A stretch of DNA of 63,985 nucleotides, filler included, from Octopus bimaculoides (taxonomy: Eukaryota): assembly GCF_001194135.2 (NCBI RefSeq). It is 6 parts of 6 records of this genome, joined end to end, with 100 filler letters (N's around TTAATTAATTAA, not from the genome) between each part and the next. Parts side by side here need not be neighbours in the genome. Positions count along the whole stretch, not along the records: positions 1 to 28,749 come from NC_068981.1; 5 more parts are not named here. The stretch is one strand, 5' to 3'. Below are positions 1 through 63,985 of this stretch, piece by piece. Made by a program: the position numbers and the translations under genes. Each line of letters begins with the position of its first letter. The first letter of the stretch is position 1. The notes beneath the pieces are model-generated. The model saw only the letters and a program-made list of their open reading frames with translations, was not told where the DNA came from and searched no databases.

Positions 1-669
1 ATTGAGAAACCTTTTTAAAGAAGTGAATCTTAAATATAAAGCAATATTATTTATTTTTAATTAGAGATAAAAAAAATCAAATGAAGAGCCTAAGATTTAT
101 CCGAGGTCAAATTATTTATGTATCACAAGTATCGAAGTAAATAGTGAAGCCGTTTTCACGTGAAAAGCGATTACACACACACCTCTGTTTTATATATAGT
201 ATATATATATATATGATACAAAAATGGGACAATAACGCAAATATTTACACTAATCTCACGAGTGCGCAGGTGCGAAAAAAGCTAATGGGCATTCCCCACT
301 CTCGCTTGATTAATTCATATATAATTATATGGAGCCTTCGTTCTTTGGTAAACAGAAATGAATATCTCCTTTATTGTCTTATTGTCAGTGACAAAGAACA
401 AGATTTGATGTATGAAAACAGTGACGAGATTTCCATTTCCGATTGAAAGCAAATTCATTAAATCTCTTGATGAATTGTCTTAGAAAATCTATGAAGAACT
501 TTCTAATAACACATCTTCTTCAGTCATCTGCTTTGTGCAGGAAACAACTGACAGCGTCTAGATACTTCATTTCAGCGCTTAAGAATGCTACTTCGTAACA
601 CAGAGCTATACAAAACTTGAAGGCAATCCTTTCTTCAATAACAAAGTTAACAGATAACCACCGACCCAG

Positions 670-1170
670 ATTGCACCATTCACTATAGAAGAATGTCGAA
701 AAGACCTAAAAAGTTGAAAAACGACAAGGCACCATGTTCAAATAACATCCCAGCCATCATCTAGAAATGTTCGCTCTTTCACAATCATTCATAGAGATTT
801 TGTGATGAGAACTATAAAGGAAACAAGCCAACAGTCTTCTGAAAGGTTTCAGTTGTGCAACTTCCAAAGAAAGGATATCTTCTCCTGCATTACAAGTACA
901 AGTGAATTATACTCTCATACACTCCCCTTGCCTCAAAAATCGACAATTCTATGTTCCTTTATTAAATTTTACTTCATATTTATTTCATCCTGAGACAAAA
1001 TCAGTGTGGGTTCCGCACAAATCTTTGCCCTTAAAAGAATTATAGAAACGCTCAAAATCTCCTACCCAAAATTATCAATCGTATTTTTGGATTTCTCCAA
1101 GGTTTGTGACAATGCGAAAAGGAAAGTCACTTAACATATCCTGTTGGACTATGGTACCTCAGAGAAGACA
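670..1170 (+). mobile_element. Degenerate LINE (RTE-like) reverse transcriptase fragment
   Basis: Frameshifted translation gives PFTIEECRKDL-KLKNDKAPCSNNIPA, PKKG, QNQCGFR and QIFALKRIIETLKISYPKLSIVFLDFSKVCD..ILLDYG, matching the non-LTR pre-RT and RT motifs KAPGxDxI, PKKG, QxGFR and FxDFxKAFD. Confidence 0.8.
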
Positions 1171-2637
1171 TATTTCATAGCGATAGGGATTTCCTCAATG
1201 TAACAATGTAGATAACAGTTTACGAATTCTTAATGAAATAGTTCCTGTATATTTCCCAGTGAAAAGGTATTGCTCTCGAGCATATTCTTTTATGTTTTAT
1301 TAAACTATTGTTACAGATAAAATATTTTATCATAATTCACTCAGTTGGTTTTTATCTTTAGTGTGTATTTTATTATGCGCTAAAGTTTTTTGTTTCAAAG
1401 AAGATGTGGTCTCGCAAATTTCACAGAAATATTCAATAATATTTGTGTATTGATCTTTGTTTTAGCAAACGTTACAATACATCAAAGCGTTTTCGCCACC
1501 GTATCATCTCCTTATTGATTGATTAAATATCCATAAGTCTATGTTTTAATGTCGGTTAATAAATCCTAAAGTCAAATGTTGAATGTTGCTTAACTGCTTT
1601 TCTCGCCCACTGTTACGCTCCTTACAAAATCTAAGAGCGCTTTTTACCATGAAGTCTTTTGTCGAAAATTGTTCTGTTTGATTTGTCAGAGGTAATAGGT
1701 TTGTAAAAAGAGGTATTTTGTCACTAAGACTAGAAACGTCGTGTCAAATAACAAATTTGTACAGAATCATCAGGATTAATTTCTTAAGCAATTAAACACC
1801 AGTTGAGACTTAATATCTCTCTGGCAACTCCAAATATCTTGCTAGCATTTAATTATTTACGAAAATGATAAATTATAACTGTTATAAGTGTATTCATCAA
1901 TCCTTAATTTTAGAAAATTATTTCATTTTTATTTCTATTAATTTTTGATATCAAATATTGTGAGCATTGTTTTTTTTAAAGGTATCTTAAACTGGTATCG
2001 ATAATCTCTAGTATGTCATTGAGTAATAAGACAAACAAGAACAATTTCAGATTGGTGATTCGGAATTGTTCGAAACATAGTTATAAATATAGAAAAGATG
2101 TATTGTATGGTTAACACAGAAAGGAAACTTGAGAAGAAAGAAAATATAGAGGTAATAAATATCAATATTTTCTAGCAAGAATCAAGAAGCAAAGATAATG
2201 GAAGGATGAGTTGCATATAACAGGTTAGATTGGTAGTTGGCATGGTCTGAATATTTCTGGTGCTTGGAAATGGGATTGGGCACATCATAGCATGTTTCTA
2301 TAAATTGGGATTTATCTCAGTAGAGTGGTGGCAAGATACAGTCAGAGCTTGTCGCTTTGTTGAATTTGGATGAATAGAAAACATTTCGAGAACGGAAGTT
2401 TAGGTGGAACTTTGTTGTGTGTGCGCATGTGCGCGCATAAGAGCGCCTGTGCATATGTGCGTATGTGTGTGCGTGCAAACGTGTCTGTGTGTACAGTGTT
2501 AAGTACTATTATTCAAGAATACTGTCTATTATTTGGCTTAAATAGTAGAATGCAACCCGTTACTATGTAATCCAGTTCTTTCAAATCAGACTTGTCTTTC
2601 AGTTTCAGAAAGCCATGAAATCAATGCTATCAATATT

Positions 2638-2858
2638 CTGAGTTGGCAAGGCGGAGTCGTTACTGCACCGTACGAAATGTTTAGCTGCATTTCATGCGTT
2701 TTTACGTTCTGCATCCAAATTCCATCAAAGTCAACTTTACCTTTCATCCTTTCAAGATCGATAAAATAAGTACCCGTAGAGCACTGAGGGATCGATGGAA
2801 TCGAATTACCTCACCCCGAACTTGCTGGCCTTGTGCCAAAATTTGAAACCAGTATTCT
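2638..2858 (+). mobile_element. tRNA-derived SINE, family A
   Basis: Shares GTTCTG..TTCAAATTCC..GAGGTC.ACTTT.CCTTTCATCCTTTC..GATCGATAAAATAAGTACC and GGCCTTGTGCCAAAATTTGAAAC with the copies at 29041, 31580 and 57700. Confidence 0.85.
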
Positions 2859-3437
2859 AAACTGACTTTAAAGACAATGCCCTTTCCTGAAAAAGAAACA
2901 GGCTGAAGTATATCAAATCAAAACAAATGAAACTAATTTTCATGCTTAATATTGTTTAGTAGAAAATATTTCACTGGCAAAAATGTTGACATCTAGAAAG
3001 AGTACAGGATATTAATGATACTATTTACCATTTTATTACTGGTGTAATTTTCAAAATCCTTATCAAATCATCTAAAGTATTCAGGGCGAATGATCGGATG
3101 GTTCTACGTCCTTGTGTGTCTTCCCTCATGGGTCGGATAATTTATAAGTCACATTATAATTGCTTACATAACATAATTTATAAATGAAGGCATAATATTT
3201 TAGTGCTATTTAATACTACAATATACTGAATGATCTACTTTAAAATAAAACACTTCTTCACACGCATATGGATATCTCTGTGTGTATGTGTGTTTATGTA
3301 TGTTAATAATTGTATGGTCTTTGGAACTAAAACTGAAACTTACATAAAGGACTCAATACCAAATTAGAACAAAGTATAATATAGCATATTTATTATAAAT
3401 GAAAGTGTTGGTTACTCAAGTTTAATATTGCAGCTGT

Positions 3438-4031
3438 TTGGGTTGGCAAGAAAGTAATTTTGTTTTTCACAAATAGAGTTACGACTTTTTAAATGACTTT
3501 TGTCAAAATTATGATTTTTCTTTTTGACATTTAATAGCTGTTACTTTAGCTTACTTTAGAAGCAAATTGCACCTAATTTTGTTTACAGCAACTAGTTTAG
3601 TGTCAATTTTAACATGGAGTGCAAAAACGAACACTTTCGCCATATTTTGCTTTTTTTTATTTTTGTAAAGGCAAGAAAGCTGCTGAGGCTCACAAAGAAA
3701 TATGGGAAGTTTGTGGTGTTGATTGCTTAAAAGAACGCACCTGTCAGAAATGGTTTTAAAAATTCCGTCCTGGAAATTTTTATTTCAAAGATGACCAACG
3801 TTCTGGTCGACCTACTGAAGTTGATGATGACCGAATCAAAGCCATAATTGAATCTGATTGTCAAATAACTGTGCGAGAGATTGCAGAGAGGTTAAATGTA
3901 TCACACACAGCAATTGAAAATCACTTAAAATGTCTTGGACTAGTTAAGAAGCTCGATATTTTGGTTCCACATAAATTGAAAGAGATTCACTTAACACAGA
4001 AATCAATATTTGCGACATGCATCTCAAACGC
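3438..4031 (+). mobile_element. Mariner (mellifera-subfamily-like) 5' half: left TIR plus truncated transposase (ATG 3614)
   Basis: TIR-like TTGGGTTGGCAAGAAAGTAATT at 3438. Translation MECKNEHFRHILLF-YFCKGKKAAEAHKEI..ERTCQKWF*KFR..SGRPTEVDDDRIKAIIESD..REIAERLNVSHTAIENHLKCLGLVKKLDILVPHKLKEIHLTQ shows the paired HTH region and a WVPHEL variant. It has a stop and frameshifts, and no DDD domain. Confidence 0.92.
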
Positions 4032-4084
4032 ATGCGCACTGATATACAGCAGCCGGCGGAATTAGCTGCAACGTACCTTCACGT

Positions 4085-4540
4085 ATCTACCCCAACAAAT
4101 TTCTTACCTCATAACTTTCAGAAAAATAGGTATTTTTAATGAAATTCTCTACAAATACGCTTCCAATGGCGTAGATTCCGACTGTATCGGAATTTGTAAT
4201 GAAATAAAAAATTTTCCCCCAAAAGAGTGTTATGTGTGCGATTATGTAGGTGTGCTATCTCACCAATTTATTTTCATATTAAGATCCGATATAATCGTAA
4301 TCTACACACTCAAAAGGACATTTGTCAAAATTTTCATTTAAAAATACCCATTGTTCCAAAAGTTATGAGGAAACAAATCCGACTCATGTGAATTTTCTGA
4401 AACTTCTCTCCCCACTTCCCGAAAAAATATTTTTCACAACAATTTCCCGTGTAATTAGAATCTGCTCCATCTGAAGCATATTTGTAGAAAATTTCATTAA
4501 AAAATATCTATTTTTCTGGAATTTATGAAGAAACAATCAC
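4085..4540. mobile_element. MITE/foldback-like element with ~70-bp imperfect inverted repeats
   Basis: ~4107-4178 (CTCATAACTTTCAGAAAAATAGGTATTTTTAATGAAATTCTCTACAAATACGCTTCCAATGGCGTAGATTC) is the reverse complement of ~4458-4530. A third partial module lies at ~4320-4372. Confidence 0.65.
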
Positions 4541-4961
4541 AGTACAACAGTGAATAAATCACATCAGAGTTATAATTTTGTGAGGAGTGTGATGAGCCAT
4601 GTCTAGGTGGGTAGCATCAGTTAATCGCTTAGATGCCTGAAATGTCTTGAGGTGAACCCCACTTGCTGTTACTGATAATCGACGTAGAACTAGGATACGT
4701 ATCACCAGTGAATCGACATGATATCCAAAATTATTAGGATGCCATAGAATATGGTTGTGAGGTTTGTTGCTTTTATTCAGCAGTAATGAGAATTTTTGTT
4801 CCTTGGTTGACATTTAACTTATCTCGACTTTTCATGTTGTCTTCCTGCTTCGCAGAGTAATCTGTGCATCTATGGATTCGATAATGAAGAAGACAAACCT
4901 GTGATTATTTATATAAGCTCTAATTTTATCAACGTCCTCAAAGATCAACTGAACTGTTGAG

Positions 4962-5232
4962 TTATGAGACGTAAACACACCAGCACCGGTTGTCAAAAAA
5001 TGGTGGGGAACAAGCATAGACATAAAGAAACACACACACACACATATATATGTGTGTGTTTCTTTGTGTGTGTATGTGTATGACGGGCTTCTTTCAGTTT
5101 CTGTCTGTGAAATCCACTTAAAGCTTTGGTCAGATCCAGACTACAGTAGAAGACACTTACCCGAAGTGCCACGAGGTGGGACAGCCCGCAACAATGTGGT
5201 TGAAAATCAAGCTTCTTACCATACTGCCACGC
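4962..5232 (-). mobile_element. tRNA-derived SINE, family B (internal microsatellite)
   Basis: Reverse complement contains GTAAGAAGCTTG, GTGGCACTTCGGGTAAGTGTCTTCTAC, GAAACTGAAAGAAGCCCGTC, a (TA/TG)n tract and TGTGTTTACGTC, as in the 60508 copy. Confidence 0.85.
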
Positions 5233-5916
5233 ATTACAAAATATGGCTTTTAACAATATGAAAAAAATCAACATTTTTTTTTTTTGCTTCGGCTTTCAGG
5301 TTTTTTTTATATATATATTTTAATTGTCAATCCTCTCGTGTCCATTAAATCAATATAAAATGAATTATTTCTTAAACAATAGCAAATAAATATATAACCA
5401 GCAAGACGTTGCGTGGCTGGATAAATTACCAAGTAAGTTTCAGACGAGTTGAATACTTCGTGAATACTGTCTTGCATAATTAAACAGAGTTGAAGACCAT
5501 CGCTACAAAGTTGAAACGTGCTGGTTAATTTAAACAATAGAATTTTAAGCAAATATTTAGGAATGTATTGTTAAATTCAAATTTCATTGTACATGCGTAT
5601 TGAACATTATAGGGAATTTTTACATTAGTAACTGGCCACACATCTAGTAACATGCATCTAGTTAGAACAGTAAATCGATTGCTGAACGGATTGTATCAAC
5701 CGTAGAGTGGGGGAGAGAAGTTAAAACCAACATCCTCAGTATTTCAACACTGTATACTGTTAGTAATTTAGCCTGACTTTTTGCGACTTTATCAATTTAT
5801 CACTGTATTGATTAAGATAAGGCTCATTCTAAGGGAGTTCTTTTTATAACCTCTCTTTAAATACAAAGGTAGCATTCTCTATTCAACGTTCCACTGAGAA
5901 ATTTCCTAGTGAAAAA

Positions 5917-7037
5917 TACAAAGGTAGGCTGAAAAATAAATGGGATGACTATCAAGGAGTGATGCTAAAGTAAGATCTTGCATGCATTAATTTCACCCTC
6001 TCTCATGAATAACTGCAATGTTTCTTTTCAGGGAGACTCACAGCTGACTGTCCAAAGGAAACTTCAAATGTAACTAGTAGCGACTTGAAAATGGACAAAA
6101 TTTGGCGTTGTGGTGTTACCAAGTACCTACTGAAAAACAGTTTAATCTCCAACGATATTCATGTTGACATGGTTGCTACATTAGGGGATGACACTCCAGT
6201 TTTATCAGCAGTGCAAAAGTGGGCAGCTGAATTTAGGAGGGAAAGGGAGAGTCTTGAAGATGACCCAAGGTCTGGTTGTCCTGCAACTGCCACAACCGAG
6301 GAAAACATTGATCGTAATCACGTAAAACTTTGATCAAAAACGCGCCAGGTTGACTACATCGCGGGAAAATCATTGTTTGAGGCAGATCCAACTGGTTTCC
6401 TTGAACATTTCCTGACCCAGGATGAGCGTTGGCTTCTTCACTTTCAGCTAGAGACAACGGGACAATTCATGCCGTGGAATCACCCCTCTTCACTTGCTCC
6501 AAAGAAAGCCAATGTCATTTCATCTGCAGGGAAGATGATAGCTTGTCTTTTTTGATGCAAAAGGCATTTTGTTTATTGGCTACCTTCAAAAGGGCCGCAC
6601 CATCAATGGAAAGTATTATACCAACTTGTTGAGGCAGTTACGAAAGACGATCAAGACCACACGGCCTGGGAAATTGACTAAAGGAGTCTTGTTTCACCAG
6701 GACAATACTTTAGCACACAAGTCCTAGTTTTGTGCATGACTGTGGCTTTTCTTCCTCTTTTCCTTATTTGGACCCATCTGACTATCGTCTGTTCCCCAAC
6801 ATGAAGAAACACTTGGCTGGGAACCAGTATCACAGTGATGATGACGTCATATCTGCTGTTGGTCTCTTTTTTGACGAACAAGATGAAAGCGTCTTCACCA
6901 ATGGGATCCAAGCACTGCAACACCAATGGAAGAAGTGTGTGGATCGCAAGGGGGACCATATTGAAAAATAAACTTATTTGGTCACATTCCATGAGAGTAA
7001 CTTGATCAGCCAATGAAATTTTCAACCGACCCTTGTA
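5917..7037 (+). mobile_element. Mariner (irritans/Himar-like) element with both TIRs and TA ends; internally deleted, frameshifted transposase
   Basis: Left end TACAAAGGTAGGCTGAAAA, right end TTTTCAACCGACCCTTGTA (16/19 inverted match). Transposase pieces: KWAAEFRR..DDPRSG.P, TQDERW (D1), SAGKM..F*DAKGILFI.YLQKG.TING.YY, VLFHQDN (D2), YLDPSDYRLFPNMKKHLAG (D3), GIQALQHQWKKCVDRKGDHIEK. Confidence 0.95.
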
Positions 7038-7124
7038 ATCTTTTAACAATATTTTGTCGGTCTTTAGCTCTGACAAAATAAGCAAAATTAGAGTAAATTT
7101 TCTGTATAACAACTACTTGGTACA

Positions 7125-7446
7125 AGCGTAGCTCTGTGGTTAAGCAGTTCGCTTCCAAGATATGTGATCTTGGAGTCAGTCCCACTACGTGGTAACTTAG
7201 ACAAGTGTCTTCTATCATAGCCCCGGGCCGACCAAGGCCTTATAAATAGATTTGGTAGTCGCAAACGGAAAGAAGCCCATCGCGCGTGTGCGTTTGTCGT
7301 CTACCACCGCTTAACAACCAAGTTGGCTTGTTTACGTCCCCATGATTTACCTGGCAAAAGACCCCATCAGAATAAGTGCCAAGCTTCAAAAAATAATAAA
7401 TATTAGGGTCGATATGTTGGACTAAATCTCCATGGCGGTTCCCCAG
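7125..7446 (+). mobile_element. tRNA-derived SINE, family B
   Basis: GCTCTGTGGTTAAGCAG head, GAGTCAGTCCC B-box-like motif, GACAAGTGTCTTCTA, CCGACCAAGGCCTT, GAAAGAAGCCC and TTGTTTACGTCCCC. Confidence 0.85.
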
Positions 7447-7796
7447 TCTTCCGTATTTAGTAATTGCTGGGATGGATCTTCACAACTCGAATGCAACTTT
7501 TGTTGCTTGCCATGTCGTTTGTGATATCATCAATAAAGACAGAATCTATTTGAAGTTGCTGAAGATGGATTTCTTGAATATTCTTTAACCACTTGTCGGA
7601 GCATCATATTCTTTCAGTAAAGATTTATTAGAGATAAAGTTGAAGGAGAATAGGAACTGGTGCGGAAAGGGGACAGGTGTCAGAATGTCACGATCGCAGA
7701 TTCAGATGCTTTATCTTGCTGAGTGTAAAGAAATATATACACGAAATATATTGAGTGATAGAGGTTATGCTAGAGGGTCAGAAGAGGACAGGATGG

Positions 7797-8300
7797 TTTA
7801 AAAAGCCAAACTTACTATTTTCATTTCGGTTTCTGTGCTTATCCACACCTACGGTCATAAATGCAGGTACTGGTCGAATAAGTATGATTGCAAAGAATCT
7901 CTGGAGTAACGTTATTCGATAGGATGTATGGCTCAGAGATCAGGGCGTCTTTCCAAGTCGAGCCGCTACGTCTCATTGACAGGTCACAGCTTCGATACTA
8001 CGGACATATAATAAAAATGTCGCAAAGATCGCAAGACGGATTCTTCAAGCTGAGCCAACGGGCAGGAAACTTAGGGGTTGACCAAGAACAAGATGGCTAG
8101 ATAATATCCATAGACTCATTTCGTCACGCTTGGGAACGCAGCAGGAACATCAAATGACGATTACTTCTGATATGACTCTATGGAGGATGTGTCTGAGGAC
8201 TCTATCCCCAAGACCCTTCCAGAAATAGTGGGCGGAGAAGATGGAAGGATGGATGGATGGATGGATGGATGGATGGATGGATGGATAGATAGATGGATAG
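7797..8300 (+). mobile_element. 3' end of RTE-clade LINE (Rex3/Expander-like) with (GATG)n tail
   Basis: KAKLTIFISVSVLIHTYGH, RISGVTLFDRM..SEIRASFQVEPL-RLIDRSQLRYYGHI.KM, RILQAEPTGRKLRG*PRTRWLDNI. The 3' UTR ends ..CCCAAGACCC..GGCGGAGAAGATGGAAG(GATG)n. Confidence 0.85.
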
Positions 8301-9106
8301 ATGTCATAATTTTGTTCGTAGTCAGTTTTCCGAATCTGCTGCTTTTAAACTTTCCTCTATGCTGCTCGCAGCTTCATAATCTAGCTTATTGTTTTAGAAT
8401 ACTACCTTATATTAAACGCGGTGTCCTTTTTTGTTGGTAGTAGGTTTTGGACGTCTTGTATACAAAGACCTTCTCGACAGGTTCTGCTGCAGTCTAAAGG
8501 TTATAATTAGTAATGTATATTTTTAATGATCCTTTCTTCACTATGTACATTTAAAAACAACATTGCGTTAATATATCATTAAATTTAAGGTAATCAATCA
8601 ACACTCATTGAAAATATATTAAATACACATGATAATTAGCTTTCTTCTTTTGTTTTTCATACACGCTATCTTTGAGTATGTGTGTATGCGAGTGTTTATC
8701 TATGTTTACGGCCGTACATGTGTCTTTTGTGTATCTGTGTTTCGAGATAGACTCCAGAATGTCCGAAGAAGCTATACATAGTAATATACACTGTCCTAGA
8801 TAATCTATAATGATAACTTGTTTTTCTACGATCTTTCTTGTTTTCTCCTCTTACATCGCCTCACCGTTCTCTCTCTCTCTCTCCAACTCCCTCCCACTCT
8901 CTTACCTTTCTCAGTTTGTCTCTTTTTTTTAATCTCGCTCCCCAACTAGATTGCTACCTATTTAGCTAGCGAGCTATTTATCTATTTATCTACTCACAAA
9001 TATAAGTGTATGTGCTGGTAGGTGTGTAATTACACACATATACATATACACACACACACGTGTGTGCGTGTGTGAATGTGTGTGAGTAAGAGCATTTATA
9101 TATGCA

Positions 9107-9182
<76 letters not shown>

Positions 9183-10707
9183 NNNNNNNNNNNNNNNNNN
9201 NNNCTCTTCCGATCTTTTACTTACATACACCCATGCGTTCATTCATACATACATACATACATACATACATACACACATACATACATATAATTTAATTTTC
9301 TCTTAGCACACAAGTATGCACACACGTCTCGCATAAATACAGTAAACGATTAAGAACCATATTTCTAGATGACGCAAAACAACCCCTTCGCAGCCACAGC
9401 CTTATAGCTCACAATACACGCGTCATACTTATTTAGGCTTCACTTTCTGATCTCGTGTCACTTTCTGTTGTGCTCAATCTTAGTTCTACAGTGAGTTGCA
9501 ACCCTCTTATAAAATTTGTCATAAAATAGGTTGGTCATGTGGCACGATCTGAATATGACACATACCTATAAAAGCATAATTCGCTGTAAACAAACATGCA
9601 CAAGTTTTTAAATAATTAACCATTTGAAGGTCCTTTCGGGAAAAAAATTATTCGATTCTCTCTCATGAAATGCGAATACAATTCATTAAACTTCATCTTT
9701 CAGTGCTCAGTAAAATTATCTCCAGCTTCTACCAGACAATTATCCGAACGTTGTGTACTTATTCTGCCTTTTCCTAATTACACTACTTTATGGTCCATAT
9801 TACACTTCTTCCAATTTTTTCTTGAAATCTCTTCCCTTCGATTATGTCCTTGCAGTAGAGCGCAGCGCGGCTAAATGATTTCGCTGTAGCAGTTTAATAT
9901 TCTATTGACATTGCTCTTTTTTTTTACATGAATTAGAGTAGACTATTAGAGTTATTTGTATATAATATATCTTCATTTGACTTTCTGTAAAGATAATGCC
10001 TCCTTGTAGTTGAGTCTAGTGTGTTGCCTAAAATGTTGACGATTCATAAATTAGGACTAAGTTTAAGTTCAATTTTTTCTATATTTCTGTTAACGTTTTT
10101 CTAAATGTATTTACACCGTGTCTATTTATGCGGATGACTGCCATCCTGTCATCTCTATACAATTCTACACTGAAAAAGTTAGTTTTTTTTAAAGCATGAC
10201 TGAAATGTACAAGTAGTTAGAATTTGCAAACTTTGGCCCATCGAAACTACGAATGAAGGTGTTCATCTCTCATTCATTTGCTTTAACCTGAAAGGTGTCA
10301 TTATTAAATAAGAGCGGCATGATAGTCATTATTAAACTGATATCTGTCACTAATTGTAGAAAATATTTTGCCAAATTATAAAATTTACTGGAGAAAAGAT
10401 TTTGTGATTGATAATTTGAATTTCACCATACCAGATGGAGGAATCGATAGTGCTTCATTTTCTATACTACTGAACGACTTAATCACAGCACTATTACTAT
10501 TCCATTGTAGTAATTCAGCGGCACGTATAAGCTTTGAGTTTATGGAACCGAAGATATGTTTGCTAACTACGTCCAGTTGATTTAGACACAAGATTTTCAA
10601 TGTGAACCATCAAGACTACAGATCTTAACTGAAACAGTTATTTTTAATTGCCTGAACGAACGTGCACCGGTGATATAGTGAATTATATAATACATACACA
10701 CGCCTGT

Positions 10708-10740
<33 letters not shown>

Positions 10741-10772
10741 ATAATTAGACCGCTTGCTAGACCCATTTCACA

Positions 10773-11660
10773 CTAACAAACATCACAATTTTGATCTCTC
10801 CATTGTTGAAGACGTCTCATATTGCTCCTAAAGTTTGCAAGGGACTTACAAGTCATTCCACACCGACCACAAGTCAACCCCAACAGCAGAGGCCCGACCA
10901 TCTGAATGTCTAACCAAACCGCACGCTCTGCTATATAAGGTGCACGAGAAATCATGTCGGATATTACATAGGTAGACGGGCACACCCCTGTGACCACGCT
11001 TCCGGCTTGCTTTTGAGAAGCAGACACGACCACACTGGTCGCATGAAAGAAACTCTTTCACGCCCATCTCAGGGAGAAGGTTTACATCTTCCATATATTT
11101 ACCAGCACGATTCAACTCAGTTTATGCAAACCTGTTGTTCTCGAATTTTTTAAGCACAGTAGCAATCAGATTCCTCTTCAGCTCCTTGTCGGATGCAAGA
11201 TCTTCCCAGATGTTACTATCGATATTAGTCTTTCTAAGCGTGTCTTCAAGATTGTTTTTGAAATGTTTGCATGGCTTGCACCGGGGGATGTTTTCCTTGC
11301 TCCAGCTTGCCATATAGTTCTTGTGGCATGTAGTTGTCCTCTAAACGGACATGATGACTAGACCATAGTGTCTCATTATAATGGACTTGATACTCATCAT
11401 TTTCGCCAGCTGCAGATCTCTCGTAACAGGTACGTGAGATCCCCATAAGATCTTTAGGATATTACATAAGCATCGCAGGCGAAATCCCACAGGACATTAG
11501 ATATCTCTGCAGTAGGTTGTTCAAGTCTCGCATCCATACACCAGCGCTGATAGACCTCAGCCTCGCAAATGTTTCACAAGCCTTAGAGAGTCTCTCACTG
11601 GCCTCCTCGTCAAGTGTTTTAAATCTAGACTGCGCTATCAAGGTAGACAATTACATCCAC
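10773..11660 (-). mobile_element. 3' end of RTE-like LINE ORF2 with C-terminal C2H2-like zinc fingers, degenerate
   Basis: LDEEASERLSKACETFARLR, LWSSHHVRLEDNYMPQELYGKLEQGKHPRCKPCKHFKNNLEDTL..IDSNIWEDLASD, then CDQCGRVC and CGRCGMTCKSLANFRSN. Confidence 0.85.
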
Positions 11661-11774
11661 AACTTTTAACTTTTGACCCTTGACCTACATCTGCATTCTC
11701 AAAATTGTATCACATCTCAAGAAATCGTATTCTGAGCATCAACACTAGGATCCATATATTGAACTGTAAATAAA

Positions 11775-11813
<39 letters not shown>

Positions 11814-12297
11814 CCTTCGAAACGGGGAGTAGATGGAACAGGGACAACTGAAGAAGGGAAATNNNNNNNNNNNNNNNNNNNNNNNNNNNNNNNNNNNNNN
11901 NNNNNNNNNNNNNNNNNNNNNNNNNNNNNNNNNNNNNNNNNNNNNNNNNNNNNNNNNNNNNNNNNNNNNNNNNNNNNNNNNNNNNNNNNNNNNNNNNNNN
12001 NNNNNNNNNNNNNNNNNNNNNNNNNNNNNNNNNNNNNNNNNNNNNNNNNNNNNNNNNNNNNNNNNNNNNNNNNNNNNNNNNNNNNNNNNNNNNNNNNNNN
12101 NNNNNNNNNNNNNNNNNNNNNNNNNNNNNNNNNNNNNNNNNNNNNNNNNNNNNNNNNNNNNNNNNNNNNNNNNNNNNNNNNNNNNNNNNNNNNNNNNNNN
12201 NNNNNNNNNNNNNNNNNNNNNNNNNNNNNNNNNNNNNNNNNNNNNNNNNNNNNNNNNNNNNNNNNNNNNNNNNNNNNNNNNNNNNNNNNNNNNNNNN

Positions 12298-12382
<85 letters not shown>

Positions 12383-12584
12383 CATAGATAGATGGAGTTA
12401 AACGCAAGTGTTATTCAAATCTTTTTGCTTCCGATATATGTTTCGAAGAAAACATTGGTATTATTCCAGAAGGAATAAAATGATGTAAAACAATGTGATC
12501 TCATCAGGGAAAGAAAGAAACCAAACGCCAATAAGACATTTTAACACAATGTGATGACTGCGTATATGACGAAGGAGACGCTAG

Positions 12585-13005
12585 CAAATTCACGCACCAG
12601 ACGTACACCAAATGTATCCTACATAGCACATATATTCAGTGTTGAATTATTCCGAATATGCACGTACACCCAGAAGTAATTTGAAAACCCCGCCTTTTAC
12701 ATGGATATATAAGTGTGAACATTTTTATGTGCTATGTTGGATAGATTTGGTGTTCATCTGGTATGTGAATTTTGTTCAATTTTTTTTTTTGTGTGTTCTG
12801 ATTATGCCTGCACTGACGATTAGAAAGTGGATTATGTACATTAACTATGAAATCATATGATTTGCGGCTGAATATCTTTTTAAGAGACGACTTCCTAGTT
12901 GCATTCCCTCGCTGTCGGTACACTGAATATTTATTAAGGTAGTTTTGATTTTAAGAGTACCTTATAGCGTGAGGCATTTACGTGTAGTGATGCTTTTAAT
13001 ATAAT
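12585..13005. mobile_element. Long-inverted-repeat (foldback/MITE-like) element, copy 1
   Basis: 12585-12635 is the inverted repeat of 12721-12775 around a ~85-bp core. The reverse complement of 12636-13005 aligns with 46207-46566. Confidence 0.75.
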
Positions 13006-13427
13006 AAATGTATTTAAAAGGGAATATATTAATTATATATTTTGTATAAATTTTTCCCTTAACTCATTTTTCACGCTGACAACTTGATAAATTCTTATAT
13101 AGATCTTATCCTTATATTTGATATATATATATATATATATATATATTGGCTAAACTGGCAATATGACCATCCCCAAGTACAACAACATCTGTTTTAACAC
13201 ACGATTTCACATTAAAAATCTTGCAAAACAAATATATATATATATATATTACTTATTATTTATTATTTAATCGAAATCGATGCATCCATTTCCAAATAAG
13301 TTTATCTTCACCTTTTTTATGCCACTCTCTACTCTATACTGTTTTATTCCTCCATACTCCTCTAATTTCCTTTTTCTCCCTCTTTCTCCTTCACCGTTTT
13401 CCCTATCTCTCACCCTCTTTCTCTTTA

Positions 13428-13458
<31 letters not shown>

Positions 13459-14167
13459 TCTTTCTCTCTCTCTCTCACTCTCTCTTTCTCTCTCATTGCT
13501 CAAACGTGACCATCGTCCATCCTTCTTTTCCTCACGTGACCATCTTTCTTTTCCTGCACAGATGTTTTAACGAACGGATGTGTTTTTCTCTCCCTCTCTT
13601 CTATCTTTTTTCTTTTTAAAAGAAAAAAGTTTCTTCCAGCGTTCACTATTTCCCTCTCGTTCTAGTCTAACGACCCTCCTTGCTTGTTTTCGTTTGGTTT
13701 CCTTGTATGTCTCTGTGTTTCCTTGTAGTTTTCTGTGTTGACTTGTCCTGTTTCCCATTTCTTTCTCGTTGTTTACGATAAATCGATAGATTACTGAGGT
13801 GACTTTGTGAAGTAACATATATCCCAACTACCCCAATCTCTCCGTTCATTATGTTCAGGTCAGATCTCCTAATGTATTGGACAGACCACAGAGCCATGAA
13901 GTCGACATACATGCGGCTTTTCCGGGGTGACATATATTATCATTAAATAGCTCAAGTCCCTTTATTCTTTTGTCAACCCCTTCCATCCGCGTTTGTATTT
14001 ACTTCTTCCATTTCCAGCACTTCTGTCAACTTCCTTGTCACCTTGTTACCGATCGCTCCGTTTCTAATCGCTTTTTCAAATATACACACTTCACACTTAA
14101 GAAAACGCAATTTGCCATGCTAACCTACCACAATTCAAAAACCTATTTCTCCCTCTTTTTCTCTACC

Positions 14168-14217
<50 letters not shown>

Positions 14218-14290
14218 GATACATTTACAACTGGCATATAAACAATTATAAATTAACACACATCTATCTTTGTCATACATTATACATTAT

Positions 14291-14673
14291 TGCTGGCACT
14301 CCATCGGTTACTACGACGAGGGTTCCAGTTGATCCGATCAACGGAACAGCCTACTCGTGAAATTAACGTGCAAGTGGCTGAGCACTCCACAGACACGTGT
14401 ACCCTTAACGTAGTTCTCGGAGATATTCAGCGTGACACAGAGTGTGACAAGGCTGGCCCTTTGAAATACAGGTACAACAGAAATAGGAAGAAAGAATGAG
14501 AGGAAGTTGTGGTGAAAGAGTACAGTAGGGTTCGCCACCATCCCCTGCCGGAGCCTCGTGGAGCTTTAGGTGTTTTCGCTCAATAAACACTCACAACGCC
14601 CGGTCTGGGAATCGAAACCGCGATCCTACGACCACGAGTCCGCTGCCTTAACCACTGGGCCATTGCGCCTCCA
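14291..14673 (-). mobile_element. tRNA-derived SINE, family D, full length
   Basis: Reverse complement starts GGAGGCGCAATGGCCCAGTGGTTAAGGCAGCGGACTCG (A box) with GGTTTCGATTCCC (B box), and ends GGAACCCTCGTCGTAGTAACCGATGGAGTGCCA. CpG-rich, apparently young. Confidence 0.9.
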
Positions 14674-15227
14674 CATTGTACATTAACACCATCACCATTC
14701 AACAAACATAACACGTTCTTGTATATCTACTGTTGATACATGTACACATACACACGCGCTAAATACACATCAAACACATTCACGTATACATCAACCTGCT
14801 TTACATACTATAAAATCACACAGATACTCGTACATGCTCAAAAGCGACCATATGCACATATATACAAAAATCTATATTGACACAAGTATCCCCCCACATA
14901 CATACACAAACATGCTAAATGCAAACACGCCAAACACATACATACAACCATACACCTATTTTTTATAACACAACTTAAACACAAGAACCATCACAATTAA
15001 AAGGAAACATAACCACAGCGACACAGACGGACTCGATTTTGTCTATACCCAATTATGTTCTCGATTACCAACTCAGGATCTCTTGAATTATCATTTTGGA
15101 ATTTTTTCGGATTATCATCTTCGATTACACATGATCTTTTTATTGCATTACATATATATTACGTGTATGTGTGTGTGTGAGTGTGCATACATACTTATGC
15201 ACGCACGCGCGCGCACACATTGAGTTG

Positions 15228-15745
15228 TGAGGTTGTCTGATAAATTCGTTCGTTTTCTTTTTTTCATTTATTTTAGATCCTTGTTTTTCATCACGATTTT
15301 AACAAATCGGTCAATAATATATTCTTCTTCACTGTTCACGACTTTTTACCAATGTTCCACGATCTTATCATTGTTTTGATGGTAGAAATCACCGAATAAT
15401 TCATCGAGCCACGTTCTCAACTCCTCATTGTTGTTGAACGAAAGGTCTCCCGTAGCCTGTTGGAGAGCGACTGAAGGTGCTATATCAGAAGAATAGAGTG
15501 GGTGCAGAATACTTGAATAGCATTTTCGGTCCAATTAGCGACATAGGGGAGAGCACTGTAGTGTTGAAGAAGCACGCCGTGACACCAGTCGGGTGGTTTT
15601 GCATTCTACTCATCGGATGAAGTGGCGGTCGACAGTATAATGAGTGTATCTCCTTTACTAGGCCAATTCCCAAGTAGACTGATACGAATTCTCATGGATG
15701 AGTTGTTCGTTCAATTGATCCTCATTGAGCTGAACAGATCAGATG
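15228..15745 (-). mobile_element. Internally deleted mariner with right TIR
   Basis: Minus-strand pieces VQLNEDQLNE..HENSYQSTWELA, HGVLLQHYSALP (QHDNARP variant), LHPLYSSDIAPS (YSPDLAPSD variant), FNNNEELRTWLDELF..FYHQ..DKIVEHW. TIR-like GAGGTTGTCTGATAAATTCG at 15229. Confidence 0.85.
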
Positions 15746-16066
15746 GGACACAGAGAGTCTATGAAGTCGAATTTCCTTTCCTTGAATTGTAAAAAACGAT
15801 TTCTGTGCAGACCTTCTCTGTACACAGCACAAATATCTGGAGCAGGTTCAAGCAAAGAGAAGTAAGTGTCGAGATTGTTTTTTTGCTTTTTTCTTTCATC
15901 TTTTGTTTTTGTTTTTGGTTTTGAACTTGCTACTCCATCGTCGTATGACTGAAGAGGTGTCAAATTTATTAAAATTTCAAAAACGATCAACGAAAGTTGT
16001 AGAGAAAGATCAAAATTACAAAAAAGCCACGAAACACTTAAATAAAACAAATTCATCTGAAAACAT

Positions 16067-16112
<46 letters not shown>

Positions 16113-16825
16113 GCACATACATACATACATTACACACACACACACACACACACANNNNNNNNNNNNNNNNNNNNNNNNNNNNNNNNNNNNNNNNNNNNNN
16201 NNNNNNNNNNNNNNNNNNNNNNNNNNNNNNNNNNNNNNNNNNNNNNNNNNNNNNNNNNNNNNNNNNNNNNNNNNNNNNNNNNNNNNNNNNNNNNNNNNNN
16301 NNNNNNNNNNNNNNNNNNNNNNNNNNNNNNNNNNNNNNNNNNNNNNNNNNNNNNNNNNNNNNNNNNNNNNNNNNNNNNNNNNNNNNNNNNNNNNNNNNNN
16401 NNNNNNNNNNNNNNNNNNNNNNNNNNNNNNNNNNNNNNNNNNNNNNNNNNNNNNNNNNNNNNNNNNNNNNNNNNNNNNNNNNNNNNNNNNNNNNNNNNNN
16501 NNNNNNNNNNNNNNNNNNNNNNNNNNNNNNNNNNNNNNNNNNNNNNNNNNNNNNNNNNNNNNNNNNNNNNNNNNNNNNNNNNNNNNNNNNNNNNNNNNNN
16601 NNNNNNNNNNNNNNNNNNNNNNNNNNNNNNNNNNNNNNNNNNNNNNNNNNNNNNNNNNNNNNNNNNNNNNNNNNNNNNNNNNNNNNNNNNNNNNNNNNNN
16701 NNNNNNNNNNNNNNNNNNNNNNNNNNNNNNNNNNNNNNATACGGTATAAAAGATACGTATTTTATTAAGGACTAGTGTGATTTTATTAAGCTCGTGCCTT
16801 TTCCCATGGATGTTATGACAACTAA

Positions 16826-17011
16826 TAATAATCCTTTCTACTATAGGCATAAGGCCTGAAATTTGGGAAATCGATCCCAGTGTTCCACAAGTACTTATTT
16901 CATCGATCCCGAAAGAATTAAAGACAAAGTCGACCTCACTGAAAATTGAACTCAGAATGCCGCTAAAGATTTTGCCCAGCGTCCTAACGATTCTACCATC
17001 TCGCCACCTTT
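16826..17011 (-). mobile_element. SINE family A, degenerate
   Basis: AAGGCCTGAAATTT..GATCCCAGTG..GTACTTATTT.ATCGATCCCGAAAG..AAAGTCGACCTC..TTGAACTCAGAA..AACGATTCT.CCA.CTCGCC. Confidence 0.8.
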
Positions 17012-18504
17012 ATGACGAATTAAATAATTCCTTTGACTTAACTCAAGTAAGAGATGCTAAATTAAATGGGAAGTTAAACTTTCCCAGTGATATTAATGAT
17101 AAAGTAAATTATTTTTGAACTAGATAGACAAGAAATATGAAATGCTACCAAAGCAACAAACACCATAGCAACTTGACGAACTGAAACTCGAGATAAACAA
17201 TTGGATGTTACCTGATTTAGACACTTCTGAATTAATAAGGGAGCCTCTAAATGGTTGCCATGCCTGCTCTTGGCTGAAGCCAAATCTCATTCAAGTTACA
17301 CCCAACTGTCTTTAGTAAGCATTAAAAACGTAGTCCTCGTTACTCGCAAACAGACTTAATCGTTACAGCTGGAAATTGTTTGATCAACGTTCCTTTCAAT
17401 TAGGCCTGAACAGAGGGTCAGCAGCATTTTTATTTTCTTTTGCAAGATAGGAGATATATTATCAACCCCAGTATGCAACCATTTATTATTGTATCGACAA
17501 CTGCGATATCTGTACATCGAGCACCAATGCTTTAACCTACTCACAACATGTAGATATATACTACCAATTTTTTACTTGGCAAAAGACAGTCTATTTCGAG
17601 AAAGAGTATATATAATTGTAATTTTCATACCTTTCCCATTAGAATTGTCGACAAAGCATAAAGGGAAAAGACTGATGGCAATCTCATAAAACATGGAAAA
17701 TATCTTTTGCTCTTAAGCACTCACTTGCTTCCAAAAGGAACACCATTGAGATCGATATCAATATTCAAAATAACAAAATAAAAAAGACAAAATTCAGACT
17801 GTAAAAAAATCACTCAAAGCGTATATAGAAAAATATTGATTTTATTTGAAAATAAATTATTTACAAGGTTTAACGTGATTTAATTTATATTTACATTTTT
17901 CAAATAAATACCCATTTACTCCTCAATCATTAAATAGCGCACAACTGAGATAGATATGAGAGTGAAGAACTGAGATATGAGAATACAATGCGAATAAATA
18001 CTAAATGTAATACAGTTTATATTTATTCGAACTGCGCGCTGAAATGTTTTTACATAACTATCATTTACTTATAAATATTGACTAGAAAATAAAACTTAAA
18101 AATTTTTTTTACATACAAATTTCGAATGTGCTTGTTTGGTTTGAACTTTTAAATTAATATAAATATTTGTGCATATCTGTGTGTTCGTTCGTTTGTTTGA
18201 GCATGTGTGTGAGAGGATATGTACGTTAAGAATGAATGTGAAATGAAAATAGTAAAAAAATGCTAGTTAAAAAAAAAGTGAAAAATAATTTAGGGTAATT
18301 TTCTCAAAAGCTCGTTGACAAATGAATAATAATGCATAGAAGTTCTTTGATTCAAATCGGATGTGAACAAGTCAATAATGAGCATAAGCTTAGGATAAAC
18401 ATTATAACTGACAAGACACATTCACCGATGATAGCGAAAGGAGGGTAATATACATACATACATACATACATACATACATACATACATACATACATACATA
18501 CATT

Positions 18505-18591
<87 letters not shown>

Positions 18592-18632
18592 CATATACAT
18601 ATATATACACACACACATATATTAATATAAAC

Positions 18633-19196
18633 TTCTATGTGCAATGTAATACCATAAAGGAAAAATATGATTGTCACTGAAGGCGACTAATGGTGTCAAG
18701 ACACCTACATTGCTAGAAATAAGAGAATTCCTTAAACGAAAAATCCAGTTTCGGCTATTTCTGTAGCCTTCATGAGTAAGGACCACTCGCTCAGCAGATT
18801 GTGGGCCAATCCTCCTGTCAGCATATATGTATTTACCTTAAAAATTTATGGGTGATTTAGAGGATCGCTAATGTGTATAAAAAAATTATTCTAAAAAGCT
18901 ATGTGCAATGTAATATCACAAAGGAAAAATATAATCGTCACTGAAAGCGACTAAGGGTGTCAAGACATCTACATTGCTAGAAATGTGAGCTAAACTGCTC
19001 TAATGCTGTAGAAAAAGCACATAAACGAATACTTATACGCTCACTGGAGCTACAATCTCCCAAAACACCGACTCGAGAATCCCTTAGACTGAACGTCCAG
19101 TTTCGGCTATTTCCATAGCCTTCATCAGTAAGGACCGCTCGTTCGGCAGATTCTGAGTCAATTCTCCTGTCACCATATATACATTTACCTTTAAAA
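18633..19196. repeat. Degenerate tandem duplication of an unclassified repeat (units ~18633-18845 and ~18899-19196)
   Basis: CTATGTGCAATGTAAT..AAAGGAAAAATAT.AT.GTCACTGAA.GCGACTAA.GGTGTCAAGACA.CTACATTGCTAGAAAT and TCCAGTTTCGGCTATTTC..TAGCCTTCAT.AGTAAGGACC each occur twice. Unit 2 carries ~90 extra bp. Confidence 0.9.
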
Positions 19197-19243
19197 TGTA
19201 TGTATATAAATATATGTATATTGATGTAATTTCTTCTGAAGTG

Positions 19244-19281
<38 letters not shown>

Positions 19282-19839
19282 NNNNNNNNNNNNNNNNNNN
19301 NNNNNNNNNNNNNNNNNNNNNNNNNNNNNNNNNNNNNNNNNNNNNNNNNNNNNNNNNNNNNNNNNNNNNNNNNNNNNNNNNNNNNNNNNNNNNNNNNNNN
19401 NNNNNNNNNNNNNNNNNNNNNNNNNNNNNNNNNNNNNNNNNNNNNNNNNNNNNNNNNNNNNNNNNNNNNNNNNNNNNNNNNNNNNATATATATATATATA
19501 TATAAGAAATAAGAAAGGAGAATGCCACAATAAATATGATATATAATAAATACTCATGCAGTGTTAGCACAATAAATGCCTCTTTTTACAAAATAATGCT
19601 CACAAAATCTACCGAACAACAATACTAGTACGAACGTAAATATTAATGGCGGAAACAACGACTTTACTTATGAGGTTACCGAACTAAAGGAAAATCAAAT
19701 TAATACCGCAAGATAATTTGTTTGTTAATTTGAATATAAACTAATTCTAAAAGAAAGTACACTCAACTTTGAAAGTCTTTATGACGATATTATAAATGCG
19801 GTTTAAATATTGGCGTATTTAAAAGGGTTAAGTTGAAGG

Positions 19840-19998
19840 TTGTCATATCGACCCAAGAGCTCAACTGATAGTTTATTTTATTGATCCTGAAAGGTAAAGT
19901 TGATCTTGGAGGAATTCGAACTCAGAAAGTAAAGATTCGGAAGAGATGTTACTAAGCATTTAGCCCGACGCTCTGTCGATTCTCCAAATTTACCGACT
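19840..19998 (-). mobile_element. SINE family A, degenerate
   Basis: TCGACCC..GCTCAACTG..TTTATTGATCC.GAAAGG..GAATT.GAACTCAGAA.GTAAAGA..CTAAGCATTT.GCCCG. Confidence 0.75.
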
Positions 19999-20739
19999 TG
20001 GACAAAATTATAAATATGGAACGTATTGATTTCAATCAGTGCACCAAAGACTGTGGTGCGCCATGGAATGTATATTTCCAGTTGTGTAATGCAGATATAC
20101 GCTTATACCAACTACTTTCTGATTTTGATCTTTATAGGTGAAACATATTTAAATCAGATTTCATATATGTGAATTCTTCGCAAAATAAAATACCAATAGC
20201 TGCACGAAATGTACATGATGAAATTAAAATTGTTCATGCGTAGACTCAGCAGTCTGAGTTTTCGTTTCAAATCTGAATAATAGAAAGAAAGTGTAAACTT
20301 TAGTATAATTATTATATAATTATTTAACTTCGATGAAAAGAATAAAGAAATTAAACATTACAGTCACAGAAAAGGATTAAACTATCAAGTGATAAGCGGA
20401 TACTTAACTGTTTGTACATTAAATTTAGCATAAAATTATACCAAAATATAAAGCTTTAAACCCATATAGAGGAAAATTAATAAATTGTATTTTTTATGAC
20501 TTGGTCAGAGTTATTAATGATGAATATGAAACGGTTTCAGTTGGAAATTGTAGTTGAATAACGAACAGCATTCATTGAGAACCTCCTCCTATTTCACAAA
20601 ACAACACAGGCTTTAGTTCATATAATTATATTCATGTGGAATTTAGATTTTGTGGTAGGTCATGTCTTATCCAAAGGTTACAACAACTACGTTGAAAGAA
20701 AAATGTTTCCAAAATGGAATCGGAACCGAATGGCAGCTG

Positions 20740-21040
20740 AACTGGCTCACCGATATCTTGACTGTCAAGAAGGTACTAGTTTTTTTTTTGTTTTTCATTT
20801 TTTGAATAATGTTCCGCTTTCTTCACATGTCTCTCCTCCTCCTATCATCCTTTTTATATTAAAACCCACAAGCTCTGCAAAAAAAAAAAAAAATTCCCAG
20901 ACCTTGTCATTCTTTCACAGAATGTCGGCCCTCTGGAATGCCTTCCCTGTTCATATCTTTCCTCTAAGTATTGATTTGCAATGTTTCAAGAGGAACAGTA
21001 ATAGTATTGGTTTCCCCGATACAAGCGGGCATGCAAGAAC
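20740..21040 (+). mobile_element. Extreme C-terminus of a Jockey/CR1-type LINE ORF2, degenerate
   Basis: HRYLDCQE..SFFHRMSALWNAFPVHIFPLSIDLQCFKRNSN matches the LINE terminal motif SFFxRTxxLWNSLPxxVFPxxxxLxxFK. Confidence 0.65.
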
Positions 21041-22571
21041 CATGGTCACAATCCTGTCCCTCATACATAACAAGTAAAGTATAAAGTGCTGAGCACTGCC
21101 TTCCAGGATTTAGTTGATAATATTCATCCCAATACTTGTTTCAGTGTTTCAGTGTGGTACTAAATTTATCAATCTCTAATTATCAAACCGCTATGTTATT
21201 GGCAATAACAAATACAGCACCAACAGTGGTACAAACACTGACAAATGCATAGGCATATTATATTATATTATATTATAATTATATTATATTATATTATACT
21301 CTATGGAGCATAACCAGAACATGTTCCCTTCTGGATGATATTACTTAAACAATGTATTATCTGAAGTACATTAAAAAGCGTAATTCAAGATAGTGGTGCT
21401 GCAAATAATATTTCACTAATACTTAAAAACTCTGTGATCGATATTGATTGTATCAGCTGTCGTCTGGGTAACTAAACCTTCGTCCTTCACTATTTAGCTA
21501 TCTCCCTCATTTTGACCGATTACAGGATTTAGTTTTGTACAGACGTTGGTAGGTGAGTCTACATATTCTACAAGAGTATTTTATACTGATTCTATAAGTC
21601 TGCAATATATCTCTTGCGGGATTCAAGATAGGTAACAAATTAAAACTTCCAATCACAACTATGTCTAGGTTATCTTATGTGACACGGCATTCATTCATAG
21701 TTAGGCTTATCATAATTTCTTAGGCTCATACCGAGACAACATTTAAATTATAGGCATGGCCTGTTTTAAGCCAATTAGATTTGTTCAAATTAAGCCCTGC
21801 GCCAAGAGAAAGCCCCGCGCACTTTCTCGAGCGGAGGACGCTACGAATATTTAGTATATCATTGTGGCTAATGGTGGAGCTTGAAGCCCTCATCGCTTTT
21901 TGGTTAAGATTCGCGTACTATACGAAGCATAAAACATCAATCTTCAGCTTTTGTAGAATAGAAGGTTCTCCTAACAATTCTCTAATTGGGCTCCGCACTT
22001 CCTAGCACCGGACCTGGTTATAGGTACCAAGCACGAATACCCTTAAAACTATAAATATCATAAGTATAGGTATATGAATAACTGTTATAGTCTAATTTCC
22101 CTTGTGTGCACCATTTTCTATCCTATGATAAGTTTCTAATCTTCGAGCGGTTACAGCGTTAGAGCACGTTAAGATACCAATTCATTGTTTATAAGAAATA
22201 AAGTAGAAAAACCATTAAATTTTATTAATTATATAACATACTCTTAATCCTTGGAATAACTCATTTTTAATCTCGCAACCCATGGATGAGCAAAATGTCT
22301 TTAAACTACAATACCTATCTACTTGAGACTTGAGAGTGCTATTATGATGTGACTACAACAAACACTCGCTAGAGCTATGGGAAATATACGCAGCACTAGT
22401 TTTTCGTTCTTTGTTAGTTCATATCTGAATAGTGCACAATAAGGTTAGGAACCTTTGTGGGTGTTAATATTTTTCGTTTTTCCGTCTTAGAATTTAATCG
22501 CTTGATATAATAACTGAGACCGAAGACTCTTCAAAGCGGGACATATGCTAAGTCGAATGCGCGCGCGTGCA

Positions 22572-22622
<51 letters not shown>

Positions 22623-23220
22623 NNNNNNNNNNNNNNNNNNNNNNNNNNNNNNNNNNNNNNNNNNNNNNNNNNNNNNNNNNNNNNNNNNNNNNNNNNNNNN
22701 NNNNNNNNNNNNNNNNNNNNNNNNNNNNNNNNNNNNNNNNNNNNNNNNNNNNNNNNNNNNNNNNNNNNNNNNNNNNNNNNNNNNNNNNNNNNNNNNNNNN
22801 NNNNNNNNNNNNNNNNNNNNNNNNNNNNNNNNNNNNNNNNNNNNNNNNNNNNNNNNNNNNNNNNNNNNNNNNNNNNNNNNNNNNNNNNNNNNNNNNNNNN
22901 NNNNNNNNNNNNNNNNNNNNNNNNNNNNNNNNNNNNNNNNNNNNNNNNNNNNNNNNNNNNNNNNNNNNNNNNNNNNNNNNNNNNNNNNNNNNNNNNNNNN
23001 NNNNNNNNNNNNNNNNNNNNNNNNNNNNNNNNNNNNNNNNNNNNNNNNNNNNNNNNNNNNNNNNNNNNNNNNNNNNNNNNNNNNNNNNNNNNNNNNNNNN
23101 NNNNNNNNNNNNNNNNNNNNNNNNNNNNNNNNNNNNNNNNNNNNNNNNNNNNNNNNNNNNNNNNNNNNNNNNNNNNNNNNNNNNNNNNNNNNNNNNNNNN
23201 NNNNNNNNNNNNNNNNNNNN

Positions 23221-23332
23221 AGAAGAAGAAGAAGAAGAAGAAGAAGAAGAAGAAGAAGAAGAAGAAGAAGAAGAAGAAGAAGAAGAAGAAGAAGAAGAAG
23301 AAGAAGAAGAAGAAGAAGAAGAAGAAGAAGAA
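23221..23332 (+). repeat. (AAG)n microsatellite, at least 37 units, gap-adjacent
   Basis: Seen directly in the sequence. Confidence 0.98.
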
Positions 23333-23921
23333 AGGAAACGAACAAAAACGTCCACTTGGTATACATCATGTAGGTCATTAGTAATACCTGTTGTAAAGTA
23401 AAATAACTCATACATCTTTAAAAGAGACCCACTTCTATTTATTTTATATCTATTCTCTTCCACCAACGCTTTGCTATTATTATCTTTTGTTCCGAGTTGT
23501 TAAGAGCGATGTCGCTCGTCCTCTGTTCTCACAACAGTTGCTTATTGCATCATTTACTGCTTGCCAGGGAGGTGAGTTAAGTAAAAAGAAAAAAAAAACA
23601 AAAGAAAAAAAGCGGGGCATTGGTAAAGACGATGTCACAGGCGGTGCGTGTGGGGATGGGGGGGAAGTGTCGTAGGGAGGGGGCTCGAGAGCAGCAGTTG
23701 CGAGCTTTGGTACAGACAGAAAAAAAAGTGATTCACATACAACACACAACACACATAATCTAAAAAAAATATACACACGCACGCACACAATACTTATGTA
23801 TCTATAATACATATACATATGTATGTATATATATATATTTGTATACATGTGGTGTGCATGTATATATTTGTATATATGTAGTATGTATGTATATGTATAA
23901 ATATATGTGTATGTATGCATG

Positions 23922-23974
<53 letters not shown>

Positions 23975-23991
23975 ATATATCTATCTATCTA

Positions 23992-24051
<60 letters not shown>

Positions 24052-25224
24052 TAGACACACACATATATGTATATATGCATGCATATACTATATATGGATT
24101 TCTATGTAATACATGTACATGCATACGTATACATATATACATGCAAATATTGACACACGCACGCACGTATATATGTATATGTGAATATATATATACATAC
24201 ATATATACACATACATACGTATATATATATATATATATATATACATATACACACACACACACATATATATAAATATACACACACACACATATATATATAT
24301 GTATATATATATATTTATATATATATATANNNNNNNNNNNNNNNNNNNNNNNNNNNNNNNNNNNNNNNNNNNNNNNNNNNNNNNNNNNNNNNNNNNNNNN
24401 NNNNNNNNNNNNNNNNNNNNNNNNNNNNNNNNNNNNNNNNNNNNNNNNNNNNNNNNNNNNNNNNNNNNNNNNNNNNNNNNNNNNNNNNNNNNNNNNNNNN
24501 NNNNNNNNNNNNNNNNNNNNNNNNNNNNNNNNNNNNNNNNNNNNNNNNNNNNNNNNNNNNNNNNNNNNNNNNNNNNNNNNNNNNNNNNNNNNNNNNNNNN
24601 NNNNNNNNNNNNNNNNNNNNNNNNNNNNNNNNNNNNNNNNNNNNNNNNNNNNNNNNNNNNNNNNNNNNNNNNNNNNNNNNNNNNNNNNNNNNNNNNNNNN
24701 NNNNNNNNNNNNNNNNNNNNNNNNNNNNNNNNNNNNNNNNNNNNNNNNNNNNNNNNNNNNNNNNNNNNNNNNNNNNNNNNNNNNNNNNNNNNNNNNNNNN
24801 NNNNNNNNNNNNNNNNNNNNNNNNNNNNNNNNNNNNNNNNNNNNNNNNNNNNNNNNNNNNNNNNNNNNNNNNNNNNNNNNNNNNNNNNNNNNNNNNNNNN
24901 NNNNNNNNNNNNNNNNNNNNNNNNNNNNNNNNNNNNNNNNNNNNNNNNNNNNNNNNNNNNNNNNNNNNNNNNNNNNNNNNNNNNNNNNNNNNNNNNNNNN
25001 NNNNNNNNNNNNNNNNNNNNNNNNNNNNNNNNNNNNNNNNNNNNNNNNNNNNNNNNNNNNNNNNNNNNNNNNNNNNNNNNNNNNNNNNNNNNNNNNNNNN
25101 NNNNNNNNNNNNNNNNNNNNNNNNNNNNNNNNNNNNNNNNNNNNNNNNNNNNNNNNNNNNNNNNNNNNNNNNNNNNNNNNNNNNNNNNNNNNNNNNNNNN
25201 NNNNNNNNNNNNNNNNNNNNNNNN

Positions 25225-25259
<35 letters not shown>

Positions 25260-25299
25260 AACACACACACACACATACATTTGCATACACTTAACTGTG

Positions 25300-25712
25300 A
25301 ATGAGGCGCGGATTGGAAACTCGTGGTGTCAGGTTCAGTCTTACTGCGTGGCACCTTAGGGAAGTGTCTTGTACTATGGAATCGGAACGCCCAGTATATT
25401 GTGAATGGATTCAGACAGTGGATATCTGTGTGCAAACCCGTGGTGTATGTATATATATAAATATATATATATATATATAACACAGCGTGTGTGTGCGCGT
25501 GTATCAGTAGTTTCTGCTAGTGTTTATTTGGACCTACAGTTTGATTGCTGGTGTTGGTTTCTTTACGTTGGTGTAACTTAGCCGTTCGACAAAAGGGACG
25601 ATAGAAAAAGTGCTAGACTTTCAAAAATAAGTACTTGGGTCGATTTGTTCAACTAAACTCATCAAGGCAGTACCCCACAATGGACGCAGTCCAATGACAG
25701 AAGCGAGTAAAA
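25300..25712 (+). mobile_element. SINE family B with internal (TA)n
   Basis: GGTTCAGTCTTACTGCGTGGCACCTTAGGGAAGTGTCTT head. Tail GTAACTTAGCCGTTCGACAAAAG..AATAAGTACTTGGGTCGATTTG..GCAGTCCAATGACAGAAGCGAGTAAAAG. Confidence 0.85.
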
Positions 25713-25755
25713 GATGCTTATATACACACTATATAAACATACTCATATATATCTG

Positions 25756-25789
<34 letters not shown>

Positions 25790-25886
25790 CGTGTGTGTGC
25801 GTATGCATTGTGTGTGTGTGTATACATATACACACACACATCCTTATATGTTTATATTTATATATATATGTAAATAAATATGTACG

Positions 25887-25922
<36 letters not shown>

Positions 25923-26355
25923 TCACATATGCCCACATACATACATAAAGACACACCTACATACGCACGTGTATACAAACGGTTGCACACACACACACAA
26001 CACACACACATACACAAACACACACATATTTAGTAGACCGCAAACTCGACACGTTATATTCTCTGTAACCTACAACTTTCAACTTACCNNNNNNNNNNNN
26101 NNNNNNNNNNNNNNNNNNNNNNNNNNNNNNNNNNNNNNNNNNNNNNNNNNNNNNNNNNNNNNNNNNNNNNNNNNNNNGCTAAGAAAGAAAGAAAGAAAGA
26201 AAGAAAGACAATATAGTATAGGTAGAATGGAAAGGAAAAGAACAGTAATCAGAAAGGTATCGAAATTAAGGGAGAGAAGAGAAAAAAAAGAAAAGCAAAA
26301 GAAAAGAACAAAAAGAAAAGTAAAGAAAAAGTTTTCTACTTACTTAATGAAAGAT

Positions 26356-26682
26356 CTATTTCATTAAGACGTTTATCAATAGAGATCTTCGACCTCGTCT
26401 CACTAAATCTCTCCTTCTCTTAGACCGTAGTTTTCGAGGATTTATCCTAGTATTTTGGCAGAGGGCTCCAACATATGGATACGGGCAGATGCACTTGCAC
26501 ATCCCCAAGAAAGTGTCCGGCCAATACATTGTACCACCGTTCTTACATTCACCCACTTCGCAGATCTCGTAAAAACGTATAGAAATTGCCAATTCCACAA
26601 ATGTTAAGAAAAGAAAACATTTAACCAGCGAGTTAAATAAATTTGCTTTGCGTTTACTACAACCACTTACTGCTACCACCAT
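26356..26682 (-). CDS. Probable secreted/prepro EGF-like peptide (108 aa, single exon)
   Basis: Strong Kozak context (AGCATGG). Hydrophobic segment CFLFLTFVELAIS ends in A-x-S. EGF-like CEVGECKNGGTMYWPDTFLGMCKCICPYPYVGALC has the NGG, CxC and YxGxxC hallmarks. Basic tail contains RSKR and RGRR. TATA and CCAAT motifs lie upstream. Confidence 0.78.
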   Translation of the reverse strand: MVVAVSGCSKRKANLFNSLVKCFLFLTFVELAISIRFYEICEVGECKNGGTMYWPDTFLGMCKCICPYPYVGALCQNTRINPRKLRSKRRRDLVRRGRRSLLINVLMK

Positions 26683-26742
26683 GCTGCTTGTGTTATTGAA
26701 TTCAAGTTGTGCTTCTCGAGATACGTTACAGGCAGATTCTGC

Positions 26743-26925
26743 GACTGACTGCGTTTATGCTGGCTAAGAAACTACTCGCTTTTATAATACAGTTGCATGA
26801 GCCAATCGTGTATAAGATATCAAAATTTGCATACCAGTAAACTGGAAGTGGGGGTTTCCCGGTCGGAGGTTTCCCGGTCGGAAGTTTCCTTAGCGGAATA
26901 TTAACTAGGACAAGAGGAAGTATAA
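26743..26925 (-). promoter_or_regulatory. Candidate promoter of the EGF-like gene: TATA, CCAAT, Inr-like and kB/ETS cluster
   Basis: TATAAAAG on minus (26786-26779), AGCCAATCG (26800-26808), TCAGTC (26748-26743), GGGGTTTCCC (26851-26860, fits GGGRNNYYCC), a 15-bp repeat GGTTTCCCGGTCGGA x2.5, and GGAAGT cores at ~26844, ~26880 and ~26916. Confidence 0.55.
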
Positions 26926-27127
26926 AAATAAAAACAAGGAAAGTAACGACATTCACATTCGCACGTCTTAATTTATTCTACATTTTTATTACACTCACGG
27001 CGATTTCACTTTAGGGGCACTAATTAATATCTTAATGCTTTCCACGTCGCTACTGCATTGTTTGGAATTCAAAACAAACCAATATAGAGAACTTCAATAA
27101 TTCTTATATATATATATATGTGTGTGT

Positions 27128-27164
<37 letters not shown>

Positions 27165-27217
27165 CACACACACACATACATATATGTGTGTGTGTTTGTA
27201 TGCGTGTCTATGTGTAT

Positions 27218-27249
<32 letters not shown>

Positions 27250-27258
27250 TAACGTGAA

Positions 27259-27575
27259 GGCGCGTGGCTCAGTGGCTAGAGCGTCGATCGTGAGATTGTG
27301 AGTTTAATGAGTTCAATTCCCGGACCAGGCTGCGCGTTGCGTTCTTGAGCAAGACACTTTATTTCACGTGGCTCCAGTTCACTCAGCTACAGAAATGAGT
27401 TGCGACGTCATTGGTGCCAAGCTGCCTTTCCCTTGGATAACGTCGGTGGCGTGGAGAGGGGAGACTGGTATACATGGGCGACTGCTGGTCTTCCATAAAA
27501 ACAACCCTAGGTTGTGCGTTCGCCGGTGAGGTGACTTTCCGCCCAGACTTGTACCCCGTAACCGACGGAGTGAAT
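27259..27575 (+). mobile_element. tRNA-derived SINE, family C (CORE-like central region)
   Basis: GGCGCGTGGCTCAGTGG.TAGAGCG (A box), GAGTTCAATTCCC (B box), TTCTTGAGCAAGACACTTTATTTCAC..CAGTTCACTCAGCT..AGAAATG. Homologous to the 39935-40240 copy. Confidence 0.9.
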
Positions 27576-27644
27576 CATATATATACATATATATATTCTC
27601 GATCAGTGTTTTTCGAATGATACAAGTCCGCTAGTGTATGTCTA

Positions 27645-27760
27645 CATTTATGTGCGTTAACTACAGCATTAGAGCATTTTAGCTTTTATTTCTAGCAATA
27701 TAGGTGTTTCTTAATATTTAGTGACAATCATTACTCTCCTTTTTCATGAAACATTGCAAC
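27645..27760 (+). repeat. Third, dispersed copy of the unclassified 18.6-19.2 kb repeat (opposite orientation)
   Basis: TTTATGTGC..CTACAGCATTAGAGCA.TTTAGCT...ATTTCTAGCAAT.TAGGTGT..AGTGACAATCAT matches the reverse complement of 18920-19030. Confidence 0.75.
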
Positions 27761-27854
27761 CTGCTCTTTATATTAATTATATATATATATATGATCGATA
27801 GACGAGGTACAAGGCTTCAAAAAAAAAAAGACAAAAACGGGAAAGATAAAAAGA

Positions 27855-28085
27855 AGAAATAAGTACTGGGGTCGATTAATTCAACTAAGAGTTCTTCATG
27901 ACGGTGCCACAGCATGGTTACTGTGTAATGACTGAAACAAGTAAAAGATAAAAGATAAATGTACACTTAAGACTTTGGTCGGCCTGGGACTTTAGTGGGA
28001 AACGCTTGCTTCGTGAGCCGTACAATAGGGATAAACCCATTACCACATGGTTGGGGAGTAACATTCTTCCTATACAGACATGCAT
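27855..28085. mobile_element. SINE family B tail (+, 27855-27955) abutting a family B head (-, 27965-28085)
   Basis: AATAAGTACTGGGGTCGAT..CAGCATGG..ATGACTGAAACAAGTAAAAG, followed by the reverse complement of CCCCAACCATGTGG..GGCCGACCAAAGTCTT. Confidence 0.75.
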
Positions 28086-28354
28086 GCACCACTGCATCCC
28101 TTCAATTTTCACTGTCGTTTGTAAGTTGGGCCTATTAATATAAATATCTATATATTAATACTTAAAAGTTCATCATCTGAAAGATTCCACCTTTTGCTTT
28201 TTCTCGTTTTGCATGTATACATATTTTGTATTTCATACCCAAACTATTAATGTGTTTAATTTGTTTATCCGCATAAATGCCTCTACATACATACATACAT
28301 ACATACATACATACATACATACGCATATCGGCACGTTATATATATATATAAAAT

Positions 28355-28437
28355 TACATCGACCCTAATGCTCAACTGGTACTTATATTATCGATCCCGA
28401 AAGATGAAAGACAAAGTCGATCTCGGCGGAATTTGAA
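28355..28437 (-). mobile_element. SINE family A fragment
   Basis: TCGACCC..GCTCAACTGGTACTTAT.TTATCGATCCCGAAAGATGAAAG.CAAAGTCGA.CTCGGCGGAATTTGAA. Confidence 0.85.
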
Positions 28438-28646
28438 GAAAGGAAGATATACATATGTGTGTGTGTGTGTGTGTGTGTCTGTGTGACAGTGGATTTTATC
28501 GATGAGTTCATGAATCTTGGTTCCCTAAAACTATATATTTATATTTAATACTGTGAAACTTAATTTAATTTTAATTTTTAATAAATTGATTTTAATTGAG
28601 TTTTTACCTGTAATTTTGGATTTTTATCCCTAATATTATTATTATT

Positions 28647-28696
<50 letters not shown>

Positions 28697-28849
28697 TACG
28701 TAAGCGAGCAAGACAAATAAAAAGATACAAAATATAAAGAATTCTTTATNNNNNNNNNNNNNNNNNNNNNNNNNNNNNNNNNNNNNNNNNNNNTTAATTA
28801 ATTAANNNNNNNNNNNNNNNNNNNNNNNNNNNNNNNNNNNNNNNNNNNN

Positions 28850-28900
<51 letters not shown>

Positions 28901-29040
28901 TCTTTATCGTTTTATATTTTCAATGTTGTAACAAAAAAACTTTGTTTTCGCTAATTAATTTGATAGCTTTTCTGAAACAAAATATTTTGAATCTATAAAA
29001 CGTAGATAAATCATTTCAGAATATTTTTGTGAATTCCGAA

Positions 29041-29250
29041 GACACGAGCTGGCAGAATTGCTACCATGCTGGAAAAAAAAAAGCGGCATTTTTTCTGACT
29101 TTACATTCTGTGTTCAAATGCCAACGGATTCGACCTGGCACTTCATCCTTTCGGGGTCGATGGAATAAGTACGAATTGAACCCTGGAGTTGATGTAATCG
29201 ACTTATTCTCCACGAAATCGCTGATCTTGTGCTAAAAATTGAAGTCAATA
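29041..29250 (+). mobile_element. SINE family A
   Basis: GAGCTGGCAGAATTG..TTCTGTGTTCAAAT..TTCATCCTTTCGGGGTCGAT..AATAAGTAC..GATGTAATCGACTT. Confidence 0.85.
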
Positions 29251-30049
29251 TTTTTGTGAATTCTAAAGTTTAGAAGGAATTTAGTGCATTACAGTAAAAA
29301 CAATTTTTCCTTATTTAGATTTATTGTTGCCTTGGCGTAGCTAAATTAATAAATAACACTAATTATGTTAGGTGTAGCTATAATATGAATTGTAATTACT
29401 GCAATAGAAATAATTACTCCTTGCAAAGAGATTGCCTAATTAAGGATATATTTTACACATGTACTGTTAGCACCTTCACAATTAGTAAATGTTATATAGG
29501 TATATAGATTTAAGGCCTGATATCGCACACACAATCATTCATTTAAAAACCCTGCGAGAAGGAATATGATACCACTTTCGGCATATATCGGAACCTGAAA
29601 GATCTAAACATTTATAATGTCCATTGGAAGATTTTAGCAAAGCCAAATCTTATGATGGTAATATAAGGTCTTGTAAATTATGTAGGACTGAAAAAAAAAA
29701 AAAAAAAGGGATAGATATTTTGGGGCGAAGGTTTCATTCATGTGTAAGAATATCAGCATGTAAGCATAAGATGTATAAAATTTAAACAGCATGTGAACAT
29801 AAGACTTAAAATTTACAGAGCGTGAGCGTACTCAAATGGATAATATTAATATATTACTTAGATTCTCCTCATAGGAACTATAAATATATGGGATAAAGAA
29901 GCCTGGACTTGAGCCAGTTTTACGTTTAGAATCTTATATATTGATGTTCGTATAAAATACATGAGAGTAATATCTCTATAATTGTATATTTAGGTTCACG
30001 TATGAAAGTTTTCATACACATTTATTCTCTCTTTTTTTTTTCTTCTCTC

Positions 30050-30185
30050 TTTTACTTGTTTCAGTCATGAGACTGCAGCCATGCTGAAGCACCGCCTTTA
30101 GTCGAGCAAATCGACCCCAGGACTTATTCTTTGGAAGCCTAGTACTTATTCTATCGCCTTCTTTTGCCGAACCGCTAAGTTGCGT
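30050..30185 (-). mobile_element. SINE family B 3' tail
   Basis: TTTTACTTGTTTCAGTCA..CTGCAGCCATGCTG.AGCACCGCCTTTAGTCGAGCAAATCGACCCCAGGACTTATTCTT..CCGAACCGCTAAGT. Confidence 0.9.
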
Positions 30186-30344
30186 GGATGAATGAGCTTA
30201 CGTAAAAATTGTGTATACATGCTTGTGCAAAACTATATGAATCAACGTAAGTATAGAGTATTCTTTTATTCTTTTATATGTTTCAACCTTGAGGCTGCGG
30301 CCATGCTGGAGCACCGCCAGTGTAATCACCTTTTAATTGGCCAA

Positions 30345-30885
30345 TTCTATGGGTTTGACTTTTGGTGTAGGAGGGAGTTTGATACCGCTGTCCTCTTTTG
30401 AGTTTCCTGCCTTGATATTGGTTCATCTGGGATCTTGGATAGCAAGAGGCCAAGTTGTTTCTTGAAAACATCTATCGCACTCCATGGAGATCCCTCAGAT
30501 GTTTTGGCAAGAAGTTAAATAGCAGTGGACTCTTGAATCCCAAGCTATTTCAGTACATGGTCCTCGCCTTAGATGACACACCTGGGACTTATGGAACGGT
30601 GCAGTGACGTCCATTTCGAAGTCTGGTATAACTCTAAATTCCAAAGTTTGGTGCTAGCCCCTCCAGTATCTTCCACACATATCACTGCATACCTCTCCCG
30701 TCTTTGCTCCAGAGAGTAGAGTCGTAGCTCTTTCAATCTCTTCCAGTAGCTCAGATGTTCCGTTGATGCGATCTTCCTTGTGTAGTATCGCTGAACCGCC
30801 TCAATTTCTGCTATTAATCCTACAGTGTAGGGTAACCACAGTTGAGAGCAGTAGCCCAGACGGCTGAGAACAAATTTTGGCACAA
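30345..30885 (-). mobile_element. 3' end of a CR1/L2-like LINE ORF2, degenerate
   Basis: FVLSRLGYCSQLWLPY..IAEIEAVQRYYTRKI..LSYWKRLKELRLYSLEQRRERY, then NSLGFKSPLLFNFLPKHLRDL and KIPDEP..SNSLLHQ. Confidence 0.9.
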
Positions 30886-31092
30886 AGCCAGCATTTTAAT
30901 TTCTTTTGGTGGGGGCAGGTAAGTCGATTACAACGATCCAAGTGCTCAACTTGTGCTAATTTTATCGACCCCAAAAGGATAAAAGGTAAAGTCGTCCTTA
31001 GCGGAATTTGAACTCAGAGCGTAAAGACGGAGGAAATGGCATTAAGCATTTTGCCCATCGTGCTAACAATTCCGCCAGCTCGCTGCCTTAAA
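30885..31092 (-). mobile_element. SINE family A
   Basis: Reverse complement of GGCAGCGAGCTGGCGGAATTGTTAGCACGATGGGCAAAATGCTTAATG..GAGTTCAAATTCCGC.. Confidence 0.9.
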
Positions 31093-31579
31093 TTGTGATT
31101 AAATAGTAAAAAACCACTGATGGGGTATTTTTCTGGAAAGTTATAGTGGTGCCTGGGGGAAAATAAGTCGAGAAATACTAATCTACATAGTGTCCTGCTT
31201 GAATTTCTGGTTTCCATGATTTTTGATGAACAAATTTCCCTCCTGCGCCAATCCCTCTCTCTGATATGACGCAACCACGGGCTTGTTTAAACAATTTTGT
31301 TTTGATATTTTAGTAAGAATCCATAGCAGTTCAGAACAATGACGTTCTAAATTCCATCATCAGCGTTTTCAGACCTTCACAGCCTCATCTCTAATAGGAT
31401 GACTATTATCAGAAATTGTAACTGCTTCTTGATGGAAGATGAATATGATTTATGTGATGTGATGTAATTATTGCCAGATTTTGTTTAAATTTTAGAGAAA
31501 CATTTGACGAAACTTCAACAAAAAAAAAAAAGTGGGGGGTGTTAAAGTAGGACATATCACGTTTTCTTTGCAATATATT

Positions 31580-31790
31580 TTAAAGAATCGTTAGCGTGCC
31601 ACGCAGAATGCTTAGCGGCATTTCGTCTGTCGTTACGTTCTGAGCTCAAATTCCACCGAGGTCGGCTTTGCCTTTCATCCTTTCGGGATCGATAAAATAA
31701 GTACCAGCTGAGCACTGGGGTCGAGGCAATCGACTTACACCCTACCCCAAAATTGTTGGCCTTGTGCCAAAATTTGAAAACAATAATATT
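31580..31790 (+). mobile_element. SINE family A
   Basis: GAATCGTTAGCGTGCC..ATGCTTAGCGGCATTTCG..TCAAATTCCACCGAGGTCGGCTTTGCCTTTCATCCTTTCGGGATCGATAAAATAAGTACCAG..GGCCTTGTGCCAAAATTTGAAA. Confidence 0.92.
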
Positions 31791-31981
31791 TAAAAAGCTT
31801 CTTCCTCCCAACCGATACTGTTATTATCTGTTTTTATGTTTGGTTATAATAAAAACAATTTCACATTAACCTGGGGTGGGGTTGCTGTATACATTTGTAG
31901 AGTATAAGTTTATTCTTAAACAAGAATGTTGTTAACAGTGACTTCGAAGTTTTGGCCAATAACATTTTTCTTTAAGAATAA

Positions 31982-32046
<65 letters not shown>

Positions 32047-32371
32047 TGTGTGTGTGTGAGTGTGTATGTACATGTGTGTGCATGCATTTATATATGGATG
32101 TATGTAATAGAATTTCTGCCGCATTTCGCGTCTTTCAATTCTATATCTAGTTAGACAGAAGCACATTTTTTACCACTTGATATATCTTAAATGTTTATAA
32201 ACCAAAGTTCGGGGAAAATATCTTAACATGTATTCGTTTTTATGGCGCCAACTACTTAACACATCATTAGAATATAAATGTTTGCAGCTTTTAGTCTAGC
32301 AGACAAAAGAATTTTACTGATATATACATGCATACATGCATACATACATACATGCATACATATACATATAC

Positions 32372-32418
<47 letters not shown>

Positions 32419-32655
32419 NNNNNNNNNNNNNNNNNNNNNNNNNNNNNNNNNNNNNNNNNNNNNNNNNNNNNNNNNNNNNNNNNNNNNNNNNNNNNNNNNN
32501 NNNNNNNNNNNNNNNNNNNNNNNNNNNNNNNNNNNNNNNNNNNNNNNNNNNNNNNNNNNNNNNNNNNNNNNNNNNNNNNNNNNNNNNNNNNNNNNNNNNN
32601 NNNNNNNNNNNNNNNNNNNNNNNNNNNNNNNNNNNNNNNNNNNNNNNNNNNNNNN

Positions 32656-32714
<59 letters not shown>

Positions 32715-33002
32715 CGTTAAATCACTGAGCTTCGGTGGAACAAATCATCAGCTTTGAATGAATAAACTCTCCTTATACACACACACACACACGTATATAA
32801 ACACACACATACATGCATACAAATACAAAACATATCTGATATATTTCAGTTTTTTAACAGTACACATGTATAAAATAGGCATTCCCGAGACGAACATTGC
32901 AGTTTACAAGTCTTTCAATGATGTATCTGTCTTATCTGCTTTAAGTATGATACACAGAGCACTCTCACTTTCTCGTTCTCTTTATCCATCCATCCATCCA
33001 TC

Positions 33003-33076
<74 letters not shown>

Positions 33077-33929
33077 ACGATGTTATATTCGCATATATTT
33101 CTCCTTACAAAGAGCAAAATAATCTTATGTNNNNNNNNNNNNNNNNNNNNNNNNNNNNNNNNNNNNNNNNNNNNNNNNNNNNNNNNNNNNNNNNNNNNNN
33201 NNNNNNNNNNNNNNNNNNNNNNNNNNNNNNNNNNNNNNNNNNNNNNNNNNNNNNNNNNNNNNNNNNNNNNNNNNNNNNNNNNNNNNNNNNNNNNNNNNNN
33301 NNNNNNNNNNNNNNNNNNNNNNNNNNNNNNNNNNNNNNNNNNNNNNNNNNNNNNNNNNNNNNNNNNNNNNNNNNNNNNNNNNNNNNNNNNNNNNNNNNNN
33401 NNNNNNNNNNNNNNNNNNNNNNNNNNNNNNNNNNNNNNNNNNNNNNNNNNNNNNNNNNNNNNNNNNNNNNNNNNNNNNNNNNNNNNNNNNNNNNNNNNNN
33501 NNNNNNNNNNNNNNNNNNNNNNNNNNNNNNNNNNNNNNNNNNNNNNNNNNNNNNNNNNNNNNNNNNNNNNNNNNNNNNNNNNNNNNNNNNNNNNNNNNNN
33601 NNNNNNNNNNNNNNNNNNNNNNNNNNNNNNNNNNNNNNNNNNNNNNNNNNNNNNNNNNNNNNNNNNNNNNNNNNNNNNNNNNNNNNNNNNNNNNNNNNNN
33701 NNNNNNNNNNNNNNNNNNNNNNNNNNNNNNNNNNNNNNNNNNNNNNNNNNNNNNNNNNNNNNNNNNNNNNNNNNNNNNNNNNNNNNNNNNNNNNNNNNNN
33801 NNNNNNNNNNNNNNNNNNNNNNNNNNNNNNNNNNNNNNNNNNNNNNNNNNNNNNNNNNNNNNNNNNNTCAAAGAAAGAAGTAGATTTATAACGAAATAAT
33901 TGCACTATGTGAGCCAAGGAAATACCCAG

Positions 33930-34114
33930 GTGCAAGCCTTGGTTGTGTGGTTAACAAACCCGCTTTGCGACCACGTGGTTTCAGTCTCACTCCCTCCGCG
34001 CAGTACCTAGATCAATCGTCTTCTACTATAGCCCCAGGCGGATCAATACCTTGTGAGTGAATTTGGTGGACAGAAACTGAGTGGAAGTTCGTTGTGTATA
34101 CATGTGCATATGTA

Positions 34115-34172
<58 letters not shown>

Positions 34173-34360
34173 CACATGTTTGTCACCCTCCCCCATCGCT
34201 TGACAGCTAGCGTCGGTTTGCCTACGTCCCTGTAACTTAGCGGCTCAGTAAAAGAAACTGATAGACTAAATATCAGACCTTAACCAAAAGTACTGAGATC
34301 GATTCGTTCGACTAAACCCTTGAAGGCAACGTCCCACCATGGCCACAATCCAATTATGCT
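33930..34360 (+). mobile_element. SINE family B with internal (GT)/(GA) tract
   Basis: GTTGTGTGGTTAA..CCACGTGGTTTCAGTCTCA..TCTTCTACTATAGCCCCAGG..CCTTGTGAGTGAATTTGGT.GACAGAAACTGA..GTAACTTAGCGG. Confidence 0.85.
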
Positions 34361-34699
34361 TTATGCAATCCTTGTTTGAAACACACCAAGCCATATATAG
34401 ATTGATGCGACGGGACATTTTAAGAGTAGCTATGGCGAAAATGTTTTCCATTAGGAAAATGCCTCAGCATCATCTAGTTCAGTATGACAACAAAAAGAGT
34501 GACATGTTAATTTAAATATCTCATGGTCCATCTTAGCCCACAAAAAAAATGTATAAAAATTAACTTCTGTAATCTCTGTAATGAAGAGAAAACCCACATT
34601 TCATTTGAATTAATAGGCATCTCAAACAAAAGAACCGAGTTAATCTGTAAATGCTACCATGAGGATAAATCATATTTGTATAGCTGCACCTGAACGCGC

Positions 34700-34885
34700 A
34701 AAACGGATTAAGGCGAAAAAGTAAACTGTCGCTCCACCGTAAATATAAATCAAATCTCCCTCAAATCACATCTTAATGTCTTAAATAAAAAAAACGACAT
34801 TGGATACTGCAGACCGAGATCAAAGCTAAAAAGACCGGATGTACATGACTGTGCTGGGATGGAGTTGGCCTTCGGCTAAACAATA
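34700..34885 (+). mobile_element. Degenerate short interspersed repeat (AAATCTCCCTCAAATCAC..GGCTAAACAA); related pieces at ~55460-55520 and ~58100-58135
   Basis: The motif CTGCTAGA.AT.GCAGCCAAATCT.CCC recurs in the window. Family not identified. Confidence 0.45.
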
Positions 34886-35141
34886 GTTACATCATCATCA
34901 ACAACAATTGGTTGTAGCATGCTGATGATTGTCTCATTGAACAGTCTTCTATTGCAAGCACTCTAAGATGTCTGTGAAGAAAGCACCACCACCAGCAGCA
35001 GTAGCAGCAGCGGCAGCAGCAATAGCAACAGCAGCAGTAATAGCAACAGCAGCAGCAACCAGAGTTTTTAAAAATTATCAAATGGATAGTGGTGCAATGC
35101 ATTTTGAACAAAAGCGAGCTGCATGGCCGAAAAAACAAACA

Positions 35142-35374
35142 GAAGCTCCACCCACCACATTTCAGATGACGGCAAAGGATATAGCTGAAGCGTTGTCACT
35201 TATAAAGATGAAGGTCTGCAAGTTTTGGGTAATAAAAATCTTCATCGTGAGCGTTATATGACAATTTCAAGAGAATTTCATGAAGAGCTCAATGACTACA
35301 CTGAACTGCATGACAAGATGGTGCTCTGCAAACGCCAAACAATTTTGGCTAAGTTTTTCGTCCTTGAGCAGTGA
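35142..35374 (+). mobile_element. Tigger/pogo-type transposase C-terminus, frameshifted
   Basis: EAPPTTFQMTAKDIAEALSL, then after a frameshift DEGLQVLGNKNLHRERYMTISREFHEELNDYTELHDKMVLCKRQTILAKFF. This resembles the Tigger tail TxKELAEAFxLIxExLQxxExxDPNxER..YxExYxEKK..QTxLxxFF. Confidence 0.7.
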
Positions 35375-35629
35375 CCAATAAAGATGATTAACAGAAGATA
35401 GTGCCCCGTGTTTCTCCCAGTCACGCACATTTAACTCCTTCCCATCACTCAACAAATAAAAATCGTTTATGGTTAATACATGAACAAAGCTCGTCCGCAG
35501 TTGTTGGCTATCTGATGTCATCATACAGCGGAAATGCTCCTGCTACTGGATATACATCCGGAATTCTATAGTAAAAGATTAGCATTCACTAGACAAGACT
35601 TCCCTTTCTACTCTCACCTTCCTCTTCAG

Positions 35630-35635
35630 ATATAA

Positions 35636-35689
<54 letters not shown>

Positions 35690-35845
35690 TGGTAGGTAGG
35701 TAGGTAGGTAGGTAGGTAGGTAGGTAGGTAGGTAGGTAGGTAGGTAGATAAATAGGTAGATAAATAGATAGATGGATGGATGGATAGATGGATGGATAGA
35801 AAAGATAGATCGATAGATAAACAGATAGATTGATGGAAGGATAGG

Positions 35846-35882
<37 letters not shown>

Positions 35883-35993
35883 TGGTAGGTAGGTAGGTAG
35901 GTAGGTAGGTAGGTAGGTAGGTAGGTAGATAAATAGGTAGATAGATAGATGGATAGAAAAGATAGATCGATAGATAAACAGATAGATAGATAA

Positions 35994-36054
<61 letters not shown>

Positions 36055-36057
36055 TAT
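35630..36057 (+). repeat. Compound (GATA)/(GGTA)/(GATG) tetranucleotide array with ~190-bp higher-order duplication
   Basis: The block ATTG(GTAG)n..ATAAATAGGTAGAT..GGATAGAAAAGATAGATCGATAGATAAACAGATAG occurs twice. Confidence 0.9.
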
Positions 36058-36090
36058 ATCAGATTTCTTCCTTATTGACTGCTCGCTAAA

Positions 36091-36321
36091 TACTGGGTTG
36101 TCCGGAAAGTTCGTGCCGATTTCTAAAGGAAAGAAAAAGGTCAATAAATACTTGCCATTACATTTTAATCAACCAAATATGAACCATTTTGTTGCACAAT
36201 GCGTCGCCATCTTTCCTTTAACTTGAAAATACCCTCTTCCCAGAATTGAGGTGGTTTCATGGCAAATAAGTCGAAAGGTAAGCTACTATAAATCGGCACG
36301 AACTTTCCGGACAACCAAATA
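36091..36321 (-). mobile_element. Mariner-derived MITE (231 bp) with ~30-bp TIRs and TA ends
   Basis: TACTGGGTTGTCCGGAAAGTTCGTGCCGATTT versus AAATCGGCACGAACTTTCCGGACAACCAAATA (2 mismatches). The interior keeps the transposase tail DLFAMKPPQFWEEGIFKLKERWRRIVQQNGSYLVD*. Confidence 0.95.
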
Positions 36322-38161
36322 GTAACTTGGTAAGTAGGCCGCACAGTAAATTGGCACTCGGTATTGTGTGAGTTAACAACTGTTACTGTCATTCATAAAA
36401 GTAGCTGCAGTGCATTTTTTTTTTTTTTTTTGACGGAGAAACCATTCTGTCGGCGTATTTCAATTTATAACATGGAAATCAGGAGGAAAATAGATTTCTT
36501 TTTACGGAATTCGACGTTACGTCAAAATTTTCAGGAATGAAGGATTCCATATCACGGGGGATATCACGGAACAGAATGCCTTTTATTGGATACATACATA
36601 CATACATACATGCACTCGCACATACATACACGCATACCTACCTACCTACCTACCTACATACATACATACATACATACATACATTCATTCATATGGTGGTC
36701 GTCGTGAACTCTATTTCGAACACAAGCACTTTCTCACTGTAGACATATGCTTTTTTTGCCGTACTCCTCAGTGACTACCGCACCCAGACTTTTGTTCTTT
36801 GTTTTAAATATTTTTGTAACAAATGTGGCACAGAATTCTATCAAAAACCTCATCAACAGTGGCTCTGTCCTTGTGCATTCGCTCAAAATAAATGTTCAAC
36901 CAAACAGCAGCTAAGAAAACATTTGAATGTAAAGTATAGCAACGCTGTCTTCCTGTAGGGCTAATGGACATATTAGTCTCCTGTCATGTGACATTCCATA
37001 GGTTTCAGGACCGGTTTTGAAAAAATGTTATGTTACAACAGAAAGTACAAGTGAACTCACCTTTACACCAACACACATAGAGAACTTAAGAGCCTGCGAT
37101 TGCAGCCATTGTGCTTGATTATTTGATAGGTACTTTGAATTTTCTCAAACTGCTGACTGTTCTTCATGATTACAGATCACTGTTTGCTCAGTGCTAGATG
37201 TTCTCAATCGATTGTATTGATGTTCACCGATTCAACGGTATCTGTTGTGCGGTCATAAAATCTCGGTTTCCATTTGAGCTGGATACTCTTACCGAGAATT
37301 AATTCTCCATTTCGAAAATTTGAATTTTATCAAGATGAATGACATGACTAATCTATCATAAATTATACTTAATGAGACGAACATTCGTCCTTTCCAGTAT
37401 TTCTGTCAGGGTCAAAAGATAAGCAATTTATCTTTAATACACGTCTTAAGCACTTATGGGGATATCTTCCAAATATTTTGGCTTTCCCGTCGATATGATC
37501 AGGCAAGTATCGTAGACGCAAAGCTTGATGGAAAGTTTCAATTACCTGCTTCACTAGACTCATACTCAAATGTTCCAAACGCGATCAAACTGATTTCGGA
37601 AGTTTGGAGACAGAGCAACTGAGATGTACAAAAGAACCAATTATATAAAATCTGATATAATTATATATCTGTCTTTTTGCCTGCCTACCTGTCTGTCTTT
37701 GTGCATATGTATGTGCATATGTGTGTATGTTTATGCTTAAGCCACTTCCAAAACCGATGTTGTTCTATGCAACATCCTTTTGTTCTATAGCTTTATAGTT
37801 CTACAAATAGAGATCAATATTATAAGTACTAGGCTGAGATAGATACTGGGGTCGATTCGGTCAAATAACCTTTTGAAGGCAGTATACCAATATGGCCGTA
37901 GTCTAATAAGTGAATTCAGTATAAAATAAAGAAAAAAGAAAGAAGGAAAAGAATTCATATTTATGTAAACTGAAATCTGTCTCCTTTCAAGACAAGTTCT
38001 CATGAACCTTACAGCTAGATTGGTCACATAACGACCTCATAAAGTGAGACAACCAATGTAATTGATATGTGAAGCATTTTGTCTTCACGTTTTCAATAAA
38101 TTTCGCCTGAACGAATAGGAAACTCTGAGGAACGATAGAGCGAAACAAGAACTGCGGCCAA

Positions 38162-38220
<59 letters not shown>

Positions 38221-38982
38221 GCACGTGCCCGCGTATTTTGTATTGGTGCTTTTAACATTCAAAAATAGCGAAGTGCGTGTGTGTGTTTGCAGGTGTGGCT
38301 TCCTATTATGGTCCCAGAATCTTAGACAGAATCCGAAAGAAATTCGTTGCTCGGGATTAAAATATTAAAATGGCATNNNNNNNNNNNNNNNNNNNNNNNN
38401 NNNNNNNNNNNNNNNNNNNNNNNNNNNNNNNNNNNNNNNNNNNNNNNNNNNNNNNNNNNNNNNNNNNNNNNNNNNNNNNNNNNNNNNNNNNNNNNNNNNN
38501 NNNNNNNNNNNNNNNNNNNNNNNNNNNNNNNNNNNNNNNNNNNNNNNNNNNNNNNNNNNAAGAAATAAAACTCGTCAATAAGTCATTTTAAAACGTCTTA
38601 TTGACGAGCTTTATTTCTTCATTCCCTGAAGAGAAGATTACATTGTTTTACACCATTTTATTCCTTTGGAATAATACCAATGATACCTTCGAAACATGTG
38701 TCGGAAGTAAAAGAATTTGAATAACACCTGCGTTTAACTCCATTTATTTATATATATATATTATACAAAATATTTCACATAAACCCGGAGTTTCTACCTT
38801 TAAAAATAAGGTGTTACGCCCTTTATACTTGTCTGATTTTTTGCTACCCTGGTAACTGTTTATCTATTCTTTCCGTGTTAATTGTAAACAAGGGGGAAAT
38901 ACACACATCTATCTATATATATATATATATAGATGTTTCTGAGAACTATTCTGTTAGACCTCTGTCTAATAATGATTCAACA

Positions 38983-39908
38983 TTAAGTGCTGTAACATGT
39001 CTTTGCTGATTTTGGGAAAGTCTCATCTCCCTTCTGTACTGAGACTCCATCTGATGTGCTGCAGCGTGAACTTTGCTGATCTTGGAAATGTCTCATCCCC
39101 CTTCTCTCTTGACACTCCATCTGACGAGCTGCAGTATGCCTTCGCTGATCTCGGGAAAGTCTCATCTCCCTTCTCCCTTGAGATTCCATTTGACATTCAG
39201 CAGCATGCTTTTGCTGATCTTGAGAAAGTTTCATCTCCCTTCTGTCTTGAGACTCTCGCCTTCGGTTTTCTACAATCCTCCTTGCTTTGTACTTGTTTCT
39301 ATAGAGAGTACGTCTTTTCTTTGGTGGCATATTATGAATATAGAAAAAATTATACATTAATCTCTATTATTGTAAGTAATTATATGTATGTAGCATGCTT
39401 TTATTTTTGCATGCAGCATAAATTAACCAAATAGAAGCAAATTAACCAAATAGAAGCACATGTATGAACTGCTAATGTAATGGTAAATGCCACAATAATT
39501 ATTATAGATAAATTTCTTAATATATATATTAAGCGCATGTATTGAATGTTAACTTAAGGGTAAATATGTAATTGTAAATACCTTGCAACCTTGCAACTGC
39601 TGTGCCAATTATTAACCGATAATTGAACGGTAAATATGTTTTTTTTAAATATATCTTGGACCTGCTACCTCATTATTTTTTTTGTCAGCCATTCGTTATG
39701 TCAGTCAACACACAGACACTGACACACCATTCCGCTGTCATGGCCGTAAAGACGGAAAGTTGCTGATGTGTAATGTTGTTCACATTAGGATATAAATTAT
39801 TCATTTATTTCAAATATATAAGAAATATGATGATCTTAGTGTTATCACATTAGAATAAAAAGTGTAAGAATCAAAGTGAAACAATATTATATCGAATTAC
39901 AATATAGA
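38983..39908 (-). mobile_element. Helitron-like 5' fragment: A|TCTAT start, MPPKKRR ORF with four 23-aa STPR-like repeats
   Basis: Repeat starts are spaced 69, 69 and 70 nt (39255, 39186, 39117, 39047): ESQDRREMKLSQDQQKHAAECQM / ESQGRREMRLSRDQRRHTAARQM / ECQERRGMRHFQDQQ-fs-HAAAHQM / ESQYRREMRLSQNQQRHVTA. Candidate 5' terminus TCTATATT at 39908. No Rep/helicase or CTRR end is seen. Confidence 0.6.
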
Positions 39909-39934
39909 TCTTACTCTTTCGCTTTTGACAGGTA

Positions 39935-40240
39935 ATATCATGGGATTGCACCTAGAAAGTTCCCTTCCGAGGCACAAATCCAGGCAAGGTTGTTTATGGA
40001 AGACCAGCAGTCGCCCATACATACCAGCCTCTCCTCTCCACGCAACCGATGTTATCCAAGGGAAAGGCAAAGGCCGATCAGTTTGTCATCAGTGACATCG
40101 CAAGTCATTTCTACAGCTGAGTGAACTGGAGCAACATGAAATGAAGTGGCTTGCTCAAGAACACAACAAGCAGCCCAGTACAGGATTCGAACTCACAACC
40201 TCACGGTCGTAAGACCGGGGCTCTGACCACTGAGCCATGA
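39935..40240 (-). mobile_element. SINE family C
   Basis: Reverse complement: TGGCTCAGTGGTCAGAGC..GAGTTCGAATCC..TTCTTGAGCAAG..CAGTTCACTCAGCTGTAGAAATG..GGGCGACTGCTGGTCTTCCATAAACAACCTTGCC..CTTTCTAGGTGCAATCCCATG. Confidence 0.92.
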
Positions 40241-40599
40241 ATAATATATAGTCTATTGACTAATTTTTCTCTACAATAGGCCACTGTTAGTAAAAATTTC
40301 AAAACTTTTTTCTTACCCTGATATATATANNNNNNNNNNNNNNNNNNNNNNNNNNNNNNNNNNNNNNNNNNNNTTAATTAATTAANNNNNNNNNNNNNNN
40401 NNNNNNNNNNNNNNNNNNNNNNNNNNNNNAGAGAGAGAGAGAGAGAGAGAGAGAGATAGGAGCATAAATATTATATATAATATTTATGTTTGTATGCATG
40501 TATTTTTATATATGTACACATAGATATATATGTATGTATATATATTATATTATATATATGAGCAAAATTGGCAAATTTACCATCGAATTCAAGGAAGAC

Positions 40600-41419
40600 T
40601 TAATAAAAATGGCTTTGGATTACCTAACAAATTTTGAAGTGAAAACAAGTAGTTTTCATGGGCTTCCTAAAATCCATAAATCCAAAAGGTCAACAACAGC
40701 TTAAAAGATTCCCAAACCAACTGATCTCAAATTGTGTCTGATTGTTGCAGGACCAGCATCCAAAGATTAAGGAAGTTGCTGAGCATGATGTTAAAACTTT
40801 TATGCAGATTTGTTCCCAATTTCATCGGAGATGACATGGACTTCTTGAACTATATCCCAGAACGGGTAAATAAATAGATAGTACTAGTTAGCTTTGACGT
40901 AATTAGGCTCTATACAAATATACCCCATATATATGGACTAAAAGCAGTAGAACTCTGGATAAAGAAACACCCACAAAAATCCAGGTGAGATTCTCAAAAG
41001 AATTTAAACTTGAAGGTTTACAGATAGTACTGGAAAGCAGCTACTTCTTCTTTGATAATCAATATTATCTACAAACACAAGGCACTGCGATGGGGACGAA
41101 AGTCGCATTAACGTTTGATACACTAATAATGGAAAAAAAATCTATACTCTATCCAAAACTACTTTTAACCCCCACTTTCAAACCTAACTTATAGGAAACT
41201 GGGAAAAGATTCCTAGATGACTGCTTTATATTTTGAGCCCGAAGTAAGAAGGACCTTAGAAAATTTCTTAAATTAATAAATAGCATTCATGTCTCAATCT
41301 AATTCACTATGGAAATGAAAGAAAACGAACTCTCCATTCTGGACATCCTTATAATTAAAGAAAATGCGATAGTTACAGCTGACCTCTACTACAAGAACAC
41401 ACACGCACACACACGCACG

Positions 41420-41486
<67 letters not shown>

Positions 41487-42322
41487 NNNNNNNNNNNNNN
41501 NNNNNNNNNNNNNNNNNNNNNNNNNNNNNNNNNNNNNNNNNNNNNNNNNNNNNNNNNNNNNNNNCCATTTGATTTGGCAAGATGCATATGCTCAATAGTC
41601 ATAGATATAGTTGGACGAGAGAAATGACTGGCAGAACTTAATATATTCCTTCAGAAACAAATATATCCCAAGTTAATTCAACATGCCATAGCAAAGGAAA
41701 TCCCAATCTCTACCTTACTCAAGTTAGATATAAAAATAAAAATACAAATACCAATACCCCGTTTGTAGTCACCCACATCCTTCATTCAGCCAAACGATAC
41801 CTCCCGATTCCAAATCAATCACCACATCTCCAAAGAATAACTAAAAATCACAAATTATCAGCAATCGATGACAACCACCTAAACCTCAAGAGACTCTTAA
41901 AAAAAGGCGAGATTCGCATTTGAAAAAGAAACGATTCAAGTAACCAACTGTGGAGACCCCCGTTGTGAATTAATTGAACAAAGGACAACCAAAGTACGCA
42001 AAAATGGGAAGGAAATAAAAGTGAATGCAAACATGAATTGAAAACAAAAAATCTCATCTACTGCATCATATGCCAACAATGCAATGAAAACTACATTGAG
42101 GAGACATGAAAGAAACTGACCAACCGTGTAAATGTGTATAAACAACAAATTATGGATTCGTCTTTTAGGAATGTTCCATGCAGTGAACATCTAGATATCT
42201 GTGCAAATGGAAAATTTAAAATGTTCCCACTTTACAAAATAAACGATGACAATGTTCACCTACGAAAGGCAAAAGAAAAATACTTTATCAGAATTCTAGA
42301 TCCGAAATTTAGCCGAAAATAG
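40600..42322 (+). mobile_element. Penelope-like element (Neptune-type), near-complete RT + GIY-YIG, degenerate
   Basis: FHGLPKIHK, IVAGPAS, LVSFDVIRLYTNIPH, YFFFDNQYYLQTQGTAMGT, WxRFLDDCFI, FTMEMKENELSILDILI..TADLYYK, linker CGDPRC, and NLIYCIICQQCNENYIEET..LTNRVNVYKQQI..SEHLDIC..RKAKEKYFIRILDP. Confidence 0.92.
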
Positions 42323-43185
42323 CCAACACTCCATATAATAAACAATGGTAAAAGAATATATATGACTAAAACCGTAAGTCCGAAAATAAATCAGAAATAA
42401 TAATATTATTACCACAAATATAACTTCCTCTTTAAGAGTACGTGTGTTTGAAAAGGTTTAACGAAATCGCTCACACACTAGAAAAAACTTCTTCCCCAAA
42501 AAGGTTAGTAACATCCTCATAACAGATTTCATAACATTTTGTTTTAGATAATTTTCTTTTAAGAATTACCTTTACACTTCAAAAACCGTATTAATCCTCA
42601 TAGACTTCATATATATATAACACTTACTGTAGATAAAAATGCACAAGATGCACAGAAGGTCACCAACTTCTCATCAGTTTCGGCCAGAGGGTCAAACGCA
42701 ATTTCGTGCCTTTCGATAATATTGGTTCTCAACAAGAAGCTGCCGGGTAATGGGACCAAACATACAAAACGTAAACGAACAAACGAGAAATGAATAAACA
42801 TGCACTACAGAAGTGGACATCTGAACATGAATAAATGTGATTCAAGACGAGACTATTAGTGGACTGTCGAAGTACAATGACGAAATGAATAAACAGAACA
42901 CGGCCTTAGAGCCAGACAGAGACTAAAGTATGGATAATGCTGAAAGGAAAATTCTAAAGGATTAGAGACAGAAGGGCAATAGACAGCGAAACAGGTTGAA
43001 GTGGGAGAATAGAGCATATACGACCAATTGCTTCAGTGGTCGACTTGAAAAAGAGAGCCGAAAGAGAAAAAGAAAAAAGGAGGACCACGGGTCACGTGTC
43101 AGTAGTAGGAGAGAAAAGGGATAGAGGGCAGAGAGGTAAAAGGAGAGAGAGAGAGATAGAAAGAGACAGTGAGAAGAAAAGAGAG

Positions 43186-43510
43186 GATGAAACCAATAAA
43201 CTGTCTACAGTCTGTCTACCCTATGTGAAAGGCCTCTCCGAAAAGATACAAAAGATATGCGGCCCATATGACATCAGGGCAGTATTCAAGAGCAATACAA
43301 CACTTCGCAAATATCTCCTTCGGGTAAAACCACCAACAGAAGAGAATATGACCAAAAACTGCGTGTACTCCATCCCATGCAGCTGTGGTAGGTTATACAA
43401 AGGCGAAACATGTCGCCCCCTCAAAATAAGGGTAGAAGAACATCGCAAAGCTGTGACACGAGGAGATATCGATAAATCGGGTATAGCTGATCATGTATGG
43501 AAAAATGGAA
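43186..43510 (+). mobile_element. Second Penelope-like element (Poseidon-type): RT thumb to GIY-YIG, open frame, cut by gap
   Basis: TVCLPYVKGLSEKIQKI..IRAVFKSNTTLRKYLLRVK..NCVYSIPCSCGRLYKGETCRPLKIRVEEHRKAV..KSGIADHVW. Confidence 0.93.
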
Positions 43511-44479
43511 NNNNNNNNNNNNNNNNNNNNNNNNNNNNNNNNNNNNNNNNNNNNNNNNNNNNNNNNNNNNNNNNNNNNNNNNNNNNNNNNNNNNNNNNNN
43601 NNNNNNNNNNNNNNNNNNNNNNNNNNNNNNNNNNNNNNNNNNNNNNNNNNNNNNNNNNNNNNNNNNNNNNNNNNNNNNNNNNNNNNNNNNNNNNNNNNNN
43701 NNNNNNNNNNNNNNNNNNNNNNNNNNNNNNNNNNNNNNNNNNNNNNNNNNNNNNNNNNNNNNNNNNNNNNNNNNNNNNNNNNNNNNNNNNNNNNNNNNNN
43801 NNNNNNNNNNNNNNNNNNNNNNNNNNNNNNNNNNNNNNNNNNNNNNNNNNNNNNNNNNNNNNNNNNNNNNNNNNNNNNNNNNNNNNNNNNNNNNNNNNNN
43901 NNNNNNNNNNNNNNNNNNNNNNNNNNNNNNNNNNNNNNNNNNNNNNNNNNNNNNNNNNNNNNNNNNNNNNNNNNNNNNNNNNNNNNNNNNNNNNNNNNNN
44001 NNNNNNNNNNNNNNNNNNNNNNNNNNNNNNNNNNNNNNNNNNNNNNNNNNNNNNNNNNNNNNNNNNNNNNNNNNNNNNNNNNNNNNNNNNNNNNNNNNNN
44101 NNNNNNNNNNNNNNNNNNNNNNNNNNNNNATATCCGTCAAATGTAGATAATGTAAATAATGTAAATATAAATATATAATTTAGAGAAAAGAACCAAAGTT
44201 CATGAACTCATCCATGAAAATCCACAGTCACATATAGAAAAAAGTAATAAGTAAATACACTAAAAAGAAGTATAATAAAAGACAAAGTAAAATCATAAAG
44301 TAATAATAATAAAACGACTAGACGTGTTTCATAACCAAATTTTCAAATAGAAAATAAAATATAATCAAATCGATTAAATCGATCGAAAATCAATTCTATT
44401 AAAAAATATAGCTAATCTTCAGGACAAAATACAACAATAATAATAATCAAATGAATGTATATATTAACCAACAATAAAT

Positions 44480-45250
44480 AACAAATGAATATATATAAAA
44501 ATACTTATTATTTCAAGATAGAAAAATGTTAAACAATATTATTAAAAAGAGATGTAATACTAATCTTATCGAAAATTATAAACGTGACATTATTAACTTT
44601 ACGTTTATTAGAATATAAACTAACTGAAATATTAAATGCAAATCTTATCTTAACGAATGTTTCGTTTAAAATACAATTTAAACGAAGTTTTATCCCAAAC
44701 TAAAATTATAAACGTAATATAATTAACTTTAATTTTGATATAAACTAGCAAAAATTAATTTATATTAATTAATTTATATAAAAATAATTATATCACCAAT
44801 ATATAAAAGAAAAACATTTAACAAAATTATTGAAAAGAAATGCACAATTTATCTAATCGAATCTTTAGTTTAAATAAAATTTTAAATGTTATACTATTAA
44901 CTTAACCTTAATTAGAATATTAACTAATAATCAAAGAAATTATATAAAAATACTTATTTATCCAATAAATCAAAAAGAAATATTAAACAATATTATTGGA
45001 AATAAATGCAACAGTAATCTAATCGAAGTTTTGGTTTAAACTAAAATGTTAAACTTTAAACTTAGTGTTAAATAGGATATCAGCTAACTTTAAATATCAA
45101 GTGAATTAATATAAAAATACTTATTTTACCAATCAATGATAGAAAATCATTTAATAATATTATTGAAAATAATAGCAATATTTATCTCAAGGAAGCTATA
45201 GTTTAAACTAAAATTTTAAACGTTATACTAATAACTAAGCGTTTATTTGA
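44480..45250 (+). repeat. Degenerate ~165-bp AT-rich tandem satellite (~4-5 units)
   Basis: ATATAAAAATA(C/A)TTAT at ~44493, 44777, 44942 and 45109, each followed by TTAA.AATATTATTG.AAA, TCTAATCGAA and GTTTAAA.TAAAATT.TAAA.G. Confidence 0.85.
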
Positions 45251-45789
45251 AAGAAGTCGCGTGAAGATACTGCGTAAAGAAAAAGAATAGAATAAAGAGA
45301 TATAAAAACATAAATGAAAGTTTTATTTATAAAATCATAAATGAAAATTAAAATTTATATAACTTAAATCATAATAAAACAATTAACTATATTAACTTAA
45401 TTAACTAAATTAACTATATTGTAAACATTTTATGAAACTTAACAAATCTAAGTTAAATCTTGTTAAATCTAAGTAATTAAAGAGTCTAAAGAATAAGACT
45501 AAGATACATAAATTAAATAATATATATGAAATAAGCTAAAATACTATAATTAAATTAATTCATTAAAATATTTATATTATTAATTTTATAAAAATCATAG
45601 TGTCATTAAAATATTAATTCCTTAAAATCACTAAAACTATTAAGGTACCAATAAATACACAATTAATAAATATAAATCATAACTACTACAATTAGTAAAG
45701 TAGGAATAGGAAACACACACACGCACACATACACACACACGCATATATATGTATATATACATACATACTTACACATACAGACTTATACA

Positions 45790-45833
<44 letters not shown>

Positions 45834-45909
45834 AAATATACATATATATACACACACATACACATATATATTTATTTATTGGATAATAAGTATTTTTTAT
45901 ATAATTTCT

Positions 45910-46075
45910 TTAATTATTAGTTAATATTCTAATTAAGGTTCAGTTAATAGTATAAGATTTAAAATTTTATTTCAACTAAAGATTCTATTAGATAAGTTTT
46001 TCAATAATTTTGTTAAATGTTTTTCGTTTATTTATTGGTGATATAATTATTTTTATATAAATTAGTTTATACAAA
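45910..46075 (-). repeat. Inverted near-identical copy of the satellite unit at 44770-44930
   Basis: The reverse complement AATTTATATAAAAATAATTATATCACCAATA..AACATTTAACAAAATTATTGAAAA..TTATCTAAT.GAATCTTTAGTT.AAATAAAATTTTAAAT.TTATACTATTAACT.AACCTTAATTAGAATATTAACTAAT matches with few substitutions. Confidence 0.9.
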
Positions 46076-46206
46076 TTATATATATATATATATANNNNNN
46101 NNNNNNNNNNNNNNNNNNNNNNNNNNNNNNNNNNNNNNNNNNNNNNNNNNNNNNNNNNNNNNNNNNNNNNNNNNNNNNNNNNNNNNNNNNNNNNATATTT
46201 ATATAT

Positions 46207-47020
46207 ATTAAGGGCATTACTATACATAAATGCCTCACGCTAAGTAGGACTCTTAAAGTCAGAACTACCATAATAAACACATTTTACCGAGCACGAGGGA
46301 ATGCAACTCTCGAAGCGAACTTCTTAAAATCAGACTCAACAGTATATCATATGATTTCATAATTAGTGCACAAGATGCACAGTTTACTCTTCAGTACAAG
46401 CATAGTCAAGACATAAGAATAAACAAAAATCAACGTATCAGACGAACACCACATGTATCCAAGATAGTACATAGAAATTGTTTATACCTATATATCTATG
46501 TAAAAAACGGGCTTTTCGATTTGCGTCTTGGTACACGTGTTTATTCAGAATAAAATTCAGCATTGAATATATTTTGGTTAAATTTACAATTTAAATATAG
46601 GATGAAATCTTTATAAGAAAAAACCTCAATAGGGAAAATTTTATTAATTATTCCCTAAAAATGCAGTTATTTATTTTAAGGGCATTACTATACATAAATG
46701 CCTGACACTAGGAGGGACTCTTAAAGTCAAAAATACCATAATAAACACATTTTACCGAACGCGAGGGAATGCAACTATCGAAGCGAGCCTCTTAAAATTA
46801 GACTCAGCTGTATATCATATGGTTGCCTAATTAGTGCACAAGATGCACTCTTTACTCTTTAGTACTAGCATAGGCAAAACATAAAAATAAACAAAAATTA
46901 ACATACCAGACAGACACCACATGTATCCCAGTGCTGAATTTTATTCTGAATAAACACGTGTACGGAGACGCAATTCGAAAATCCAGCCTCTTACATAGAT
47001 ATATTTCTATGTAATATTGT
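46207..47020 (+). mobile_element. Long-inverted-repeat element, copies 2 (46207-46566) and 3 (46672-47020) in tandem
   Basis: The ~260-bp arm AGGGCATTACTATACATAAATGCCT..GAGGGAATGCAACT..TAGTGCACAAGATGCAC..CACCACATGTATCC is directly repeated. The ~90-bp core that follows is in opposite orientations in the two copies. Confidence 0.88.
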
Positions 47021-47096
47021 TGTGTCGACGCCACCAGGCGAAGAAGTAGGATCTCCCAAGACATATAAATAGAGATAGTCTCGACGTGGTAGAGGT

Positions 47097-48883
47097 GTTG
47101 AGCAGCAGTTTTTTTTGGAATTTGAGTTGTCGATGACGTAGAGTTTTTATGTGAGTTGCAAAGTTGAGTATTTTTTGTTGTAAAATTGAGTGTTAATTAT
47201 TGGTGTCAATTGTTGATATTGTTCGTGTTTTTTTTTGTGTCTTCCCGTTGTGGAAAATGGAGAAAGCACCGGTAGGTGGCCAAAGTTATGCGGCCGCGAC
47301 TGGAAAAGTAACAGAGGAAGGAAAGCTGGANNNNNNNNNNNNNNNNNNNNNNNNNNNNNNNNNNNNNNNNNNNNNNNNNNNNNNNNNNNNNNNNNNNNNN
47401 NNNNNNNNNNNNNNNNNNNNNNNNNNNNNNNNNNNNNNNNNNNNNNNNNNNNNNNNNNNNNNNNNNNNNNNNNNNNNNNNNNNNNNNNNNNNNNNNNNNN
47501 NNNNNNNNNNNNAGTTGAGGAGATCGAGGAGTGCCTGAAAGGTATCAGAAAGCAAACAACTTTTGTAACTAGAGGAAAAAAATATGCCACTTTGGAGGTA
47601 CGATTTGCAACAGAAATAGAAGCAATTAAGAACTCTACGGAAGCTATACGATCGGAGGAATGGGTGCTGTTGCCGTCGTACTGTGGCAAACGTGTGACCA
47701 GAGTGCGAATAGGCAAACTACCCCCATAACTAGATGAAGCATGGCTCATGACAGCAATAAAGTTCAACATGAAGGAAGAGGCCAAGATATTGAAGGCCAC
47801 AAGAACAAAGAGTGTGGATTATTGGGGATATGGAATCGAACTGACTATCCAGGCAACAGTGGAAGACCTTAATAGAATTGATGAGGAGATAGCGCTACCT
47901 GACGACCAAAAATTAAGAGTGAAAGCGGAGGGCAGGCCGCCTACATGTTTTGCATGTGGCGAGAAAGGCCACATGAAGGCGAGATGCCCGCAGAGGGAAC
48001 CAACAGAAAAACAGGAAGACACGAACCAGGTAGTACAGACAGAGACAGAAGAAAATACAACGGAGGAGGGATTTACGGTAGTGGAAAGAAAACGAAGGAG
48101 GGGTGGAAGAACAAACTCACCACCAGAGAAACAGAAAAAGAAGAAAGAAGAAGAGGAAAAGGAAGCTGTAACCAGAGGGAAGGCAGACGAAGAGGTGACG
48201 GAGAAAGAAAGAGAGAAGACAACTACTAAACAGGGGGGTTTACAAGAGGAGGGAACAACGATAATGACGCCGGTTTCCCCAGCGAAGGAAGAGGATTCGA
48301 GAGTTGAAACATCTGACGATGAATGGGATAAATGGTATGGAGTTCGAGAAGGAAATACATCAGTAACAGAAGAAGAAGGGAAAAAATCAAGAAGATGGAA
48401 AAACAAATTGGAATTTTGTAACTTACTCAAAAAATGAGACAGAGAAGAAAATTCTTAAATTCAAGCACATTATAAGAATTAAGTTACCAACAGATGTCTA
48501 TTCTGAAAATGTGAAGGCCATTGTGGTCGATAGGGTCACATACGAGAAACTAAAAGACATGTGCGGAAACAAAATTGATCCACCCGCAGTAGCGGTGATG
48601 TTCGACGAGCTGCCACCAGTGATCGAACTCAGGGATTTGGAGCCGTTTATGAGGTATTAAAAAAAAAAATCTAAAAAAAANNNNNNNNNNNNNNNNNNNN
48701 NNNNNNNNNNNNNNNNNNNNNNNNNNNNNNNNATGGTTATGTGGCACATGCAGCCATTTCATTTTTTCATTATATAACATCTCATTGTCATTCGTTTCTT
48801 GTTTTGTGTCCCCATTGTGGTGTTGTGTCTGTCCTTGTAGTGTCCCCCTCTGTGTTATGGCCGTACTGCCAAATAAAGAAAAC
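47097..48883 (+). mobile_element. ORF1-only L1/Tx1-like retroelement, unit 1 (ATG 47257; nonsense at 47727; CCHC knuckle 47946-47987; C-terminal domain to ~48659)
   Basis: GQSYAAAT, RRM-like RGKKYATLEVRF and RVRIGKLPP, CFACGEKGHMKARC (CX2CX4HX4C), a charged linker, then WNFVTYSK..LPTDVYSENVKAIVVD..FDELPPVIEL after a +1 shift. The 3' UTR ends CCAAATAAAGAAAAC. No ORF2. Confidence 0.85.
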
Positions 48884-50775
48884 GTTGAGCAGCAGTTTTT
48901 TTGGAATTTGAGTTGTCGATGACGTAGAGTTTTTGATGTGAGTTACAAAGTTGAGTCTTTTTTGTTGAAAAATTGAGTGTTAATTATTGCTGTTAATTGT
49001 TGATATTGTTCGTGTTTTTTGTGTCTTCTCGTTGTGGGGAAAATGGAGAAAGTACCGGTGGGTGGCCAGAGTTACGCGACCGCGATTGGAAAAGGAACAG
49101 AGAAAGGAAAGCTGGAAATAATCGAAATTAAGGTGGAACCGAAGAAGATGAAAGAATGTGAGAAGTTGCTAGCGAAGGTCGGAGACACACTGACGTTGAC
49201 GCCGCCTGTGGAACTGACAAACGGTGTAAGAAAGAGAACTGTGGTTTTTAAAACCATGAAAATAGCAACTAGAAAGATAGAGCTCGCGACAGTTGAGGAG
49301 ATTGAGGTGTGCCTGAAAGGTATCAGGAAGCAAACAACTTTTGTAATTAGAGTAAAAAAGTATGCCACTGTGGAGGTACGCTTTGCAACAGAAATAGAAG
49401 CAATTAAGAACTCTACGGAAGCTATACGATCGGAGGAATGGGTGCTGTTGCCGTCGTACTGTGGCCTACGTGTGACCAGAGTGCGAGTAGGCAAAGTACC
49501 CCCAGAACTAGAAGAAGCATGGCTGATGACAGCAATAAAGTACAATATGAAGGAAGAGGCCAAAATATTGAAGGCCGGAAGAACACAAAGTGTGGATTAT
49601 TGGGGATATGGAATCGCACTCACTATCCAGGCAACAGTGGAAGACTTAAATAAAATTGATGAGGAGATAGTGCTGCCCGACGAGCTAAGATTAAGNNNNN
49701 NNNNNNNNNNNNNNNNNNNNNNNNNNNNNNNNNNNNNNNNNNNNNNNNNNNNNNNNNNNNNNNNNNNNNNNNNNNNNNNNNNNNNNNNNNNNNNNNNNNN
49801 NNNNNNNNNNNNNNNNNNNNNNNNNNNNNNNNNNNNNNNNNNNNNNNNNNNNNNNNNNNNNNNNNNNNNNNNNNNNNNNNNNNNNNNNNNNNNNNNNNNN
49901 NNNNNNNNNNNNNNNNNNNNNNNNNNNNNNNNNNNNNNNNNNNNNNNNNNNNNNNNNNNNNNNNNNNNNNNNNNNNNNNNNNNNNNNNNNNNNNNNNNNN
50001 NNNNNNNNNNNNNNNNNNNNNNNNNNNNNNNNNNNNNNCAGACGAAGAGGTGACGGAGAAAGAAAGAGAGAAGGCAATTACTAAACAGGTGGATTTACAG
50101 AAGGAGGGAACAGTGCTAATGACGCAGGTTTCCCCAGCGAAGGAAAAAGATTCGAGAGTTCAAACATGCGAGGATGAAATAGAGAAATGGTTTGGAGTTC
50201 AAGAAGGAAATACACCAGTAGCAGAAGAAGAAAAGAAAAAAACCAAGAAGATGGAACAACAAATGGAATTTTGTAACATATTCAAAAAAGGAGACAGAGA
50301 AAAAAATTCTAAAATTCAAGCATATTATAAGAATTAGGTTACCAACAGATGTCTACTCTGAAAATGTGAAGGCCATTGTGGTCGATATGGACACATACGA
50401 GAAGCTAAAAGACATGTGCGGAGACGAAATTGATACGCCCGGAGTAGCGGTGGAGTTCGACGAACTGCCACCAGTGATCGAACTCAGGCGAACAAGAAAG
50501 AAGGAAAAAAATTAAGTGTTTTATGTTATAAATATAATTTTTAAAAAATAGAGAAAAAACAGATAAGAAAAACAATAAAAAAAGTGAACGATGGTAAATA
50601 GTTTATATGAACGATTCAAATGGTACTGCATGGTTATGGGGCCCATGCAGCCATTTCATTTCTTCATTATATAACATTGTCATTCGTTTCATGTTTCGTG
50701 TCCCCATTGTGGTGTTGTGTCTGTCCTTGTAGTGTCCCCCTCTGTGGTATGGCCGTAGTGCCAAATAATGAAAAC
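48884..50775 (+). mobile_element. ORF1-only L1/Tx1-like retroelement, unit 2 (ATG 49043)
   Basis: Close paralogue of unit 1, with the same GTTGAGCAGCAGTTTT head, 5' UTR, ORF1, C-terminal domain (50250-50515 after a +1 shift) and 3' UTR ending CCAAATAATGAAAAC. The knuckle region falls in a gap. Confidence 0.85.
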
Positions 50776-52382
50776 GTTGAATAGCAGTCTTTTGGAGTTG
50801 TGTTGTGATTTTGGTTGAAGAAAGCGTTCAACGCGGTGAGTTTTGTTGAAATTGTTTAAAGCATTGTTTAAATATTATCGTTAATATTTATTGTTGAAAT
50901 TGTTTTTCCTGCCCATATCGGGTATGGAAGGAACAACGTATGCTGCGGCAACAAGTAGAAACTTGTCTGCCAATGCAATGGAAATGCAAGAGATACACGT
51001 GGATAAGACAAAATTAGAGAAATACAAAAAATTATTCAAGAAGCAAGGTGATGTTTTAACAATAACACCGCCGAAGGAAGATTTCGAGCGAGCGGAGAGG
51101 AAAATAATAACATACAGAACGCTTAACGTGGAAACAAAGAAGCTAGAAGTGGCAGAGACGGACGAATTAGAGCAGTGCCTAAACGAAGTTAAGCCATTAA
51201 CAACATTTTACGCACGTGGTAGAAAGTTCGGTACGGTGGAGGTGCGATTTACGAGTGAGGAAGAGGCGAAAAAGCACTCCACTGTACGCTTAAGAACGGC
51301 TAGGTGCGTCCTTTTACTTACCTACTGTGGAAGAAAAGCTGCATGTGTGAGAATTGGACGGGCACCTCCTGAAATAGACCCGGAATGGCTGGTTACAGCC
51401 ATTATTCATAACTCCAAAGACGAAGTGGAAGTTTTAAAAGTAGAGAAACCGAGAGAAATCAACTGCTGGGAATCTGGTGTGGATGCACTTATACACATAA
51501 CCCTGCCAGATCTACACAACATAACAGAAGAATTGGAGCTCCCCGACGAAACACGACTGAGAGTTGTGGTAGAGGGAAGACCACCAATATGTTACAAATG
51601 TACAGAGAAGTACAAGTGGAAAAAATAGAGGTCTGTGAAGAGGAGATGGTGGAAGGCGAACACGAGGAGGTGGAGGAAAAGCAGGTGGAGATTGTGGAGT
51701 GCGAGAAAATTTCTCAAGAAACAGATAGAAAGCGTATGCCGACTGAATCGCCGCCAAAGACCCCCCCCCCCCAAAAAAAAAAAGAGAAGGAGAAAAAAGA
51801 CAGAGAAGGAAATGGAAAGACGAAGCTGAGAATCGAACCCAAGATGCAGAACACGAAAAAGAAGTGAAAAGAAAGGAAAATTGGTGGAATTGGTTTGAAA
51901 AGATGATAGACCAGCAGAAAAGAGCAAGGATGGAAGGAAAGGTACTTGGAAAAGTAGAATATAAAAATATCAGAACAGTGGTTTTTTACGACACGGATTT
52001 AGAGTTGGAAAAGACGATTGCAAGAATAAAAGGACTAGTAAGACTTAAACTGGATCCTGAAGCGTTTGAAGAAAAACAGAAAGCTATATTGGTGGAAGCA
52101 CATGTGATGCAGAGACTGCAACAGATGCACCCGGACAAGTTTCAAACAAGTGGATTATACGTGGGCTACGACACCTTGCGAAGTGTAGTAACGGCAGAGG
52201 AGCTGTGGCCACTTACAATTGTTAAAGAAAAAAATGATCATAAACTGTATGAGAGAACTGTTAAATGAAACTGCGAGTTTTGGGGGAAGGAATATTGTAC
52301 TGAGGTGAACTGTGTTGGTGTTAAACCAAACTATTATCTCTCCGTTAGACGAAATTGTGTTGTGTTCAAAAAAAAAAAAAAN
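50776..52382 (+). mobile_element. ORF1-only L1/Tx1-like retroelement, unit 3, divergent subfamily (ATG 50924), poly(A) end
   Basis: GTTGAATAGCAGT head. GTTYAAAT..RGRKFGTVEVRF..VRIGRAPPE..LRVVVEGRPPICYKC (knuckle truncated by a deletion). C-terminal domain 51864-52268. Its own 3' UTR ends in an A-tract at 52368-52382. Confidence 0.85.
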
Positions 52383-52455
52383 NNNNNNNNNNNNNNNNNN
52401 NNNNNNNNNNNNNNNNNNNNNNNNNNNNNNNNNNNNNNNNNNNNNNNNNNNNNNN

Positions 52456-53314
52456 CAAAATAGAATTAATTTTGCAGCGGCCGTCGGCGGTCGTGAAATG
52501 ATTCAATTTAAAATTGAGGAAATACAGACTTTTTACGGGATGATAACAGAAAAAGATGGTGAAGCTAAGATCTCACCTACAAGCGAATTACAAAATAAAA
52601 TAAAAGAAGGTACAATTATTTACAAAACCTACAATTCAGAGACAAAGAAATTTGAACACTTGGAGGAGGGGACAATTGAAAAATGTCTTGCTTCGACAAT
52701 GAATGAAATTAAATACTTGACAAGGGGAACGAAATTCGCAGCTGCGGAAGCAAGGTTCGAGTCGTCCTCAGGTCACATGGTATAGATGTAATGGTTGTTA
52801 CAGAGACGAAGCTGGACAAGCTGCAGGCCTTCTCTGCACTCCTGAACGGCTACGAGAAAATAATTTCTCCTAGCCGGGAGGGAGGGAGAAGAGGGGTGGC
52901 TGTCTTGATCCGCAAAAGCTTGGTCATGCAGGTAAGTACAATCTTCGTGGACCCAGAAGGCGAGTTGGTCGTTCTGGATCTAACATACAGTGGTAAGGCC
53001 TTCAGGCTGGTGGGCATCTACGCGCCTAGTAATACAAGCAAACGGGTTGGTTTCTTTCAACGCCTGGAGAATTTCCTGGTAACATCAAAGACACTAGTGG
53101 TACTAGGTGACTTCAATGCTATACTGGATGCACGCCTGGATAGCGTGGGCTCAACCGATAGAAAAGGAAACTCTTGCCTCATCGATATGGGTCTTTGATA
53201 GATGAGTCCGGACAGGAGGAGATGTGCAAGGCATTTCACAAGAACTTTGCCGCGTTGTTCGGGAGGGGCGGGACGTTGGACCATGGGGATGCCTTACGGC
53301 ATTTTCTGGACGGC
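52456..53314 (+). mobile_element. Internally deleted L1/Tx1-clade element: ORF1 N-part fused to ORF2 APE endonuclease and linker
   Basis: NFAAAVGG..KYLTRGTKFAAAEARF is an ORF1 homologue. It is followed by GIDVMVVTETKL..GGRRGVAVLI..DPEGELVVLDL..FRLVGIYAPS..LVVLGDFNAILDARLD (APE motifs), then EEMCKAFHKNFAALF. Confidence 0.9.
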
Positions 53315-53414
53315 NNNNNNNNNNNNNNNNNNNNNNNNNNNNNNNNNNNNNNNNNNNNTTAATTAATTAANNNNNNNNNNNNNNNNNNNNNNNNNNNNNN
53401 NNNNNNNNNNNNNN

Positions 53415-53450
<36 letters not shown>

Positions 53451-53744
53451 CTGCTTGTTGTCCCCACACCTGTCTTTGTCTTATTTTCTGGAAATTTGAA
53501 CTATATATATATATTGTATGAGATTGTAGTTGATGTTAGATCATTTCAATTAAAATCCATTAAGTGTTGATTAAATTTAAGTTCCGTTACTGGTTATGAT
53601 AAATGGGTTTGCTGTTTCTGGGTTTTAATTCTTAATCATTTTTGACATTTCTATTAATTAGGGGATATCAACAGAAATGAGATTTTACTTCCAGTAAAGG
53701 ATAAAGATTTATCCAGGATTTATGCTTGGAGATCACAGGAAGTT

Positions 53745-53874
53745 AACATATGCAGTTGGGGGCTCCAGGGCACGCTATTCTGCTGTGAGCAAATTTATTT
53801 AAATGACACAGGTGCAACTTTCTGACCAAAACCTTATGAATGGATTTGGTAGAGAGAAACTAAAAGACGCCTGT

Positions 53875-53880
<6 letters not shown>
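53745..53880 (+). mobile_element. SINE family B fragment, degenerate
   Basis: GGGCTCCAGG..CTGACCAAAACCTTATGAATGGATTTGGTAGAGAGAAACTAAAAGACGCC. Confidence 0.65.
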
Positions 53881-53908
<28 letters not shown>

Positions 53909-54624
53909 GATATACATTTGTATATATATATATATATATATGTGTGTGTCTGTAGGTAAAGAGTTAATGAGTGTGTGTGTGTTATATAAATAATATTTTC
54001 AGGATTAAATAAAAAGACAACAAATGGAAAATATGATATATCTGTGTGTGTATATATAATTAAAAAAAAAACGTGGGCCAAAGACTAGCCATATGCTTGA
54101 AACTCAGAGTACCAAGGAGTCTGACAAACTGTTTTGATCTATACATATGTAAATAAGATTAAAAAATTAAGGTTAAGAAAATACATGTTGAAGACAGTAT
54201 CGAAACCTTATTATCCCACCCGAGGAGTTTTTTATGCACTGTGTGTTGCATCTGATGTTATCGCATCGTTCCACACCCACAAGGGAGCAGTGCAGCTTGA
54301 AGATGAAACAATTGTTGTGGTAATGTAAATTTTTTTGCTGGTACATTGTCTTCTCTTTTTATCTTATATATATATATATATATAATTTTACATTCCAGAA
54401 TCTTCCATAACTCTATAATTTTCATTTCTTTTTCTGTCACTTTCTTTTTCTTTCTGCATCTTTTCTGCAACAAAGAAGCTATATCATCACTTATCCTTCA
54501 AAGAGATGCCCCCCCCCCACCACCACCACTACCACCAATGTATTAAACAGAAGAGATGAATGATGATTAGTTTGAAGCTATGCACATTGTACTTTGTTTG
54601 CTTAAACCCTTCAACACCTTATGC

Positions 54625-54720
54625 CAGGGGTTTTCAAACTGTGGTCCACGGACCACAAGGGGTCCACAAGGACAAGACAGGGGGTCCGTGGACAGCAAAT
54701 ACTTTTTATGGGCAATTTGA
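54625..54720 (+). mobile_element. hAT (Charlie-like) terminal fragment
   Basis: CAGGGGTTTTCAAACTGTGGTCCACGGACC..GGGGTCC(A/G) resembles hAT TIR and subterminal repeats. No partner end was found. Confidence 0.65.
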
Positions 54721-55054
54721 TTTTATATATGAAGGGAAAAAAATTTTGTACCAAGATTTAACATGAAATTACAGGAACAGGGAGGGGACTTACATACACA
54801 TGTGACTTATACACCTGTAAATATGGTAATTTCAGTGGGACCAATGCTGGCTTTATCTTCCACTACTCTGGGATGAAGTAACTTTAAAAATACTAGACTA
54901 ACATTAATGGGGGTCAAATGAATCAAATAGAGACTTCACCTATAAAGGATTGTTTAGATGTCAAAATAAGGATTTATTTCATCTTTATCCTTTACTTGTT
55001 TCAATCACTGGGCTGTGACTATGCTGGGGCACCACCTTGAAAAATAAGAAAAAT

Positions 55055-55280
55055 AATAATTCTTTCTGCTCTAGGTACAAGACCTGAAATTTCTGGGTGA
55101 AGATATCAGTTGTTTATATTGACCTCAGTGCTCAACTGGTACTTATTTTATTGATCCGAAAAGGATGAAAGGCAAAGATGACCTCAGTGGTATTTGAACT
55201 CAGAATGTAAAGAGCCAGAAGAAATACTGCTAAGCATTTTGTCTGGCATGTTAACAATTTTGGTAGTTTACCACCCTAAT
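55055..55280 (-). mobile_element. SINE family A, flanked by family B tail (54985-55030) and head (55305-55375) pieces
   Basis: GGTACAAGACCTGAAATTT..GTGCTCAACTGGTACTTATTTTATTGATCCGAAAAGGATGAAAGGCAAAG..TTTGAACTCAGAATGTAAAG..GCTAAGCATTTTG. Confidence 0.85.
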
Positions 55281-55540
55281 AGAAAAAAAAAAAAGAATTA
55301 CTTTAGATGCCACATAGTGAGATTGAACATGGGACCATGTGATTGCTAAGCAAATATCTTAACCATTCAGCCAAACTGATCTTCCTGTTAACAAATGTTT
55401 TTTAAATATCAAGGAACTGAATAGAAGAAATTAGCTTCCACTAAAACCGCAACAGTCTCAACCAAGTAAAAGCCTCTATATGGTTGCTTGACCTGCTAGA
55501 AATTGTAGTTGAATATCCCTCCTATTTCATTAGACAGCCA

Positions 55541-55960
55541 TCATCATCATCATCATCATCATCATCATTTAATGTTCCTTTTTCCATGCTGGCATGGGTT
55601 GGATGATTCAATATGAAGTGATGAGCCAAACTCTAGTGTCAGCTTTGGTATGTTCTCTATGGTTGGATGCCCTTCCTAATGCCAACACTTTACAGAGTGT
55701 ACTAGGTGCTTTTTCCCCCCCATGATACCAGCACTGGTGAGGTCACTGAGTACCCACAAGGTCATCGAGTACCCTTTAACTGAGCTGGGTATAGTATTGA
55801 GGAATATGAAAGTATGATAAATGGACAGATGTTGGTGCCTTGAAAAAAGTAAGAATGAATGAAAATAAGAGGTGAGGGTCATAAATGGTAAGCCATTGGT
55901 CATAAATCTGCCAGATCGAGATTGACCGAAAGGATGGCTTGTGTGTATGGAGAGTGATGG
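55541..55960 (-). mobile_element. Interspersed repeat with RTE-type 3' tail ending in (GAT)n
   Basis: (CAT)n-TTTAATGTTCC.TTTCCATGCTGGCATGGGTTGGA..GGTTGGATGCCCTTCCTAATGCCAAC. The GGATGCCCTTCC motif and trinucleotide tail are typical of RTE/SINE 3' ends. Confidence 0.7.
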
Positions 55961-56636
55961 TGGAGCTGAACAACAACAACAACTACAGCAGTAGCAACAA
56001 CATCAACAGCTGTGCACATTTTATTTAAACTCTGAATTTATGTTGTTAGAATATGGACAGCACTATTTTTCCTTTTCTCTAAAATATAGGGTCTTTGTGC
56101 ATAATCCAAAAGAAACAAATATATCAAGTAATTAAAATCTATAATTGCAATCAATAAACACCATATTTAAAGACAATACAATCTAATATTTTAGAAAATA
56201 ACACTTTTCTGCTATTGTCATAGCTACCATATTTTTGACTAGTTTTCTGTTCAACAGAAATCTTTTATACGGAATTAGTCCAAGATTCTAAAGAAAATAA
56301 ATACATTTTAGAATCTGTATAATTTTAGATTCAGAAGTTAACTGAAAAAAAAACAAAAAACTAAAAAGAGTGGTGGTGGGGGAAGTAAATTTAATTTAAA
56401 TAAATTAGTATTAATTTGAATTTAGAATGAATTGAAAAATACAAAAAAATAAGAAAAAATACATTAATGAAACTAACTTCATCCAGCTCAAAAAATATAT
56501 AAATAGATAAAAAAAAACAGTGAAATAAAACAAGAGCTAAAGAAATTTTAACCTTAAATGATAGGAAAAGTGTCATGTGGAAACAATTAGATGTGATAAT
56601 TTTTTGATTTAGAATAAAACAATAAAACTAACACTA

Positions 56637-56696
<60 letters not shown>

Positions 56697-57016
56697 NNNN
56701 NNNNNNNNNNNNNNNNNNNNNNNNNNNNNNNNNNNNNNNNNNNNNNNNNNNNNNNNNNNNNNNNNNNNNNNNNNNNNNNNNNNNNNNNNNNNNNNNNNNN
56801 NNNNNNNNNNNNNNNNNNNNNNNNNNNNNNNNNNNNNNNNNNNNNNNNNNNNNNNNNNNNNNNNNNNNNNNNNNNNNNNNNNNNNNNNNNNNNNNNNNNN
56901 NNNNNNNNNNNNNNNNNNNNNNNNNNNNNNNNNNNNNNNNNNNNNNTATATATATATATATATATATATACATACACACACACACACACACATATATAGC
57001 TCCCCACCTCTCTCTA

Positions 57017-57052
<36 letters not shown>

Positions 57053-57699
57053 CACATACATACATATATATATATATACATATATATATATGTGTGTGTG
57101 TGTGTGTGTAGAAATCCTGTAAAGGAAGTGATGTTGATTTTAAAATCTTTCCTCACTATTAAGTTTTATAATAACAACCCATTCTGTATTTGTCAGTTAG
57201 CTTACAATGTCATATTGATTTCCTTCCTATACACATATACATATACATACATACATATATATACATATATATATTATATGAGATGAGGTTTCAGATTATT
57301 ATGCTGGGTAAATGAAATTGCATGACCTTCATGCACATTTTTTTGTTTTTTTCTTTCTGTGTCGTTTCCTGAAGGGCGTAAGTAAGTAATAAAAGATCTC
57401 TGTTGGTTTCAATGAAGAATATTCAGTTGTTTGATCAACTGGACTTTCTGCTCATTGAATTAGCAAACAAAACGGTTGGATATTCCAAAGACACATCTCC
57501 CATGTTCTTAATGTAATTCTCAGGTAGATTCCACATGACATAGCATGTGACACGTTTGCACCTTTAAATTACAGGTAGAATCCATCAAGTGAAGGCACAT
57601 GGATTACTGCTGCTATTACTACTACTACTATTGCTGCTGCTGCTGCTGTTGTTAATGCTGCTGCTGCTACTGTTGTTGTTGTTGTTGTTGTTGTTAAGG

Positions 57700-57930
57700 T
57701 GGTGAGCTGGTGGAATTGTTAGCATGCCAGGCAAAATTCTTAAAGGAATTTTGTCTGTTTTCATGTTCTGAGTTCAAATTCTGCTGAGGTCAACTTTACA
57801 TTTTGTCCTTGTTTTTGGAGAGGGGTGGGGATCGATGAAATAAGTACCAACACAGCTCTAGAGTTGATGTAATTGGCTAACCCCTCTCCATGAAATTGTA
57901 GGCCTTGTGCCAAAATTAGAAGCCATTCTT
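57700..57930 (+). mobile_element. SINE family A, following a (CTG/GTT)n tract
   Basis: GGTGGTGAGCTGG.GGAATTGTTAGCATGCC.GGCAAAAT..GTTCTGAGTTCAAATTCTGCTGAGGTCAACTTT..AAATAAGTACCA..GGCCTTGTGCCAAAATTAGAA. Confidence 0.88.
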
Positions 57931-58581
57931 CTTATTATTGTTCAAGCAACCAGATTGAAATCTCTCCTTGAAATTGTTGGCCTTGTTGACTATTCCCCAC
58001 CCACACCAAATGTCAGGCCTTGTGTCTATGGTGATATCTAAGACCACATAAATAAAATTATGTTTTAATTTCATTTTTTTAAGATGTCAGAATAGGACTT
58101 CAAGGGAAGATTTGGCTGCTATATCTAGCAGCTCCAGGGAAGATTTAGAAGCCCCTTTATCAACTTGTCCAACAGTTTCCTTTATGTATTAACTGATGAC
58201 AACTAACATAAAGGTATTAAAATGTAAGGATTTTTGGTTTGTTTGCTTAGTGGACAGATGGAAGGGAACTTATGTAAATGTTGCTAGAAATATATGGTGA
58301 TATTACGTGAGATCTCACACGCTTGATTGTGTAATATCTCATGCGTGAGAGCAACACAATAAAATCTTAATTATAGGAGAAAATTGACAAAATAAATAAA
58401 TAGATAAATAAATAAGAGATTCAAATGAAATACATTGTTATTTAAAATTCATTTCCTACCACCACCACCACCACCACCACCNNNNNNNNNNNNNNNNNNN
58501 NNNNNNNNNNNNNNNNNNNNNNNNNTTAATTAATTAANNNNNNNNNNNNNNNNNNNNNNNNNNNNNNNNNNNNNNNNNNNN

Positions 58582-58619
<38 letters not shown>

Positions 58620-59029
58620 GTGTGTGTATGTAAATGTCTGTTAGATTTTAGTAATGTCAGCACAAGCGCTTAACAGCAACGAGTAATAATAGTACCTCTC
58701 CATAATAACACATCCCTAGCTCTAGTTATATGGGAAGGTCATCACCGCCAGCACCCAAGCATCGTTCTACGCCACCAAATATAAAAGTCATTTCTAGTGT
58801 CTCAAATTGTAACAGCTCAATTTACCCACCTGAAATACTTCCCCCGAAATGAATCGAAACCAACTGCAGACTTTCAAGGTGATTGTCCGATCCGCTACAA
58901 ATCATTCGCAACAATCTTTCCCTCTGAAAGTACACGACTTCTCCTTATGTGTAAAATGACAAGGCATTTCCTTCTACCCCGATAATTCGACGTTGTAGTT
59001 ACGACGGGATTATTTTTGATAATAGTGCT

Positions 59030-59058
59030 GGTGCTGGTGGTGGTGGTGGTGGTAGTAA

Positions 59059-59094
<36 letters not shown>

Positions 59095-59410
59095 ATCAGA
59101 CTTGAACTGGGGCCGAAATGTCTATCACCTTAAGGATAACACCACATATATATCTTTTTTTGTTTTGCGTATTTCTACTACTTCCCATACAACAACAACA
59201 CTTACCACTGTCCACTCTTTCACTACCCTTTTAATACTATTCGTCCTCCTCCCCTTCTTCCTCCTCCACTTCTTCCTCCTCCTCTTCTACCTCCTACTAC
59301 TAATGTTACGATGGCAACGACGACGACAACATCCACCACCACCATTCACACTAATAATAATTACTAATGCAGCTACTACTACTACAACTACTACCAATAC
59401 CACCACCATC

Positions 59411-59446
<36 letters not shown>

Positions 59447-59800
59447 GGTGCTACATTTACTACTCCTACTGCTACTTGTACTACCATAACTATAAGTATT
59501 ATTAGTCCTACTACCACCGCTACTATCAGTCATAGTACTACTAAAACCACCACAACAGCTACTCCTACCCATACCAGTACTATTAATGCTACTACCACAG
59601 ACGCTACTACTACTAGTATTACTGCTGCTACTGCTGCCACTACTACCACTCTTAGAGCTACTAACGATTATACTATTACTACTACTACAACTACCACTGC
59701 TATTGCTACCACCACTACGACTACCACTTTAGTACAGCTGCTACCACTACTACCAGAACTACTACTCTTATAACCACCACCACTACTACTGTAGCTAACG
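59030..59800 (+). repeat. Degenerate (ACT)/(ACC)/(GTA) trinucleotide low-complexity tract
   Basis: Seen directly in the sequence. It produces spurious poly-Thr/Val/Ser ORFs. Confidence 0.9.
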
Positions 59801-60191
59801 CTGCTAAATATATCACAGACGACAACGTTAAGTTCGACAGCCTCTACACCGCCACCCTTGGCTACTAGCGCCAATACTACAGTGCACCAGTGCACCCCGG
59901 TTATGTTGCAATGTTTGCACCACTCACTCACCCCGCTACTCTCTGCCTCTCTCTTTCTCTCTCTCTCTCTCTCATTTACTACAGCAAATATTTGATATTT
60001 CATATTTGATATTTGATACCTGCCACGTGTGAGTGGGGTTGGGGTCTGATCCAGTTACGACATGAACGTATATATCTGATCGAATGCAGCGTATAATGCA
60101 GGAGGATAATGTTGAAGGGGGGGGAGAGACGGGATGATGAGGTAGAACAGGAGACTGAAAGATTAGATGTAGAATGATGAAGGACACAGGA

Positions 60192-60236
<45 letters not shown>

Positions 60237-60507
60237 GAAAGAAAACAACGCAGCGATAATGATACCTCCATGCATAATTGAAAGAACACACGCATATATA
60301 TAGTTAGGCAAATACGGTTATATATATATAATGCATATAGATATAAATTATATACCTAAATACATTATATACATAAATAAGCATATGTGTACGTTTAAAT
60401 TATATGTATAGATATGTATACTTATATATAAATATATAGATATATGTACACTTGTGTTTATGCATGTATATGTATGCGTACATAAATAATATAAATGTAA
60501 ATATGAA

Positions 60508-60675
60508 TGTAGGAGCGGCTGTATGTTAAGTAGCTTGCTTCACCAACCACATGCTTCTGGGTTCAGTACCACTACGTGGCACCTCGGGCAAGTGTTTTCT
60601 ATGATAGCCTCGGTGTTTTCTATTATAGCCTGGTGAATGGATTTGGTAGACAGAAACTGAAAGAAGCCTGACGTG

Positions 60676-60712
<37 letters not shown>

Positions 60713-60885
60713 CTGTGTTTCCCCGACATCGCTTGACTATCGATGCTGGTGTGTTTACGTCCCCATAACTTAGCGGTGCTAAGCTTAGAAATGTCCTGGG
60801 TTCGATTTGCTCGACTAAAGGAGGTGCTCCAGCATGAACTCTGTCAAATGACTGACACAAGTAAAAGAATAAGAGAATAAAAGAA
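60508..60885 (+). mobile_element. SINE family B, well conserved, full length
   Basis: GGCTGTATGTTAAGTAGCTTGCTT, GGGTTCAGTACC (B box), GTGGCACCTCGGGCAAGTG, internal (TA)(TG)n, tail GATTTGCTCGACTAAAGG.GGTGCTCCAGCATG..AAGTAAAAGAATAAGAG. Confidence 0.93.
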
Positions 60886-61731
60886 TATATTCATAGATTG
60901 ATAGATGCATAGACTTGTGTAGATACAGTGATGAGAAAAAGAGAATCACAAGTGCAGGGAACCAAATGCAAAGAGGAGGAGGCGGAAGGGGGTAGAAGAA
61001 AACGTGGAGGAGTTAGAGGAGAGGCAGTGGAGGTGGTGATGGTGACAGAGGCTAAGACATACATGCAAAAGAAGAGGTTGACGAAAAGGAAGAAGAGAAA
61101 CAACGTACAAAATAGAATATCAAGATTCTGTTGCAAGGTAGAACAAAAATACCTCCCAAAGAAACTTTCTNNNNNNNNNNNNNNNNNNNNNNNNNNNNNN
61201 NNNNNNNNNNNNNNTTAATTAATTAANNNNNNNNNNNNNNNNNNNNNNNNNNNNNNNNNNNNNNNNNNNNTATATAATAGAAGTAAGGACCCAAATCTTT
61301 CAAAGGGATGTTAAACACCCAAGTTCGCCGGTTCAGTCCGAAGTAAAGAATATATATAAATCTAGAAATTCAATATTGGTACAATAATAAAGTATAATAA
61401 TATAATGTATGTATAAAAATCAAAACAAAATATGGAACAAGAACGTAGCAGACGACAACAAAACATTCGGACAGTTAGACGATACAAAAAAGGACAGGAA
61501 AAAACAAGGACGGGATATTCGGAGCTGTCAATCTTCAGTCGAGAAGCAGATCATCATTGCAGTTTCGGACGCTTAATCTCGAGACTGCTTTAATCTAAGC
61601 TAAAAGCACGAGATTCTTTCGAAGAAAGAAAGCGAATGTATACGCAAACAAAGACGAAAAGAAAAGAAGAAAAAGGAGAAATATAATATATAATATATAT
61701 ATCATACATATATTTATATACATATATAACA

Positions 61732-61771
<40 letters not shown>

Positions 61772-62703
61772 CATACATACATACATACATACATACCTAC
61801 CTACCTACCTACCTACCTAACNNNNNNNNNNNNNNNNNNNNNNNNNNNNNNNNNNNNNNNNNNNNNNNNNNNNNNNNNNNNNNNNNNNNNNNNNNNNNNN
61901 NNNNNNNNNNNNNNNNNNNNNNNNNNNNNNNNNNNNNNNNNNNNNNNNNNNNNNNNNNNNNNNNNNNNNNNNNNNNNNNNNNNNNNNNNNNNNNNNNNNN
62001 NNNNNNNNNNNNNNNNNNNNNNNNNNNNNNNNNNNNNNNNNNNNNNNNNNNNNNNNNNNNNNNNNNNNNNNNNNNNNNNNNNNNNNNNNNNNNNNNNNNN
62101 NNNNNNNNNNNNNNNNNNNNNNNNNNNNNNNNNNNNNNNNNNNNNNNNNNNNNNNNNNNNNNNNNNNNNNNNNNNNNNNNNNNNNNNNNNNNNNNNNNNN
62201 NNNNNNNNNNNNNNNNNNNNNNNNNNNNNNNNNNNNNNNNNNNNNNNNNNNNNNNNNNNNNNNNNNNNNNNNNNNNNNNNNNNNNNNNNNNNNNNNNNNN
62301 NNNNNNNNNNNNNNNNNNNNNNNNNNNNNNNNNNNNNNNNNNNNNNNNNNNNNNNNNNNNNNNNNNNNNNNNNNNNNNNNNNNNNNNNNNNNNNNNNNNN
62401 NNNNNNNNNNNNNNNNNNNNNNNNNNNNNNNNNNNNNNNNNNNNNNNNNNNNNNNNNNNNNNNNNNNNNNNNNNNNNNNNNNNNNNNNNNNNNNNNNNNN
62501 NNNNNNNNNNNNNNNNNNNNNNNNNNNNNNNNNNNNNNNNNNNNNNNNNNNNNNNNNNNNNNNNNNNNNNNNNNNNNNNNNNNNNNNNNNNNNNNNNNNN
62601 NNNNNNNNNNNNNNNNNNNNNNNNNNNNNNNNNNNNNNNNNNNNNNNNNNNNNNNNNNNNNNNNNNNNNNNNNNNNNNNNNNNNNNNNNNNNNNNNNNNN
62701 NNN

Positions 62704-62755
62704 AGAGCAACATTGAGAAAGGGAGAAATGAGAGAGACCGACATTGTGATAATGG

Positions 62756-62820
<65 letters not shown>

Positions 62821-62978
62821 AACAACATTGAGAGAGTTAGAGAAAGAGAGAGAGGGAGAGACAGACATTGAAAATGGAGCGAGAGATAAACATTTGGAAA
62901 GAGAAAGAAACAAAACTGTGAAAAAGAGAGAAAGAGAAAACAATATTGAGAGAGAGAAAGAGAGATAGAGAGAGAGAA

Positions 62979-63021
<43 letters not shown>

Positions 63022-63578
63022 AATAGAGAGAGAGAGTTGTGAAACCAGCATTGAGAAAAGGGAGAGAAAGAAACAGTGAGAAAGAAGAAGAGTTAGAGAG
63101 GGAGCAACACTGAGAGAGAGAGAGAGAGAGAGGTAGGGGGAATGAGACAAACATTAAGAAAGGAAGAGAAAGAGAGAGAGACTAACATTGAAAAAGGGGA
63201 GGGAGAGAGAAGAACATTGAGACGGAGGATGGGAGAGAAAGAGAAAGACCAACGTTGAGAGAGGAAGAGAGAGAGAAAGTAGCATTGAGTAAGAGAGAGA
63301 GAAAGACAGACAGAGAGAGAGAGAGAGAGAGAGAGAAAGCAACATTAAGTAAGAGAGAGAGAGAGTTCAACATTAAGAAAGAGGTAAAGAGAGAGAAAGA
63401 CAGAGAGAGAGAGACAGAGAGAGAGAAAGACAGAGAGAGAGAAAGACACAGAGATAGAAAGACACAGAGAGAGAAAAAGAGGGAGAGCGAGAAAGAGAGA
63501 GGAGTGATATCAACATTAAGAATGGGGGAAAGAGAGAGAGCAATTAACATTGATAAAGAGAGAGACGGACATTCAGTA

Positions 63579-63625
<47 letters not shown>
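62704..63625 (+). repeat. GA-rich minisatellite punctuated by AACATT/AGCATT motifs
   Basis: (GA)n tracts are separated every ~30-70 bp by (C/A)AACATT(G/A)A-like words, about 15 times. Confidence 0.9.
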
Positions 63626-63809
63626 CACATAGGTTACAGCAAATACCAAAAAGTAAAACAACCAAGTCACACCTTTGAGAAATGCATATCCGAGATACGT
63701 ATGTCGACATATGTCCTTATCTTGTCTTACTTAATACTCTTATTTTTTACTCTTTCTCTCTCATTTTCTCTTTCTTTTGTGCCACTTCTCTCTCTCTCTC
63801 TTTCTCTCA

Positions 63810-63845
<36 letters not shown>

Positions 63846-63846
63846 T

Positions 63847-63877
<31 letters not shown>

Positions 63878-63985
63878 TTGTACCTTTTTCTATCACACTT
63901 TACATCACTATTTATTTTATCACGTTTCCTCTCTTAATCTCTCTCCTGAACTCTCCTTTACCCCCCCACCATCTCTTCAACCACA

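Follow-up and report, generated by a model that had tools for sequence, protein, structure and literature searches.

In this study, we analyzed a 28.7-kb piece of a 63,985-nucleotide stretch of Octopus bimaculoides DNA (the window) and found, on the evidence of its sequence, that positions 26356..26682 of the minus strand are a real coding sequence. We consider it probable (roughly 0.6) that the sequence is a working octopus gene with one exon, coding for a small secreted prepropeptide that would be cut by a convertase and would probably serve as an extracellular signal. The 108-residue product in the ORF listing, MVVAVSGCSKRKANLFNSLVKCFLFLTFVELAISIRFYEICEVGECKNGGTMYWPDTFLGMCKCICPYPYVGALCQNTRINPRKLRSKRRRDLVRRGRRSLLINVLMK, has six core cysteines within 35 residues (C41, C46, C62, C64, C66 and C75), Met52 at the place of the canonical third EGF cysteine, the residues A32-I33-S34, and four polybasic motifs, RKLR (83–86), RSKR (86–89), KRRR (88–91) and RGRR (96–99). 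The ORF, the cysteine spacing and all of these motifs are at the positions claimed in the original prediction. Two extra cysteines, C8 and C22, are in the N-terminal region. The sole hydrophobic stretch revealed by hydropathy is N-terminal and therefore the ORF has no transmembrane segment. The earlier description of a compact gene for a small EGF-like protein is upheld, and the gene is apparently intron-less. The features of the gene and its flanks are given in Table 1.

Table 1. Features of the octopus gene and its surroundings in window coordinates; functional roles are predicted.
Feature	Position	Strand	Remarks
Complete CDS	26356..26682	(-)	ATG start, 108 codons + TAG, one open frame, no indel vs orthologue
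Putative signal peptide, codons 1-34	26581..26682	(-)	Hydrophobicity, -3/-1 rule by inspection
Mature EGF-like core, codons 35-78	26449..26580	(-)	IRFYEI-C-EVGE-C-KNGGTMYWPDTFLGM-C-K-C-I-C-PYPYVGAL-C-QNT
C1 to C6 of core	26458..26562	(-)	Span within the EGF-like core
Putative proprotein-convertase site R-K-L-R-S-K-R-R-R, codons 83-91	26410..26436	(-)	Overlapping R-X-K/R-R motifs
Basic C-terminal tail DLVRRGRRSLLINVLMK, codons 92-108	26359..26409	(-)	Either propeptide or retention tail
Second in-frame stop (TAA; TGA in orthologue), then splice donor GTAAGT	26336..26346	(-)	Conserved in both genomes
Assembly gap, 89 N	26089..26177	.	~180 nt downstream of stop; hides part of the 3' region
Conserved 5' leader	26683..26760	(-)	Inr-like GTCAGTC (26733..26749), start context AGCAGCATGG
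Candidate TATA box TATAAAAG	26779..26786	(-)	104 nt upstream of ATG; identical in orthologue
Candidate inverted CCAAT box GATTGGCTCATGC	26795..26807	(-)	Just upstream of TATA box; identical in orthologue
Three GG(G)AAAC units, 15-bp tandem repeat, 2.5 copies	26850..26889	(-)	Candidate Rel/NF-kB site
34-nt block AATAAATTAAGACGTGCGAATGTGAATGTCGTTA	26944..26977	(-)	100% identical to orthologue; candidate upstream regulatory element

The 28.7-kb piece of the window that contains the gene is rich in repeats and has 26 ORFs of at least 90 residues, so ORF length alone carries little weight. What places the content of this ORF far beyond chance is that its cysteine pattern fits only this one stretch across the six frames of the piece, that a colinear counterpart with 72% identity exists, that it matches the profile of a protein family described below, and that its core has four synonymous and no non-synonymous changes. 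The counterpart is in a second octopod-like genome (E 3e-46) and represents the orthologue for which the original prediction had proposed a search. The flanks are also colinear with those of the orthologue but contain many indels, none of which are inside the 327-nt ORF. The protein encoded by codons 34–78 is 100% identical in the two genomes, its four silent changes corresponding to a dN of 0 and a dS of 0.167, and the DNA of this core is 97% identical compared with 78–80% for the remaining ORF. The probability that four random changes would all be silent is 0.0025, and if the 135 nt diverged by 20% like the flanks, no more than four differences would be seen with a probability of 5e-9. In addition, zero non-synonymous changes were found at 108 sites where ~16–22 would be expected at the divergence elsewhere in the ORF (P 3e-7 to 3e-11). 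Comparison of the two genomes therefore shows strong purifying selection on the protein encoded by codons 34–78, which include the mature part of the predicted product.

The ATG, stop, RSKRRR, TATA box and inverted CCAAT box are kept in both genomes, with the stop of the window copy being five codons earlier than that of the orthologue. A length of 162 residues for the orthologue (P0002) was rejected as an artefact of TGA being read as Trp, its true length being 112 residues before a TGA stop. The signal-like N-terminus and C-terminal tail of the ORF diverge at the neutral rate or faster, both having dN/dS above 1, and non-coding DNA would look alike in this respect.

Exhaustive searching showed that the predicted octopus peptide belongs to a family with members in molluscs, annelids and flatworms, all of which have a hydrophobic leader where the N-terminus is complete. 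At least ten small proteins (68–164 residues) share the pattern C-x2-5-C-x-NGG-x4-P-x3-FG-x-CxCxC-x8-C-Q, their sources being Mytilus (M. galloprovincialis VDH91400.1 and VDH91404.1), the annelid Lamellibrachia (L. satsuma KAI0210784.1), the flatworm Cichlidogyrus (C. casuarinus KAL3307052.1) and ENA/Logan assemblies. Word-indexed homologue searches returned the octopus protein itself, one orthologue and a few family members, the family emerging only from exhaustive phmmer analysis of 1.84 billion representatives, which identified nine small proteins that each match once. In eight of them the CxCxC is invariant and NGG-x is not followed by a cysteine, and the ninth, P0013, is a canonical six-cysteine EGF. 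The long proteins among the top phmmer matches (Salpingoeca 'fibropellin', Littorina 'mucin-2-like' and ENA proteins of 2–5.6 kb) were rejected as canonical multi-EGF repeats that score by repetition, and P0006 as a translated low-complexity repeat. A profile of ten non-cephalopod family members aligned with the octopus core by hhalign at 98.8% (E 8.8e-17), with the cysteines, NGG, P and G in register.

Genes that are short and rich in cysteine tend to be overlooked or to stay 'hypothetical', and databases call the family members hypothetical except for the UniRef label 'EGF-like domain-containing' on two relatives. A literature search found no paper describing a small spiralian CxCxC EGF-like family. 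Pfam analysis of 11 relatives produced one match to PF00008 (E 0.0095) and four to PF21195, the latter only at E 0.11 or worse, and the octopus protein had no Pfam match even at E 10. A protein identical to the octopus ORF is already present in UniRef/MetaClust as a predicted protein; in the protein collection we found, besides the window's own protein, a single genomic orthologue and no octopus transcript or peptide evidence, and an exact-match look-up of the window protein gave no contig on record. The relative P0011 is on 13 contigs of 1.0–1.4 kb from 13 runs that have a common 5' start and a 3' end after AATAAA, and based on these shared ends the contigs look like mRNA; the mRNA-like contig encodes the 100-residue protein only. 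The Mytilus ORF extends in frame 72 nt upstream to a classical signal peptide, its 116-residue form being P0022.

The EGF C-terminal signature C-x-C-x5-G-x2-C is matched in the octopus core by CICPYPYVGALC. When the family profile was compared to the PDB, its best match was the EGF module of complement C9 (E 1.7e-6), followed by Del-1 (1.3e-4), Notch1 (2e-4) and EGF (1.6e-3), the EGF modules other than that of C9 matching at 1e-4 to 1e-2; the single octopus sequence matched Del-1 (7e-4) and C9 (0.017). In the alignment to residues 486–524 of 6dlw_A, the six cysteines are in register with those of the octopus core. Judged by these alignments, the odd cysteine pattern of the octopus peptide is that of the C9 EGF module, a likeness of pattern, whether by descent or convergence. 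The original prediction held that the pairing geometry must differ, but the same arrangement is invariant in the spiralian family and occurs in the solved C9 EGF, and a new geometry is not necessary. The six core cysteines would pair in EGF fashion (C41–C62, C46–C64 and C66–C75, i.e., 1–3, 2–4 and 5–6), with C62 doing the job of the missing third cysteine. Structure prediction, which had been suggested as a means of resolving the disulfides, produced a hairpin (strands 51–56 and 61–65) at low confidence in AF2, with pLDDT values of 59 and 64 for the full protein and core, respectively. As a consequence of this low confidence, Foldseek was taken only as a consistency check; its top 20 matches are all EGF modules, C9 EGF being first, and none are significant (best E 0.49).

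The leader of the octopus protein has an n-region with K10 R11 K12, a hydrophobic core at C22–V29 (CFLFLTFV) and the c-region E-L-A-I-S, with small residues at −3 and −1 and a predicted cut at S34|I35. In the orthologue, 18 of 33 leader residues differ, the hydrophobic core is CILLLTLV and T-A-S is at the cut. By inspection, both octopod sequences conform to the −3/−1 rule and have a hydrophobic core, albeit a short one with an adjoining charged residue. A hydrophobic leader is located just before C1 in all family members with a complete N-terminus, that of the octopus being the weakest (9-residue hydropathy of 2.2–2.5 vs. 2.6–3.8, and a charged residue at position 21). Downstream of the core are matches to R-X-K/R-R, the furin consensus, of which RSKR and KRRR (together RSKRRR) are kept by the orthologue, where their codons differ by a single silent change, and RGRR is RVQR there. 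Most family members have KR or RR 4–10 residues past the last cysteine. Of the signal and polybasic processing sites originally proposed, the putative signal peptide is plausible and the polybasic site RSKRRR is conserved. The segment R79–K108 has a charge of about +12, and the tail evolves fast (dN/dS 2.2), is similar to that of P0013 (RRSRSLLNKLL) and was modeled by AF2 with a helix at low confidence.

Potentially, the first 34 residues serve as a signal peptide that is removed by a cut after A-I-S, the conserved R-S-K-R-R-R is cleaved by a furin-type convertase, and a carboxypeptidase then trims the basic residues. These steps would release a neutral peptide of ~44–50 residues, IRFYEIC...CQNT(RINP), from the very basic tail, by which it may initially be retained at the cell surface or matrix, and peptides of the released product would carry the sequence IRFYEICEVGECK... 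The released peptide would most likely be an extracellular signalling ligand (hormone or cytokine-like) that acts on a receptor, and less likely a toxin or EGFR agonist.

To our knowledge, few secreted signalling peptides of cephalopods have been characterized. The octopus gene has the marks of a working ligand, in that its predicted mature peptide is frozen, its leader and tail evolve fast and its putative convertase site is conserved, and it would provide comparative endocrinologists with a concrete 44–50-residue peptide for synthesis and receptor hunting. Our findings also suggest that the EGF variant of terminal complement proteins exists as a free-standing secreted peptide. A broader proposal, to which we assign a low probability, is that the octopus peptide and its relatives represent an ancient, hitherto overlooked spiralian peptide hormone or cytokine family that uses the C9-type EGF module and signals via a non-EGFR receptor, with the octopus gene being induced through a Rel/NF-kB site after injury or infection. 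If true, this would add a novel ligand-receptor system and connect the free-standing module with the EGF module that MACPF immune proteins carry.

The consensus of EGFR ligands is CX7CX4-5CX10-13CXCX8GXRC. The octopus core fails this consensus as a regular expression since it has CX4C, then X15 to the next cysteine, and G-A-L-C for G-x-R-C; that is, C1 and C2 are four residues apart and not seven, the third cysteine is displaced, and Leu is present where the receptor-contacting Arg lies, a position that is variable in the family (L, A, V, R, Y, I). On these grounds, neither the growth-factor nor the toxin reading has support, and the tempting label of 'EGFR ligand or toxin', a comparison made in the original prediction, is corrected for this peptide. 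We consequently view it as unlikely that the peptide is a soluble growth factor that acts via an octopus EGFR, like Lymnaea L-EGF or planarian egf-6 and egf-7, although there are several points consistent with such a role. The ORF has a single EGF-like module and a leader and no transmembrane segment, and soluble EGFR ligands are known in spiralians, L-EGF being secreted and signaling through L-EGFR (PMC4210270) and Smed-egf-6/7 being without a transmembrane domain (PMC4914847). In addition, Gln follows the last cysteine of the core, as in EGF and neuregulin, and EGF, TGF-alpha, neuregulin and Spitz are among the weaker matches of the family profile. Against this, the nearest relative with a solved structure is not a ligand but a structural module, that of C9. 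The putative ligands of Barberan 2016 that we compared, including soluble ones, have a cysteine directly after NGG-x and no CxCxC, broadly fit the ligand consensus and in most cases keep the Arg that precedes the final cysteine. Planarian egf-6/7, which are secreted ligands, were rejected as family members based on their canonical cysteines, and there was no named Lymnaea protein among the homologue-search matches.

Venom and immune effectors usually change rapidly. The octopus core is the opposite, being 100% conserved while silent sites differ by 17%, and it is the cationic tail that evolves fast; the venom role raised in the original prediction is thus a poor fit with the mature peptide. 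The mature core is also neutral to acidic (pI 4.9–6.2). For these reasons it is distinctly unlikely that the gene encodes a defence, wound or venom effector induced via Rel/NF-kB, whose cationic tail or C9-type module would act on microbes or prey. The observations that suggest an effector are the tail charge, the origin of the closest solved module from an immune pore-former, the existence of EGF-like toxins such as MIITX2-Mg1a, and the upstream region of the gene, where the tandem repeat contains the only matches in the 28.7-kb piece to the Rel/NF-kB consensus GGGRNWYYCC. These matches are 65–110 nt upstream of the TATA box, and at the homologous place the orthologue has GGGAAATCC, which is related to the kB motif; inducible expression would also explain why no transcripts were found. 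However, they amount to a single locus where chance alone predicts 0.74 in the piece, and three matches were reached in 8 of 100 shuffles. The kB-like repeat is a lead only.

A further alternative is that the ORF is not stand-alone, but is an exon of a larger multi-EGF/MACPF protein or a captured fragment, in which case the 'signal' and 'tail' would represent intron read-through. The exon-like conservation of the core relative to the rest of the ORF is in keeping with this, as are the donor-like GTAAGT and acceptor-like TTTCTTAG conserved around the core and the fact that in C9 such a module follows a MACPF domain (PMC6093860). Nevertheless, we consider it very unlikely, as no other EGF- or MACPF-like frame is present in the 28.7-kb piece, Pfam analysis of six other ORFs from it returned no meaningful match, and no AG/GT pair in phase around the core removes the in-frame stop. 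Furthermore, the ATG, 5' leader, TATA box, CCAAT box and stop position are all conserved, as is RSKRRR, which is outside the core and has a silent change, and relatives in four phyla-level groups share the leader, core and basic tail in one ORF, one of them on a complete mRNA-like contig.

The TATA box is inside a block with ~85–88% identity to the orthologue that runs into the 5' leader. Consensus donors directly following codon 4 (GCA|GTAAGT) and the stop are conserved, and the octopus gene may have other splice forms. Splicing from codon 4 to the AG before ATCTGC would delete the leader and was rejected as the main form because every relative keeps its leader. The donor after the second stop may mark the start of a 3'-UTR intron, and in both genomes a stretch rich in pyrimidines terminates in TTTCTTAG|C at 26178..26186. 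Between the stop and the assembly gap we saw no poly(A) signal. That the ORF is dead or was never functional, as a chance frame or recent pseudogene, is extremely improbable given the lack of non-synonymous changes in its core and its highly significant family membership, which are set against the earlier stop of the window copy, the silence of Pfam and the finding of no octopus expression evidence.

With a small secreted signalling peptide as the preferred reading, the octopus protein can be compared to several known systems. The C9 EGF (PDB 6dlw, 8b0g and others; Pfam PF21195, EGF_C8A_B_C6, covers the C8A/C8B/C6 version) and the octopus core are alike in that NGG-T is not followed by a cysteine and an additional one precedes the usual fourth by two residues, the arrangement being C-x2-C-x-NGG-T-x7-C-x-C-x-C-P-x7-C in C9 and C-x4-C-x-NGG-T-x10-C-x-C-x-C-P-x7-C in the octopus. 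The octopus central loop is three residues longer than that of C9 and carries P-x3-(F/L)-G, and the octopus protein gives no match to PF21195 at any reported level. The C9 EGF is a C-terminal module after the MACPF domain in a 540-residue pore-forming protein and helps pack the assembly (PMC6093860), whereas the octopus module is predicted to be the whole mature product of a 108-residue precursor that has its own basic tail and opens with its own leader 40 residues before C1, with no MACPF- or further EGF-like frame in the 28.7-kb piece.

The EGF-like toxins of ants (MIITX2-Mg1a, PDB 7r6p) and sea anemones (gigantoxin I) mimic vertebrate EGF and activate ErbB (PMC13311285). The octopus peptide resembles them as a short, predicted secreted single-EGF protein, 7r6p having rank 18 in the fold search, but is unlike them in being without the ligand consensus and in having a mature part that is frozen rather than fast-evolving. 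Similarly, it has a single module, C-x-C-x5-G-x2-C and Gln after the last cysteine in common with EGFR ligands (EGF, TGF-alpha, neuregulin, Spitz, L-EGF and egf-6/7), and differs from them in its A loop of four residues vs. seven, its displaced third cysteine and the lack of Arg before the last cysteine. With the small spiralian proteins it shares an architecture of leader, 2–7 residues, CxCxC domain, basic residues and variable tail in one ORF, but only 30–39% identity, and it has W-P-D-T-F-L-G in place of their L-P-x-x-I-F-G. The octopus protein also differs in its P-Y-P-Y, in a polybasic run of unusual length and in an N-terminal extension (IRFYEI) that is conserved and longer than theirs.

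The 108-codon ORF at 26356..26682 (-) opens with an ATG and has exactly the sequence that the original prediction described, as the ORF listing confirmed. Its EGF-like core bears cysteines at residues 41, 46, 62, 64, 66 and 75, Met52 occupies the site of the canonical third EGF cysteine after N-G-G-T, A32-I33-S34 stands ahead of the core, and the polybasic motifs RKLR, RSKR, KRRR and RGRR are found at residues 83-99. The single hydrophobic stretch of the protein is N-terminal. An identical 108-residue protein is present in both UniRef and MetaClust, hence the octopus protein is an uncharacterised predicted protein already on record and not an overlooked ORF. The piece of the genome in which it lies (positions 1-28,749, from NC_068981.1) is AT-rich, gapped and abundant in microsatellites, so that long ORFs are common and length by itself is no proof of coding. 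A six-frame scan of this piece found the cysteine framework only at this ORF. Assembly gaps, most of them flanked by microsatellites, account for ~2.8 kb of the 28.7-kb piece, and statements that it holds no further exon apply only outside those gaps.

When 5.8 billion proteins were searched by word index, the octopus protein itself came back together with a single relative, P0002, with 72% identity over the full length (E 3e-46). P0002 is carried by two Logan contigs of ~1 kb each (SRR11869391/94), which are genomic and colinear with window positions 26000..27010 (-) at ~81% identity overall, with many indels in the flanks and zero in the 327-nt ORF. The 162-residue length recorded for P0002 (410..898 of contig L001) was rejected: 50 extra residues stem from a gene caller that took TGA for a Trp codon, and in the actual frame of this orthologue the TGA stop follows residue 112. 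Other short eukaryotic ORFs in the protein collection can bear false extensions of the same origin. Were four substitutions placed at random in the core, the probability that none altered the protein would be 0.0025; at the 20% divergence of the surroundings, the chance of no more than four differences across 135 nt is 5e-9. Both statistics indicate that the core is constrained at the protein level, and the octopus ORF is a genuine coding sequence.

Features of the piece and divisions of the ORF, with their conservation in the orthologue
Feature	Position	Strand	Remarks
34-nt block	26944..26977	-	100% identical in both genomes; neighbouring sequence 60-80%
15-bp tandem repeat GGTTTCCCGGTCGGA, 2.5 copies	26850..26889	-	yields three GG(G)AAAC units
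Inverted CCAAT box	26795..26807	-	conserved in orthologue
Candidate TATA box TATAAAAG	26779..26786	-	104 nt ahead of ATG; conserved
Leader	codons 1-33		22 differences; dN/dS 3.4 (codon comparison with orthologue)
Core	codons 34-78		4 silent differences, each at a third codon position; dN 0, dS 0.167 (codon comparison with orthologue)
Tail	codons 79-107		dN/dS 2.2 (codon comparison with orthologue)
RSKRRR, part of tail	codons 86-91		identical in orthologue, one silent change
Conserved block beyond 89-N gap	26035..26088	-	~85-88% identity with orthologue
N runs (n=7)	9183-9203, 11863-12297, 16155-16738, 19282-19485, 22623-23220, 24330-25224, 26089-26177		assembly gaps
Decayed mariner-like transposase	6085..6971	+	split over three frames; protein search
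Short ORF with DRSQLRYYGHIIKMSQRSQ	7888..8100	+	

Conservation between the window and the orthologue is block-like upstream of the gene. The 34-nt block, which includes GACGTGCG and repeated GAATGT, is a candidate enhancer. The 5' leader is well conserved and includes an Inr-like GTCAGTC, and the start context AGCAGCATGG is likewise conserved. The sole matches in the piece to the Rel/NF-kB consensus GGGRNWYYCC (0.74 expected by chance for the window) fall within the GG(G)AAAC units of the tandem repeat, 65-110 nt ahead of the candidate TATA box, and GGGAAATCC occupies the homologous place in the orthologue, where the repeat is partly conserved. We regard these putative Rel/NF-kB-type sites as a lead and not a finding.

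In both genomes the stop codon is followed directly by GTAAGT and then by ~165-190 pyrimidine-rich nucleotides ending in TTTCTTAG/C, a segment that looks like a 3'-UTR intron. No AATAAA was seen in the window between the stop and the 89-N gap. The conserved block beyond that gap opens with a consensus donor, G/GTAAGT (AG/GTGAGT in the orthologue). The 70-nt purine-rich segment that separates the acceptor-like TTTCTTAG/C from the AG/GTGAGT donor in the orthologue could be a small 3'-UTR exon, hidden by the gap in the window. A second consensus donor, GCA/GTAAGT, right after codon 4, is conserved in the orthologue and was judged probably fortuitous or minor because its use would remove the leader.

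Elsewhere in the piece, the transposase remnant retains an HTH part (FRRERESLEDDPRSGCP), then GRTINGKYYTNLL...HQDNTLAHKS, then PYLDPSDYRLFPNMKKHLAG; PF17906/PF13565 are found in its relatives, and every named relative is from Octopus sinensis or O. bimaculoides, which marks the piece as octopod DNA. The short ORF on the same strand resembles the C-terminal portion of reverse-transcriptase ORFs of LINE elements and probably represents the remains of a retroelement.

A phmmer search run exhaustively against 1.84 billion representatives yielded 16 matches. The top-scoring ones, long multi-EGF repeat proteins with scores driven by repetition, were set aside, as was one translated repeat; the informative matches were nine short proteins of 68-164 residues with one match apiece. 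Eight of these nine share the "atypical" cysteine feature, and it recurs in two proteins from a profile search, P0020 and P0021 (the latter from Mytilus). In the family, a leader precedes C-x2-5-C-x-NGG-x4-P-x3-FG-x-C-x-C-x-C-x8-C-Q and basic residues follow it; the CxCxC triplet does not vary, a Cys after NGG-x is never present, and the residue preceding the last Cys is variable. The ninth short protein, P0013, is a canonical six-cysteine EGF that is similar to the octopus protein in CPYPYYGSLCQ and in its tail, RRSRSLLNKLL. Named members come from Mytilus galloprovincialis (bivalve), Lamellibrachia satsuma (annelid) and Cichlidogyrus casuarinus (flatworm), the others from ENA or Logan assemblies, and their database labels are 'hypothetical' or 'EGF-like domain-containing'. 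Against a profile of ten non-cephalopod members, the octopus core scored 98.8% probability (E 8.8e-17). The stingray protein P0007 (Hemitrygon akajei, XP_072906131.1) is unrelated to this family; each of its three repeats ends in a four-cysteine EGF remnant, PCQNGGIWDDDDDECDCPDPYEGTYCE, without the first and third Cys, an alternative loss of the Cys after NGG.

The family members are stand-alone genes. Two of them (P0012 and P0009) are each encoded by a single ORF, on contigs 0.9-1.3 Mb long, and for a third (P0011), 13 sequencing runs gave 13 contigs with lengths of 1.0-1.4 kb. The latter contigs look like RNA-seq transcripts: they begin at a common 5' start, stop in an A-run downstream of AATAAA and in some cases retain adapter remnants. 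In Mytilus, the 92-residue proteins VDH91400.1 and VDH91404.1 were annotated without a leader, yet the frame runs 72 nt further upstream, to MTSNMMILTTTLLVVLSLASSGLA; the 24 residues truncated at the N-terminus would be the signal peptide, and a 116-residue form exists in the protein collection. The gene is present there as two identical tandem copies 6.4 kb apart (UYJE01000226.1, ~192.5-211.3 kb), next to genes of 242, 320 and 116 residues that are duplicated as well.

Promoter-like motifs, a conserved polybasic run, an intact frame, an orthologue, a constrained core, family membership and a C9-type framework are all present, and the octopus gene is real and better founded than reading the sequence alone could tell. 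The main weakness of the model is that no evidence of its expression was found in the sequence collections searched. In the favoured model, a putative signal peptide would be cut after S34, three EGF-type disulfides would form in the core, and a convertase would cleave at RSKRRR; once trimmed, a 44-50-residue peptide would be released that probably signals via a receptor, with the basic tail serving as a propeptide or matrix-retention element. A frozen mature peptide with a free leader and tail is the pattern of hormone and ligand precursors, for which reason signalling is preferred over defence.

The growth-factor or toxin function originally proposed found no support, as the mature peptide is invariant and the ligand consensus unmatched. 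The supplement of Barberan et al. (2016; PMC4914847) includes EGFR-ligand sequences, among them the soluble planarian egf-6/egf-7 and Lineus egf-1/3; in the part of it considered here, a Cys immediately follows the NGG-x position, CxCxC is absent, and in most ligands the first loop spans 7 residues and Arg stands ahead of the last Cys. In the octopus protein, by contrast, the first loop spans 4 residues, the third Cys is displaced and G-A-L-C is present, and the EGFR-ligand consensus is not matched. Its sequence argues against membership among these ligands, although an assay might yet prove otherwise. Invariance of the mature peptide despite 17% silent-site divergence fits poorly with a role in venom or as an immune effector; in addition, its core is neutral to acidic, and of the precursor only the fast-evolving tail is cationic.

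Pfam gave zero matches for the octopus protein and only sub-threshold ones for its relatives, four of which matched PF21195 'EGF_C8A_B_C6' at no better than E 0.11 and one PF00008 at E 0.0095. The best match of the family profile among all PDB sequences was the EGF domain of complement C9 (6dlw_A residues 486-524, E 1.7e-6), followed by the canonical EGF modules of Del-1, Notch1, uPA, EGF, neuregulin and factor IX; with the single octopus sequence, Del-1 reached 7e-4 and C9 0.017. AF2 drew the expected hairpin at residues 51-56/61-65 in models with low confidence, the pLDDT being 59 with the full-length protein and 64 with the core, and the best 20 Foldseek matches were all EGF modules, C9 first, with none reaching significance. 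The simplest inference is an EGF-type pairing of 41-62, 46-64 and 66-75, in which C62 would stand in for the missing third Cys.

Our analyses thus point to an uncharacterised family of stand-alone secreted peptides that is conserved across Spiralia and based on a C9-type EGF module. The depositors of the C9 structure call the matching part its EGF domain (PMC6093860). That domain has the framework common to the family, with the CxCxC triplet and NGG-T without a Cys after it; the cysteine geometry of the octopus peptide is therefore not unique, and its 'shifted cysteine' is a known, structurally solved EGF variant.
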